From: Octopus sinensis
Lineage: Eukaryota
NCBI RefSeq assembly: GCF_006345805.1
Contig: NC_042998.1
Span: 15,500,001-15,564,000, forward strand
DNA: 64,000 bases
Direction: 5' to 3'
In this document: one piece after another, positions 1-64,000 of the stretch
How positions within the stretch are numbered: the stretch's first letter is position 1
How the letters are laid out: the number at the start of each line of letters is the position of its first letter
Program-made: the position numbers and the translations under genes
Notes under the pieces: model-generated
Database searches by the model: none
Seen by the model: the letters and a program-made list of their open reading frames with translations, nothing else
Told to the model about the DNA's origin: nothing

Positions 1-112
1 AAATGCTTTGTGTTTATAATCCCGAATTTTACTGAACCCCATTTTATTATCGACACTTTAAGCTGTACTATGTTTTCACTTCAAATTTGCTGTTCACCTA
101 TCAGATGTTATT

Positions 113-206
113 GGATTTCATTAATGAAATAGTCAAAAATAATTAAGTACTTAAGTTTGGGATTTCATCAATGAAATAGTCAAAAATAATTATATACTTA
201 AGTTTG
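113..206. repeat. Tandem duplication, 2 x 47 bp
   Basis: ggatttcattaatgaaatagtcaaaaataattaagtacttaagtttg at 113-159 is repeated with a few substitutions at 160-206. Confidence 0.9.
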
Positions 207-1520
207 GGATCCTTTGGCATTTCGGCGGAAGATTTTGCTACAAAGGAAAACACTAAAAGACTTTAGAGTTTAAAAAAAGACCCCAGAAAGATAGGAAAGG
301 AAGAAAGAAGATAACAGTGTATACCACGATCTCTTCCTGGGTAGCAACGGTTAGTTCCTATTTGCTTTCGCCTCCTAGAAATTATGAAAAATGGTTTATG
401 ATTCCATTAATATTTGCTCTTGTTACTTTTATTCAAACTCGAATGTATCCCTCTCAACACACGGCTATTATGCTCTCCCTCCTACTCCTGCTTCTGATCA
501 GAGATGCATAAATCGTCAGACTCTAAGGGGAATGTCCAAGTAGTAACGGTCAAGCAACTGACATGCAAATCTGTGGTATTCAACAAACGTGATGTTTCTG
601 CTTCAGCAATTCAACGCTGAATCTGTCTGAAATGTAATGGAAAATAAGTCAGTTTCAAAATATTGATATCCAGGTCGCAAAATGGAAATTTGAAGCGAAT
701 AGTAGACTTTGTCTTTGATTTCTAGATAGAACGAAATAAGAAATAACACCTACAGGCAATAAATAAATAAATAAATATAAATATAAATTCTGTTGCACTG
801 TGTAATCTAAAGCTTGCCTAGTTATTAATATCTCTATTATTTTTTATCAGTCGTCGAAGAGTCGAGTTAAACTAGGCTTACAGGTAAAGCGTCCTTATGT
901 ACCATTTAGTTTGGAATGGCTAAATGTTCCCTCTTAAATCTCGATAACTTCACTGGCTATCATCAGAGTAGTAGTATCCGTTATTGCTAATAGTTGGGTG
1001 GGGATTGATTAATGTCTTACACCATTATTTATTATTATCTTTCTATTTTGAGATAGAGAAATTGCACTGGCCTCATTATAGAGAAATTATAGAGAAAGGA
1101 ATCCCTTCTTACCACAGATTCGTTTTTCTTTCGGAACTAATATGACTAGTCCAACATTTATTTCAGAACTATAGTACCCACTAACTTTTATTACCGCCTT
1201 TTGATAAATGTTTTTATGTGCCGCCTTTGATAGATTTTATCGATGAATTGTCGAATGTTTCCAGGTAAAGAGGGTGTAAAACAAAATCTAAATAAACTGT
1301 AGCCCACTTGAATCTATCCAAACCTTTTAAAACAGAGGATCATGAAAAGGCTTTCCACAGTGCAAGTGGTATTGGTTCTCTTATCAGAATCACAGATATT
1401 TCATGTGTATTTGTATCTGCTTTATGATCAGGTTACATGAGAATCTCTGAGAATCTTTAAGTTTGCTTGATACTCTTTGTGACTGGATATCTTACTGGTT
1501 GTGACAGCAGATCTAGTTCC

Positions 1521-1828
1521 ATTTGTTTTTCGCTCCTTCTCGAGCCATGCATGGTTCATAAGGGCCGGTTTCCAGGTTTCCTTGGACCATAGGTCCTCCA
1601 CTTGGACGGGACGCCGGTCCGGCGCAGGTGTGGTGCAAGATGCAGGAGGAAAGAATGAGAGAAAGTTGTGGCGAAAGAGTCAGCAGAAGTTCGCCTTTAT
1701 CTTCTGCCGGAGTCGCGTGGAGCTTAGGTGTTTCGCTCATAAACACAAACATCGCCCGGTCTGAGACTCGAACTCGCGATCCCATGACCGCGAGTCCTCT
1801 GCTCTAACCACTAGGCCATGTGCATCCA
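1521..1828 (-). mobile_element. tRNA-derived SINE, group C, tail type 1, with 13-bp TSD
   Basis: Minus-strand head tggcctagtgg (A box) ... gagttcgagtct (B box); identical cagatctagttcc flanks at 1508-1520 and 1829-1841. Confidence 0.9.
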
Positions 1829-1877
1829 CAGATCTAGTTCCGTCATATATCACGTGTTCCTTTCCATTAAAATTTTA

Positions 1878-2250
1878 CTACACTGTGTCTCCAAATCTTC
1901 CATTTGCACACACTTCAATACTGAAATTCTTCTTGACGCTGTCGACGGCATTTCTGAAGCAACGAAGGCGTCTCAAAGAAGAAGCTAATACTCTTTTACT
2001 CTTTCCAGAAACTGTTCGAGTCAGTTTGTGGTCTGTACTGATGCAGTTCCTCGGAAAACCCTCACATTTTTGGCAAGCAAGATATTTTGAAACCCTGGTA
2101 AAAATGAACTTTGCAATCTGCATGTAGATATAAGGTTATGGAAATATATTGCAACAGCTTCCCTAATAACATTCGACTCCTTCCAGAGAGGGTTTATTTT
2201 CTTTCTTTCAAATATCGATTCCAATATAGATCGATGGTTTTCCACACTAT
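1878..2250 (-). pseudogene. Highly degraded LINE ORF2 AP-endonuclease remnant (RTE-like)
   Basis: Minus-strand translation QIAKFIFTR...CEGFPRNCISTDHKL resembles the APE C-terminal QIDxI...SDH motifs; faint RT-like traces further left (~350-750) on the same strand. Confidence 0.35.
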
Positions 2251-2611
2251 CTTTTCAACTCCTTAACATGTCTATTGTGGCGTCAAATGTTCTTGTGTTT
2301 TTATCTTTCCTAATGAGATGTAAAGAATTCGTTATTATAGTAACTATAATGGCTGATATTTCTACCTGTGCTTATAAGGATTGAGGATGAAGCGTCACTG
2401 ATGATTTAAACGACGCTAGTTTTAGAAATTGTTATCTCTTCATTCTGTACATTCAGCACTACCAATGCAAATTTTCACAACATCAAAAGTATCAAAGTAT
2501 TCAAAGGAAATACAATTTCCAAAGTGATTATATATTTCATAGTTATCTATAAACCTTCAATCAGCTACATAATAGTGGAATTTTCACGTTTATTATATTA
2601 CAACGATCATC

Positions 2612-2732
2612 AAATTACGCTTTTCATCCTTCCGGGTTCGATAAAACATGTACCAGTGAATACTGTGGTCGATTTAATCGACGTACTCCTCTCCTGAAAT
2701 TGCTGGCCCTGTGCCAAAATTTGAAACCATTA
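2612..2732 (+). mobile_element. SINE group A, 5'-truncated
   Basis: tttcatccttccgggttcgataaaa...gtcgatttaatcgac...gtgccaaaatttgaaacca matches other group A copies. Confidence 0.75.
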
Positions 2733-2740
2733 CTACAACT

Positions 2741-2905
2741 AAGGCATCGAGATGGCAAAATCGTTACTACATTGGGCAAAATATAAGCGGCATTTTGTCT
2801 GTCTTTACTTTCTGAGTTCTTATGGCACCAAAATCGACTTTGACTTTCATTTTTCTGGGTCGATAAAAACGGTTAAATACTGCGGTCAACGTAATCGGCC
2901 TCACG
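2741..2905 (+). mobile_element. SINE group A, degraded
   Basis: aaggcatcgagatggcaaaatcgtta...ttctgagttc...gtcgataaaa aligns to the copy at 3022. Confidence 0.7.
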
Positions 2906-3021
2906 TGTCCCTTAAAAACTGCTGACCTTAAAAAAGCTATTATTACAGTGACCATTGTTATCATTGTCCTAAATATATTTGTAGATATAATTTTCATCAT
3001 AATTATATCTACAAATATATT

Positions 3022-3252
3022 AAGGCGGCGAGCTGGCAGAGACGTTAGCCCGCAGGACGAAGTGCTTCGCGGTATTTCGCCCGTCGCTACGTTCTGAGTT
3101 CAATTTCCGCCAAGGTCGACTTTGCCTTTCATCCTTACGGGGTCGATTAAATAAGCGCCAGTTATGCATTGGGGTCGATATAATCGACTTAATCCGTTTG
3201 TCTGTCCTTGTTTGTCCCCTCTATGTTTAGCCCCTTGTGGGTAATAAAGAAA
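3022..3252 (+). mobile_element. SINE group A, young copy with alternative 3' tail and 14-bp TSD
   Basis: ggcggcgagctggcaga head, gagttcaatttcc B-box-like motif; attttcatcataat at 2990-3003 and 3259-3272. Confidence 0.9.
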
Positions 3253-3254
3253 CA

Positions 3255-3910
3255 TATGATTTTCATCATAATCATATCCTGCCTCTTCATTAGGATCATT
3301 ATTATGTATAACATCTGTATTATTAGCAAAATCATGGCTAAGCTTTTTTTTAAAATTTATTATCTTCATCGTATATATAATTTATCTACATACACCATTT
3401 TAATCATCGTCATAAATACATTGTCACTATCATCTTCAGTGCCAGCCAAAGAGTTTATCTCCTCACTTCCCTTCTTCCATCCCCTTCTTCTCTTCATCCT
3501 CCTCATCTTCATCATCATTATCTTCCTTATCCTTATCATCATCACAACCACCAATATCACTAGCAGCATCATAACCAGAAACGCATCAATAACAATATCC
3601 AGAATCTAACCATCGTTCTTCTCTCTAATTACCCTTCGCCGTCCTTATGATAATACTTATAAACATTATTTCCCTTAACTATCTATACTGACTTTATTCG
3701 TTTCATTCGTCAGAATTACGAAATCTCTACAACATACGTTTTCCAGGAACTATTAAACATATTCGTTTACATCGTTTTGTATCAACAACATTATTATCAT
3801 GATCATTATTAGCATCATTATAGTCATCATGGTCGTATTCGAACATCGTTGTGTTCCTCAACCTCACCACCACCATCATCATCGTCGTTACGATCACCAT
3901 CATAATCATA
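3255..3910. repeat. Degenerate (ATC)n-rich low-complexity region
   Basis: Recurrent atc/catc/tcttc runs; explains the Ile/Met-rich spurious ORFs. Confidence 0.75.
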
Positions 3911-5659
3911 AATCCACATTAGCCATAATACTTTAACACAAATGAAAACAAGTAATTTGTTTTGAGGAAAGATAACTTCTTACTTTGTGCTTTCTCTTCC
4001 TCCCTTATTTTAAAACTGAGATTTTCCTTACAGCATTAATCTTAGCAAAATCTATGGCATTGTTCCTAATACAATGGATTTTACGTACAATTCAGGATGT
4101 ATATAATAATATAGTCAACATTACGGATTAAATGGGATTACCATCACTAATCTACGAGACATAGTAACCGAAAACTTCTGAATGTCATAAAATCTCAAAA
4201 GATCCGGAATGTATCAAATGTTTAGAAATGTTTACAAAAGATTTCATTGTTACCGTTGAAGATGTAGAGTTTAATGAATGTGAATAGATGAACAACAGAA
4301 AATGTTCGATCATTTATTTACACGTGAAGCTTTTACATAGGAAAACACTAATACGTATGTATCTATGTAATGTGAATGTGGTGTGGACGTGTATGCAGAG
4401 AGACAGAGTACAGAGAGATAGGCATATATAGATTGGTGCACACAGACATGTTTACGTTTTCCACTTTATGAAGAAAAAATAAAGTGCTGAACAGATATTA
4501 CAGTGCTTATTATTTAACATCTTTTTTTGATTTGTGTTTTATCTTTTAGATTTTATCTCGGCTCAAACGACACAAATCGGGGTCCTCAAGCGAAACTTTC
4601 CTGTTCCCCTTCATTTTATATATATTGAAACGAGTGGTTATCGTTCTCATTTGCAGTTACCTGTTATACACATACAAATACGTACACACATGTACGCACG
4701 CATATACACATACACAAACACACACACATATACACTCACAAACACAAATACACACGTACACACGTACACACGTACACAGTCACTCAGACACACAAAGACA
4801 CAAACACACAAATATACACACGCAACACACGTTTCATGTTTTTATGCGGCATGGCCTGTCACTGTTTTCATTATTTGTTGGTTTGTAAAATCATTTTATT
4901 CTTTTGTTTCTGTAGGGTGTTGTCTATGGTTTTCAACACAACATTTACGCTTTGTCTTCACTCGTGGGCTTTGAGAATTGTTAATTTAAGCGTGGTTTTC
5001 CTTTTATACAAATTTTTGGTTTTTGAAATTCGCTTCAGTATGTGATTTGTCACTGTTTATTTCCTTGTTTTGGTTCGCATATCATATCTCTTGATTATTT
5101 CTTTTCTAGCCACTTTAAATGCACCGTTTTCAATAGCCGTCTCGCTTTTTTTATGGTTAGTATTCATTGCTTCTGAGTGATATTGTTTCTTATACACCGT
5201 TTATCTCACGCCAAAATGGGTGATATTTATTCTGGTTAGATATTTTGCTGTTTGATTTGCTGAAGTCGTTCCTTGTATTATTGTAGTTCAGTGGTTAGCA
5301 TCGACGCTTCAGAGCTTTCGTATCAAGTTATTGATGAAATTTTCTTTTCAGCGATTGTAAATTTCTTTCTGTATATGTATACAAACAAACAAATGTCCGT
5401 ATACACGCCATCGTCAACTGTGTGCGAATGTTTTTATTTCACGTAAAAAGACCAAGCAGAGATTCAAAATCTCAATCAAGGAATGGATTATTTTTGCAAA
5501 GGAAAGGCAGTTAAAGGCTAGCCGGTATATTGACATCTATTTACAATTGAATACCTGACTACTTAACTCTACTGGAAAAATGTTGCACAAAAGGAGCGGA
5601 AATTTGTCGTCGGGTGCCAATACCGTTATAATATATAATATTTCAAGCATATTTTTGTC

Positions 5660-5940
5660 ATCTAAATAACAACATTCACTGAATGTCCAACACTACCACG
5701 TTATTGTAATATCTTCGGATGTATATCATGATGAAATGCAAAAGCCTATAGTAGAGACTGTAGACAAACATCGTTTGAAAGAAAGAGATCATCGGTTTTA
5801 ATATCAATTAAATCCCAAACAAAAATAATTTTACCATCAAACTATAGCAATCATATGTAGCAGAGGTGGCTTCCGTGGAAAGTTCTATGTACCATTGAAA
5901 GACAAATGCCTTAACGCTAATCTGATTGAGTACCGTTCCG
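5660..5940 (+). mobile_element. Degraded Penelope-like element fragment (RT thumb / Cys linker)
   Basis: Translations PTLPRYCNIF and GFRGKFYVPLKDKCLNANLI resemble the PLE linker CxCRxK..CPLxGKCL..NxIY. Confidence 0.4.
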
Positions 5941-6074
5941 AGATATTCAACTTTTCATATTGCGTAATATCTCACACAACATCATTTATATGAGATGCGT
6001 TCAGAAATAGAGGTGTAGAAACAATCGTATAAAATATTAAATTTGTACTGAATTCATTTTGCATTTTTTGACGC

Positions 6075-6160
<86 letters not shown>

Positions 6161-6554
6161 GTGCATCTATGTATAGATGTAAATGACTTTAATATCTGCT
6201 GCAAACAGAAGGCTTTTCTGATAACATTTGATTCTAATGCGCTGCTTGGTATGCGCTTTGTATCCATTCCTTAAAACTTTTCCTTGCGTGTCTGCTGGAA
6301 AAGCATGAACAGTGTTTGTATTCTAAGATAAGAGTTTTTTCGGCAAACCTTAACGAGCATGTTTACTTTGAAATCTACGTGAAGTTCGTAGTTACAATGT
6401 AGAAAGAATGAAATATGTCTGTTTCTCGTGTGCCTTCGCGGGGATGGTGTGTAAACAACAATTTGAGAGGCAGATGTATTTATGATAGAAATTTATAATA
6501 AACATATATACATACATGCCCACACACATATACATATATATGTAGGAGCATATG

Positions 6555-7045
6555 TAAAGCAAACATCACTTCATGCCAATCCGGAGATATATTTAAGTTT
6601 TGTGTTGATTTGCTTTGGTGAAACTGGGACGGCCTAATCTGCTATGAAGTGCGAGAAAACACATCATGCACGCAATGCAGAACTTAACCTTCACAAAATT
6701 TAACGGCTCAATAAGGTAGTCCAGCAGAGACTAACTGACCGACGACACGAGAACGCTCGTCTCTACGACACAAATTTGACAAACAATTTCTCTAATCAAG
6801 ATCCTTGTTGCAAAGTTCTACGTTGCTTCCGGTATTACCGTGATATAGCATATTTTTCGGTTGCTGTACCACAATCTACAGGAATTTTCTTTTAACTGCT
6901 GCCTAGTTAGGCTGAAAACGTGCCTCGATAAATTCTTCGAATGAAGACCTTCTGATTTGTACCATCAAGGCATTTGCGATCTTGTGGAACGGTGGCAAGA
7001 AATCGTGAACAATGAAGGAGAATATATTATTGATTGATTAGTTAA
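6555..7045 (+). mobile_element. Mariner transposase C-terminal fragment (pseudogene)
   Basis: Frameshifted WDGLICYEV..., LKTCLDKFFE..., LVERWQEIVNNEGEYIID* typical of the mariner DD34D C-terminus. Confidence 0.85.
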
Positions 7046-7179
7046 ATATTTGATGTAAAATAAGGGTTAAAATGAATGGGCATAAAAATGGGAGAATTCA
7101 CCCCTCCCTTAATCCTCTTACAGATCTTTAAAAAGCATTGACTGAATCTAGTACCTGAAATAAGCTTTTAGCTTTCTTG

Positions 7180-8196
7180 AGACTTGACGAAATGATCCAC
7201 TTGTATCCAACATTTTTACTCTTATATTTTTAATTTTCACATTTACAAGTTTCCAGTTTATTTCGACGACATCATGTTTATCCTTTTTCATTTGCCCTAA
7301 CGTTTTGTTAGTTTAGTTTTACACTGCACTTTTGCGTGTCCAATTCTTGCACAACGGAAGCTTTCTTAAATGGGCAGTGTTTTCGCAGGTGTAAACTTCT
7401 ACATACAAAACATGGATCTGTTCCTGAATTTTGCCCTGTTTGTACTGTATTTTAGTATACACTTGATTTCTATTCTACCTGTTTCGCACTTGTTTAAACT
7501 TGGGAGTTATCTTTATGTTCAATTTTCTTTGTGTTATTTCTTAAATTTACTTATCTTTCACAATGTTCTAACACTTTTTGTAGGGTTGCAGCTTGGTTTT
7601 GTTCTAGCTTAGCGAAAATTCTTATTCTTATTTCTGCATAATTTTCTACAGTTACTCCCTGAGTGAACAACGGACAATTGAACACATCTGGCGTTAATTC
7701 GCCCAGTTTGAACACTTTACATTCCCGGTTAAATGTACCAGCATATGTGATGTAATCCTCCTCTTTCTTCCTTTCTAGCATCTCCAGCGTGTATTGAACA
7801 ATGAGCCTATCTCGCTAAAATTTTTACACAATATCGCTATAGAGATTTTAAAGTTTATGTGAGAAGGATTTTTCGGGAGTACGCAATTTTTGGAGCGCTC
7901 ATGACCACCCGCTGTTAGTTTTCTTAGGAGTGGACGCATTTTCATATCGCCGTTCCAGTCTTTGCACTATCTTCTATTGTGCGCCTCAAAGGTAACTCCT
8001 TCGTCTAGCTCATACTCAAAGCTTTTTATTGAGTCCGTAACGTAAGCTAGCGAGAACATCTTTTCAGCATTTTTGGCGGGTTACTCTTCATTAGTTACCA
8101 CATTTGTTGCTGTAATAGTAATTACTGGATTTGCTCTCTTAGTTGTTGTTGATGCTGTTTTTGCAACTCAAGCAAACTAGCCAAAACATTTTCCAT
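7180..8196 (-). mobile_element. Ty3/Gypsy gag and protease (inverted segment, disrupted)
   Basis: Minus strand: MENVLASLLELQK..., SFEYELDEGVTFEA, KKEEDYITYAGTFNRECKVFKL, CCHC-like CFVC..H..HC..C.RIGH...C, protease-like LDTSGS near 7190-7210. Confidence 0.85.
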
Positions 8197-9173
8197 TAGA
8201 GAATATGGCTTCAAGTTAACGGAAGAAAAATGCGAATACACGCTGAAGAAAATTAAATACTTGGGCCAGATAATTGATATAAACGGACGAAAACCGGATT
8301 CATCCAGAGCAACCGCAATAAAAAATATACCCAGACCGAATAACGTGACTATGCTAAAAGCATTTTGGGGTTTAGTAAGTTATTATCAAATTTACATTTC
8401 TAATAATACATAATATCTGCCAGAAGGCAGTTATCAGACAAGTTAAAAAATATTTCAATATCGAACTTATCGTTAACACATTTGAATCCGAAGTTGGATA
8501 TTATATTGGCTACAGATGCGAGTGATTACGGTGTAGGGGCCTTGCTTCTGCACCAGTATGTCGATGGGAGTAAAAAAGCTATAGCCCATGCGTCACGCTG
8601 GTTATTACCAACTTAAAGGAACTACAGCCATATAGAAAAGGAAGCGTTAGCAATCATATTCCATGTGAAGAAATTCTATATATTATTCATGGAAGAAGAT
8701 TCTGTCTACAAAGAGATCATCGCCCAGTGCTGCCCCTATACGGTTGTAAAAAAGAAATACCAACACACACACAGCGAATAAACTGCAGCAATGATGCACT
8801 GCATTATTGAATTATGAATTATGAATGGAATATTTACCGTCAAAAAAACTAGGGCCTGCGGATGGTCTGTCCAGACTGATAACGAAACGCTGCGAGCTAT
8901 TCGAAGATACGGTAATCGCAGCTTTAAGATCAGAAGGAGAAATAAAAAAGAACTGCAATGTGGAATGTGATTCGCGAATAACCGGTATCTCTAGAAGATA
9001 CAAAATGAAATGCGGTAAAGTGAAAGTTCATAAAAGAAATGAAAAGAATATTGTGGTCAGGAAAAGTAAATTGAAACAGGATTGGTGCGAAACGAAACCA
9101 AGACGTGAACCTATATTCAATTTGTGATGGCGCAGTGATGTATGTACAAAGAGTCGTAATACCTGAGACATTA
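8195..9173 (+). mobile_element. Ty3/Gypsy pol fragment: RT C-terminus, RNase H, start of integrase region
   Basis: IREYGFKL..EKC..KIKYLGQIID, ATDASDYGVGA, NYSHIEKEALAIIF, DHRP, ADGLSRL, RVVIP; stops and frameshifts present. Confidence 0.92.
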
Positions 9174-9246
9174 TATATATATATATATGAACATATACAT
9201 ATTTACATTTATATGGGTGTGTACATGCAAACACGGGCAAACATTG

Positions 9247-9316
<70 letters not shown>

Positions 9317-9416
9317 AATATATATATATGTATAAATATACATATACATATATATATATACATATATATATATACATATAAAGAAGTGGTTGTGTGATAA
9401 GTAGCTATATATATAT

Positions 9417-9582
9417 AGACGCGGGAGCAGCAGTGTGATTAGTAGCTTGCTTACCAACCACAAAGTGCCGGGTTCAGTCCCACTGCGTGGCACCTTTGGC
9501 AAGTGTCTTGTACTATAGCCACGGTCCGACCAAAGCATTCTGAGTGGATTCGGTAGACAGAAACCGAAAGACGACCGTCGCT

Positions 9583-9617
<35 letters not shown>

Positions 9618-9656
9618 ATGCGTATCTGTGTGTGTGTGTGTGTGTGTGTATGCGTA

Positions 9657-9691
<35 letters not shown>

Positions 9692-9878
9692 CTGTGTCTG
9701 TGTATGTTTGTCCCCCAATATCGCTTGACAACCGATGCTAGTGCGGTTAAGTCCCCGTTATATAGCGGTTCGGCAAAAAAAGCTGATAGAATAAGTACTA
9801 GGCTTATAAGTCCGGGGGTTGATTTGCTCCAACATGGCCGCAGTCCAATAACTGAAACATGTGAAAGAGTAAGAGTAA
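9417..9878 (+). mobile_element. SINE group B with internal microsatellite
   Basis: tRNA-like head (gggttcagtccc), gcacctttggcaagtgtctt, internal (TA)/(TG) tract, 3' catggccgcagtc...ctgaaaca..gaaagagtaagag. Confidence 0.85.
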
Positions 9879-9931
9879 TATATATATATATATGTGTGTG
9901 TATAAATATATATATATATATTTATATATAT

Positions 9932-10312
9932 ACTAGCAGTATCGCCCGGCGTTGCTCAGGTTTGTAAGGGAAATAACTGTAAAGCATTTTTAGAGAGTTA
10001 TAGCCAAAAAATAGCCAAAAAATGGAAAAAAAATGATGGTAATTTTTTTTTTTTGAGAGTAATAAAAGGTTGAGTTGCGTCCCCTAGACAGTCTGTGGTT
10101 TTTTTTTTTTATTCTCGACCCCATGTCGAATTTATCGATTTTTTTCAGAACTGGGGGAACTTTTCAAAATTTTCGCTGCGTTAGTTTTGAATTATGACAT
10201 TGGGCTATGTGTGTGTCAAGTTTCATCAGAATCGGTTGAAAGCCGTGGTCAGGGTGAGGGTACGAGAAAACAGACACACAGAAACACGCACAGACAAACT
10301 GCCGTTTATATA
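9932..10312 (+). mobile_element. Non-autonomous Helitron/Helentron-like (HINE/Lep1-type) element
   Basis: 5' actagcagtatcgcccggcgttgctcagg with short subterminal palindrome; 3' aagtttcatcagaatcggtt...cagacaaac...tttatata, an architecture typical of such elements. Confidence 0.55.
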
Positions 10313-10754
10313 ATATATATATATATATATTATATATATATATATATATATGCCTATACCTATGTTTGTGAGTAAAACTAGTAAAATTTATATGCTTTTC
10401 GTAGATTTTCTTATGTTGAATTTGAAGCGTAGGAAAATATTTGTGTACATGTAGAAGTTGGTGATAAGACAATTAATGTCATGAGTTACCCTCAAGATAA
10501 ATAATTATCTGTTAAATTTAACATTAGCAATATATTTTCACTCTTGTTTACACAGAAATAATAAGATCCTGCCTGGGTGTTAAATGTCTGTGTGTCTGAA
10601 GGTGAAAAGTAATAAACATTTAGACTGTACAAAAAAAAAAACAAAACACGAATACACTATTGTATACACAGAATACATTGAAATAATATACGAGAGAAAA
10701 AATATAAACATACAGGATGAGTAATGAGAGATAAACATCATTTATATAAATACT

Positions 10755-10968
10755 GGGCTCAAATGTTGGCAAAAATACCAGCAGATACGAGAGAGAGAGG
10801 ATTATCGATTACATCGAACCGCAGTGTAGGAATATTAATTACTTTAGCGACACCGAAAGGGTGAATGGCAACGTCAATCGCGATGGAATTTGAACACGAA
10901 GACGGACAAAATGCCGTTAGGCCTTTAACTTCCAGTGTTACCGATTTGGACAGCCGAATACGTTGCCC
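10755..10968 (-). mobile_element. SINE group A, degraded
   Basis: Reverse-complement match to group A (gaatttgaac...aaatgccgttagg...). Confidence 0.65.
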
Positions 10969-11082
10969 CATTCATATAAATATGAAATATTCAAATGCAT
11001 AAAAACGCATACATCATACACGCACGCACACAGACAAAACCAAACACATATACAAAGAGAGAGAGAGATTTGTATATAGGCA

Positions 11083-11133
<51 letters not shown>

Positions 11134-11156
11134 ATATATATATATATATGTATGCA

Positions 11157-11214
<58 letters not shown>

Positions 11215-11223
11215 CATGCATAT

Positions 11224-11255
<32 letters not shown>

Positions 11256-11274
11256 GCATATACACATACACGCA

Positions 11275-11863
11275 CACTAGTTCAAATGCGTCTTTTGGCT
11301 TTCTCCACACGTATACTCGGCCGGTGGTCGGAAATAAAGTAGAAAGTAGCATTAGCATTCTTCCACTGCTCTAGGTGCCAATTCTGTAGGTTTTTATTCA
11401 CTGTAAACGCTTTGCAACGTTTGTTTTTGAAAGTAGTGGTTTTCTGATTGCAGACTTCCCGTGAAATCCGGCTTTGTGCAGAGACCGGCGAATAGTATTT
11501 TTGGAAATTGGGTTCTCGAGGTGGTCATTCAGCTCAGCCGTAAATTTGGGAGGTTTACATTTGTGATCCTTTCTAAGAATTCGCGTAAGAGTACGACGGG
11601 TCTTTTCGTTATGCTACCCCCTGCCATATGCACACCAACAATTTGACGCCTTCGAAAGTCCGATAGATCTGTCTTTTAAATGAAAATTAATTACCTATTT
11701 CTGATGATATCTGAAAAGAAACAACTTTAGCAAAACATATTAAGCAACACTAATAATAAATAAAGAAACATAAATAGTAAACAACTTTTGATGGTTTCAT
11801 AGATATTTCAAAATCTTGATGCTATAACGCTAGGCGTTTCCATTATTTTTTCCAACCCCTGTA
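11275..11863 (-). mobile_element. Tc1-like transposon 5' part with TIR and internally deleted transposase
   Basis: Terminus TA-caggggttggaaaaaataatgg; [72 protein letters not shown]. Confidence 0.9.
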
Positions 11864-11864
11864 T

Positions 11865-12249
11865 ATAGTAATGTTCATATGCCAACAGAATGTAGCAGTG
11901 ATATGAAGGGCGACGTTACTGTTGCTATAGTCCCAGAAAACATCTTTTCGAGCTGGCTATCGACACACAGTTTGTTTCCATATAGCTTTCGCAAGGGACA
12001 TCGTCGCTCCCATCTCTAGCCTCACGTGATACTCACAGACCCGGGTTTCTAGATGGTTATCTGCCTTAAGTCTGAGATTAACCCGGGTCTCTGAGTACCA
12101 CGTAAAGTAAGAGATGGAAGAGATGGCCTCCCTTGCGGATGATATACCGACATAAAATGTGTCGAAATATGTTTTCCTGGGGCTATAACAAGAGTAACAC
12201 CCTCTTTTATAGGACAGCCACGTTCTATTGGCATATGAACTTCATTATT
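11865..12249. mobile_element. Foldback/MITE-like palindromic element (~385 bp)
   Basis: Arms pair along their length, e.g. gttcatatgccaacagaatgtagc vs gccacgttctattggcatatgaac and cacgtgatactcacagacccgggtt vs aacccgggtctctgagtaccacgt. Confidence 0.8.
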
Positions 12250-13410
12250 TTGTACAGTTACTGTGCATCTCTCCCTCAGAGATTTAAAACAAATTTTATA
12301 TGTAGCATAATAGAAGGCCACTTAGTGGTCATCACTCTTATATGTATGTAATATAATTTTTCTGAATTTTCACATTTTTCTATATGCTAGACCACTGGTT
12401 TTAAATTAATATTAATCAAATTAATATCCATTTTTTCAACCTAATATATACGATACTTAATACATATGATATATGTATATTATATACTATATCTATGTGA
12501 AAGACAATATACATGAAGAGATACACACACATATATATATATACACTTATATATGTACACACACACATACATACATACATACATACATACATACATACAT
12601 ACATACATACATACATACATACATGCATGCATGCATACATACACATATATATATATATACATGCATATATCGGTACAGGACGTCACGAAATGTAAGTAAC
12701 ATGAAATACGAAGACAAGATTTTGTCTGCGAACTATGAGAGAAACAAATGGAAAACAAGACAAGTAACACAAAAACGACCCTTCTTCAGTTGTCGGCTAT
12801 CTATCTACTCCTCATTTCAAGCAATTAACGATAATATGAGGCTTCTAAAGCAGTTGCCTCCGCGAACCAAAATAGAATTTGCAGAGGGTCGAAGTTGGTA
12901 CCAAAAACAGGACAGTGGAGACATACAACAAACCAAACGAAAACAAAAATGGAGGGAAATTAGACTAGACGAGGTAAGGTAACGAACGCTAGAGGAATGT
13001 AATATTGTCTTTGACAAGAGGAAATATTGAGGAGGAGACATAAGAATGTGTCTGGTCTGTACGACAGACTGAAGGAAGAGATGCTTACGTGAAGAAATGA
13101 AAGATGGACGATTGTCACGTGTGAGCAGCAAGAGACTGTAAAGGAGAAAAAGGGAGAGGGAGACAGGCAAACAACGGTTAAGAGAAGAGAAAAGAATTAG
13201 AGAAAGGATGAGGGAAAAATGAAAAGGAGAGGAGTGGAGAAGAGATAATTTGAGAAAGGAAGAGAGGGAAGATGAAAGAGTGTGAGAGAGAAGAGTACTG
13301 GGTAGAGTCGCATCAAAATTAAGATAAACTTACTAGGAAATGAATGCGTTGTATTCAATCATACGGTAATAGAGATAATATATATGTATATATATATATG
13401 TATTTATATA

Positions 13411-13452
<42 letters not shown>

Positions 13453-13595
13453 TATATATATGTATATGTATATATATATATATTATATATATATATATAT
13501 ATGCATATATATATAAACACACGCACACACACACATATATATATATATTATTTATATTACATATATTATTTTGTTTGAATACATATTGCATAATT

Positions 13596-13627
<32 letters not shown>

Positions 13628-14851
13628 ATATATATATACACATGTGGGAAGTAGGAAGTGTCTGGAAGGTGGGAAGTCTGTAATAGTTCACATTTAGACT
13701 GATGAGAAGTGTTTCTGTGGCGGCCATAGTTAAGTACATCAATGGCATAACTGGAGATAAAATTGAGGTAGATGGAAAAGAGATGTTTATTCATGAAATT
13801 AACGTTTGATTTCAGAAACTGACTCGCCTGAGCATTAACTGTATGTAAATATGACGTATGTCATTTGACATCCTATTAAGCACCACTTACAACGTATACA
13901 CGCGTGGGTCAAAATGATGAAATCAAAGCTCTCTCGAAGCAGAAGCTCAACACAAATACACACAGATACACACACACAATACCACACACATACAGAAACA
14001 AACGCGTGCACACACTCATTGACATTTCTTTTCAATGTTTTATATATAAATATAAATTGTTTTGATACTTGATGACTGATTGTATATGCTTTTGTTCATT
14101 TATACCCACACCATACCACACACACACACACGCACGCACACTCACTGATATTATGTATATGTCGGTATTTGAGGAAAGTTAAATAATAATACCAGAGAAT
14201 TTTATGGTGGGGAAACTCATTCAATTCTAAAAGTATAGTGAAATTTATTACAAAATTAGTTTTCGCTGACGATTTATTGAGACAGTGGTAATAAATGCTT
14301 TGTATGTTTCGATAAGGAAGAATACAGAAAGTTTCATTAGAAAAAAAACAACAAAAAAACTAAATGTTCCCGAGATATTGAATGACAGTTGTCGTTCGAA
14401 TTCTAAATAAACTGAAATTGGCGTGTTTAAAAGTCTGTAAATAAGTTTAAATGTTGGTAATGTATGGTGATTAAATGACAACAAAACAAGAAATGAATAA
14501 CAAAATAGTAGGAACAAAACAAAATAAAATCAGAGCTGAATGAAAAAAAAACCGTCATGTAAAATATAGAAATGAAACTGTACTACTGCTAATGAGAATA
14601 TCGAAGTGAAAGGTTCTTAATTAGTCAGTAGTGATGTGTTTTATAATCGCATAAATATTTTAACGCTTCCTCTATAAGATATAATATGACTTAGATGCTT
14701 CCAGTATTTGACTTGAATATATTCATACAAGTTCTTCAAATTGTGACTAAAACACCTGTAAAATATTCTCTTCACTATCAACATAAATTGGAAAGAAATT
14801 AATATATTTCCCGCGTGATCCATGTCATAGAGTTAAAAGTTAAAATACTAT

Positions 14852-15045
14852 GCGTAGCGAGATGGCACGCCGGACAAAATGGTTAGCGAGTATTCCTTAT
14901 GTTCTGAGTTCAAATCCGCCGAGGCCGACTTTTATCGCTTTCATGATCTATAAAATGGGTACCGTTTGTGCACTGAGCTGTATGTAATCGACTTATACCG
15001 TTACCCGAAATACCTGGCCCTTTACCAAAATTTGAAACCAATATT
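14852..15045 (+). mobile_element. SINE group A, degraded
   Basis: ttctgagttcaaatccgccgagg...taatcgactt...ccaaaatttgaaaccaatatt. Confidence 0.75.
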
Positions 15046-15799
15046 ATATAGAAAGTAATATGGAATATTCCGTGTTTATGTCATTGCATATTTCCATCCT
15101 TGAAATTTCTCAGACGTGAAAGTACACCTCACTTTAATATGATTATTTTTATATGCATTTAAACAGTATTGGTTAAAACGCTTATTAATTCAGATAGGTT
15201 TCTGTTAAGAAACAGCGTTTTAAGACATTTATGGATTTGTTACTATGCTGCCTTGCATGCTCGTTTCAATTGATGTCTTATTGTTTTAATATTTAACATA
15301 ATTTTAATATAACAGAATAAGGAATGGAAATATAATTTATAAAAACATGAACTTATATAAGTCTGTAGATCTTATTTAAGGTAGATACACTAGCGAAAGA
15401 CATTCAACAGGTAGTATTCGTATTGATAAATCTTCTGATATAGACGTATATTCCGAAAAGACAAACGGGCGTCAGTAGCATGCAAAAAGAGTCGAGCATT
15501 AGTGGTAGAACTTTTAATTTATAACTGTGTCGTTGCATATCATCTGTAGTAAGTATCCTTTATCAACTGCATGGTTAGACAAATTTAACTTATACTGAAC
15601 CATTCATCGTACAACAACTTCTCGTATTGACGTATACTGCAAAACAAAAGATAGTTTATATATAGATACTTTCATTCGTACAAACATACGTTCATATGTG
15701 CGAGTGTGTGTGTATGTGTATGTATGTGTGTGTATGTGGGTGGAGAAGAAATACCATAAAGGATCAGCAACGTATTCATAATTGAATCGGTTGAATTCT

Positions 15800-16876
15800 T
15801 CCTAAGAAACAGCCACTTCATGTTCGACAATACGTTTCATAGATAAAAATATGTTATGAGCACTAGGGCAATCCAAATCATTGCGAACCTAACAATGGAC
15901 TATCTGGAAATGATAATATATCAGGAATCTTTATCTATCTTTAGCAACCCCCTTTCCCAATACATAAAAGAAAATTGGAAAAGATTCCTAGAAGACTGTT
16001 TAATACTCTGGAATGAAAACACAGACAAACTCCTGGAATTCAAAATACTATTGAACAACGTCAACACAAACACACACTTCACAATGGAGTACAACGAAAA
16101 GGAGCTCCCATTCTTGGATATACTAATTAAAGAAATAAACCTAAAAATAGAAAACGACATATTTTTACAAAACCACAGACGCCATACAATATCTACTATT
16201 TTATTCATGCCACCCAAGACACAAGAAAACAAATATTTCCCTTCAAACTTGCAAGGAGGATATGCACAATAGTGTCATAAAAACTACCAGAGGCTGCAAG
16301 AACTCAAAAACACCCTAATTGACAGACACTAACCAGTTCAACTCATAGAGGATGGAATCAGACTTGTAACACAAATCGACATAGAAAAGTTCAACACAGC
16401 AATACACCTTCACCGAAAATACAGCCGTACATATCCACCTACAACCCAAGAAACATCCGAAATTTAGCAATGCTACATAAGGACCCTAAATTAAGGGAAA
16501 TTTTACACACACATAAAACCATTAAAAACCACAAACAACCAAAATCACAAAAAAATATCCTCATAAATCTGATTCTACTTGTGCTTCAGAAAACCTGATT
16601 TATGTTAGAAGATTGTCAGGCTGCCACCGAAACTACATAGGATCCACGGGATTATTGCTCAGACGCAGATGCTCTCTGCATCGACAGCAGATTGCATCCC
16701 TAGACTACGGAATGATACCCTTTAGTGAATATATTAAAAAATGCGCAAAGCAACTGCTACAACAATTTGTAATCTTTCCATTTTATCAATGTGCCATTGG
16801 AACACCAACGCAAGTTAGATTAAATAAGGAAACCTTCTTCATTGAACAATATAAGCCAAGACTCAACCATTTCTAA
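15800..16876 (+). mobile_element. Penelope-like element, RT (C-terminal half) and GIY-YIG endonuclease, disrupted
   Basis: WKRFLEDCLILW, FTMEYNEKELPFLDILI, YLLFYSCHPRH, NLIYV..SGCHRNYIGSTG.LLRRR.SLHRQQI, ETFFIEQYKPRLN. Confidence 0.92.
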
Positions 16877-17264
16877 CATTTTAAAATAAGAACAGACCTC
16901 ATTGAAAAAGATATAAAGCAAAATCTCACCACTTGTTACATTTTATGTCTTCTAAACCAAATCATGTTAAATTAATAAAAGCTAGTAATTCCCAACATTT
17001 TTAATTATCTCCCTTATACCGGAAAAATCCCTGATTACCTTTCCCTGTCTGGAACTCCATATTTCACAACAAAGCGAAGACATGACACAACATAAGTAAA
17101 GGAATTTGAGAAATTTGAAAAGAAAATACGAAACCGGTTATTTGTCCAAAAACAATGTTACTATAGCAAATTTTACAACATCTTTCTAACATAACGATAT
17201 ACATATATTCTTTAATTTTCACCGTATTACACTTGCCTTCTGTAGATTTTTCACTCTTTTTTGT

Positions 17265-17324
<60 letters not shown>

Positions 17325-17332
17325 AAAAAAAA

Positions 17333-18445
17333 TCTTTTTATCTAGTTTCAGCTCACAAGCTGTGGCCATGCTGAGGCACCGCCATTTGGTGTTGTGACAT
17401 GATTTTACTTCACGAATGCTTTTTAGCAATTGCCATTTGGTGCATGAGAGAGTTCGATGTAGCTGCCCTCATCTGCACCTCCTGCCGTGAAGTTGGTTCA
17501 TCTGGGACACCTGACAAGAAGAGATCCAGTTTTATTTTAAAGACATCTGCATCTACCCCATGCAGGTCTCTTAGGTTCTTCGGGAGGATATTGAAGAGTT
17601 GTGGGCCTCGGCAGCTCAGGCTATCACAGTATCTTGTCCTACATCTTGATGGAAAATTTGGAGTCCTTGGCACTATGCAGTGGGGCCCAGTTCTGGCAGT
17701 TGTGTAACTCTCGATTCCAAAGTTTGGGACAAATCCTTCTAGGATCTTTCAGATGTATATTATGGAATATCTTTCTCGCCTACGCTCTAAGGAATAGAAT
17801 CTCAATCTCTTAAGTCTTTCCCAGTAGAGTATATGCTGCACAGAGGCTATCTTCTTCGTGTAGCTTCGTTGGATCGCCTCACGTTCTGTGATTAACTTGA
17901 CACTGGATGGTGACCAGAGCTGAGAGCAATAGTCAAAGTGGCTTAGGACAAGTGTCCTCCAGAGGACCATCATGGTTTCCTGGTCTCTTGTTCTAAAGGT
18001 TCTAAGAATCCATCCGGTAGCCGCCTAAGTTTCATTGCCAATTTAGCAACATGCACATGAAAGGTTGCATCATCACTCATGTAAATACCCAGGTCTCGTA
18101 CTGATTGTGCCTCTGGGATTGCAATCCCTCCAGGTGCAGTGTATTTATTGGGTATTGCATTAAGTTTTGCATGCTGATAGCATAAAGCTTGAAATTTTTC
18201 AGCATTGAACTGCATGCTATTCTTTTCAGCCCACTTATATATTTTGTCCAGCTCACATTGCAGGTGCTTAGTGTATTCATGGTTCTGCATTGCCTGTGAA
18301 ACTTTTGTATCATCTGCATAACTTGTGATCGTGGCTCTCTGCGTGGCTGGGGGCATGTCTGAGAGGGCCATTATGAACAGTAGTGGTCCCAAAACAGTGC
18401 CTTCTGGAACACCGCTCACTATTTGCGTGTTAATGGAAGTGGCCC
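17333..18445 (-). mobile_element. CR1/L2-clade LINE, 5'-truncated, RT C-terminal region and 3' UTR
   Basis: SGVPEGTVLGPLLF, SYADDTK, FNAEKF, VRDLG, LVLSHFDYCSQLWSP, YSLERRRERY; 3' tail ends against (TA)n. Confidence 0.95.
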
Positions 18446-19884
18446 CATGTACATACATATGTGTGCGTGTGTGTGTTGTAATATTGATATTAGCCCGCCT
18501 GGATCAAACCCTACATCAATTACTTTTATTTGTTATACAACATAACTTTCTAAAGACCACAAATGAAATTGCTTAGCTTACCAACTTTCGAAATAACACC
18601 AGTCTCAATATTTGTTGAGAATCTATTTAGAACTTCTGCATTAACGCCGATGCTGAGAACGCTGCCAATAATCAAATCCATTGTTGCATAATTATTATAT
18701 TCGTAAATTTGCTACATCGTAGCTTGAGATATTTTTAAATATCTGTATAGATTTGAATCAATAAGGAAACCATCCTGTTTAGATACGATATCTATATGCA
18801 ATAAAATATTTAATTAAAATATTAAACCTACACGAAGATAAATCGTTGAGGAGCACAATACGAGAGATGCAAAGTTCGTAAGCTATGTAGGTTTGATTTG
18901 AAATCTTATATGAATCAATTTCACATCTTTGTATTAATAACTGCAATGTTTCTTCCATGTTAACTGACATCTGAAAATTGGACGTCAAAAGAAAAGGATG
19001 GCAAATTCTCTTGAAAATGGCCAAAAGTTGACGTGGTGTTATGAAGTGTCTGCAGAAAAAGAGATTAACCCCCAAGGATACTCACACTGACAAGGTTACT
19101 ATATAAAGTGATGCCGGTCCAGCTTCCTCAGTTGTACAAAATAGGACATCCGAATTTAGGAGGGGATGGTAGAGGGTTGGAAATGATCCAAGTTCTGAAC
19201 GTTTTGCAGCTGGAAAACCGATCGTGTCCATCACAACGTGATTACGGGCAATTGACTATAAACCAAATTACCAATGCTTCTAGCATAAACCGTAAGAAGC
19301 ATAAGAAGACGCACGCACGCGGTCGCACACACACACACACACTCACACACACACACACTCACACACACACACAGGTATATATATATATATTGGGCTATAT
19401 CAGCTATACACTCGCATCGGCGGTAGAATGCTCATCTTATTATCTTAATTAAAGATATCTTTATTATCTTAATTAATACACGCATGCCATTTCTTCTAGT
19501 GAGCTCATGCCGCGAATATGCTACACCTAATATAGTTTTGAAGTACAGGATGTTTACTATAATTATCTTGCACACTATGTACCTTCAACACACAGTATTA
19601 TCTTGGCATGACGAAGGTTTCTGATTGGGGCGTGCCATGCCTTATGATACCTAACTAAAAACGCATCAGGCTGATTACATTACGGGAAAATCTCACAATA
19701 TTTCAATAAGATCAAGGTGGTTTCCTTGAACGTTTCCTCACCCAAGATGTGTGTGTAGGGCTCATCACTTTGAAACATTCCATTCACTGGAAACACGCTG
19801 CTTTACGTGCTCCAAACAAGCCTAAGTAGGTTTCATCTGCGGGTAAAGTGATATCCTCAGTTCTTTTGGACGAGAAAATTATTG

Positions 19885-20076
19885 TTGTGGTAAGTAGCTT
19901 ATTCACAAACCTCATAGTGCCGTGTACAGTCCCACTACGTGGCACCTTGGGAAAGTATCTTCTACTATAGCCTTGGGCCGACAAAAACCTTGGGAGGGGA
20001 TTTGATAGACGGAAACTGAGAGAAGCCTGTCGTATACATACATAAATACATACATACATATATATATATATGTATG

Positions 20077-20143
<67 letters not shown>

Positions 20144-20356
20144 ATATATTTGTGTTTTTGTGTTTGTCCCCCCATCGTCGCTTGACAATCGATGCTGGTG
20201 TGTTAACGTCCCCGTAACTTAGCGGTTCGGCAAAGAAGAACGATAGTATAAGTACTTGGCATTTAAATAATAAGTCCTGGAGTAGATTTGTTAGTCTAAA
20301 AGCGGTGCTCCAGCATGGCCACGGTCAAATAAATGAAATAAGTGAAAGAGTAAAAG
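19885..20356 (+). mobile_element. SINE group B
   Basis: gtggtaagtagctt...gcaccttgggaaagtatctt...internal microsatellite...ggcggtgctccagcatggcc...aaagagtaaaag. Confidence 0.85.
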
Positions 20357-20745
20357 TGTATATTGAAAAGGGCCACACCTTCAAAGGAGAGTACTAGGCC
20401 AACTTGCTGAAGGAGTTACGAAAGGCTTTCGATGCCAAAGGAAAACTAACGAAACAAGCCTTCTTTCAGCAGGAGAACGTTCCAGCACGCTAGTTTTCGT
20501 CTTCAGAGCTGTGCGCGACTGTGGCTTTGAATTTGTTGATAACCCTCCGTATTATGCTGATTTTACCCCCTCTAATTATTATCTGTTCCCCAACATGACA
20601 AAACATGTAGAAACCAGTATAGAAGTGATGATCATGTATGATCTGTTGATGAGTTTCTTTTAACAGCGGATTGAAAGACCTCCACCAATGAGATCCAAGG
20701 ACAGCAACACCGATGGAAGAAGTGTGAGGAACAGATATGCAATCG
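20357..20745 (+). mobile_element. Mariner transposase catalytic-domain fragment
   Basis: FQQENVPAR (HQDNAPAH-like), DNPPYYADFTPSNYYLFPNM (HPPYSPDLAPSD-like), QHRWKKCE. Confidence 0.85.
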
Positions 20746-20885
20746 AGTATGGCAGTTTGCTACAGAGTGACATTCTGTATGGTACTACACAAAAGGTTTC
20801 CTGAATAGACAGAGAAGGATAAAAGAAACGGATGATGAGGAGAGAAAAAGGAAGAATAGAGTGCCGAGTAAAAATGTGAGGAATC

Positions 20886-20909
20886 ATACTACTACTACTA
20901 CTACTAGAG

Positions 20910-20956
<47 letters not shown>

Positions 20957-21072
20957 GCTGGTGCTGCTGCTGCTACTACTACTACTACTACTACTACTAT
21001 TACTACTACTACTACTACTACTGCTGCTGCAACTACTGCATCTACTACTACTACTACTACTACTACTACTAA
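20886..21072. repeat. (CTA)n/(CTG)n trinucleotide microsatellite
   Basis: Long actact runs interrupted by gctgct; source of the poly-S/T/V ORFs. Confidence 0.95.
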
Positions 21073-21166
21073 CACATATACATACATAGTTCATACATAC
21101 ACACACTCATGTATATATATTCTTATACTCTTTTCAGCGATGCGGCTGCGGCCATGCTGGAGCAAT

Positions 21167-21215
<49 letters not shown>

Positions 21216-22567
21216 GTGTGTATATATACACACGCTTCCATACATGCATGCATATATACTTACTAATCATGTGTGGTGAGGGTGACTATACACTATCATG
21301 GATAGTAAATTAATAGTCATATTAACTAAAGTGAAATAAATATATGCATCATTCTTTTACTAGTGAGCTTATATTGCATATATTTACGTATGTATATATG
21401 TATATAGTCAACAACGTCTTCAATGAGAAAAGAAATGAAACACAATTAAATATATGCTCATGAAACAATACGTGTCTTTAATCTTTAAATGCATACCCCA
21501 CTTTTGCAGCCTTTTAGATTATATAATATTAATAAAGCTTGCAAATATACGCAAGAGAACACAATAATCAATCGTAGGAATCTTGGTACATGCGTCTTTT
21601 CAAAATGAAGCTGAAGGGCAGTACGTGCAACAATGTATCCAGTTCACAAAGGAAACATAACAGAGAATTAATTCTCGCAAAGCGTGAACTAGTAATGCAA
21701 TACTAGGTTCAATCGTCCACATCATTTTACGTTTAAGGTTGAATGTAAATGTAACAATTAGATTTAAATAAAAGAAACCATCTATTTGAAAATAAATTAG
21801 AGACAACCGTTTATTACGGTAGAGTGTAAGATGAATTTGTATACAAAACAAATAGATTCTGTAATATCTACGCCGTAATATTGATTTCTAGCATTGTCAC
21901 ACATTCGTTCGAATTGGAGGAGGAGGGATACCAGTTCAGCATATAAAGCCTAGCTCTTGGATCATTCTTCTTTAATCGTCCGTGACGGGATAGAAACGAA
22001 AGTCAACCTTGAAAGGTTTTCAAATGGGATTTTCACTAAATTGCGTTATACATTCAATCTCTTACTTTATTGATTCTCCAATCCATCGCCTTTATCTGCA
22101 TCATAAAATTTATATATTGCATTGGCAAATGGTTATGCATTTAAAGAAGAATGAATTTATACTTAGAACAACACTGTTTAACATTTTATGGATCCCGAAA
22201 GGTAGGAATTCAATCATGAATTTACTGAGATTTGCTGTCAGAAAAAGCAAACTATCCCTGAAAAGTAGGATGAGGTTTATATTTCTCCATAAAAATTAAA
22301 GAGAATCAACATCTCCACGAAGTATTGTAATTCTAAAGTGGATATCATTAAATGCTGTTTCAGAAACTTACGTTCGAGACTTTAGCATTTCAAGGGACAG
22401 CTAAATAAACAAATACCAATAAGAGTCTAGAACAAAAACCGAGGGCCGTCTCTACTCTCAGGCTTCTAAATGTGTTCCTTAAAAACATATTTACATCAAA
22501 CATGAAATTGATGGTAATGAAGATAAATAAAACGTTAGAGAACATAATCGGTACGGCGAATTTCTAA

Positions 22568-22780
22568 ATAATGGTTTCAAATTTCAACATAAAAGCAGTC
22601 TAAGAGAGTTAAGTCGATTATATCAACCTAAGTGCTCAACTGGTACTTAATTTATCGACTAATAAAAGATGAAAGGCAAAGGTGAGCTCGGCGGAATTCG
22701 ATTTCAGACCATAAAGAGAGACGAAATACCACTAAGCATTCTGCATGATGTGGTAATGATTCTGCTAGTTTGTCACCTTT
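22568..22780 (-). mobile_element. SINE group A, degraded
   Basis: Reverse-complement match: gtcgattatatc...gatgaaaggcaaagg...gaaataccactaagcat. Confidence 0.7.
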
Positions 22781-22844
22781 GAATTTCAAAATAATAATAA
22801 TAAAGATGGTTAGCATACTATTGATAATTTTGATGGTGATTTTT

Positions 22845-23190
22845 ATTCTTTTATTCTTTTACTTGTTTTAGTCGTTTAACTGAAGACATGCAGGCGCACC
22901 TCCTTGAAGGGTTGTAGTCGAATAAATCGAACACAGTACTTATTTTTGAAGCTTAATACTTATTCTATCGGCACCCCTTGCTGAACCGCTGAGTTACGGG
23001 TACATAAACACACCAACACTGTCAAGCGGTGATGGCGGGACGAACGCAGACGCGAAGACACACACAAACACATATGCAGACACATATACGACGGGATTCT
23101 TTCCGTTTCACTCCAACAAATCCACTCACAAATCTTTGGTCAGCCAGAGGCTATAGTAGAAGACAGATACCCACGGTGCCACGCAGTGGA
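22845..23190 (-). mobile_element. SINE group B, degraded
   Basis: ttactcttttacttgttt tail, gaaccgctgagttacggg, gtgccacgcagtgg. Confidence 0.75.
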
Positions 23191-24857
23191 ATTATTATTA
23201 ATCGTAAATATTATTATCAGTTAACAACTATATTAATAGATCTCCGCAATCATACGCACACGGGTATGCCTGCATGTCTCTAACTGCGTAATTATCTACC
23301 TGTTTGTGATGAATCATTAACTGTTTTTCATATAATACACATTCTTAGAGATTAGATAAAGGCATATATTTTGTTAATAACATGTGTATGAAACCATTCT
23401 TATATTTGAGCCATTCATTCTTTAGTCAACGAATTCTTTTTTGCTATTTCTCTCTTGGTATAACTGCTTCCATTGCTTTCCTTTACTTAACACGATATTT
23501 TGTTCTCCATTCTTAACCTTGTCTTGTTCTGTTACCTAGCTACGTATAGAATTGATTGCAACTTGCCTAACCTGATATATGTTCAAGTTAATCTCAGTAT
23601 GGTGTCGATTTAGAAATTCGAAATGTATCTAAAATTTATACTCCCGTAAAATAGCGTTTAATGGATTACCATTCATCTTGGCAGAAGCCGTTTCTGCCAT
23701 TCTAAGATATTCATTAGAAGCATAAACAACCAAACTGCCGGCGTGAAGTCTAGGGACGTTGCCCAGGGTGATCTTACTACGAAATTATGCTAAGAATAGT
23801 GTTTGGAATATATAATGTAAATCGAAATTATGACATGTTTAGATGAAAAAAAAATCTATTGTTAGTATTCGTGTCAGTAAGCAATCTAATTTTTTTTTAT
23901 GTCATGGTACAACGAGCATGGCGGTGATATGAATAATTCTAGACAAGATGTTAAATGCTACGTATTTGTAAATTTATTGCAATTTGTTTTTAAAACAATT
24001 CTCTTTATAAAATCGATATATTTGCGATAAATATTGTAGCATTTCAGCGGTAAATTCGAAAATATTTGTGCGCTATCATTTTCAGGGAAATAATTATGTG
24101 AGGGGATTCATTTATTGATGATAGGCAGGCACTGACATGAAACAGAAAAAAAAACCCCGCTATTATTTGTTTTCATCTTCATCCTTTCCAAATTTCTAGA
24201 TCTTGAAATTTGAAATCACTTTCAATGTGGATTTCTTTCGATGTAATGTACTATAATTAAAAGAAGTATGAAATATCTACTGTTCTACAATAGAAATTAC
24301 TCCAGACATTATCAAGTGCATTGAATATCCGCCACATTCAATAAACACCTTGCTATCTGTAGTGTTTTACGATAAATTAAGTGTCTGAACTGACAGAAGT
24401 TTTTAAGAAGCAAATCTCGTTGATTTAATACAATTTCATTGTATATATATCATATAATAGCTTAGTAGATAAGTCTGTCTGTAGCTTTCTATGAGCATAT
24501 AAGTACGTGTATAGCAACACACTCACGCATATATTTCTTTCATCATATTACAATATATAAATTCCCTGTTGTTCTTGAGATTCCGGTACTGACCATTGTA
24601 TCTTTAAAGTGTAGCTAACATCTTATGATGTAGTATACGAAATTTGCCAGAAATCTGCGTTACTCACCCTCCAACATATTGGAACATACACAATGCATTA
24701 GGCAATGAGAGAATTACTCAGAACTTCACAAGATGTTATTGCAAATTAAATTACATAGGATATTTATTTGAATCTAAAATATATTTATTTCAAAATAAGT
24801 AGAAATATCCAGTACAAATATCTCCTGATGAACCTCAGGTTAATATTTAGCAATTGT

Positions 24858-25078
24858 CAGGCGGTGAGCTGGCAGAATATTTAGCAAGTCGGTGGAATTG
24901 CTTAGCAGCATTTCGCCATCTTGGCGTTCTGAGTTCAAGTTCCGCCGATACTAACTTTGCATTTTATCCCCTGGCGGTCGATAAAATAAGTACCTGTCGG
25001 ATACTGGGGTGGATGTAATCAACCTTTCCCCTCTCTTGAAATTGCTGACCTTGTGCCAAAATTTGAAAGCAATATTTA
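24858..25078 (+). mobile_element. SINE group A
   Basis: aggcggtgagctggcagaa...gttctgagttcaagttccgcc...gtgccaaaatttgaaagcaata. Confidence 0.85.
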
Positions 25079-25899
25079 ACAATTGTATACATTGTGAAAA
25101 TCGAGCTTCGTACAGGCGAATATGTTCTAAGATTCTATACATGTTTGTCTGTCTGACTCTGTTTGACTGTCTCTCCCCGCCTCCCTCTGTCTTCGGCATC
25201 TTTCTATCAATCTTTCCTTCCACATATGCATATGCATCATAAGTGTGTGAATCTATGTGTGTGTGTGTGTGTGTGTGTAAGTATGTATATATATATATAT
25301 ATATGTCTGTATATATATGTCTGTAATTATCTCTGTATCTTTCTCTATATATCTATACTCATTATCTCCTCTCGCTCTCTCCATCTCTCTGTATATATAC
25401 AAACGCATGCATTCAGACATAAAGACATGTATATATGTATATATATATATATATGTATGTATGTATGTATGCATATGAAGCAACATGTCTACAAATCAAA
25501 CTATATTTAATTTTCATTTCCGATTTATAAATTAATGAAGTATAGCTTTGTAGAAGACGTAATAATTTCAATTCTTTCTTGGTTTTGTAGACTATATAAC
25601 AACATGAAGTTTCTTTCAATATTTAAATAACATTATTCATATTAGAAATATAACATTTTATGAACACCGCTTATATTCATATTGAGACGTTTTAATTTCC
25701 AATATATCGACAGTAAACAAACGGCAAGAAACTCACAATGAATATACAATAAATACATGAGGATACATTTTATTTAATATTAAATTGCTGTCATTTTAGA
25801 GATGAAATTAAAAAGAAAAAAATAAATAAAATAGAAATCTCCATTCAATTATAAATGGAAATCTGTCGAGAAGTTTAAGAAACGCGATTGCATTATGAA

Positions 25900-25923
25900 T
25901 ACGTACATACATACATACATACA

Positions 25924-26005
<82 letters not shown>

Positions 26006-26297
26006 TATATATATATATATTATATATATATATATATATATATGTAGAGATAGTTATAGAAATCACTTTATATACGCGTATATTCACCCACACAGCTGCT
26101 ACCCCATTATGTACATATGTGTGTGTGCATACATACACGTATATATTTGGCTATATATTATTAATATATATGCATATTTACATATGTGTATACAGACATA
26201 CGCTTCTATATATCTATATATATATCATATATGATATATATATATATATATATGATATATATGATATATATCTATATATATTATGCATATATGTATG

Positions 26298-26329
<32 letters not shown>

Positions 26330-26410
26330 GTATATATATATATATATAACATATATATATATATATATAACATATATATATACATATACGTATATATATA
26401 TAACATACAT
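25900..26410. repeat. Large interrupted (TA)n microsatellite, one of >20 such TA/CA/GATA/CATA tracts in the window
   Basis: Direct reading; similar tracts at e.g. 6078-6150, 13370-13640, 31820-32045, 34360-34610, 50960-51165, 55918-56166. Confidence 0.95.
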
Positions 26411-26814
26411 CCATATGTGTGTGAGTGTGCGCGCGCGTTTATGTGTATGTTGAAGACGAGATTGGTGGGAAGCTGGAATTAAAGTATTAGTATTATAATG
26501 AAGAACCAATAGAATTGACAGAATTGAAGTTAGAAACGTATGTGTTCAATGCGTAATCAAAGGTGGATAACTTGTTTCTCTGTGTAGGTTGTGAAATATA
26601 GATGTATTTGAAAGAAATCTTGTAATGGCTTAGGCAAAAGAATAGATGGCATTTATATATGGCATTATTTTCTTCCCGAAATTTCCAACTTAACATTCAT
26701 TCTGAAAAGATATATATTTAATAAAATTTAACTATTGTGTTTTTCGTTCAGCTAATGGTTTAAGGTTTGATATACACACATACACACATATACATATCCC
26801 CATATATACATATA

Positions 26815-26887
<73 letters not shown>

Positions 26888-27323
26888 ATTGATATTCTAG
26901 TGGGAGATGTGGAAATCCAATGTTTTATAAGTATTTGCATTTCTTTTCAGATGAATACTTTTATATATCTTTTTAAACATCGTTTCATTATTGTAATACT
27001 TTCGATTACGGTGTTCGATGTCTGCGCATGATTACAGCTGAGCACTTGGAGACATTTCATTATCTTTGCAGATGGCGATTGAATATATTTTTTCCTCTAT
27101 CGATAATTTCGTTGAAAGTTTCACAAATGAGCTGTTTTTAATATCCTATATTTAGTGCATTGTTAAAAAAAAAAATTAGATAGTAAAATCTTCGTTAAAG
27201 TTGTTCAAAAGGTGAGAAGAAAAATGATACATCTTCCAGCATGGGTAAAAGTATTCCACGTATCATTACTGTATGTTAGAAATCCCAAATATAGCCAATA
27301 ACATAAGCACCGTTGTGTAGGTT

Positions 27324-27702
27324 GGAAGCACTCCGTCGGTTACGACGACGAGGGTTCCGGCTGATCCGATCAACGGAACAGCCTACTCGTGAAATTAACG
27401 TGTAAGTGGCTGAGCACTCCACAGACACGTGTACCCTTAACGCAGTTCTCGGGGATATTCAGCGTGACACAGAGAGTGACAAGGCCGGCCCTTTGAAATA
27501 CAGGTACAACAGAAACAGGAAGTAAGAGTGAAAGTTGTGGTGAAAGAGTACAGCAGGGATCACCACCATCCCCTGCCGGAGCCTCGTGGAGCTTTAGGTG
27601 TTTTCACTCAATAAACACTCACAACGCCCGGTCTGGGAATCGAAACCGCGATCCTATGACTGTGAATCCGCTGCCCTAACCACTGGGCCATTTCGCCTCC
27701 AC
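27324..27702 (-). mobile_element. SINE group C, tail type 2, full length with 12-bp TSD
   Basis: Head tggcccagtggttagggcagcgg...ggtttcgattccc; gttgtgtaggtt at 27312-27323 and 27704-27715. Confidence 0.92.
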
Positions 27703-28299
27703 TGTTGTGTAGGTTAATCATGAACACGATACATTCCGTGACCCACCACATAATTTTCCATTCGTCATTATTTGACCAATAAAAGAACAGAATCACTCAT
27801 CAAGTATTACCCGACGGAACTCATTCGTTTCTGTTAAATAAGGTTAAGATCGTTATATTTGTAGATATTCTTTTTCTGTTAAATTTCGGATCTCAGCGAT
27901 GTTAAGTTTACTAAATTTTCCAGTATACCGATATATAACATTTGGATTTGATTAGTGACGAAGAAGTTGATTTGTGAATAAAGACTGACAGAGAATAACG
28001 GATGAATTAACGTTAAGTAAGAAAAAGAGGTTTTAATGGTAAGGTGATTGACTGGGAACTTATCAATTTTGATCTTAGCTGCCTGTCGTTGCTGAGTGAT
28101 TAAATATATGTTATCATGTAGATGTGTAAAATAGCCATCAATTGTCGCACCCACACACAGTCAATCTCTCTTTCTCTTTCTGTCTCTCTCTCCCTCTCTC
28201 TCGCTCTCTCTCTCACACACATACACACACAAAGATCCACGTATCAACAAAGTCATACTCGAACCACTGAGAGATGAATATCAATTTAATACTTATACC

Positions 28300-28995
28300 A
28301 AAAGAGCTACTAACAGTTTCATGTTTTTATGACACTTGAACAGCCATATTTATAAAATAGGTCTTGTATCTTAAAGCAAGCTTTCAGGCTCCGTTTATGA
28401 GTTATATACATATTTTAAAAACAAAGACGCAGTACAGTGAGGTTACGAAAAACGTAGATAAGAAATTTGTGTGTTTTTTAGATAAACGTTTTCCAATACA
28501 TCATAAATACAGGAACATTTTTTAACACTCGGTAAAAATATCATAAAGTTATAATATCAAGAACATTATAACTCGCAAAAATCATCAAGAGACGACTCCC
28601 GATTGTGAATGCCGAGAACTTGAAGCTTCCACACTTGACAAGGCGCGTGCGATATACTCTGCCATATACATGGCTGTTGCTACACTCATCCTCCATGACA
28701 AACCAATGGAAAAGAACGCGAATTCAAGGGATGTTATGCAAACCTATCATTTTTCTGGTACATCAATAAAGGTAATGCAGCTAAGTTGGCTAGCCACTAG
28801 TGCAATTTGAAGAGCGGCTTCACACAACATACAATTAAGTGGAGCATTGTGTTGAAATCCTAGCCAGATCTAAAAAATGCAAATTATGCGTACCATAAAA
28901 GTCTCATATTCTTCTTCTATCCAGAAATTTAAACACTGTTTAATTCGAGATTTGAAGCATTTAGCACGTGTAGACACATGAAAAGTTTTTTTATC
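28300..28995 (+). mobile_element. Penelope-like element, thumb/linker and GIY-YIG C-terminus, degraded
   Basis: TKNVDKKF, LDKRFPIHHKYRNIF, KWSIV, KKCKLC, LFNSRFEAFSTCRHMKSF. Confidence 0.85.
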
Positions 28996-29284
28996 GAATT
29001 AGGGGGCGCCACCCGCTCTGGATTGAGTTGATGTCTCGTTGGCTTTAACATATTTTATGTCGTTACTCGGTTTCCGTTTCGATTCCTTGTTTTTTTCTCT
29101 CGCTCGCCCGCCGGCAGTCGCCGCCGTTCCGTTCGTTCGTTCTCTCACCATCAAACGTTCGGTTTGTTCCTTACCTGCGTCTAGCCGTCGTCGCTGCCGT
29201 GCGGCTACATGCCTTTGCTCACTCAGCAGGGACGACCTCGTCGCACGTGTCTTCCGCGCTCGCTCGCAGCTTTTTTTGACAGAT

Positions 29285-29560
29285 GCCTCACAAAATAATA
29301 TTGTATACAAATGCACGGTATCAGCTGAGAATTCCAGTTACCTATACATCGGCTCATGCAGCACCACCTTCAAGGTTAGAGTTAGTAGCCACTATTCTAG
29401 ATTTTAATCCCGAGCATGGGCTTTCAGCACTTCCCCATCACAGCTAATCCATGGCCATCCATGGCCAGAAACTAAACTCAATTCTATATAATTTACAACT
29501 GTCTATAATTACTCATAACCGTTTAACGGTTATTACGACAAAAGCGATCTATGCAGGTTA
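29285..29560 (+). mobile_element. Second Penelope-like GIY-YIG fragment (different family)
   Basis: NNIVYKCTVSAENSSYLYIGSCSTTFKVRVSSHYSRF in ORF 29039-29407. Confidence 0.8.
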
Positions 29561-29609
29561 TCTGTAATCTTTTATCATTTATGTATCTCAATCATTAGGC
29601 CGTACACAA

Positions 29610-29642
<33 letters not shown>

Positions 29643-29766
29643 AGACGGGGTCTTTTTGTTTGTGTTTGCCAAATGCATTCGCTAGGCTTTGGTTGACCTA
29701 GGGTTGCAGAAGACACTTCACGAATTGTTTGGGAAGCAAACGTCTTACTACAAAGTACGCCTGCAT

Positions 29767-30199
29767 TTACTCTCTTACTCTTTTACTCTTTTACTTGTTT
29801 CAGTCACTTGACTGCGGCCATGCTGGAGCACCGCCTTTAGTCGAGCAAATCGACCCCGGGACTCATTCTTTGTAAGCCCAGTACTTATTCAATCGGTCTC
29901 TTTTGCCGAACCGCTAAGTGGCGGGGACGTAAACACACCAGCATCGGTTGTCAAGCAATCCTTGGGGGACAAACACACACACACACACAAACTCACACAC
30001 ATACACATATATATATATATGTATATACATATATACGACAGGCTTCTTTCAGTTTCCGTCTACCAAATCCACTCACATGGCATTGGTCGGCCCGGGGCTA
30101 TAGCAGAAGACACTTGCCCAAGATGCCACGCAGTGGGACTGAACCCGGAACCATGTGGTTGGTTAGCAAGCTACTTACCACACAGCCACTCCTGCGCCT
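29767..30199 (-). mobile_element. SINE group B, young full-length copy (an older partial copy lies at ~29640-29762)
   Basis: Near-consensus aggcgcaggagtggctgtgtggtaag head to gactgaaacaagtaaaagag tail. Confidence 0.92.
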
Positions 30200-30869
30200 A
30201 TTTATTCACAATATTTTCAATGTAAAGAGAGTACGGTTAAAGTAAGGTTTTCAGATTTAGTTACCATGTCTTGTAAATGAGTAGCGAGGGAATATGTTTA
30301 AAAATACAGAAATACACGATTAACAAAAAATAGTCATGATATATCAGTTTTAGGCAAGAATTAACTAAAAACATGTTTGTGAAAGCTTTTCAATTCCTAT
30401 TCTGTGTTCTTCATCGCCGAAAAGAAAAATGAAAAATAACTTGAGATGAAATACATCACTTATGTAACGCGGCGAAGGCAGATAAATCTTGTAGCGAGTG
30501 TATAAAACATGTGTGTATATATACGCGTGTGTGAAAGTGTGTGTGCCTGGGGCATGTATGCTTTATAAATACTTCTTATCTAAACGACGTTCATCTCTAT
30601 ATATATGTATAGTAGTATGGAAATGGATCAATAGCATTCATAGTATTCTACAACATGTCCATTTGTTAACATGTATGTTTCTTTGATTATGTTTGATTAG
30701 TACGTAGTGGCAAGCCATACCGAAACTATCATGTCTTCTGGAACAATGGCGGGACGATAGCATGCGATCCGCCCCTCACAGTGATTTTTCAGTGTGCACT
30801 GGCATGAACCAGAGTTATTTCTGCGTTCCGGCGCTCTGATTGATTTTCATCACGTAGGCCAGTTAATCT

Positions 30870-31775
30870 CTAAATCGGACACTGACAGTACTACTAATCT
30901 GAGGCGAGGGACAAAATGTGGAACGAGGTTGTCTTGAATCTCATAAAAATATGGAACTCCCGAATCAGAATCCCACAACTGGAAGCAGTTTAAAATCATA
31001 CGGAGGACAAAGAAATAATCATTAAAAAATGTCATTGCTATATCATCTGCAAATGAGACATAATATTGTAACCAGGACAGCGTATAATTAGATCTTCCGG
31101 GAGGATAACCCCGAGGCCAAAGAAATAAGAACCTACAGGATGGTAGAGGCCATAGCCACTCATAATAAGGAGTACTGATGGAATGTGTCACTGAAAACCT
31201 GAATAAAATACAAAATATAAACATAGTAGACCTGGCATAGTGATATGAGTCAAGAAGAAATATTGTGTACTATTGCGCAAATCAACTATCCAGCACATCT
31301 TAACATATAGCTAAAAATCAATGAAAAAGAAAATACCTACATTTTAGTATTGAGAAATTTACAGTTACACTATCTAGAAAATAAGTTCAGGTTTTTACCT
31401 GTAATTATTGGGGCAGTGGCATATGTAACACAGTGCCTGAATACCAATCACGAGAACTTAAGTTTTTCAAAACAAAAAGGAGGAAGGTGATTCAAAGACT
31501 AGAGATTCCAGGAATCACTGGACCTGTAAAAATTTGTAAAATTTCCAGCTATCATTTGAAGTACATATGCGCATCTCTGGACGTGCATGTATATGCACGA
31601 GAATACCTATATAAAGCAAAACATACAATATGCACATGCACTGACACCAAATATTGCACATATACTCACATACATGGAAACATAGCCTGCTAGTGTTGTT
31701 GAAATTCCAGTGAAGGTGGTTTTAGATCTAGGTTAAAAACCGGCCCAGTCTTAATTGGCAAGAAACAAACATACA
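30870..31775 (+). mobile_element. R4/Dong-like (RLE endonuclease) non-LTR retrotransposon 3' fragment with probable 3' UTR
   Basis: MRHNIV, EY*WNV, KHSRPGIVI (RPDIV-like), YPAHLNI, KFRFLPVIIGA, GPVKICK. Confidence 0.7.
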
Positions 31776-31941
31776 TATAGGGATTTGTGTAATTATACAT
31801 AAGCGAGTGTGCGTGTATGCTTGTGCGCGTGTGCATCTGAATATGTATATATATATATGTATATATATGTATATATACCTATACATATATATACATATTA
31901 TATACACACACACGCACACACACACACACCACACACACACA

Positions 31942-31985
<44 letters not shown>

Positions 31986-32008
31986 ATATATATATATATG
32001 TACGTATA

Positions 32009-32048
<40 letters not shown>

Positions 32049-32529
32049 TTATTAGAGACAAAACATATATCTCGATGTAGATTCGAGTATTTTGATCGGA
32101 CGTTTGTATTTGATGGCTATGCGGAAATGTATATGGTTCTACGTTTCGGCAAAACCCAATATCAATAACAATATCAAATTCACATGATAATTAGATTGGT
32201 TTTTCACATAGCTGTTTGATTGTTTGTAGCAATATCTTCAGACATCTGTGACGTCCTCGCTGATATCCCTGCATCTTTTTTCTGTTTTCATATCCTGGAA
32301 TTTGTGTGCACAAAGATCAGTGAGCAAGTCACAAAAGAATTTGATTCTATGGAAAAAGTAAATCAACCGAAGAAAAACACATAAATATGAAAATAAGTGT
32401 GTGTGTTTTAATTATCTGGAAACATAACTGCCACAAAATATCATTTAAAACATATATGTGTCCGGAGGCAGACACATACAGAAACACACGCATGCACAAA
32501 TACTCTCTATCCACACACACACACACACA

Positions 32530-32561
<32 letters not shown>

Positions 32562-33901
32562 AAACACAGAGAAACACACAAAACACACACACAAACACAC
32601 TCACACCACACACACACACACACACACACGTACGTATCGCTATAACTCTCAGGAACATTCCATTCCTCTATCAAGAATACATAGATACATACATACATAC
32701 ATACATACATACATGAATACCCACATATTTGAGATGTGGTACACATTCATATATATATATATATATATATATACCATAGATAGATAGATACATACATAGA
32801 TAGATAGATATATAGATAGATAGATAGATATATATTAATATATATATAGATAGATAGATAGTTAAATAGATAGATAGTTAAATAGATAGATAGATACTTA
32901 ATAGATTGATAGATAGATAACATACGAATACTGCCACATCCATATACGTTTGTATATGTATCTCCATAAATTTATACATCCGATTGTGCGCATGTGTGTA
33001 TATGTACGCATATATGCACATGTGTGCGTTTACGGATGTTTTTTTATGTATATATGCATGCATAGACATATATATATATATATATACATACATATATATA
33101 TGTATGTGTATACGTATGTGTGTGTGTACGCGGATGTTTGTATGTATATATGCATGCATAGACTTATGTATACTTCAAAAGGAAGGTTCAGTAATAAATC
33201 ACGCATATGTTTGTATTTCGGCTGTAATTATGCACTTATATTTACGTGGATTGTATGCTTATGTAAGTTATATGTATAAGTTATCTGGCAAACAAAAGTA
33301 ACAAAGAGAAACGGGACAAAAATATAACAACGAAAAATAAAAAAAAAAAGTATCAAACAGGCAAATACAAGACCAAAAAAAGAAAACGAGAAAAATAAAT
33401 TCTGCTAACAATATATACTAAAAACAAAACGAATACTTTTCAGATCGTTGTATTTCATTCTAATGGATACCTTCTGAATGGTTGAATTGAAAGCTGAAAC
33501 GTAAAAGAATTAGCCATTAAAAGTTCAGTAAGCAAAACTACAATAACCAAACACAGAAAATAACTATAAATCATGAAAGATAATACAGTATAATTAAAAT
33601 ACATTAGCAGAACTTATTATTAAAGAAGTTTAAGTTACTTAAATTTATCATTGCTCTCTCTTAAAGCCCATCACGAGACATTTTTATTGATGTGACGTGA
33701 TATAAAAGAAACAAATAATAAAAAAGCTTACAATGATATAAAATTTAAATATAGAAATATAACATAACAAATATACAACTGTGGCGTATTATCATGCGTT
33801 TCATTCTCAATGTGAAGATTTAAATTTCACAAAATGCGTAGAAATTTAAAAACCGATAATATATCAATAGATAATTATCTGTATTATATAAGTCTGTTTT
33901 C

Positions 33902-33949
<48 letters not shown>

Positions 33950-34125
33950 TACTGTATCTCTCACTGTATATAAAAATACAAATGCACACACTCATATATA
34001 CTTATACTCGCGTAATTATACATACATATTTATATATATATATGTAATTATATGTATATATATATATATATACAAATGTATATTCATAATTATATATATA
34101 TATACATATATATACACACACATAT

Positions 34126-34157
<32 letters not shown>

Positions 34158-34382
34158 CCATTTGTGTGAGTGAGTGTTGGTATATAAATCCATACACTCA
34201 TACCCATTACAGATGTATATACGTAAACATGTTGTATACATACTCTTCTATATTTCCAAACCCTCTCTCTCTCTCATTTATCTGTTTCTCATTCACATGC
34301 AGAAATACATAATTGCATATATAGAAATACCCATGCATATACATTTTTCTTAAATATATATCTACATACATATATATATATT

Positions 34383-34419
<37 letters not shown>

Positions 34420-34433
34420 CTCATATGCATGTA

Positions 34434-34476
<43 letters not shown>

Positions 34477-34545
34477 GTATACATGTCATGTATCTATCTG
34501 TATATCTATCTTTCTATCTATCTATCTATCTATCTATCCATATAC

Positions 34546-34612
<67 letters not shown>

Positions 34613-35559
34613 CAGAAAGAGAATCGGAAAAAGAAAGACAGAGAGAGAAATGGAAGGAGAGAGAGAGAGAGTGGAAAGGGCGAATAAGACAGACGGAAAG
34701 ACACAAATATAGATGTAGATATGATAAAAATGATTTTCTTACTCGTTACATATACATATATGTCTGTACGTGTGTTTGTGCGTAAGGTTCTATATACAAC
34801 TGTTTTCTCTATGTAACATAAATAATCCTAGATTTCAAAAGATGTAGTCAAGTAAAAGCCATTAGCATCGTTGATCAATAGACTCACCTAATAACAAAAG
34901 GCCAAATGAAATGTCTATCCAGAAATTTACATATGAAATAATTGACAATTGAAATCATTTCCGCGGATATTTATAGCCGAGCTAGAAAGGACAAAATATA
35001 CTCTCTTAGATTGCACTGAAGTACCTAAAAAATAATTTACCATTGTTATACAATAAAATGAAAATAAGAACAAGAAAACAAACTACCAACGAAAAGATAT
35101 AAAATAAAACAGAATCATTTTAATTAACATAACTGATATGAATAACTATAATTCACTCATTCCTGGATGTTATCTTTGATAGAAAAAAAATTTCATTAAT
35201 TTGTTTCCGTTCTTTTAAAAAAGATTTTTGCTTTACTTTTTTTCCAAAGTAATTTTTGCTTTGTATTTTTCCTGAGTAAAATATTAAAATAAAATTTCAT
35301 ATAATATTGAAGACGCGTGAATATAGCTGTTGTTAATAAGTATAAAGAATACAAAATATGACCATTTGTTAGAATGTTTTCTTATTTTAACACAAGGCAT
35401 CATATTTTTGTGTGGGAAGCAGCTGTTATAAGTAATAAATTCAGTTGGAGCGCGCTTATAAATTCAAACATCAGGTACGACAAAATTTGTGCAATGAAAT
35501 TTAGTGGGGCAAAGTAACTTCTCCAGCCACTTGCACTCCTCTAATGCTGAACTAACCGT

Positions 35560-36310
35560 GGAAACGGAACAGCTGTAACGTGCTTAAGGTAGCTGTAGTG
35601 AAACAAGTGTAGCTGATCTTGACAGAGCAACAACATTTGATAGTGACTGACATGATAGTTTCATTTACAAAATGAAACCATATGAAATTTCTGGGAAACT
35701 AATTATGTTCTTTGAATATTATCTAAAATTGCATAGCTTTAAAGATGATTTTAGTGACTAGCGTTCTTGTATTTCTCCATATCGTATGGTGTTCTTCAAG
35801 GTTCTATTCTTTTTCCTATCTTGTTATTAGTTCTCATTTACGATATGTGTAATGATTCCATTTTCACCCCTGCTGTCTGTGTGATGATGATTCCTCGTGG
35901 TTCGTAAAATAATATTGGTTCATCTGATTGGTTGAAAATGCTTGCTTCACTGGAGCTTATCTCACATTTGATAACAAATTATTGCGTTCCGTGTTTGGTC
36001 GCATTTCAAATTTGAGCTCTTTCCCATTAATCGATACTGGATCTTTTCTGACAGGCAGAATTCTATGCCTGGCGTGCCCCTCTGCAAGTATTGTAGTCAT
36101 CAGGTTTTATGCTTCTATCTACCTAAAGATTTTCAAAATGTCAGACCTATAGTGAATTATGCCATAATGAATTATTGGGTCTTGATATCGAGCTCATTCT
36201 TATCGTCCGTTGCTGTTCGGCTGCATTTCCTCATTGTCATATCATTTTAAGATCTGTTCTGTCAACTAATATTTTTATTCTTGGTGTCGCCTCCTGAAAA
36301 ATGTGTAATA
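35560..36310 (+). pseudogene. Old CR1/L2/Jockey-like RT remnant
   Basis: TFDS..HDSFIYKMKPYEISGKL, YGVLQGSILFPILL, VRPIVNYA in the expected order and spacing. Confidence 0.65.
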
Positions 36311-36552
36311 GCGTTGTGTATTTACTCGAAGATCCAAAATATGAAATATTGATCTTTCTACGTGTATCCAAAATAAATACTACTGCAACACTTTTAAATC
36401 TTGCACGGATTGATATTAATATATTTTTGTATTGAAGCTTACTTGCCGCATTCTTTAGTGAGTGATATCTTAAAATAATAGTATTATTTTCTCCATACCA
36501 TTTGTAGTGACCATGAAAACATTTAGACAAGGTAAATTAAACAAGGTAAATT

Positions 36553-36980
36553 AGGCGCAGGAGTGGCTGTGTGGTAAGTAGCTTGCTAACCAACCACATG
36601 GTTCCAGGTTCAGTCCCACTGCGTGGCATCTTGGGTAAGTGTCTTCTGCTATAGCCCCGGGCCGACCAATGCCTTGTGAGTGGATTTGGTAGACGGAAAC
36701 TGAACGAAACCTGTCGTATATATGTGCATATCTATATGTATATGTATGTATGTGTATGTGTTTGAGTACCTGTGTTTGTACCTCTAGCATTGCTTGACCA
36801 CCGATGCTGGTGTGTTTACGTCCTCGTCACTTAGCGGTTCGGCAAAAGAGACCGATAGAATAAGTACTGGGCTTACAAAGAATAAGTCCCGGGGTCGATT
36901 TGCTCGACTAAAGGCGGTGCTCTAGCATGGCCGCAGTCAAATGACTGAAACAAGTAAAAGAGTAAAAGAGTATAAAAGAG
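36553..36980 (+). mobile_element. SINE group B, young full-length copy
   Basis: aggcgcaggagtggctgtgtggtaag...cagtcaaatgactgaaacaagtaaaagagtaaaagag. Confidence 0.92.
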
Positions 36981-37970
36981 TAAACTAAGTGCTAATTCAT
37001 GGATTTACATAACTTTAGATTGCTTAAGTTATTTCCTTTGGTCCAGTTTGAATTACAAGACATAGTTTAGGTACGTAATATAGGAAACCTATTTTAAAGT
37101 CGACAAAAATAATTTATCCGATATTTTCGATATAAAATATTGTATGATTATTGAGTGAGTAGGTTTGCGATATCCATATTTTCCAGCAGTGACCTGATCA
37201 AATCGAAACGCATACACTACTGTCATGCTCCCTATTAACAAAGATAAGATACTCCCTTAAGCATGAAAATTAATTTCTAAAACTGAATCGTAATTTATGT
37301 AAATTATCTATTTGTGGGTCAGTAACAATTCCCATTTCTATTTGTTTTCTATTTCAAGCTAAGGGGGAAATTTCAATTCATTAAAAATTGTTTTATTAGA
37401 TCATTCAGTATAGACATAACATAAATACATACATACCCACGTGTACATACTTACATGTGGTGTATCATACATTTTATATACGTGTGTGTGTGTATTATAA
37501 TTAATATGTCACGCGCACATATATGTGTAGATTTATATGTATGTGTGCGTCACCATATACTCCGTTTCATGTACCATGCATATATACACAAATATCGTAC
37601 CATACTGTTTTAATTACTATCTCTTGCCCTTCGGCTTCCTTTCCATTATTGTCTCCTTCTTTGACTCTTTCCCCCCCTTCTCACCCTGCCATTATTCCTC
37701 TCTGAATCTCTCCCCCTTTCTTCATTATGCAGTTAACGTATTTATTCATGTACTTGATGCTCATGCCTTGTAACTCCCTCCCATACGTTTCATTAATATT
37801 TCTCTCACTTTCTTAGACTTGTATTTTCTAATTATACTTTTTCCCCTTCATACACTCTGAATTAAAATTAATAGGGAAAGTGAAATTAAAAATAGTGAAA
37901 AAGAAAAAAAATCCCACATCAAACCAGTGTTTATTATCTACAATATATAACTACATACACACACACACAC

Positions 37971-38048
<78 letters not shown>

Positions 38049-39224
38049 CTATATTTATATGCATCCATACATGAATATACATATACGCACTCACACACAC
38101 AGATATATATATATTATATACACGCACACATATGGTGTGTGCGTATGTATCATATGTATGGCTCTTTGAATGTATGTGTGTCGCATTTCTAAAGTGAAAG
38201 TAATCAAATATTGTGAAATTGAAAAACTAAAAAAAAACACACTAAAAATAATAATAATAATAAAATAATAAGCAACTAGATTACAAAGGAAATTACTATT
38301 TTATCTTTTTAAACGAATCTATCTACAAAATTATTATTGGAAAATAACTATAAATATAAATGATATCGAAAGCTCTTCAGGAGCTATGGACAGACTGTGG
38401 GCCCTATAATACTCAGAGTATTAGGGACACCACTACAGACTACTATTCATGAAACGTATATAGGTCAGTTAAAACGTAATGTAATATCCCTTTCATCCTT
38501 CAAATTTTAATCTTTTCTCCTTCTTGCGAATTTCTTTCCTGTGACAGTTTTCGCTTTTTGTTGATTGTAGTGAAAGCAACAATTCTGATGAATAATGAAA
38601 GATAATAAAGATATCTCGTGTACGCAAATATTTGAAATAGTGCAATAGACTGAAATTATTTTGTTGCAGTTGTTTAACCTGCAGGTTTGGTCTGATGAAT
38701 GAAGTTTTGGTTAGAAGAATTTCAATTGTGATTTTGATGGTTTTATATTTCTGGGTTAGTCTATCTAGTACACAGTCATTCTGAACTCTCTCTCTCTCTT
38801 TTCAAAAGTGTAATTTGTGGTATGAGTCAGATTTACTAGTTTATTATGTCGCACGTAGAAATATCTCCACGCTGTCGTTTACTTGATGTCTATCTCATCG
38901 ATTATCCTCTTTGATCTGCATAGCCTCCATTCGCAATGTACGCCAATGTACGCAGAACTGATCATGAAGAACAGAGGAGATTGAGAAAAAGAATACCAAG
39001 CGGCAAAGCAGCTAGATTAGAATTATCCTTACAGCCGATGCATAGGTTCTGCTTATTTTTAATCGAATTTCTTAGGCCACACAATGGTAATTACGCAATC
39101 GATGTGGACACCCTGCCCAATTTTACAAGTCTTCGTAAACACAAGATATGATTTATAGGTGTTAACTATCAGCTCCGCCTGATTAGTCCTAAACAAACTG
39201 TATTGATACGTTTAAATATTTGTT

Positions 39225-39385
39225 GTGCAACATTTTTTATGTGAAGTCGTGTGATGAAATAAGATTAAGATTAATGTAAAAAATAAATAACACTGAAGCA
39301 AAATAACACCAAATATATAGTGCGCGTGTTTTTATTGGCTGAACTGGCAAAATGAACATTCCGAAATATAACAAAAACTGTATTG
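39225..39385. repeat. Single-arm copy of the repeat that is palindromic at 60174-60409
   Basis: agattaagattaatgtaaaaaataaataacactgaagc...cattccgaaatataacaa is nearly identical to 60297-60409. Confidence 0.85.
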
Positions 39386-39949
39386 AAACTAAGATTAACG
39401 CATAATTATGTTGCTTCATTTTAAATCCCTGTATGTTAGCCAATATTCACTTGTTAGCTTATATTAGCAAACTCAAAGATCGCAGTAGGATTCTGTCATA
39501 TAAAAATAATTCCGCTCTCTTATTTGTTAGGTGAGTGCACTTGCAACGAAAGCAGCTGAAATGGCAGGATAGCACCCCTAAATTGATCAGGTTATGATCT
39601 GTTACTATATTAATGCAGACTTATTGAGCAGCAATTGGGAACGACCGGCTTTAAGGAGTATGTCTCGTTTAATCATGAAAAAGTACACTTCTTCCTATGT
39701 ACATACTATATTTATTCAAATATGCCCTAAATATTTAAAATGTCATTAATATGTTAGCTTATATTTTTTTATGAATTAACTTAATATTTGTATTTCATGT
39801 AGGAATAATTATCCTAAATCTAGTGACTATGACGAAGTCTGTGTGTTGGTAGACAACGCTGAAACGTTTAAGGACAGCGCATTTCCTCTTAGGACGCTTG
39901 TGCCAGATTTTAAGACAATCATTATTCAAATTTTGCTTTGCTTTTTGTT

Positions 39950-40420
39950 TAAGATGACGATCTGGCGCTATCGTTAGCAAGCGCGGCAAAATGTTTAGCG
40001 ACGTTTCTTTCAGCTCGGTGGTCTGAGTTCAAATTAGGCCGAAGTGGACTCAACCATTCATCCGTCAGGGTCGATAAAATAAGCAGCACTCAAACACTGG
40101 GGTCGATGCAGTCGACTAATATGCTCACCCTAAATTGATACCTTGCGCCTGTATTAGAAACTTATTATTATTATTTGTCATGATAATCATAACAGTTATA
40201 ATTCTTTCTAATTTTGGCTCGCCACCCATTAAGTATTTTTTATAACCTTTGAACAAGGCCAGCAACTTTTAGGAGATGGTCAATTTGATTACATCGACGC
40301 TTTAGGGATGACGGTCTTTCCCGTCATCCTTTAGGGATGACGGGCAAAACCGATCTCATCGAAGTTTTAACCGAGAACAAAAAGACGCGGCGGAAATGCA
40401 GCTGAGATGATTTATAGGAA
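39950..40420. mobile_element. Two degraded SINE group A copies in opposite orientation (~39950-40165 +, ~40230-40420 -)
   Basis: ctgagttcaaattaggccg...gggtcgataaaataag; then gattacatcgac...ggatgacgggcaaaaccgatctc. Confidence 0.6.
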
Positions 40421-42269
40421 CAGATTGTGCATCAAATCACTTTTCAAGATTGACCTTGAATGCCACTTAATGTATGCATTTTTTGTCTGGTGTCTTGTAC
40501 ATAATCTTAAACTGAAGGATTACTTGTATAGTTGGAAGTAGTAAAACAGAATGCTTCATTCATGTCATTGTAATGCCCTAATGTTGGGAAGTCGACAATA
40601 ATTATTTAAAATATAGTTTGAAGTAGGTCGATACATTTCATTGCGGTAAGGAGTGGCGTGACACTCATTTTGAAGAGTTGAAATTTTACAAAAATATGGT
40701 CGTAGATAGCATGAACAATTTATTGGAAACGTCGTTTTCAATAAAACAATGCAAAAGTAATTTGTCTATTTCTGCAGGTTTTCTATTATGCATTCTGAAT
40801 AAAAATTGATATCTATCGATTTATTGGAAAGCAAAAATTAAATCTGTTCGTTATCACTTTCAACCTTCCTAAGTTCATGTCAGGTAGGATATGGTAGCAT
40901 GCGTAGATGCATCTCATCGCTGCATCCACTATTTTTTGCTATCTGCTAAGACCGTTCAAAGCAACCGTCTGTGCAATGTCTTATTGAGTCCCCATTATTT
41001 TGAGATATTTGGTGGCGTGATTAAAAAAAAATATGGCACCAAGTTTGTATTGGTAGATTTACTGAGTTGTGGTAATATTGGTAGATTTACTCAGAGTGAC
41101 CTTTTGCTGTTACCGTAAAACGAAAAGAGGATCCAAACATTTCAGGTATTAGAGAATAACAGAAATTTGCTTTGATGAAATAAAAAAAGAAAAGAAAAAG
41201 AAAAAAAAAACGAAAACTAATGCAGACCATTTTCTGTTCAACTGGAGATCAGAGTCACGTACATTGAACTAACATATTAATTTAAATCATCATGAAGTGA
41301 GGAAGATTCTAAAAGCTTACTGTTTTAAATCTTGAAATGGTGTTTATATTTCATTTGGAAACAGTAGCATTTTCTCTCAACATCTATGTCCTTCCTCTCT
41401 GATAAAAAGCCGATCAGCAAATCTCCATGTGAACACTGGACGAGATCATGAAAAGATTAAACTCATAGATTATTTTGCGTAAGACGAAACATTCAACCCA
41501 ACAATGTATTTATAATATAAACAGACACATTGTACGTTTTGCGGTATACAAAATGGAGGTTAGTGATTCTACTTGTTGCATAGATATTAAAATTTGAAAT
41601 TAACACGAAGCTCTATTTCTGTATGTTTTTCTGTGTATCTCATTTTCCCCTTCATTATTTAATTTTCTTCTTCTTTCACAACCAATGTTTACTTGTAATG
41701 TTCAGTGTATAGATACATCCAGAGGTTTTTTTTTCATTAGGTAGATATGGCTTTGATCATTGTTTAGCAAACAACACTAAGAGATACATCAAAGTAAGCA
41801 CGACCAAAGAAAACATTGATAAGGATGTTTCGAGAATAGTTAAGTGGAAGCATATTGTTAGTAATGAAAGAAATATTCTCGAAACAAGTGATAGAGTAAT
41901 ATACAGAATATATTAACAATTTACGGTGTATACACTATATTGTACAATGAATACATTCAAGCTTATAATGTATATATTAAAATATATAGCGAATACACTA
42001 ATGCTTATAATCTATATATTAAACTGTTCAGTGAATATACTATAGTTATTGGAGGAAGAGTATGTAACAGTGGGATAAATCTAGTGAACGCATAGTCTAT
42101 GTAGTTAATATAATGATATTTCAGGTATTATATATAATATAATGTTATATTATATTATACGTGTGTATGTGTGTGCATGTGTGCGTATGTGTGTGTGTGT
42201 GCATATGTGTGTGTATGTATGTGTGTGTGTGTCATCGATCTTGACAAAACGTAATCACAAAAAGTTGTT

Positions 42270-43100
42270 TGAAATTTGGTTAGTTTGCCACATTTAAACT
42301 TATACAACGTATATAAGATCAGTTTTTGAGCCCTTTTTCAAAATCTTAAGCGATGTAGAAGTTGCCTTAGGCAGTGTCTATCACGACGAAAGCTACGCTG
42401 TCTAGAATTTAGAAATTTACCTCCCTGAAAGTTAGTTATTCTTGTCCCCCATCAATGTTTGAAAATCCTTTCATAATATGAGAGTTGAGTGAAATTGAGC
42501 AGAGCAGTTCTTTCCCTCTTTGAAGTCTAAGTTGACATTGTGATCAGAATTATTTGGGTTATGTAGTCTGACTCCATAATGTTTCTCCAGTGTTTGGTCG
42601 CAGATAATGCAATTCGCCAGTACACTCCTTTAGGACATTATCAGCATATTTATTATCACGTACCGTAGAATAACGTTTTTATTTTGTTACTGTAAAGTCG
42701 TCTGGAGGCAGCGAAGTCTATGTTAGAAATACGTTGGGCGTTGACTTCATTGAAATAGCTTAAGTCGACTCCAGTAGAATCGTTGATACGGTACAACATT
42801 GTTTCTGCTGTATCTTTACCATTTATTTAGCATCATGATGGAGAATACTGTAATCACCTGTCTGGAAACCAATGAGTGAGATAGAATTGCTGTAATTATT
42901 AGTAAATAAATGGAACATTTTGGGTTGTGTTTTATTTTCCCTTCATTTAATAATTCATTCTTCCCTTGTAGCACTTTGGTTGATCCTTTTTCATGCTATT
43001 CACCAGATAGTAACTTTTTTCAACTGAAATATTCTCAAAGCTGTTGATTGCGGACGCTATTTGTGATAGTTTTTCAATTTTTTGATTTTTCTAAAGAATT
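42270..43100 (-). pseudogene. Possible degraded Helitron PIF1-type helicase C-terminal remnant
   Basis: Frameshifted traces SLPPD (GLPPH-like), SDHNVNLDFK, TRITNFQG (TINKSQG-like), QL-YIAL (GQLYVALSR-like) in the right order. Confidence 0.35.
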
Positions 43101-43321
43101 AGACTTTTGATTTACTTCATGAGAGTTGCGTCACAGCGAAAGGTACATGTTTTGGGTTGGTAAGCAAGTAATTTCGTTTTTCGCAAATAGAGTTACGATT
43201 ATTTTGACTGACTTTTGTCAATGTCATGATTTTCTTTCCTTTTGATAGCTGTTATTTGTAGCTTATTTTAGAAGCAAATAGCTATAATTTTGTTTACAGC
43301 TGTTAGTTCAGTGGCAATTTT

Positions 43322-43575
43322 AACATAGAGTACAAAAACGAATATTCTCGCCATATTTTGCTTTTTCTTTTAGTTTCGTAAAGGTAAGGAAGTTGCGGAG
43401 GCTATCAGAGAGATATGTGAAGTTTATGGTATTGATTACTTAAGAGAACGCACATGTCAGAAATGGTTTAAAACTTCCTTTCGGGACATTTATCGTTCAA
43501 AGATGACCAACGTTCTAGTCGACCTACTAAAGTTGATGATGACCGAATGAAAGCTATAATTGAATCTGATTGTCA
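43322..43575 (+). mobile_element. Mariner transposase N-terminal HTH fragment
   Basis: RHILLF, FRKGKEVAEAIREICEVYG, ERTCQKWF, DDQRSSRPTKVDDDRMKAIIESD. Confidence 0.85.
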
Positions 43576-45025
43576 AATGTGTGCACTAGGTTAAGTGTGA
43601 CGTGTTTGCGTTTGGCATGATGGAAACTCAGCTTGCAGTATACCATGTAATAGGCAGAGAACAGAATTTATGTTTTCGACTGTATTCTTATGGACAGAGC
43701 TGAAGTGGTTTCTTAATATCAGGTCCATGTCATTTTTATTTTATTTTGAGTGAAACACAAGTTGGGATGGGCAAAATTTATCCATAAAGTTAAATAAAAA
43801 ATCTGTAGTTGTTTTGTCTGATATGAAGATGTAGTTATTTGATTCGAAGATATTTGTGGGCCAGTTCGCGACAATTACTAACACTGTAGGTCACGAAGCC
43901 AGAGTGTCAAAAATTCATCAAAGCGATACACGACACAATAATATTGACCAAAGCACGCCGTATTCCGCGACATAATCTGCAAATGAAAAGGGTCAAAGCA
44001 GTGAAAAATTTCCTTACGTTATGAACATCTCAAATTGAAAATTACACTTTCACTCATGCACAAAATGTTGCTACAAAGATTACAAATGTATAATCAAATT
44101 GAATCTGGCTAGACAGAGACACTATATAAATTTAATGGGAAATATACAGATATATACTTAACTGAAAAGAAAATAATTTCGAAAAGTATGTGCCCTCTGG
44201 GTGCTCTGCGAAAAAGAAAAGCAAGGTAATATTTACGTTTTTATAGATAAGTAGAATGGGATTTAACCATAATTACCTATAGTTGAATGTAGATTTGAAT
44301 ACAGACTGTAAAACATGGAATGTCTCATTTCGTGTAGAAATTGAATTTAGTCTTATTTCCCTTTCACGAAACCCATAAATCTTGAAGAAATCTATTTATA
44401 TCAAAGTAATACTATGTCGTTTCGGAAAAGTAGTTTATTATAGATCGGATATTGTTTAATTATATGGGGATAGGAAAATTCCATAAAAGACGATTTGTAG
44501 CGGGTGAAATCTACAGTTTTAAAGTAAATTAATTAAGATGTGCTACGGCACTTAGAAACACTGCTGAATTGGCACTGTACATCATAAATGTTGCCGACAC
44601 TTGAATTAGGTTGTCCACACCTGAAGTGGACAAAAATAAACAATAATTACATAAAATACGTGTTTATTAAATATGTAGTCTATTGATTGCGAAAGTTAAT
44701 TATAATAACGCAAGTCTAAATGAAATAGTCACAGTTTATAAAGCCATGGAAATATACACGCACCAATAGCATCACCCGCAATAGACACTGTACAAGAAAT
44801 AGTCAATAAATAGAAACTAATATGAATAAAGTATTTCAGCGTTTACCATTTTATAGTGTTTTGAGGTCAGAATATTTCCAGTAGATTAGTGTAATAGTAG
44901 TCAATATTTTATTACTGTCAGCATACAAATAATGACTTAAATCGAAATTCACCTCTGAATCTGTTAATAGGAATTCAAATACGACACGTGCAGATGTACA
45001 TTTTGACTGAATACAAAAAGGAAAA

Positions 45026-45098
<73 letters not shown>

Positions 45099-45693
45099 TA
45101 GATAGATGTATACACACATGTATGTATATATATATATATATATATCTTATTAAGTATATAAGTGTAGTTATGAATACGTGAAAATATACAACACAAAATA
45201 AAAGTAGCCATTTTGTTTTCCCTCCTCAGCATTTCATTTTCATTCCTCTCTGTCTCTTCTTTTGTAATTGGTTTCTATCGATTTTTGGACTAGAGTAATT
45301 AATATTTTGGCTAAACAATTCACTATTCAAAACGGAGACAAACGAATATCAAGCAATAACTCGCAACTATTGATTAATATATTGAATACTAAGAATGTAA
45401 AGTCATTGTAAAACGCTGCTACTAACGTTCTTCCATCAATAAAGAATTTGTCACTTTAGAACTTACTGTGATTTCTCAGTACTAACGTCCGAAGTATGAG
45501 AAAAGATTTTTAAACCTGAATATTATATTCGATTTCTGTGAAGACACAATCTTGATTCTGACTTCGTTTTAAAAGCACAGTAATAATACATCAAGTCAGA
45601 CCTGGTACTACACTTTGTAAATTTGTGCTACGTCAGTTTTACAATTATCATATCTTCAAATGTAGTACTTTTGAAAAACTTGAATTCTCAGGA

Positions 45694-45747
<54 letters not shown>

Positions 45748-45899
45748 TATATATATGCATGTGTGTATACGTGAGGGCGAATGTGTATGTGTCTTGACTT
45801 TGTGTGATTTTATATAAGTATGTATGCATATATATATAAATATATATATATATGTTTGTGTGTATGTAGGTGTCTATCTGCGTGCATATAATATATTAT

Positions 45900-46200
45900 T
45901 CATTTATTCTTTTCAGTCATTTGAGTGCGACCTTGCTGGAGCACCGCCTTTAGTTAAGCAAATCGCCCCCAGGAGATTCTCTTTGTAAGACTAGTACTCA
46001 TTCTATCGCTTCCTTTTGCAGGACCGCTATGTTACGGGGATGTAAAAACGCCAGTGTCGGTTGACAAGCTATGTTGGGAGGACAAACATAGACACACGCA
46101 CACACACATATACACACTTCGCGTCCACCAAATCTACTTACATGGCTTTGGTTAGCCCGACGCTATAGAACATATTTTACACACACACACATACACACAC

Positions 46201-46239
<39 letters not shown>

Positions 46240-46240
46240 A

Positions 46241-46280
<40 letters not shown>

Positions 46281-46432
46281 CGGGCTACTTTCATGTTCCG
46301 TGTACAAAATCCACTGACGAGGCTTTGATCGGCCCGAGGCTATAGTGGAAGACACTTGCCCGAGTTGCCACGCAATGGGACTGAACTCGGAACCATGTGG
46401 TTGGTAAGCAAGCTACTTATCACACACCCACA
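45900..46432 (-). mobile_element. SINE group B with internal microsatellite
   Basis: ttcagtcattt..ctggagcaccgcc ... gccacgcaatgggactgaac...ccacacc. Confidence 0.85.
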
Positions 46433-47409
46433 CCTAATATATGAAAAATGGCAGTAATATTCTAAGTTTTATCAAAGTAATTGTAAACATTGTTAGGAAT
46501 GCTGTTCACACTACACTCCTATCTTCATTCATTTCACCTTCAACTTAGTTTAAAGTTTGTACTCTCATAAACTATATATTTACCTTTCACCAAATTAACT
46601 ACATATATATATGTGTGTGTGTGTGTATGTGTGTATGGGTATGTGTGCGTGTGTATACACACAGAGAGGCGCTCGCACGTGCACACATATATACACATAT
46701 TCGTATACATATGCTGAACGTTCGAATGTATGATTAACGAACTGTTAAGGGTATGAAACAATAATTAATATTCATAACATAATTACAAGGTTAAAACCTA
46801 TTTAGTTGCGTTGTTGATTAATACTATTGAGAATATATCCTGTTACGTGTTTAGCATCGGATCTAGTGGATTTTCAATTTCTTTGTTTACGTGTAGCCCG
46901 TCAAATGTCTATCCTAAGGTAGCATTGCGCTACACGATTGTGTGCAACGGAATAATCCCCATTCTATATAGCCAAATATACACCAATTTATTTTGGAAGC
47001 TGACTCGCTGACAGAGCTGGCGTGATGTTACATTCATCAAAGCTAAATTTAATTCAATGAGTTTCATTCACGTTGTTATTGATGTTCTTGTTTTTATTGT
47101 TGTTGTTGTTGTTTTAGTTATTGCTCTTGTTCGTGGTGGCGACGGTGTTATGGTCGGGAACTAAATTAGTTCCAAAGTGTGAATTAATAACGCAAGAGGC
47201 TCTAACAATGGCATTCCCATTGAGTTTCGGTACTGCATTATTTCGAACTTGTTGGGAGGTACATTAGCTGTTATTTCTACCAGTCAACCTACTTCATGAT
47301 TAAATCATTTGCCCTCCATTAATATCGTCTTATAATAAATATAGAAGCATATATTTATAGAATAGAATACGAAATGCTCATCGTAGCTGTTGTCACTAGC
47401 GTGGTTATA

Positions 47410-47605
47410 TCTATAAGGAAGGTTATGTGTTAAGAAGTTTCACTCTCAACAGCAGGGATCCAGTTTCAGCCCCATTCTGCGGCACCTTGCGCAAGTGTCT
47501 TCTTCTTTCGCTCTCAAGCAAACCAAACTAAGTATACTAGGTTGGCAGAAACTGAAAGAATCCCGTCGTATATATGCGTGTGTGTATGTGTTTAAATGTG
47601 TGTGC

Positions 47606-47644
<39 letters not shown>

Positions 47645-47960
47645 CAATATATATATATATATGTTTATGCATGTGTGTATGTGTTTGTCCCCCACTATCG
47701 CTTGACAACCGGTGTTGGTGAGTTATATCCCCGTAACGTAGCAGTTCGACAAAAGGTTCCGAAAGAATAAGTACTAAGCTTACAAAGAATTAGACCTGGG
47801 GTCGATTTCTTCGACTATAATCACTTGAAGGCGGTTTCTCCACATGCCAGCAGTCAAATGACTGAAGCAAAGAATCGAATAAAAATATAATTATATATAT
47901 ATATATATATATTATATATACACACACACACACTATATATATATATATATATAATATATA

Positions 47961-47991
<31 letters not shown>

Positions 47992-48170
47992 CATATATAT
48001 CTTTGTGTGGACTTGTTTGTGAGCTGCAGCTTACCAATCCGACAAGATGAAATTGATGGAATGGGTGCAATCTGTAGGAATAAAAGTACCCGGATTGATT
48101 TGGTTGAAGAAACACTTTAAGGTGGTGCACAAGCATGGCCGCCATCCAGTGACTGAAACAAGTAAATTTT
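47410..48170 (+). mobile_element. SINE group B (~47410-47880) followed by a second 3' half copy (~48000-48170)
   Basis: gcaccttgcgcaagtgtctt, gcttgacaaccgg, cagtcaaatgactgaa; second catggccgccatccagtgactgaaacaagtaa. Confidence 0.75.
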
Positions 48171-48872
48171 TTAATAAAAAAAAGCGATAAAATAAGATGT
48201 AAGCTGCCACACGTCACATACGATTTAGGAGCAACCGGTTAAAATTCAGGAATATTTGTAGATGGGGCTTCTGAATAATTAATGTCGGAAAAGGAAGCTC
48301 TTAGAGGATTAGCATACAGCTCACCCTCTGGATAAAAGCTGACTTGTGAAGTGCTTGATCCGTAACAGAAATATTCAGATGTATTGAAACCATGCATTAC
48401 GGCACTCACTCACTCACACACAAACATACACACGCGCAAACATGCACACACTCACGCACAAGCACACACATATTCACACCCATACAAGCATGCACCCATG
48501 AACTTATTCATAAAACATGTTTATATTTATTGTATATATTATATATGTATTTATATATGTCTATATTGAAAGTAATAAATGTATACATACATACGCGCAT
48601 ACACGCATAGCTATGTGTACACAAATATAAATTTTACATACATATCCATACACACACTACTCCGTAGATAAAATGAAATGCCCATATTTCTCCAAAATCC
48701 ATTCAAAATATCCAAGTAAATATATAAACATAAACATAAACATAAAATAAGTCATCCATCTGTCACGAAACAAGCACCTAACAACAAACAAATTAATCCT
48801 CCTATACCATTAAAATATATAATCAAGGGTTATTCTCTATATATATTTACTTTAATACATTTGAATTACAAC

Positions 48873-49062
48873 TGTTTCCAGTAGTCATTATAGGTTCGTT
48901 ATCGGTAGGTTTACTGAACGGGTACGTTGATCGGTTGAGAAAAATTGATTTGATGGTACTTTGTCCGAGTCATTTCACCGAGTCTTTCAGTTTTTCACAA
49001 CCGATCAATGGACCGACTCTGTAAACCTATCAATAACGGAGCTACAATGACCACTCGAAACT
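48873..49062. mobile_element. Degenerate MITE-like inverted repeat (~75-bp arms, 38-nt spacer)
   Basis: gtcattataggttcgttatcggtaggtttac...ttgatcggttgagaaaaattga pairs imperfectly with tcagtttttcacaaccgatcaa...gtaaacctatcaataacggagctacaatgac. Confidence 0.75.
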
Positions 49063-49225
49063 ATTGCAAGTCAAATTTCCAACAATAAAGAAAATATGAA
49101 GTGACCGATATTTACGAAATTTCTTGTATATCACTGTGTATAAAGACCAGCATAAGTGTTATATCACCATATCCTTAGAATGTAGATGGGCGATGAACTA
49201 TAATCGCGGACACACACATACACAC

Positions 49226-49280
<55 letters not shown>

Positions 49281-49375
49281 GAATATATATATTGTCAATA
49301 ATAAAAGGGTAAAATTAATTAATTATTAATTAATTTTACCAAGTAGTGTTCAGTATGTAAAAAGACCATTTACGG

Positions 49376-49640
49376 TATATTTAAAACATTATGTTATATA
49401 ATTAGGGTCCAGTAAAAAAATTTACTTTACCACACACCGAACTTTTAGAAATAGCAGCCCAAAAATTTTAGCTATTTCTTCAACAATAAGAAAAGTCTCC
49501 CAGATAATATATACTCAAAAATAATTCACGTAGGTATAGAGGTAAAAATAACGAAAGATCACACGTACATCGATTACTTGAGAACGCCGTTTCTGGATTT
49601 TCTGAAGTTTTTACTAAACCCTAATTATATAACGTAATGG

Positions 49641-49650
<10 letters not shown>
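49376..49650. mobile_element. MITE with ~43-bp TIRs
   Basis: tatatttaaaacattatgttatataattagggtccagtaaaaa vs tttttactaaaccctaattatataacgtaatggtataaatata. Confidence 0.75.
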
Positions 49651-49688
<38 letters not shown>

Positions 49689-49699
49689 AATCTGAAAGT

Positions 49700-50055
49700 G
49701 TTGGTGTTCTCCCAGAGTTTTGTTTCGACGAGGAGTTTTTTTTCCTCTTTCTCAAAAGCTATCATTACTTTCGAGACAGTTCTTCGTGATACACCAAACA
49801 TTTCGGCTGCTTTCGTCATGCTGTCATACGAGCACCAACAATTTAACCTCTTTGAAAGTCCGATATCTCTGTCATTTTAATGAATTTTAATTATCTTTTT
49901 TCTGATGATATCTGAATAGGAACATCAATTTTAGTAAAAACAAATTAAGAAAGACGAATAATAAATCAAATAACATAAAAATAAACAAGCTTTTGTCGGT
50001 TTTATATATATTTCAAAATCATGATGCTAGGTTTTTCCATTATTGTGTCCAAACC
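49700..50055 (-). mobile_element. Tc1-like transposon 5' fragment, same family as 11275-11863
   Basis: TIR remnant ggacacaataatggaaaaacc; TEISDFQRG, TKAAEMFGVSRRTVSKVMIAFEKE. Confidence 0.85.
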
Positions 50056-50062
50056 ATATATA

Positions 50063-50474
<412 letters not shown>

Positions 50475-50634
50475 TGATAAGGTATAAATATTCTGAATCG
50501 AATAATTACAAAATATTATTGTTATTACAATCTGCAGTAAATATAAATTGATAATTAATAACAACGACTGTAAAAAAGGTGGCTGCATGCGTTAAATAGC
50601 GCTAGCTAGCTATACGTTTAAAATTTATATTTAA

Positions 50635-50962
50635 CATAAGGGCACAGGAAGCGCCTACCTGCTAAAGAGTGGAGTTAAAATCCTCAGCTTAACCACCAAT
50701 GACACTGAAAAATTCAACAGATAACAATAGTCGGGCAAACGAGCAAAAATAACAGTTGACATATCATCACAGGTTAATGCAATATGGTTTGGTATTTTGG
50801 ATGTAATTGTATCATGAATATCTTTATAAATTTTCGATTTTGAATATATACTGTTTACTATAAGTATATTTACAATGTTGAATTTTTCAGTGTCATTTGA
50901 ATTTACCAGTGTCACTTGTGGTCACTGCACTTTACAGCAGGCAGGCACTCCGCGTGCCTTAT
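50635..50962. mobile_element. MITE with composite inverted termini
   Basis: ataagggcac...cctgct vs agcaggcaggcac...gccttat; inner perfect 22-bp IR aatgacactgaaaaattcaaca / tgttgaatttttcagtgtcatt. Confidence 0.7.
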
Positions 50963-51003
50963 GATATATATATATATATATATATATATAATAAATATAT
51001 ATA

Positions 51004-51047
<44 letters not shown>

Positions 51048-51063
51048 ATAAATAAATAAATAA

Positions 51064-51102
<39 letters not shown>

Positions 51103-51116
51103 ATATATATATATAA

Positions 51117-51165
<49 letters not shown>

Positions 51166-51371
51166 CATAAATATTCTTCTTTTTGACTTTTTCTTTTTCT
51201 CTTTTTCAAACACTCATACCTCGAAATCTACAGGAATGATCATCGACCATACATATGCATACGCATACTTCCACCCATATATATTTGCAGTTATACGCCC
51301 GCCATTATAGATCGTTAGCCACTACACACATTCTTTTCCCTCTTTGTTTCCCTTTGTTTTTCTCTGTGTCC

Positions 51372-51407
51372 CTTTCTGTAGAAGAGCGTAGGCTCGAAAT
51401 GTAAAAG
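51372..51407 (+). ncRNA. Hammerhead-ribozyme-like motif (type I minimal, non-canonical core) within a repeat at ~51290-51505
   Basis: cttt-CTGTAGA-a-gagc-gtag-gctc-GAAA-tg-TA-aaag; A6 is replaced by U, so probably impaired. Confidence 0.5.
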
Positions 51408-52937
51408 ACTTTTTCTATTCCTGAGCGTTATACTAATACATCTGTTTGTTTTGTACACCACCAGTCTTCGTCTTTTGTTTTTTTCCCGTAAACTCTCCCT
51501 ATATATATACATACAAATGTATTCATATAAGTTAGTGTGTATACACTCACATATACATGAGCAACAAAGTAAAGATGACCGACGTTATTACGTGATTTTA
51601 TAAAAGTTTACGACCACTTCTACAGACTGAATGATAATTTTAGTACTTCCCACATTTGTATAGACATAATATTTGTATACACAAATATTACGTAAACCTG
51701 CACAATAATTAATTAGTTATTCAACTAATGAAATTTGTTACCATCTGTCATTTTATCACACCTCTCAAATTTACTGTCGTATATTTCTCGAATTTCAAAC
51801 CAATGTATTTAGGGACATCAAGATGGAGAATATCAGTGATATAATTTAAACACCAGTGTTCGTACCTAGAAGAATTTGCAGAAGTTACATAAAATTAGAT
51901 AAGGAACATATCAGATTGCTTTCTTAAATTTACTAGAAACTATAGACTCGCTACTGCCACTGTTCGTGACACATCAATAGGTTATCAAGTTTATTGTATG
52001 CTTGTCCGGTGAAAAGAGAGACAGGATTCTCCTAGAAACCTAATTACCAAGATATGGCAGCTTACTACAACAATTACACAAGTAGCAGTAATGAAGAGGT
52101 AATATGAAGAGAAAGCAATACAGCGATGGAATTTGAAAGTAAATAAATAATGAAAGAACGTGAGGGGTAAGAGATCGTTAGAATGGATGCATATAATAAA
52201 TTATTGACCGCCTCTCTAATCAAGTCTAGATAATAATAGGTTTACTACAATTAAAATTTAATTAGATGCTATAGTTAAAGGTTAAATTAATGATAAGTTA
52301 CGAAATTAGTGATTGGTTGGTTACACAAGAGATAATTCGAGTAGGGCGGTAAGAGAATAAGATAAGAATACTAGCGTTAATGTTACTTGATTCAAAGCAA
52401 GTCGACTATGTAGAAATTTTATGTGGTGGATTAAATGAATACGTGTTCAGATTTTTCTCCCTTGGCATCTTGTTTGGCGAGTTTCTCACACGTGGTTCAG
52501 ACAGAGATACTCATCTAAATTTCTTTAATCCTTACTTTCTCTCATTTCACACATACATCGATACATATATAGAAGTATGCTTACTTATACACACGTACGT
52601 ATATATGCATACATTCACACACATATACGTACGTACATGACTGCTCAGGCATCTCGGAAATGGAATGCATTCATACATTTAAAAATACAAAGAATTTTCG
52701 GGGAAAATCCTGATAAGAATAACCCGGTGAATGCAGACATTGGGAGTGAGAAAAAAATATATGCACAGTAGAAGAGATTAGCTATCCTGCTAATCGTGTC
52801 CAATATCATAGGTGCGCTGTGATATATAACAACTGATCGGCACAGCAGAAATCTAGAAAAAGTGTTGTTCTTCTAAAAGCGAACGAGCCAAACGTGTGTG
52901 TTCTCCAAATACAAGAATTTAGTGCACCAGTTTAAAT

Positions 52938-53235
52938 CTGCAAAACGTCCCAGAGATTTTCTCTGTGAGATTTCAGTGCAAAACATATGAAAAACCTGTA
53001 AAATGCTCCCCCCAAGGGCTGCTCATGTGTATTGCCTGTGCGTGATATATGCACACAGCCATATATAAATATGTAAAGCATGGACACCCTGCAAAACGTT
53101 CCAGAGATTTTCCCTGTGGAATTTCAGTGCAAAACATATGAAAAACGTGTAAAATGCTCTAAGGGTTGCCCATGTATATTTCCTGTGTGTGATATATGCG
53201 CACAACCACATATAAATATGTAAAACATGGACACA
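52938..53235. repeat. Tandem duplication, 2 x ~150 bp
   Basis: ctgcaaaacgt.ccagagattt...atgtaaa.catggacac at 52938-53088 and 53089-53235. Confidence 0.9.
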
Positions 53236-54913
53236 CATACAGAAGAATGAAGCGCAAACATTTCTATACTAAAGTGTAAAATGTGTGAAGCACTGAAATT
53301 GTTATACGTACTTAATATCCACCACACAAATACAAGTTCTCAATTAACCCCAAACGTGCTCATATGCATACATCAAATAATTCCTACGGCTACCACCCCT
53401 CCAACACGTCTTAACTGAAACAACAGAACCGTATCACTTGGTTAGTGACCAATAAGCATTCTCCAAATGAAAAATCGCACATATCTGTATGCGTGAATAA
53501 GCAGATTTGCATAAAGATACGAAATAGCACCGGCATGATTACGGAAATAACGTTAATGCCTAATATGCACATTTTCAGATTCTAAATTTTATATATGGCG
53601 TAACGTTTTTTGCATAATAATATGAAATGCATAAAGCCACTTTGTAATATCCGTTAATATATAGATTTAAATGCTATCCTCTGGTGAACTTAGCATTTAG
53701 AGAATCCCAATGACTCGGCGGTATTATTACTTTGTTAAACCTATAGTTCATGCCAATGTGACTTATAAGCTATTTACCAGACAATAAATGGTGGCATGTG
53801 GAATATGTCGAATGAATCATTGTTGTGTAAATAGGAAAGATATCTCAGTACAGGTTCCGAATATATTTAAAACGCAATATTACTTTATAAGTTCGGAAAA
53901 GAAACAAATGAAATCATAACGTACCCATGGATATTCGAGTGAAAGTCTTTTGTATTTTCTCATTTCTCATTACGTGTGTATAAGTAGGCGTGCTTCTATT
54001 TATATATCGATGTGTGGTACAGGGGAGGAATTATGGTCGATCGAAAGAGAAGTATTAATTACTAAAATTATGGTAGGTGTTTAACTGAGGTGGGATACTC
54101 AGTCATATGTTAACTAATACGTTTGAAACTCTAGATAAAAATCTTAGAAATAAGATAAGGAGCTGTCGTATTTTAGTTATCAATGTTTCGTTTCCATTCT
54201 AGTATCTGCTTCAGAACGGAGGTATAGTGTGTTTTCTTAAAAATTTAATTGTTGTGATATAACACTGTAGCACAACATTAAACCAGCATTATGTCTGTTG
54301 TGCTAACGATTCTGCCAGCTCTCCGCCTTATATATAGAAATAACGATAGCAAACAGGAAACAGTTATGATATTCAAAGATTCATAGGATACACACACGTT
54401 TTAGCAACATGTTCAAATAATTAGATTAGCGTTTGTGAAACATCATGTACTCTTGCACCTCAGCTCATCACTGTCCCGAAATAAATATGCACTTATAGTG
54501 CAGGATGCATCAGCGTCCCGCTGTAGTGATGTGTATAATTGCATAATGTTTCTACAACGTTTATGTAATTATCTGGGTATTTTTAAGAAACGCGTGTATC
54601 ACCTATAAATCATAGAATACCATGCATCATTTTCTGCCTATTAATATCATATCTATTATTTGCATGTCATTCTGCACACTAGCCTATACCGAGGATGATA
54701 CTCCACGTCGCAGTATACTGGATACTAGACTAGAATGTGGAATCAACGGTGGAGCCGGATCATTGGCTACGAATTCTGCTTTACAGTCTTTTTTAGACAC
54801 ATAAATATATACACACACGTGCGCTCATACACATACACATATATATTAGTCGTAACATATAGAAGAAGATGAATTTACATATAGGGTTTATAGTACATTA
54901 TAGCAAATGTCAG

Positions 54914-55341
54914 TATATGGAGCTTTTCGGTTTGAACGGCAGTCTTTTAAAATAATTTCCACGTAACTAAACACTTTTAAACTTCGTATACTGGTAGAAT
55001 GTGTTTATAAAACATAGTTTTCTCTTGGTTTTATTGAGAAAATTCTATAGTTTATAAGATATTTTGTTGTTGTTTTTCCTTCTATTTCTGCAATTTCAAC
55101 CAATGAGTGACGTCTATTGAGGTGAAAACATTCCGTGCCGTATGAATATGTCCCTCGTTTAAGAAACAGATTGGGTTTATTTACATTTCTGAAGAAAAAA
55201 AGATAACCTCCTCCCACCCCTGACTCTAACCCTAAAACAGATTGAAATGCAATAGATCGATACTAGGGTCATAATTATGGGTGACAATTTCATATGACAC
55301 CGCTAGAAAAATCTGCCGTACAAACTGAAAAGATCCGAGTA
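54914..55341. mobile_element. MITE with 25-bp TIRs
   Basis: ggagcttttcggtttgaacggcagt (54919) vs tctgccgtacaaactgaaaagatcc (ends 55336); TA-rich flanks. Confidence 0.8.
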
Positions 55342-55914
55342 TATATTTAATAAATGATATTAAATAAGTACAGCAATGTGCTTCTAGTGGCTTCTCAGAT
55401 AATTATATCGGTTTGAAAGCAACCATAGATGCGACGACATATAAAAGTTACGTTGCGCAAATAATATTTAATACGTTGAAACATATATCTGCATTAAACC
55501 GCTTAAATTAACTTAAAATTACGAAACCTAGGATAAATTCTGGAATCGGTATGGTTTTTGATTTTTGCTCCTGGTATTTTAGTATAACTTCCTTCGTGGT
55601 TAATTAAGCGAGAACAGAATTGATGGTTCATGAGATAGTTCATTCATTTAAGCAAAAGTAACAAGAATCGACCGGTGAAAAAGAGAGAAATTGAGCAAAG
55701 ATATACCACACTTTATAATTTCTCTTTATCGGAAGCTACACATTTCATAAAGTATAATAGGAGGTTGATTATTTACGTCTAATTATACTTTAAGTGTTTT
55801 GTAATATTGTTTTGATTGAAAATTTTCGTGTGATTAAGAGTGATTATAGTTTTCGTTGGCATTCAGTTTTTTCATCACACAATGCATACGTACAAAACTT
55901 ACACACCAATACGC

Positions 55915-56072
<158 letters not shown>

Positions 56073-56113
56073 TACATATATACATACACACACTCACACA
56101 CACACACACACAC

Positions 56114-56169
<56 letters not shown>

Positions 56170-56398
56170 ATAGAAATATTAAAATTACTAAGTCTCTCTA
56201 AAAGAGAACAACGGCAGCGTTCCCGGAAAATAATAGTTATCGCCATACTAATATGGCATTCTTATAAAAATAAGAATAAAGCTGTCCGCTTATTAACTCC
56301 ATGAGGCCATCGCCTTAAGTTAGCTATTTGATACACAAACTGTATCCATATAACCTTCGAACAAGGGAGGTCAGTCGCTCCACACTACTTGACAGGCA

Positions 56399-56440
56399 GC
56401 TACAGACGCGTTTTGGGGTATTGCCCCTTTTCAATGCAGC
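56399..56440 (-). ncRNA. Type I hammerhead ribozyme motif, U3-A8 variant, G12A substitution
   Basis: gctgca-TTGAAAA-gggg-caata-cccc-AAAA-cgcg-TC-tgtagc. Confidence 0.75.
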
Positions 56441-56760
56441 GTAGCCAGACCAGTAGGTGTCGCTTCTGACAATCGCTGTTCGAAGGTTTTATTTACCTAG
56501 CTTCGGTGGAATACATCCACTTGTTTTCAATAATAGAAATATTAAAATTACTAAGTCTCTCTAAAAGAGAACAACGGCAGCGTTCCCGGAAAATAATAGT
56601 TATCGCCATACTAATATGGCATTTTTATAAAAATAAGAATAAAGCTGTCCGCTTATTAGCTCCATGAGGCCATCGCCTTAAGTTAGCTATTTGATACACA
56701 AACTGTATCCATATAACCTTCGGACAGGGAGGTCAGTCGCTCCACACTACTTGACAGGCA

Positions 56761-56802
56761 GCTACAGACGCGTTTTGGGGTATTGCCCCTTTTCAATGCA
56801 GC
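56761..56802 (-). ncRNA. Type I hammerhead ribozyme motif, U3-A8 variant, G12A substitution
   Basis: Identical to 56399-56440. Confidence 0.75.
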
Positions 56803-57123
56803 GTAGCCAGACCAGTAGGTGTCGCTTCTGACAATCGCTGTTCGAAGGTTTTATTTACCTAGCTTCGGTGGAATACATCCACTTGTTTTCAATAATAGAA
56901 ATATTAAAATTACTAAGTCTCTCTAAAAGAGAACAACGGCAGCGTTCCCGGAAAATAATAGTTATCGCCATACTAATATGGCATTTTTATAAAAATAAGA
57001 ATAAAGCTGTCCGCTTATTAGCTCCATGAGGCCATCGCCTTAAGTTAGCTATTTGATACACAAACTGTATCCATATAACCTTCGGACAAGGGAGGTCAGT
57101 CGCTCCACACTACTTGACCGGCA

Positions 57124-57165
57124 GCTACAGACGTGTTTCGGGGTATTGCCCCTTTTCAATGCAGC
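57124..57165 (-). ncRNA. Type I hammerhead ribozyme motif, U3-A8 variant, intact GAAA
   Basis: gctgca-TTGAAAA-gggg-caata-cccc-GAAA-cacg-TC-tgtagc. Confidence 0.82.
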
Positions 57166-57454
57166 GTAGCCAGACCAGTAGGTGTCGCTTCTGACAATCG
57201 CTGTTCGAAGGTTTTATTTACCTAGCTTCGGTGGAATACATCCACTTGTTTTCAATAATATAAATATTAAAATTACTAAGTCTCTCGAAGGTTATATGGA
57301 TACAGTTTGTGTATCAAATAGCTAACTTAAGGCGATGGCCTCATGGAGCTAATAAGCGGACAGCTTTATTCTTATTTTTATAAGAATGTCATATTAGTAT
57401 GGCGATAACTATTATTTTCCGGGAACGCTGCCGTTGTTCTCTTTTAGAGAACAT

Positions 57455-57540
57455 CCCGAAAGGATGAAAGACACATTCGACACCGGTGGCATTTGAACTC
57501 AGAGCGTAAAGTGCTAACAATTTTGCCAGCTCACCGCCTT
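57455..57540 (-). mobile_element. SINE group A 5' fragment abutting the array
   Basis: cccgaaaggatgaaag...tttgaactcagagcg...ttgccagctcaccgcctt. Confidence 0.75.
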
Positions 57541-59419
57541 TCTATTGTATTTATATTTAGATCTTATTGAAGTGACTATATCATTTTCTGTTAAAATGGT
57601 GAACTGTTTGTTGTGAAAAGAAGATTATATATTTGAGAAAAACAAAAATATTTTTCTATTTACTACTCATAAATTGAGAAGGACATAAAAAAGTTGTTTT
57701 CGTAAAACCTATAATAATTACAACTTACAAATATGCATTATCGTAATTTTGTTAATGATGTCACTCAACGTTGGTAAAATATACAAGATTAAAACTAATA
57801 TATGTTTGTATTTTACTAAAACAACGATTACAAAATTTTGAATTATATGAATTTTGTATTCAGTTTATCAAGAAATAGCCGGAGAAAATGTTTTCCCGAT
57901 ATAATGGATATTTGAAAGCGGTATGATGTTTCAAAAAGGTGGGTAGTTATACAGAAAGGCATTGTTGAAAACAGCTGCGTTGATGCACAAAGTGGAAGTG
58001 AAAGATGTAACTATAGGTAGCTAGAGCTGTAGCAATAGTGATTACGAAATCGATAAACAACGGCGATCTCACTTTACTTTCATAAATTTGGAAAACACTG
58101 AAAATTGTGCTTTGAATGATACTGTAGATCTTTCACTTTGGGAGACGCTCTTATACAAAGCGAATTAGAAGCAAATATTTTACTTGTTGAATCTGCCGCC
58201 TTAATACTTCAGGTATTACTGGTCTACATCTTCAGAAAAAGCTGGCCAGGATGCCATTGTTTTGACGTGACGGCAACTACAAGAGTTTGAATATGAGATT
58301 AAAGAGAATTCGAGACAGAAATAAACCAGCAGTGTTTGACTGACGTATTTACGTCACCGCTAATATCCTCTAATATAGAGGAATGGAATCCCCATATTAG
58401 CGGGTATATGATAGAATATCAACTACAATAGAACATCAGTACCAAAAGTAACGATAACAACAACTCCATTACTCACAATTATAACAACAACTAGGTCAAA
58501 ATATGTAGATCCTCACTCGTAGTAGCCCTGAGAACACCATTATCAACATTAACAATGAAATAATAGCGCAGCAATCTTGTTAGTACTCGATCTGCTACAA
58601 AGAAGAGCACAAGTTTTGTATGCTAAGCCCAAACATTTTCAAAGCGAAAATACAAATGATCATGCCTTTGTTAACTCTTGTGGAAAAAATAAAGTTGATC
58701 ACGTTTAGGATGCGTGTTCACAATTATTCAAATGTGTAGGACTGAAGCTAGTCAGCAAAATCAAGGACTGTAGCAAAAAGAAAAAGAAAAAACGAATAGA
58801 AAAAAAAGTCTTCGCATTTTGCCAGAGTTTAGCGTTTCCCCTCTTCCATACCCGCTTAAATCTAAAGATGAAATATAGCAGAACGTTCTTTACACACCGC
58901 ACTGCTATAATTTCGTAGAATTTCTTCTCTGCAGAGGACAATCAATATGATAAATGGAAAAGAAGAAAAGTTTTAACTGACTGAGGTGACAGAAAGTTTT
59001 TCTAAGAAGTAAATGAATCACATTTTGCTGTGAGCTACAGATTCATGCTGGAGGAATACATGTTGCCGTTCTTTGAAATCTGAGGAATCCATGTTGTTCT
59101 TTGTTTACATGGGCCACTGGTACATGTGTCACCGGTCCTTTGTTTACATGGGTCACAGTTCATAACATCAGACCTATATTAAGCTAGTGGATAACGTTTA
59201 TAATATTTGAAAATTAAGAGTTAATGATTTTATTTCAATGCTTCTTGCCATGGGAATTAGCTTCGGTGTCAGAAACTGTCAAGGTACTGTCAGCGACGGT
59301 ATTGTTTAAGAAATGTATTTTTTTTTACTCTACAAAGTATAGAAAAAACCCATCAAACTAATGTAATTTTTTTGGGGGGTTATTATAACTGAACATAAAA
59401 TAAGACATCAATATATATA

Positions 59420-59458
<39 letters not shown>

Positions 59459-59974
59459 CATAGAATTTCAAGTTTAGTTTGTACCAGGACATATAGGGAA
59501 AAATCTGATAAATTTTAATTAGAAATTCTGAAGGAGAAGCGAGATCCTGTTAAAGGCACGAAGTTGGGAGATAAAAATATAATAGCATGAAAAATGTAGT
59601 AAATTTCTGCCCAACTTGCAGCGAAATGAATATTAAATAGCTGACTGCACCTACCAACACATTCATGATTAAATAATACTGCGTCAACCACAATAAGAAC
59701 AACACAAGTAATGGATGTCAGAGCAATGAAAACATCGATAAGCATAACCAAAATGCAGCAACGAAAGATAAAAGAATAAGATGATGAATGAGATATGAAC
59801 CCGATTTCAAAGGTTTGAAATACGCTTTCGATGTTTCTCTAATTACCTTTATTTACATGAATTGAATATCATCAACTTAACTGATTTATATGAATTTGTA
59901 AATATGTGCAATTGTCTTACCATTGTTAATCATTTTGTCGCTAACATTTTAGAAATATATAATCTTTTTTTGCC

Positions 59975-60150
59975 ACAAAGCTAGCAAATTCGATTAGATT
60001 AACCCCAGTACTCAACCGGTACGTATTTTACTGACTCTGAAAAGATGAGCAGCAACTTAGGCGGAATTTGAACTCAAAGCGTAAAAACTGAAAGGGATAC
60101 TGCTAAGAATTTTTCTCCGATGCGGTGACGATTTCTCCCGCTCATCACCA
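59975..60150 (-). mobile_element. SINE group A, degraded
   Basis: ccccagtactcaaccggtac...gcggaatttgaactcaaagcg. Confidence 0.65.
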
Positions 60151-60173
60151 TTTTAAGAGATAAGTAATATTAC

Positions 60174-60409
60174 TATTGTAATATATCGGAATGGTCATTT
60201 TGCCAGTTTAGCCAATAAAAACACACGCACTATATATTTGGTGTTACTTTGCTTCAGTGTTATTTATTTTTTACATTAATCTTAATTAAGAATAAGATTA
60301 AGATTAATGTAAAAAATAAATAACACTAAAGCAAAGTAACACCAAATATATAGTACGTGTGTTTTTATTGGCTAAACTGGCAAAATGACCATTCCGAAAT
60401 ATAACAATA
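60174..60409. repeat. Near-perfect 236-bp palindrome (113-bp arms, 10-nt spacer)
   Basis: Arms 60174-60286 and 60297-60409 differ at 4 positions by manual comparison. Confidence 0.95.
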
Positions 60410-61015
60410 TCTGTTTCAACACACGACTTCACATAAAAAAATCTTGCACTACAAATATATAAACGTAGTAATAATACTGTTTTGTTTAACGTTCGTATTA
60501 CTGTAGAATCCTTCGCATACTTTTCTACTTCTTATCCAATACCGCTTTTGCTAGTTATCTCGTATAATTCTTGTATAACTGTCTGTAACTGCAATGTTAA
60601 TCTATCAGCGATTCATACACCGAGGATGTTTGTGGTTGTGCTTTATGATTTATATTTCAATCCAGCCTGTTTTAAGTGTTGATTAATGATGTAACCCTAG
60701 GCAGAGACTAAGTGGCAAATATGAGCCAACCATTGACTAGCATTCACCTGCCGAAGTTTGGCTCACTTTTGATAATTCGTATCTTTGTATCTACAGAATT
60801 GTGTGTGTTTATATTTCACAACGTTTTTTCTCATTAATATTGATGCTACCTAATTCGTAGCTAATGGCTCTATGATCTTCGAGTGAGAAACACCTTCAGA
60901 CGTCTTCCAGTATTTATTACATATAATGTTTAATCGTTTTTTCTTCACGAGAAGTCATTGCTTATAATGTTGTTGATCAGTAGTTGATCATTATAGCAAT
61001 GAGAGACATTACATC

Positions 61016-61248
61016 ATCTCCTCTGCTTTTCTGTAAAGAGCTTGCATACTTGTACTTATGCTTTTCCCCATGGTTATTGCTTTTATGATCTCATAGCTTC
61101 AAGAAGGGAGGTTATGAAGCTATGTGTCTGTAGTATCTCTTCTGCTTTTCTGGAAACAGTTTGCATACTTGTATTTATACTTTTCCCTATGGTAATTGCT
61201 TTTATGATCTCACAGCTTTAAGAAGGTTATGAAGCTATGTGTCCATAG
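61016..61248. repeat. Tandem duplication, 2 x ~117 bp, with a hairpin in each unit
   Basis: atctc.tctgcttttctg...gaagctatgtgtc..tag twice; catagcttca/tgaagctatg stem in unit 1. Confidence 0.88.
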
Positions 61249-61429
61249 TTTATATATTTTGTCGTTTCTAAGGATTCTGGGATTAAAATGCTTTACCTCT
61301 CAAAGAACAAGTTTAGTTTTTATATGAAAAACTCAGTATCTGAATATAAATCACTGTACATCTAATTGTTTCATTTTCATCGTGGTCGAACTGTTTCTTT
61401 TTATATGGACCATACCGATTATTTGTTCT

Positions 61430-61640
61430 GAAATTTGAGCCCAAGGCCAGTAAGTTCGGTGGTTGACGGAGTCGATTATATTGTCTCCAGTGCTCAATTA
61501 GTAATTATTTCACCGACCATGAGAGGAAGAATGGCAAATTCGATCTCGGCAGAATTCGAACTAAGAACGTAATGATGTCGAAATGCTGCTAAGCATTTAA
61601 CCCAGCGTGCTAACCATCCTATCAGCTCGACCTTTAATCT
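61430..61640 (-). mobile_element. SINE group A
   Basis: gaaatttgagcccaaggccag...gtcgattat...gaaatgctgctaagcattt...gtgctaac. Confidence 0.75.
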
Positions 61641-61849
61641 CCCGATTATTAAGTATTTATGTGCTTAAAAATATTCACTGAGCATAATCCCTCACGGGTC
61701 ATGCCTTTTTCTTTTTTGTTAATGTTGCTTTTGTTGATATTATATTTCCACCTAGATCTTCTAAAATTGCATTATGTTGAAGTTGAATAGTTTGTTTTGT
61801 TAAAAAATTGCTTTTGGTATTGAAAGCGTCAGACACTTTTCGATTTAGC

Positions 61850-62200
61850 GAATATTTTATATTTCATTATTCTTTGTTTTCGTATACATCTGTGTTTGTC
61901 ATGTTATATTTCAATAATATTTGTCCCTGCTTTGTTCTGATGTTTCTCTTCGTTAAAGATTTCACGAAGGACTGGGAGATGTTTTCTATTATTTGCTATC
62001 TTCGTGCGTAGGCGTGATATTTTTATACGACTAGATCTGAAGCAATACCCGCTTCCCATTGTGAATACCATGACTGCTGCAAACATAATTTTCATTTCAC
62101 CAAGTGTATTCACAATCCTCGATGTTGTTTTTCTCTTCCGATGGCTTTTGACAAATTTTTGTGATTTATGTTACAGATGTTATTATTTACGTTGAAGATT
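61850..62200 (-). pseudogene. Possible degraded LINE AP-endonuclease remnant
   Basis: EYTW, AVMV...FRSS, KHLPVL resemble the YTW..IDYIMV..R.S..SDHxPV motifs. Confidence 0.3.
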
Positions 62201-62959
62201 TACGTTTTAGTTACGTAGTCTTTCCTTTTAAAATTTTATTTGGAATACTTTGTACTTTTCTGGTTCTGTGAATGGGGAATCTTTAATTTTTAGGTTGTTT
62301 GTTTGAAGTGAAAATGACGTAGTTCTCCCAAATTTTATTCCAGAAAATATAGTTTCGAAGGTTTGATACGATACAATTAAACCTGGAGAGTTATGAAACG
62401 AAATACAAGGCAAGCTGTATTATCGTCATCCTGGAGAAATTTGCAATCGATTTCTGCCGAATATCTCTCATGGCTTAATAATGTACATTAGACAATATGA
62501 GGCACACTATCCAAGAACAGACAAATGCAAGAAGGACTCGATTTACATACATTTCATCATAGATTTATTCGACGAGCAATGATTTGCTGTAAACATCATC
62601 GGCAATACAAGGAAATTGCCAATGAATTATGGCTTTATATAATAAGCTAGTTTAAAGCATTTTAAAATTAATAATAGGTTTTTACTGTAACACTTTCTCG
62701 ATGATATTCCTTTCCTACTGAGTTTAGTGTCTCGTGTATATGAGGAAAACTTAATGACACTTTCTTGATGGAATGGGTATGTACATATAACAAGATATAT
62801 ATTCATTTTCCTTTTAATATTTAACTTGGAGTTATTTGGTTATTGCAACGCGGAGTTCCAGTCACTTTGTCTATAATTTTGTATTTAATCTCCTATGTCT
62901 TGTTGTTGTCTTGCTAGATGAAATTATTTCTCCACTTTTTTTCTTTTTCTATGTCTGTA

Positions 62960-63310
62960 GTGTGACAATATAATAGGACAGTAATATCAATTAGCATAAT
63001 TATCTTTGTTGTTTATCATGGACTATTATGTCTGGTCGGTTTGCTGTTATTGATCTGTCTGCTTTCATTGTTCGAATCTATATTATTTTGGGATACCGGT
63101 TTTTCCAAAATTTTATGAATTTCATGATCATAATTGTATTTTGATCTTTTAAAGTTATATTTATTACATAAACGCCAATGGAGGAGTTTTGCAACCTCAG
63201 TACTACGTCTTAATACGTACTTCTTTGTAGCAGCGAACAATCGTTTTAGAATCACAACCTGAGCCATTATTTCATCGTTTGTTGCATTACAATACTGGCT
63301 TATCTTAATA
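62960..63310 (-). mobile_element. R4/Dong-like non-LTR retrotransposon C-terminal (zinc-knuckle to RLE) fragment
   Basis: KYVLRRSTEVAKLLHWRLCNKY, then in a shifted frame KADRSITANRPDIIVHDK. Confidence 0.75.
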
Positions 63311-63851
63311 CCATCCTGATAACATCAACATTATGAAAGAATATTTTAATTTCTCTATATTTTCACCATTGTGCGTAATAGCTGTATACTTTGTTCATCT
63401 CAATCGCATTAGATTTCTTAGAGAACCATTTCGGTATTTAAAAAAAAGTACATGTTTACTCACTATACACTCTCTTTGCAATATCACTTATATATATACA
63501 TACATACATACACACATATATATATATATATATATATATCATATAAATATGCATAATTTGTTCTTTAGCTGTCGTTACGAATTCTATTGTGTAAAACTGT
63601 AAAACACTTAGTCTATAACTTTGCGCTAGTAATTCACTGCAGATTTATCTCCCTATCAGACATAAAGTATTTTACGACATTATTATTCGTATTTTCTTAC
63701 AAATGCGAGACTCAATTAAATACGTTCATCGTGTGGATATGAAGAAAACAACAATTTTTGTACTTCAATCTTGCGGAAAGTAAATATTATTTGCAGAATA
63801 TAAACCATATGAACCGATGTATGTATGTATGTATGTATGTATGTATGTATG

Positions 63852-63936
<85 letters not shown>

Positions 63937-64000
63937 TACGTATGCTTGTATTTATGTATGCATATGCACACATACACGCACATACACACACATAAGTTTA

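What the first reader, a model, noticed from the sequence alone, without database searches (positions are those of the whole stretch)
56167..57450. Tandem hammerhead-ribozyme array (candidate cephalopod retrozyme) with the rare U3-A8 core variant
Seen in sequence: three ~363-bp units, ~99% identical, plus ~30 bp of terminal redundancy. Each carries on the minus strand gctgca-UUGAAAA-gggg(caata)cccc-GAAA/AAAA-cgcg/cacg-UC-tgtagc. This is complete type-I hammerhead topology: 6-bp stem I, 4-bp stem II, a one-base-pair stem III with palindromic ACGCGU, and a GUC cleavage triplet. The core reads U3...A8 instead of C3...G8. Established knowledge: positions 3 and 8 form a tertiary Watson-Crick pair, so the double change is compensatory rather than random decay. 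Minimal hammerheads with palindromic stem III act as dimers in Penelope-like elements, newt satellite 2 and metazoan non-LTR retrozymes. Inference: a minus-strand multimeric transcript would self-cleave at 57130/57129, 56767/56766 and 56405/56404, giving 363- and 362-nt monomers that could circularise and be copied by an autonomous PLE RT. PLE remnants occur elsewhere in this window. I found no protein-coding capacity in the unit. A core search requiring CUGANGA would miss this family.
Basis: partly seen in the sequence, partly recalled or inferred. Interest (0 to 1): 0.93.

Follow-up and report, generated by a model that had tools for sequence, protein, structure and literature searches.

The report
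Decayed hammerhead retrozyme array in octopus
A 1.3-kb block of a 363-bp repeat in an octopus-like genome carries three copies of a self-cleaving "hammerhead" RNA motif, the kind small parasitic retroelements (retrozymes) use to make circular RNAs. It is a new example of a known kind, and each copy at this locus has a probably disabling mutation.

Summary
A 363-bp unit is repeated 3.1 times (56167-57289, minus-strand sense), and each unit junction carries a complete type-I hammerhead motif with U3/A8 in place of C3/G8. A covariance model built only from four published, experimentally tested animal retrozyme hammerheads (coral, mussel, two axolotl) ranks these three sites first in the 64-kb window. 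They score 33.3, 27.3 and 27.3 bits (E about 3e-7 to 1.5e-5); the next hit scores 12 bits. Rfam finds nothing.

First, 57286-57450 is an inverted copy of unit positions 46-210, not terminal redundancy. With the roughly 28-nt extra "tail" and the (TA)n flank, this is the insertion signature described for Penelope-like elements, or for twin priming. Second, no copy is intact: two have A at the catalytic G12, and the third has a broken ACGCGU palindrome. The "GAAA+CGCG consensus" is therefore a chimera. Third, the U3-A8 covariation was already reported in nature in 2011 and 2014.

Best reading: a relic insertion of a non-LTR retrozyme in an octopus genome, copied from multimeric or circular RNA by target-primed reverse transcription. 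No other family copy could be retrieved, so covariation, family consensus and activity remain untested. It is a new member of a known kind.

The parts
56167..57289 (-). Direct tandem array of the 363-bp unit, numbered from the predicted cleavage site: unit positions ~207-363, 1-363, 1-362, 1-238. This is 3 units plus about 30 nt.
   Evidence: TRF; BLAST of the unit against the window; junction walk; variant table, (10 variable positions).
57286..57450 (+). Inverted, 5'-truncated partial unit: unit positions 46-210 read on the plus strand. Position 210 abuts the flank. Position 46 is joined to position ~207/208 of the direct array, with a 3-4 nt overlap.
   Evidence: 98.8% identity, 165 nt. The layout matches the 'inverted 5'-truncated copy adjacent to the upstream copy' described for PLE insertions (PMC8557442). 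By established knowledge it also matches a twin-priming 5' inversion.
57124..57165 (-). Hammerhead copy 1: GCUGCA UUGAAAA GGGG CAAUA CCCC GAAA CACG UC|UGUAGC. G12 is intact but the helix III palindrome is broken (ACACGU). Predicted cleavage lies between 57130 and 57129.
   Evidence: CM R1: 33.3 bits, E 2.6e-7, full-length match, all 12 pairs standard.
56761..56802 (-). Hammerhead copy 2: same motif with AAAA (A at position 12) and the palindromic ACGCGU. The nominal cleavage site is 56767/56766.
   Evidence: CM R1: 27.3 bits, E 1.5e-5.
56399..56440 (-). Hammerhead copy 3: identical to copy 2. The nominal cleavage site is 56405/56404.
   Evidence: CM R1: 27.3 bits, E 1.5e-5.
57080..57215 (-). 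Long imperfect hairpin across a unit junction. The hammerhead sits at its tip. Helix I continues through a 3-nt/1-nt internal loop (UAC/U) and a distal GGC/GCC helix into a duplex of about 43 bp.
   Evidence: strand folding (-53.6 kcal/mol, z = -4.83; helices I and II appear in both the MFE and centroid structures). The axolotl retrozyme hammerheads show the same 6-bp proximal helix, 3/1 internal loop and distal helix.
56167..56194 (-). About 28 nt at the 3' end of the array (unit positions 211-238). This stretch lies beyond the point (position 210) where the inverted copy ends, and is a candidate PLE-type 'tail'.
   Evidence: Coordinates. A PLE 'tail' is a 30-40 bp extension, often present at only one end, and equals the distance between two RT start sites (PMC8557442; PMC11167929). 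This is an inference.
55920..56169 (.). (TA)n/(AC)n/(AT)n microsatellite directly abutting the 3' end of the array. It is the likely AT-rich target.
   Evidence: TRF; sequence. (TA)n and AT-rich target preference of PLE endonucleases.
57451..57530 (-). Truncated tRNA-derived SINE-like fragment forming the 5' flank, in the same orientation as the hammerhead strand. Its 3' part is missing and is not found on the other side of the array.
   Evidence: a full copy of the same repeat lies at 3023-3250.

Best explanation
This is a relic genomic insertion of a non-autonomous, non-LTR 'retrozyme' in an octopus-type genome. A retrozyme is a small tandem retroelement whose RNA carries a type-I hammerhead ribozyme.

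In the active family, the inferred life cycle follows the published retrozyme model. An array is transcribed in the minus-strand sense into oligomeric RNA. Neighbouring hammerheads pair through the palindromic ACGCGU to form a double hammerhead with a 6-bp helix III. [quoted passage not shown] A host tRNA ligase circularises them into a highly self-paired RNA. A reverse transcriptase from an autonomous element, most likely a Penelope-like element, then copies circular or multimeric RNA into tandem cDNA at an AT-rich target.

At this locus the product is 3.5 contiguous unit-lengths. The 5'-most 165 nt were copied from the opposite target strand, which is why they are inverted. The 3' end carries a ~28-nt extension next to (TA)n.

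The core uses a U3-A8 pair instead of C3-G8, a documented compensatory variant. The locus itself is probably no longer able to process: two cores have A12, and the third has a mismatched dimerisation palindrome.

Shown here: the sequence anatomy, the statistical match to tested retrozyme ribozymes, the predicted folds and the insertion architecture. Inferred: transcription, cleavage, circularisation, the identity of the reverse transcriptase and the ancestral state of the core.
For: 1. CM R1 was built only from coral, mussel and axolotl retrozyme hammerheads taken from Suppl. Table 2 of PMC7229834. It puts the three motifs first in the window at 33.3/27.3/27.3 bits, against 12 bits for the next hit. 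The best score in 41 kb of other cephalopod-type DNA is 11.6 bits.
2. Descriptor hits occur only here, against a chance expectation of 0-0.03 per window.
3. Features not used in the model also agree with the axolotl, coral and mussel ribozymes: a 6-bp proximal helix I, a 3-nt/1-nt internal loop plus distal helix, a 5-nt C-A-rich loop 2, a G10.1-C11.1 pair, and palindromic ACGCGU (Ax330 has ACAUGU, mussel ACGCGCGU).
4. The unit is 363 bp, 41% GC, tandem, has no ORF above 53 aa and has no protein homologue in any frame. This matches the published definition: 150-450 bp, GC below 45-50%, no LTR/PBS/PPT.
5. The monomer RNA is strongly self-paired: -116.8 kcal/mol, z = -5.36, 62% paired as a circle.
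6. RNAcofold of two junction segments carrying ACGCGU gives the double-hammerhead topology as the MFE. Helix I forms in trans and helix III is a 6-bp intermolecular duplex. The dimer is -45.3 kcal/mol against 2 x -18.5 for monomers.
7. A ribozyme motif is present on one strand only, and no other Rfam ribozyme is found.
8. The insertion architecture fits PLE insertions and dual-strand priming: an inverted 5'-truncated segment whose inner end (position 46) joins the direct array at position ~207/208, while its outer end is position 210; a ~28-nt extra 3' stretch; an adjoining (TA)n; and ends that do not coincide with the ribozyme cleavage site.
9. U3/A8 is shared by all three copies and is a known natural, active covariation.
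10. Decayed RT and GIY-YIG-like remnants and an Octopus sinensis-related RT fragment lie in the same window.
Against: - No second locus of the family could be retrieved. There is therefore no covariation test, no family consensus, no copy number and no empty-site comparison.
- Rfam hammerhead models give no hit even at E <= 10.
- No copy in the window is a fully consensus hammerhead. The local majority has A12, which by established knowledge is strongly inactivating.
- The fold z-score is equally strong on the plus strand (-5.94) and G-U asymmetry is weak, so RNA-level selection on the minus strand is not demonstrated.
- No clear target-site duplication was found.
- The PLE remnants in the window share no sequence with the unit and carry no hammerhead.
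- The inverted segment could equally be a later DNA inversion.
- E-values from R1 are rough, because calibration was shortened and the model has only four seed sequences.
Confidence: 0.8

Rival explanations
1. An ordinary tandem duplication or satellite in which a hammerhead-like string arose by chance. There is no ribozyme ancestry.
For: Rfam finds no hammerhead. Two of the three copies lack G12, and the core departs from CUGANGA. Only one locus is available. A relaxed descriptor would give hundreds of chance hits across a multi-gigabase genome, extrapolating from 0.02 per 64 kb.
Against: The independent CM gives 27-33 bits against a background of 12 bits or less. The two core changes are exactly the compensatory 3/8 pair. 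Features outside the descriptor also match tested retrozyme ribozymes: the palindromic helix III, the 3/1 internal loop, the distal helix, loop 2 and the G10.1-C11.1 pair. The motif sits at the tip of a hairpin with z = -4.8. Unit size and GC content fit retrozymes.
Confidence: 0.03
2. The family is the same, but the architecture arose at the DNA level. A shorter insertion expanded by unequal crossing-over, and the 46-210 segment was inverted later by a local DNA rearrangement. In that case the layout says nothing about reverse transcription of a multimer or about PLEs.
For: Units 1 and 2 are more alike than the edge units. The two outermost pieces share G at position 144 against A in the central units, which is the pattern expected from post-insertion homogenisation. 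One inversion breakpoint lies in the short palindrome UCUCU-UUU-AGAGA at positions 198-210. No target-site duplication is seen.
Against: A DNA inversion would need one breakpoint to fall exactly at the array/flank boundary, because no flank DNA lies inside the inverted block. The layout is the one produced by twin priming: an inverted upstream segment with its outer end at the position where the direct part begins, and a 3-4 nt overlap. It is also the layout drawn for PLE insertions. The 28-nt offset between the two outer ends matches the PLE 'tail' length.
Confidence: 0.2
3. A retrozyme-type element mobilised by a LINE (classical twin priming) rather than by a Penelope-like element.
For: A LINE-type RT fragment is in the window (RVT_1, E 3e-10). 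By established knowledge, twin-priming inversions are best documented for L1. The retrozyme authors leave 'LINEs or PLEs' open.
Against: There is no poly(A) or LINE-like 3' tail. There is no microhomology between the flank and the RNA at the inverted end, whereas priming without homology is reported for a PLE. A (TA)n target, a ~30-nt tail and head-to-head copies are described as PLE signatures. Retrozymes co-occur with PLEs and are related to their pLTRs.
Confidence: 0.2
4. The locus as it stands is still an active self-cleaving array that releases 363/362-nt RNAs.
For: Copy 1 keeps every core residue, with U3-A8. In a double hammerhead, its core could cut the partner's GUC. The A15.1-U16.1 pair, GUC, and helices I and II are intact in all copies.
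Against: Monomer release needs two cuts, but two of the three cores carry A at the general-base position G12. The copy 1 x copy 2 helix III is only -3.5 kcal/mol, against -8.9 for the intact palindrome, and it is not formed in the cofold MFE. Dimer-dependent animal hammerheads are already weak in vitro.
Confidence: 0.1

Closest known systems
Axolotl non-LTR retrozymes Ax330 / Ax353 (Cervera & de la Pena 2020, PMC7229834) and newt satellite 2
   Same: Tandem non-coding repeats of 330-353 bp. The type-I hammerhead has a 6-bp proximal helix I, a 3-nt/1-nt internal loop plus distal helix, a 4-bp helix II with a 5-6-nt C/A-rich loop, GAAA, and a 6-8-nt palindromic helix III (ACAUGU / ACACGUGU) that forces action as a dimer. 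The monomer is highly self-paired.
   Different: The core here is U3...A8 rather than C3...G8. There is no sequence similarity outside the motif. The host is a cephalopod. Expression and cleavage are untested. The copies at this locus are damaged at G12 or in the palindrome.
Mytilus galloprovincialis retrozyme Mg353 (same paper)
   Same: A mollusc host, a ~353-bp tandem unit, and the helix III palindrome ACGCGCGU (here ACGCGU), followed by GUC|UG. Autonomous PLEs co-exist in the genome.
   Different: The mussel ribozyme has the canonical CUGAUGA core and cleaves efficiently as a monomer. About 5,000 copies are known there, whereas the copy number here is unknown.
U3-A8 minimal hammerheads of Schistosoma mansoni Cercyon Penelope-like elements (Cervera & de la Pena 2014, PMC4209133), and the natural U3/A8 covariation of Perreault et al. 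2011 (PMC3088659)
   Same: The same compensatory change of the tertiary 3-8 pair in a retroelement-associated animal hammerhead, and the same dimer logic.
   Different: Those are 'min-HHRs' in pLTRs flanking an RT-EN ORF. [quoted passage not shown] The motif here has the canonical retrozyme architecture (4-bp helix II, no bulge, palindromic loop 3) and lies in a non-coding tandem unit.
Penelope-like element insertion structure (Craig et al. 2021, PMC8557442; Frangieh et al. 2024, PMC11167929)
   Same: Partial tandems, an inverted 5'-truncated copy head-to-head with the direct copy, a 30-40-bp 'tail' at one end that equals the distance between two internal RT start sites, AT-rich/(TA)n targets, and priming without homology.
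   Different: No RT/EN ORF lies in or next to the array. The PLE remnants in the window are unrelated in sequence and lack hammerheads. Here the tail is 28 nt and is inferred from a single insertion.
Schistosoma Sm-alpha and cave-cricket pDo500 satellite hammerheads
   Same: Transcribed tandem or SINE-like repeats of a few hundred bp carrying type-I hammerheads.
   Different: Those have canonical cores and documented cleavage. Any resemblance of loop 2 and the UAC bulge to Sm-alpha is recalled from memory only and was not tested here.

Membership tests
Hammerhead ribozyme, type I | Three helices around the core, in type-I order: helix I open, helices II and III capped. | tested here: met
   The descriptor scan and CM R1 give full-length matches with all 12 modelled pairs standard in all three copies. 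Helices I and II appear in the MFE and centroid folds.
Hammerhead ribozyme, type I | Conserved core: C3 U4 G5 A6 N7 G8 A9 / G12 A13 A14 / A15.1-U16.1 / H17. | tested here: inconclusive
   U4, G5, A6, A9, A13, A14, A15.1, U16.1 and C17 are present in all copies. C3/G8 is replaced by U3/A8, a documented active covariation. G12 is present in copy 1 only and is A in copies 2 and 3. Under the strict criterion of Perreault et al. (any core mutation disqualifies a hit), copies 2 and 3 fail.
Hammerhead ribozyme, type I | A match to the curated Rfam hammerhead covariance models. | tested here: not met
   No hit at gathering threshold, and none at E <= 10 on 1.5 kb or on 96 nt.
Hammerhead ribozyme, type I | Site-specific self-cleavage 3' of H17. 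| not testable with these tools
   This needs in vitro transcription of monomer and dimer constructs.
Metazoan non-LTR retrozyme (Cervera & de la Pena 2020) | A type-I hammerhead inside short tandem repeats of ~150-450 bp, from dimers to multimers. | tested here: met
   The period is 363 bp with 3.1 direct copies, and there is one hammerhead per junction.
Metazoan non-LTR retrozyme (Cervera & de la Pena 2020) | Low GC content (below 45-50%), no LTR/PBS/PPT, and no coding capacity. | tested here: met
   GC is 41%. The longest ORF is 53 aa, and a six-frame query has no homologue among 5.8 billion proteins.
Metazoan non-LTR retrozyme (Cervera & de la Pena 2020) | A highly self-paired monomer RNA. 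| tested here: met
   -116.8 kcal/mol against -87.8 +/- 5.4 for shuffles, z = -5.36. As a circle it is 62% paired. The plus strand folds about as well.
Metazoan non-LTR retrozyme (Cervera & de la Pena 2020) | A hammerhead in every repeat (the 'active retrozyme' criterion of Li et al. 2026), and many dispersed copies in the genome. | tested here: inconclusive
   The motif is present at every junction, but with A12 in two of them. Copy number is unknown: no other copy was found in the window, in 20 kb of O. sinensis DNA, or through the public collections reachable here.
Metazoan non-LTR retrozyme (Cervera & de la Pena 2020) | [quoted passage not shown] | not testable with these tools
   No transcriptome data are reachable.
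Metazoan non-LTR retrozyme (Cervera & de la Pena 2020) | Co-existence with autonomous Penelope-like elements in the same genome. | tested here: inconclusive
   There is a decayed RT-like ORF at 15856-16272, 71% identical to an O. sinensis protein that has a weak RVT_1 match, and there are GIY-YIG-like peptides near 16.7 and 29.3 kb with Pfam E 0.03 at best. The literature lists PLE/Naiad families in Octopus spp.. No intact element was seen.
Penelope-like element pLTR / min-HHR | The hammerhead lies in pseudo-LTRs flanking an RT + GIY-YIG ORF. | tested here: not met
   There is no RT/EN ORF in or next to the array. The unit has no similarity to the PLE remnants in the window.
Penelope-like element pLTR / min-HHR | [quoted passage not shown] | tested here: not met
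   Helix II is 4 bp with no bulge, and a 4-nt palindromic loop 3 is present.
PLE-type insertion signature | An inverted 5'-truncated copy head-to-head with the direct copy, a 30-40 bp tail at one end, and an AT-rich or microsatellite target. | tested here: met
   The inverted 46-210 segment, 28 extra nt at the 3' end and the adjoining (TA)n are all present. The signature is as described. This is a single insertion, so coincidence or a DNA inversion is not excluded.

The most novel reading that the evidence does not exclude
Octopus genomes harbour a live retrozyme family whose canonical, loop-loop-type hammerhead runs on a U3-A8 core. This insertion would then be a molecular fossil of how retrozymes integrate. 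A single multimeric or rolling-circle RNA would have been copied from both target strands by a Penelope-like enzyme, starting at two fixed internal sites ~28 nt apart (unit positions ~210 and ~238). That would give the first insertion-level evidence tying retrozyme mobilisation to the PLE mechanism. In addition, the 165-bp inverted arm would make any read-through transcript fold into long dsRNA, a natural substrate for the very active cephalopod ADAR or small-RNA pathways.
Probability: 0.25. Interest if true: 0.55.

Novelty: new member of a known kind. Interest (0 to 1): 0.36.

Why it matters
Retrozymes are the main source of ribozyme-derived circular RNAs in animals, and how they are mobilised is still argued from co-occurrence with Penelope-like elements. 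I found no cephalopod retrozyme in the searchable literature.

The locus illustrates two points. First, standard screens (Rfam models, CUGANGA descriptors) are blind to families that use the U3-A8 core, so surveys of hammerheads and retrozymes undercount them. Second, the ends of the insertion carry mechanistic information: an inverted 5' piece, a ~28-nt tail, a (TA)n target, and ends away from the cleavage site. This could be tested genome-wide to decide which enzyme copies retrozyme RNA.

The locus is probably dead, so its value is as a pointer to the family rather than as a functional element.

Tried and rejected
1. Rfam at gathering threshold on the whole window, and at E <= 10 on 1.5 kb and on 96 nt, gave no hammerhead or other ribozyme. 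The only hits were microsatellite-driven miRNA look-alikes.
2. I looked for other family members in several ways.
- A 20-mer spanning the core and helix II was scanned against viral contigs (0 hits), prokaryotic genomes (0 hits) and JGI metagenomes (1 hit, a bacterial coding sequence with no GAAA after it, so a chance match).
- Exact-protein look-ups of unit ORFs and flanking ORFs found nothing.
- Homology searches with the 53-aa ORF and with a six-frame concatenation of the unit found nothing.
- A literature string search returned only unrelated primers.
3. I fetched 20 kb around an O. sinensis PLE-like gene and 20 kb around a related ENA gene. Neither contained a hammerhead above 11.6 bits.
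4. A CpG-decay argument to polarise G12/A12 and CGCG/CACG was rejected. CpG o/e is 0.93-1.04, and the third clustered difference (position 11, G/T) is a transversion.
5. An ADAR-editing signature among unit differences was rejected, because the directions of change are mixed.
6. Strand asymmetry of folding energy and G-U pairs is too weak to show which strand is the functional RNA.
7. A snap-back (hairpin-primed) origin of the inverted piece was rejected, because the junction is not palindromic.
8. For a target-site duplication, only a 4-nt 'ATGT' could be proposed, which is not significant.
9. A MAFFT alignment of the window motifs with the published ribozymes misplaced the 3' strand, so it was not used for pair counting.
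10. Relaxed min-HHR scans for PLE-type hammerheads elsewhere in the window found none.
Full report
**What is there**

Tandem Repeats Finder reports one long-period array in the window: 56167-57286, period 363, 3.1 copies, 98% matches. Read 5'->3' on the minus strand, this gives:
- 57450-57286: a reverse-complement copy of unit positions 46-210 (165 nt, 98.8% identity).
- 57289-57130: unit positions ~207-363.
- 57129-56767: a full unit of 363 nt.
- 56766-56405: a full unit of 362 nt.
- 56404-56167: unit positions 1-238. This piece runs straight into an (AT)n/(AC)n/(TA)n microsatellite (55920-56169).

There is no other copy in the window. The five pieces differ at only 10 positions.

**The motif**

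On the minus strand each junction reads GGC-UAC-GCUGCA-UUGAAAA-GGGG-CAAUA-CCCC-[G/A]AAA-C[A/G]CG-UC|UGUAGC-U-GCC. C17 falls at 57130, 56767 and 56405, exactly as reported.

A hammerhead descriptor (helix I >= 5 bp, helix II >= 4 bp, GAAA, UH) finds nothing in the window with the CUGANGA core. With UUGANAA it finds only these sites: one with strict G12, and three if position 12 may be A. First-order Markov simulations of the window give 0-0.03 such hits per 64 kb on both strands. Rfam gives no hammerhead hit at gathering threshold or at E <= 10.

**An independent test**

The supplement of Cervera & de la Pena 2020 (PMC7229834) prints four genomic retrozyme clones that the authors transcribed and assayed: coral Amil224, mussel Mg353, and axolotl Ax353 and Ax330. 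I cut out their hammerheads and aligned them (A1). I then built a covariance model with helices I and II and the two closing pairs of helix III (R1), and searched the whole window on both strands with filters off.

The three motifs are the top three hits: 33.3 bits (E about 2.6e-7) for copy 1, and 27.3 bits (E about 1.5e-5) for copies 2 and 3. All are full-length and all 12 modelled pairs are standard. The next hit scores 12 bits (E 0.45). In 41 kb of other DNA (an Octopus sinensis chromosome segment and an ENA contig) the best score is 11.6 bits. The E-values are rough because calibration was shortened, but the gap is large.

Features the model does not encode also agree with the published ribozymes:
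- A 6-bp proximal helix I followed by a 3-nt/1-nt internal loop and a distal helix. Here this is UAC/U; Ax353 has UUC/U and Ax330 has UGC/U.
- A 4-bp helix II closed by G10.1-C11.1, with a 5-6-nt C/A-rich loop.
- A palindromic helix III. Here this is ACGCGU; Ax330 has ACAUGU, Ax353 ACACGUGU and mussel ACGCGCGU.

I conclude that the motif is a genuine type-I hammerhead of the animal retrozyme type and not a chance string.

**The unit as an RNA**

The 363-nt monomer folds to -116.8 kcal/mol, against -87.8 +/- 5.4 for shuffles (z = -5.36). As a circle it is 62% paired. Across a unit junction the hammerhead sits at the tip of a ~43-bp imperfect hairpin (z = -4.83), with helices I and II present in both the MFE and centroid structures.

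The plus strand folds about as well (z = -5.94) and G-U asymmetry is small. Folding therefore does not tell which strand matters; only the ribozyme motif does, and it is on the minus strand alone.

The unit is 41% GC. Its longest ORF is 53 aa. Neither that ORF nor a six-frame concatenation of the unit has any homologue among 5.8 billion proteins. Size, GC content, tandem organisation, lack of coding and self-pairing match the published description of non-LTR retrozymes: 150-450 bp, GC below 45-50%, no LTR/PBS/PPT, and highly self-paired circRNAs of 170-400 nt.

**The dimer mechanism, and why this locus is probably dead**

As a monomer, helix III can only be the A15.1-U16.1 pair closing CGCG. 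The published view is that such palindromic helix III sequences make animal type-I hammerheads act as dimers.

RNAcofold of two 66-nt junction segments carrying ACGCGU gives the double hammerhead as the MFE. Helix I forms in trans, helix II forms in each strand, and helix III is a 6-bp intermolecular duplex. The dimer is -45.3 kcal/mol against 2 x -18.5 for the monomers, and the isolated duplex is -8.9 kcal/mol.

But the two copies with the intact palindrome (copies 2 and 3) have A at position 12. G12 is the proposed general base of the reaction. By established knowledge, and under the strict criteria of Perreault et al., such a core is treated as mutant.

The only copy with G12 (copy 1) reads ACACGU. 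This drops the heteroduplex with a neighbour to -3.5 kcal/mol, and the helix disappears from the cofold MFE. Releasing a monomer needs two cuts, so a transcript of this locus should process poorly, if at all.

The ancestral state cannot be resolved here, for three reasons:
- CpG is not depleted (o/e 0.93 in the window, 1.04 in the unit), so CpG decay cannot polarise the changes.
- The third clustered difference (position 11, G/T) is a transversion.
- The central units look homogenised relative to the edge pieces: position 144 is G in both outermost pieces and A in both central ones. 'Two against one' is therefore really one lineage against one.

An intact ancestor is the functionally sensible guess. 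The copy-1 state at position 11 also preserves a U-G pair in distal helix I that is a U-U mismatch in copies 2 and 3. Still, this remains an inference.

**U3-A8**

All three copies share U3 and A8, so the progenitor had them. The change is compensatory for the tertiary 3-8 pair, but it is not new:
- Perreault et al. 2011 reported natural covariation to U3/A8 and cite earlier proof of activity (PMC3088659).
- Cervera & de la Pena 2014 found about 1,300 U3-A8 minimal hammerheads in Schistosoma mansoni, first noticed in the Cercyon Penelope-like element (PMC4209133).
- Compensatory rescue at 3/8 has also been shown for a PLE hammerhead (C3G/G8C; PMC11167929).

What is somewhat unusual here is U3-A8 in a canonical retrozyme-type hammerhead rather than a PLE min-HHR. 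The motif fails the min-HHR criteria: it has a 4-bp helix II, no extra nucleotide after A9, and a loop 3.

**How the array got there**

The ends of the insertion do not coincide with the ribozyme cleavage site. They lie at unit positions ~210 (outer end of the inverted piece) and 238 (end of the direct array). The template was therefore not a processed linear monomer.

The inverted piece covers positions 46-210. Its position-46 end is fused to position ~207/208 of the direct array, so 3-4 nt are shared, and its position-210 end faces the flank. This is the geometry produced when one RNA is copied from both target strands. The upstream part of the template ends up inverted, and its outer end lies at the position where the direct part begins. 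By established knowledge this is twin priming in LINE-1.

It is also the 'inverted 5'-truncated copy adjacent to the upstream copy' drawn as typical for Penelope-like elements, which in addition show a 30-40-bp 'tail' at one end and a bias for (TA)n targets (PMC8557442). The purified Anolis PLE protein cleaves and extends both strands. It prefers AT-rich DNA and starts reverse transcription at two adjacent internal sites without homology to the target, and the tail is the stretch between those sites (PMC11167929).

Here the two outer ends are 28 nt apart in unit coordinates, the direct end abuts (TA)n, and there is no microhomology at the inverted end. Read this way, about 1,280 nt (3.5 unit lengths, position 46 of the first unit to position 238 of the last) were copied from one multimeric or rolling-circle template.

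This is a single insertion, and I found no convincing target-site duplication. A later DNA inversion remains possible, although it would need a breakpoint exactly at the array/flank boundary. A LINE enzyme cannot be excluded either.

**Context**

The window is an AT-rich, microsatellite-laden eukaryotic sequence. A decayed RT-like ORF (15856-16272) is 71% identical to Octopus sinensis LOC115211902. Dispersed repeats in the window are 88-89% identical to an O. sinensis chromosome segment. The cephalopod assignment is therefore reasonable.

That ORF is followed in other frames by motifs I recognise from memory as PLE-like (SCHPRHKK; NLIYV...C..YIGSTG), and another GIY-YIG-like peptide lies near 29.3 kb. 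Tool support is weak, however: RVT_1 E 1e-4 on the octopus homologue, and GIY-YIG E 0.03. These remnants share no sequence with the unit and carry no hammerhead. A LINE-type RT fragment is also present.

The 5' flank of the array is a truncated tRNA-derived SINE-like repeat whose 3' half is missing.

**What could not be done**

No second member of the family could be reached, through DNA pattern scans, exact-protein look-ups, homology searches or literature strings. This leaves several things untested: covariation in helices I and II, the family consensus at positions 3, 8 and 12 and in the palindrome, copy number, empty sites, expression, circularisation and cleavage. I found no paper in the searchable library describing cephalopod retrozymes or octopus hammerheads.

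**Verdict**

The interpretation as a retrozyme-type hammerhead array is supported. The claims of novelty for U3-A8 and of self-cleavage at this locus are not.

The most useful additions are:
- Every copy carries a probably disabling change.
- The overlooked inverted segment, together with the 28-nt tail and the (TA)n flank, is the known PLE or twin-priming insertion signature.

I rate this a new member of a known kind, of moderate interest.

Noticed in passing
window 57286-57450 versus 56920-57084, 56558-56721 and 56195-56359: The inverted 165-bp piece and the three direct copies of unit positions 46-210 form near-perfect inverted repeats about 200-1100 bp apart. Any read-through transcript could fold into ~165 bp of dsRNA, a potential ADAR or small-RNA substrate in a cephalopod.
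   Followed up: partly
window 3023-3250 (+); fragments at 57451-57530 (-), 54300-54329 and 24851-24886: A tRNA-derived SINE-like repeat, present full-length at 3023-3250. The copy abutting the array is cut after '...catcctttcggg', lies in the same orientation as the hammerhead strand, and its 3' half is not on the other side of the array. This suggests a target deletion or insertion into an already truncated copy.
   Followed up: partly
window 15856-16272 (+), continuing in other frames to ~16900: A decayed retroelement ORF, 71% identical to Octopus sinensis LOC115211902 (which has a weak RVT_1 match). Downstream lie 'SCHPRHKK' and a GIY-YIG-like 'NLIYVRRLSGCHRNYIGSTG'. This is probably a dead Penelope-like element with RT followed by EN. 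No hammerhead is nearby.
   Followed up: partly
window ~29270-29400 (+): The peptide NNIVYKCTVSAENSSYLYIGSCSTTFKVRVSSHYSRF gives a weak Pfam GIY-YIG match (E 0.03). It may be a remnant of another PLE or Naiad-type element.
   Followed up: partly
window 17970-18458 (-): A LINE-type reverse transcriptase fragment (Pfam RVT_1, E 3e-10; motif SYADDT).
   Followed up: no
window 29784-30205 (-) and 36552-36964 (+); L002 14013-14435 and 16213-16622: A dispersed repeat of ~420 bp shared with the Octopus sinensis chromosome CM016859.1 at 82-89% identity. ORFs at 9209-9718 and 19784-20188 share a similar '...PKVPRSGT.PGT...' translation next to microsatellites, suggesting another abundant short element.
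   Followed up: no
window 57110-57140 (unit positions 354, 359 and next-unit position 11): Three of the ten differences among array copies cluster within 21 nt around hammerhead copy 1, while the rest of the units differ by about 0.5%. This could reflect donor-array heterogeneity, gene conversion or homogenisation of the central units. It remains unexplained.
   Followed up: partly
window 61016-61243: A second long-period tandem repeat (119 bp x 1.9, 87% matches) of unknown nature. It contains no hammerhead hit.
   Followed up: no
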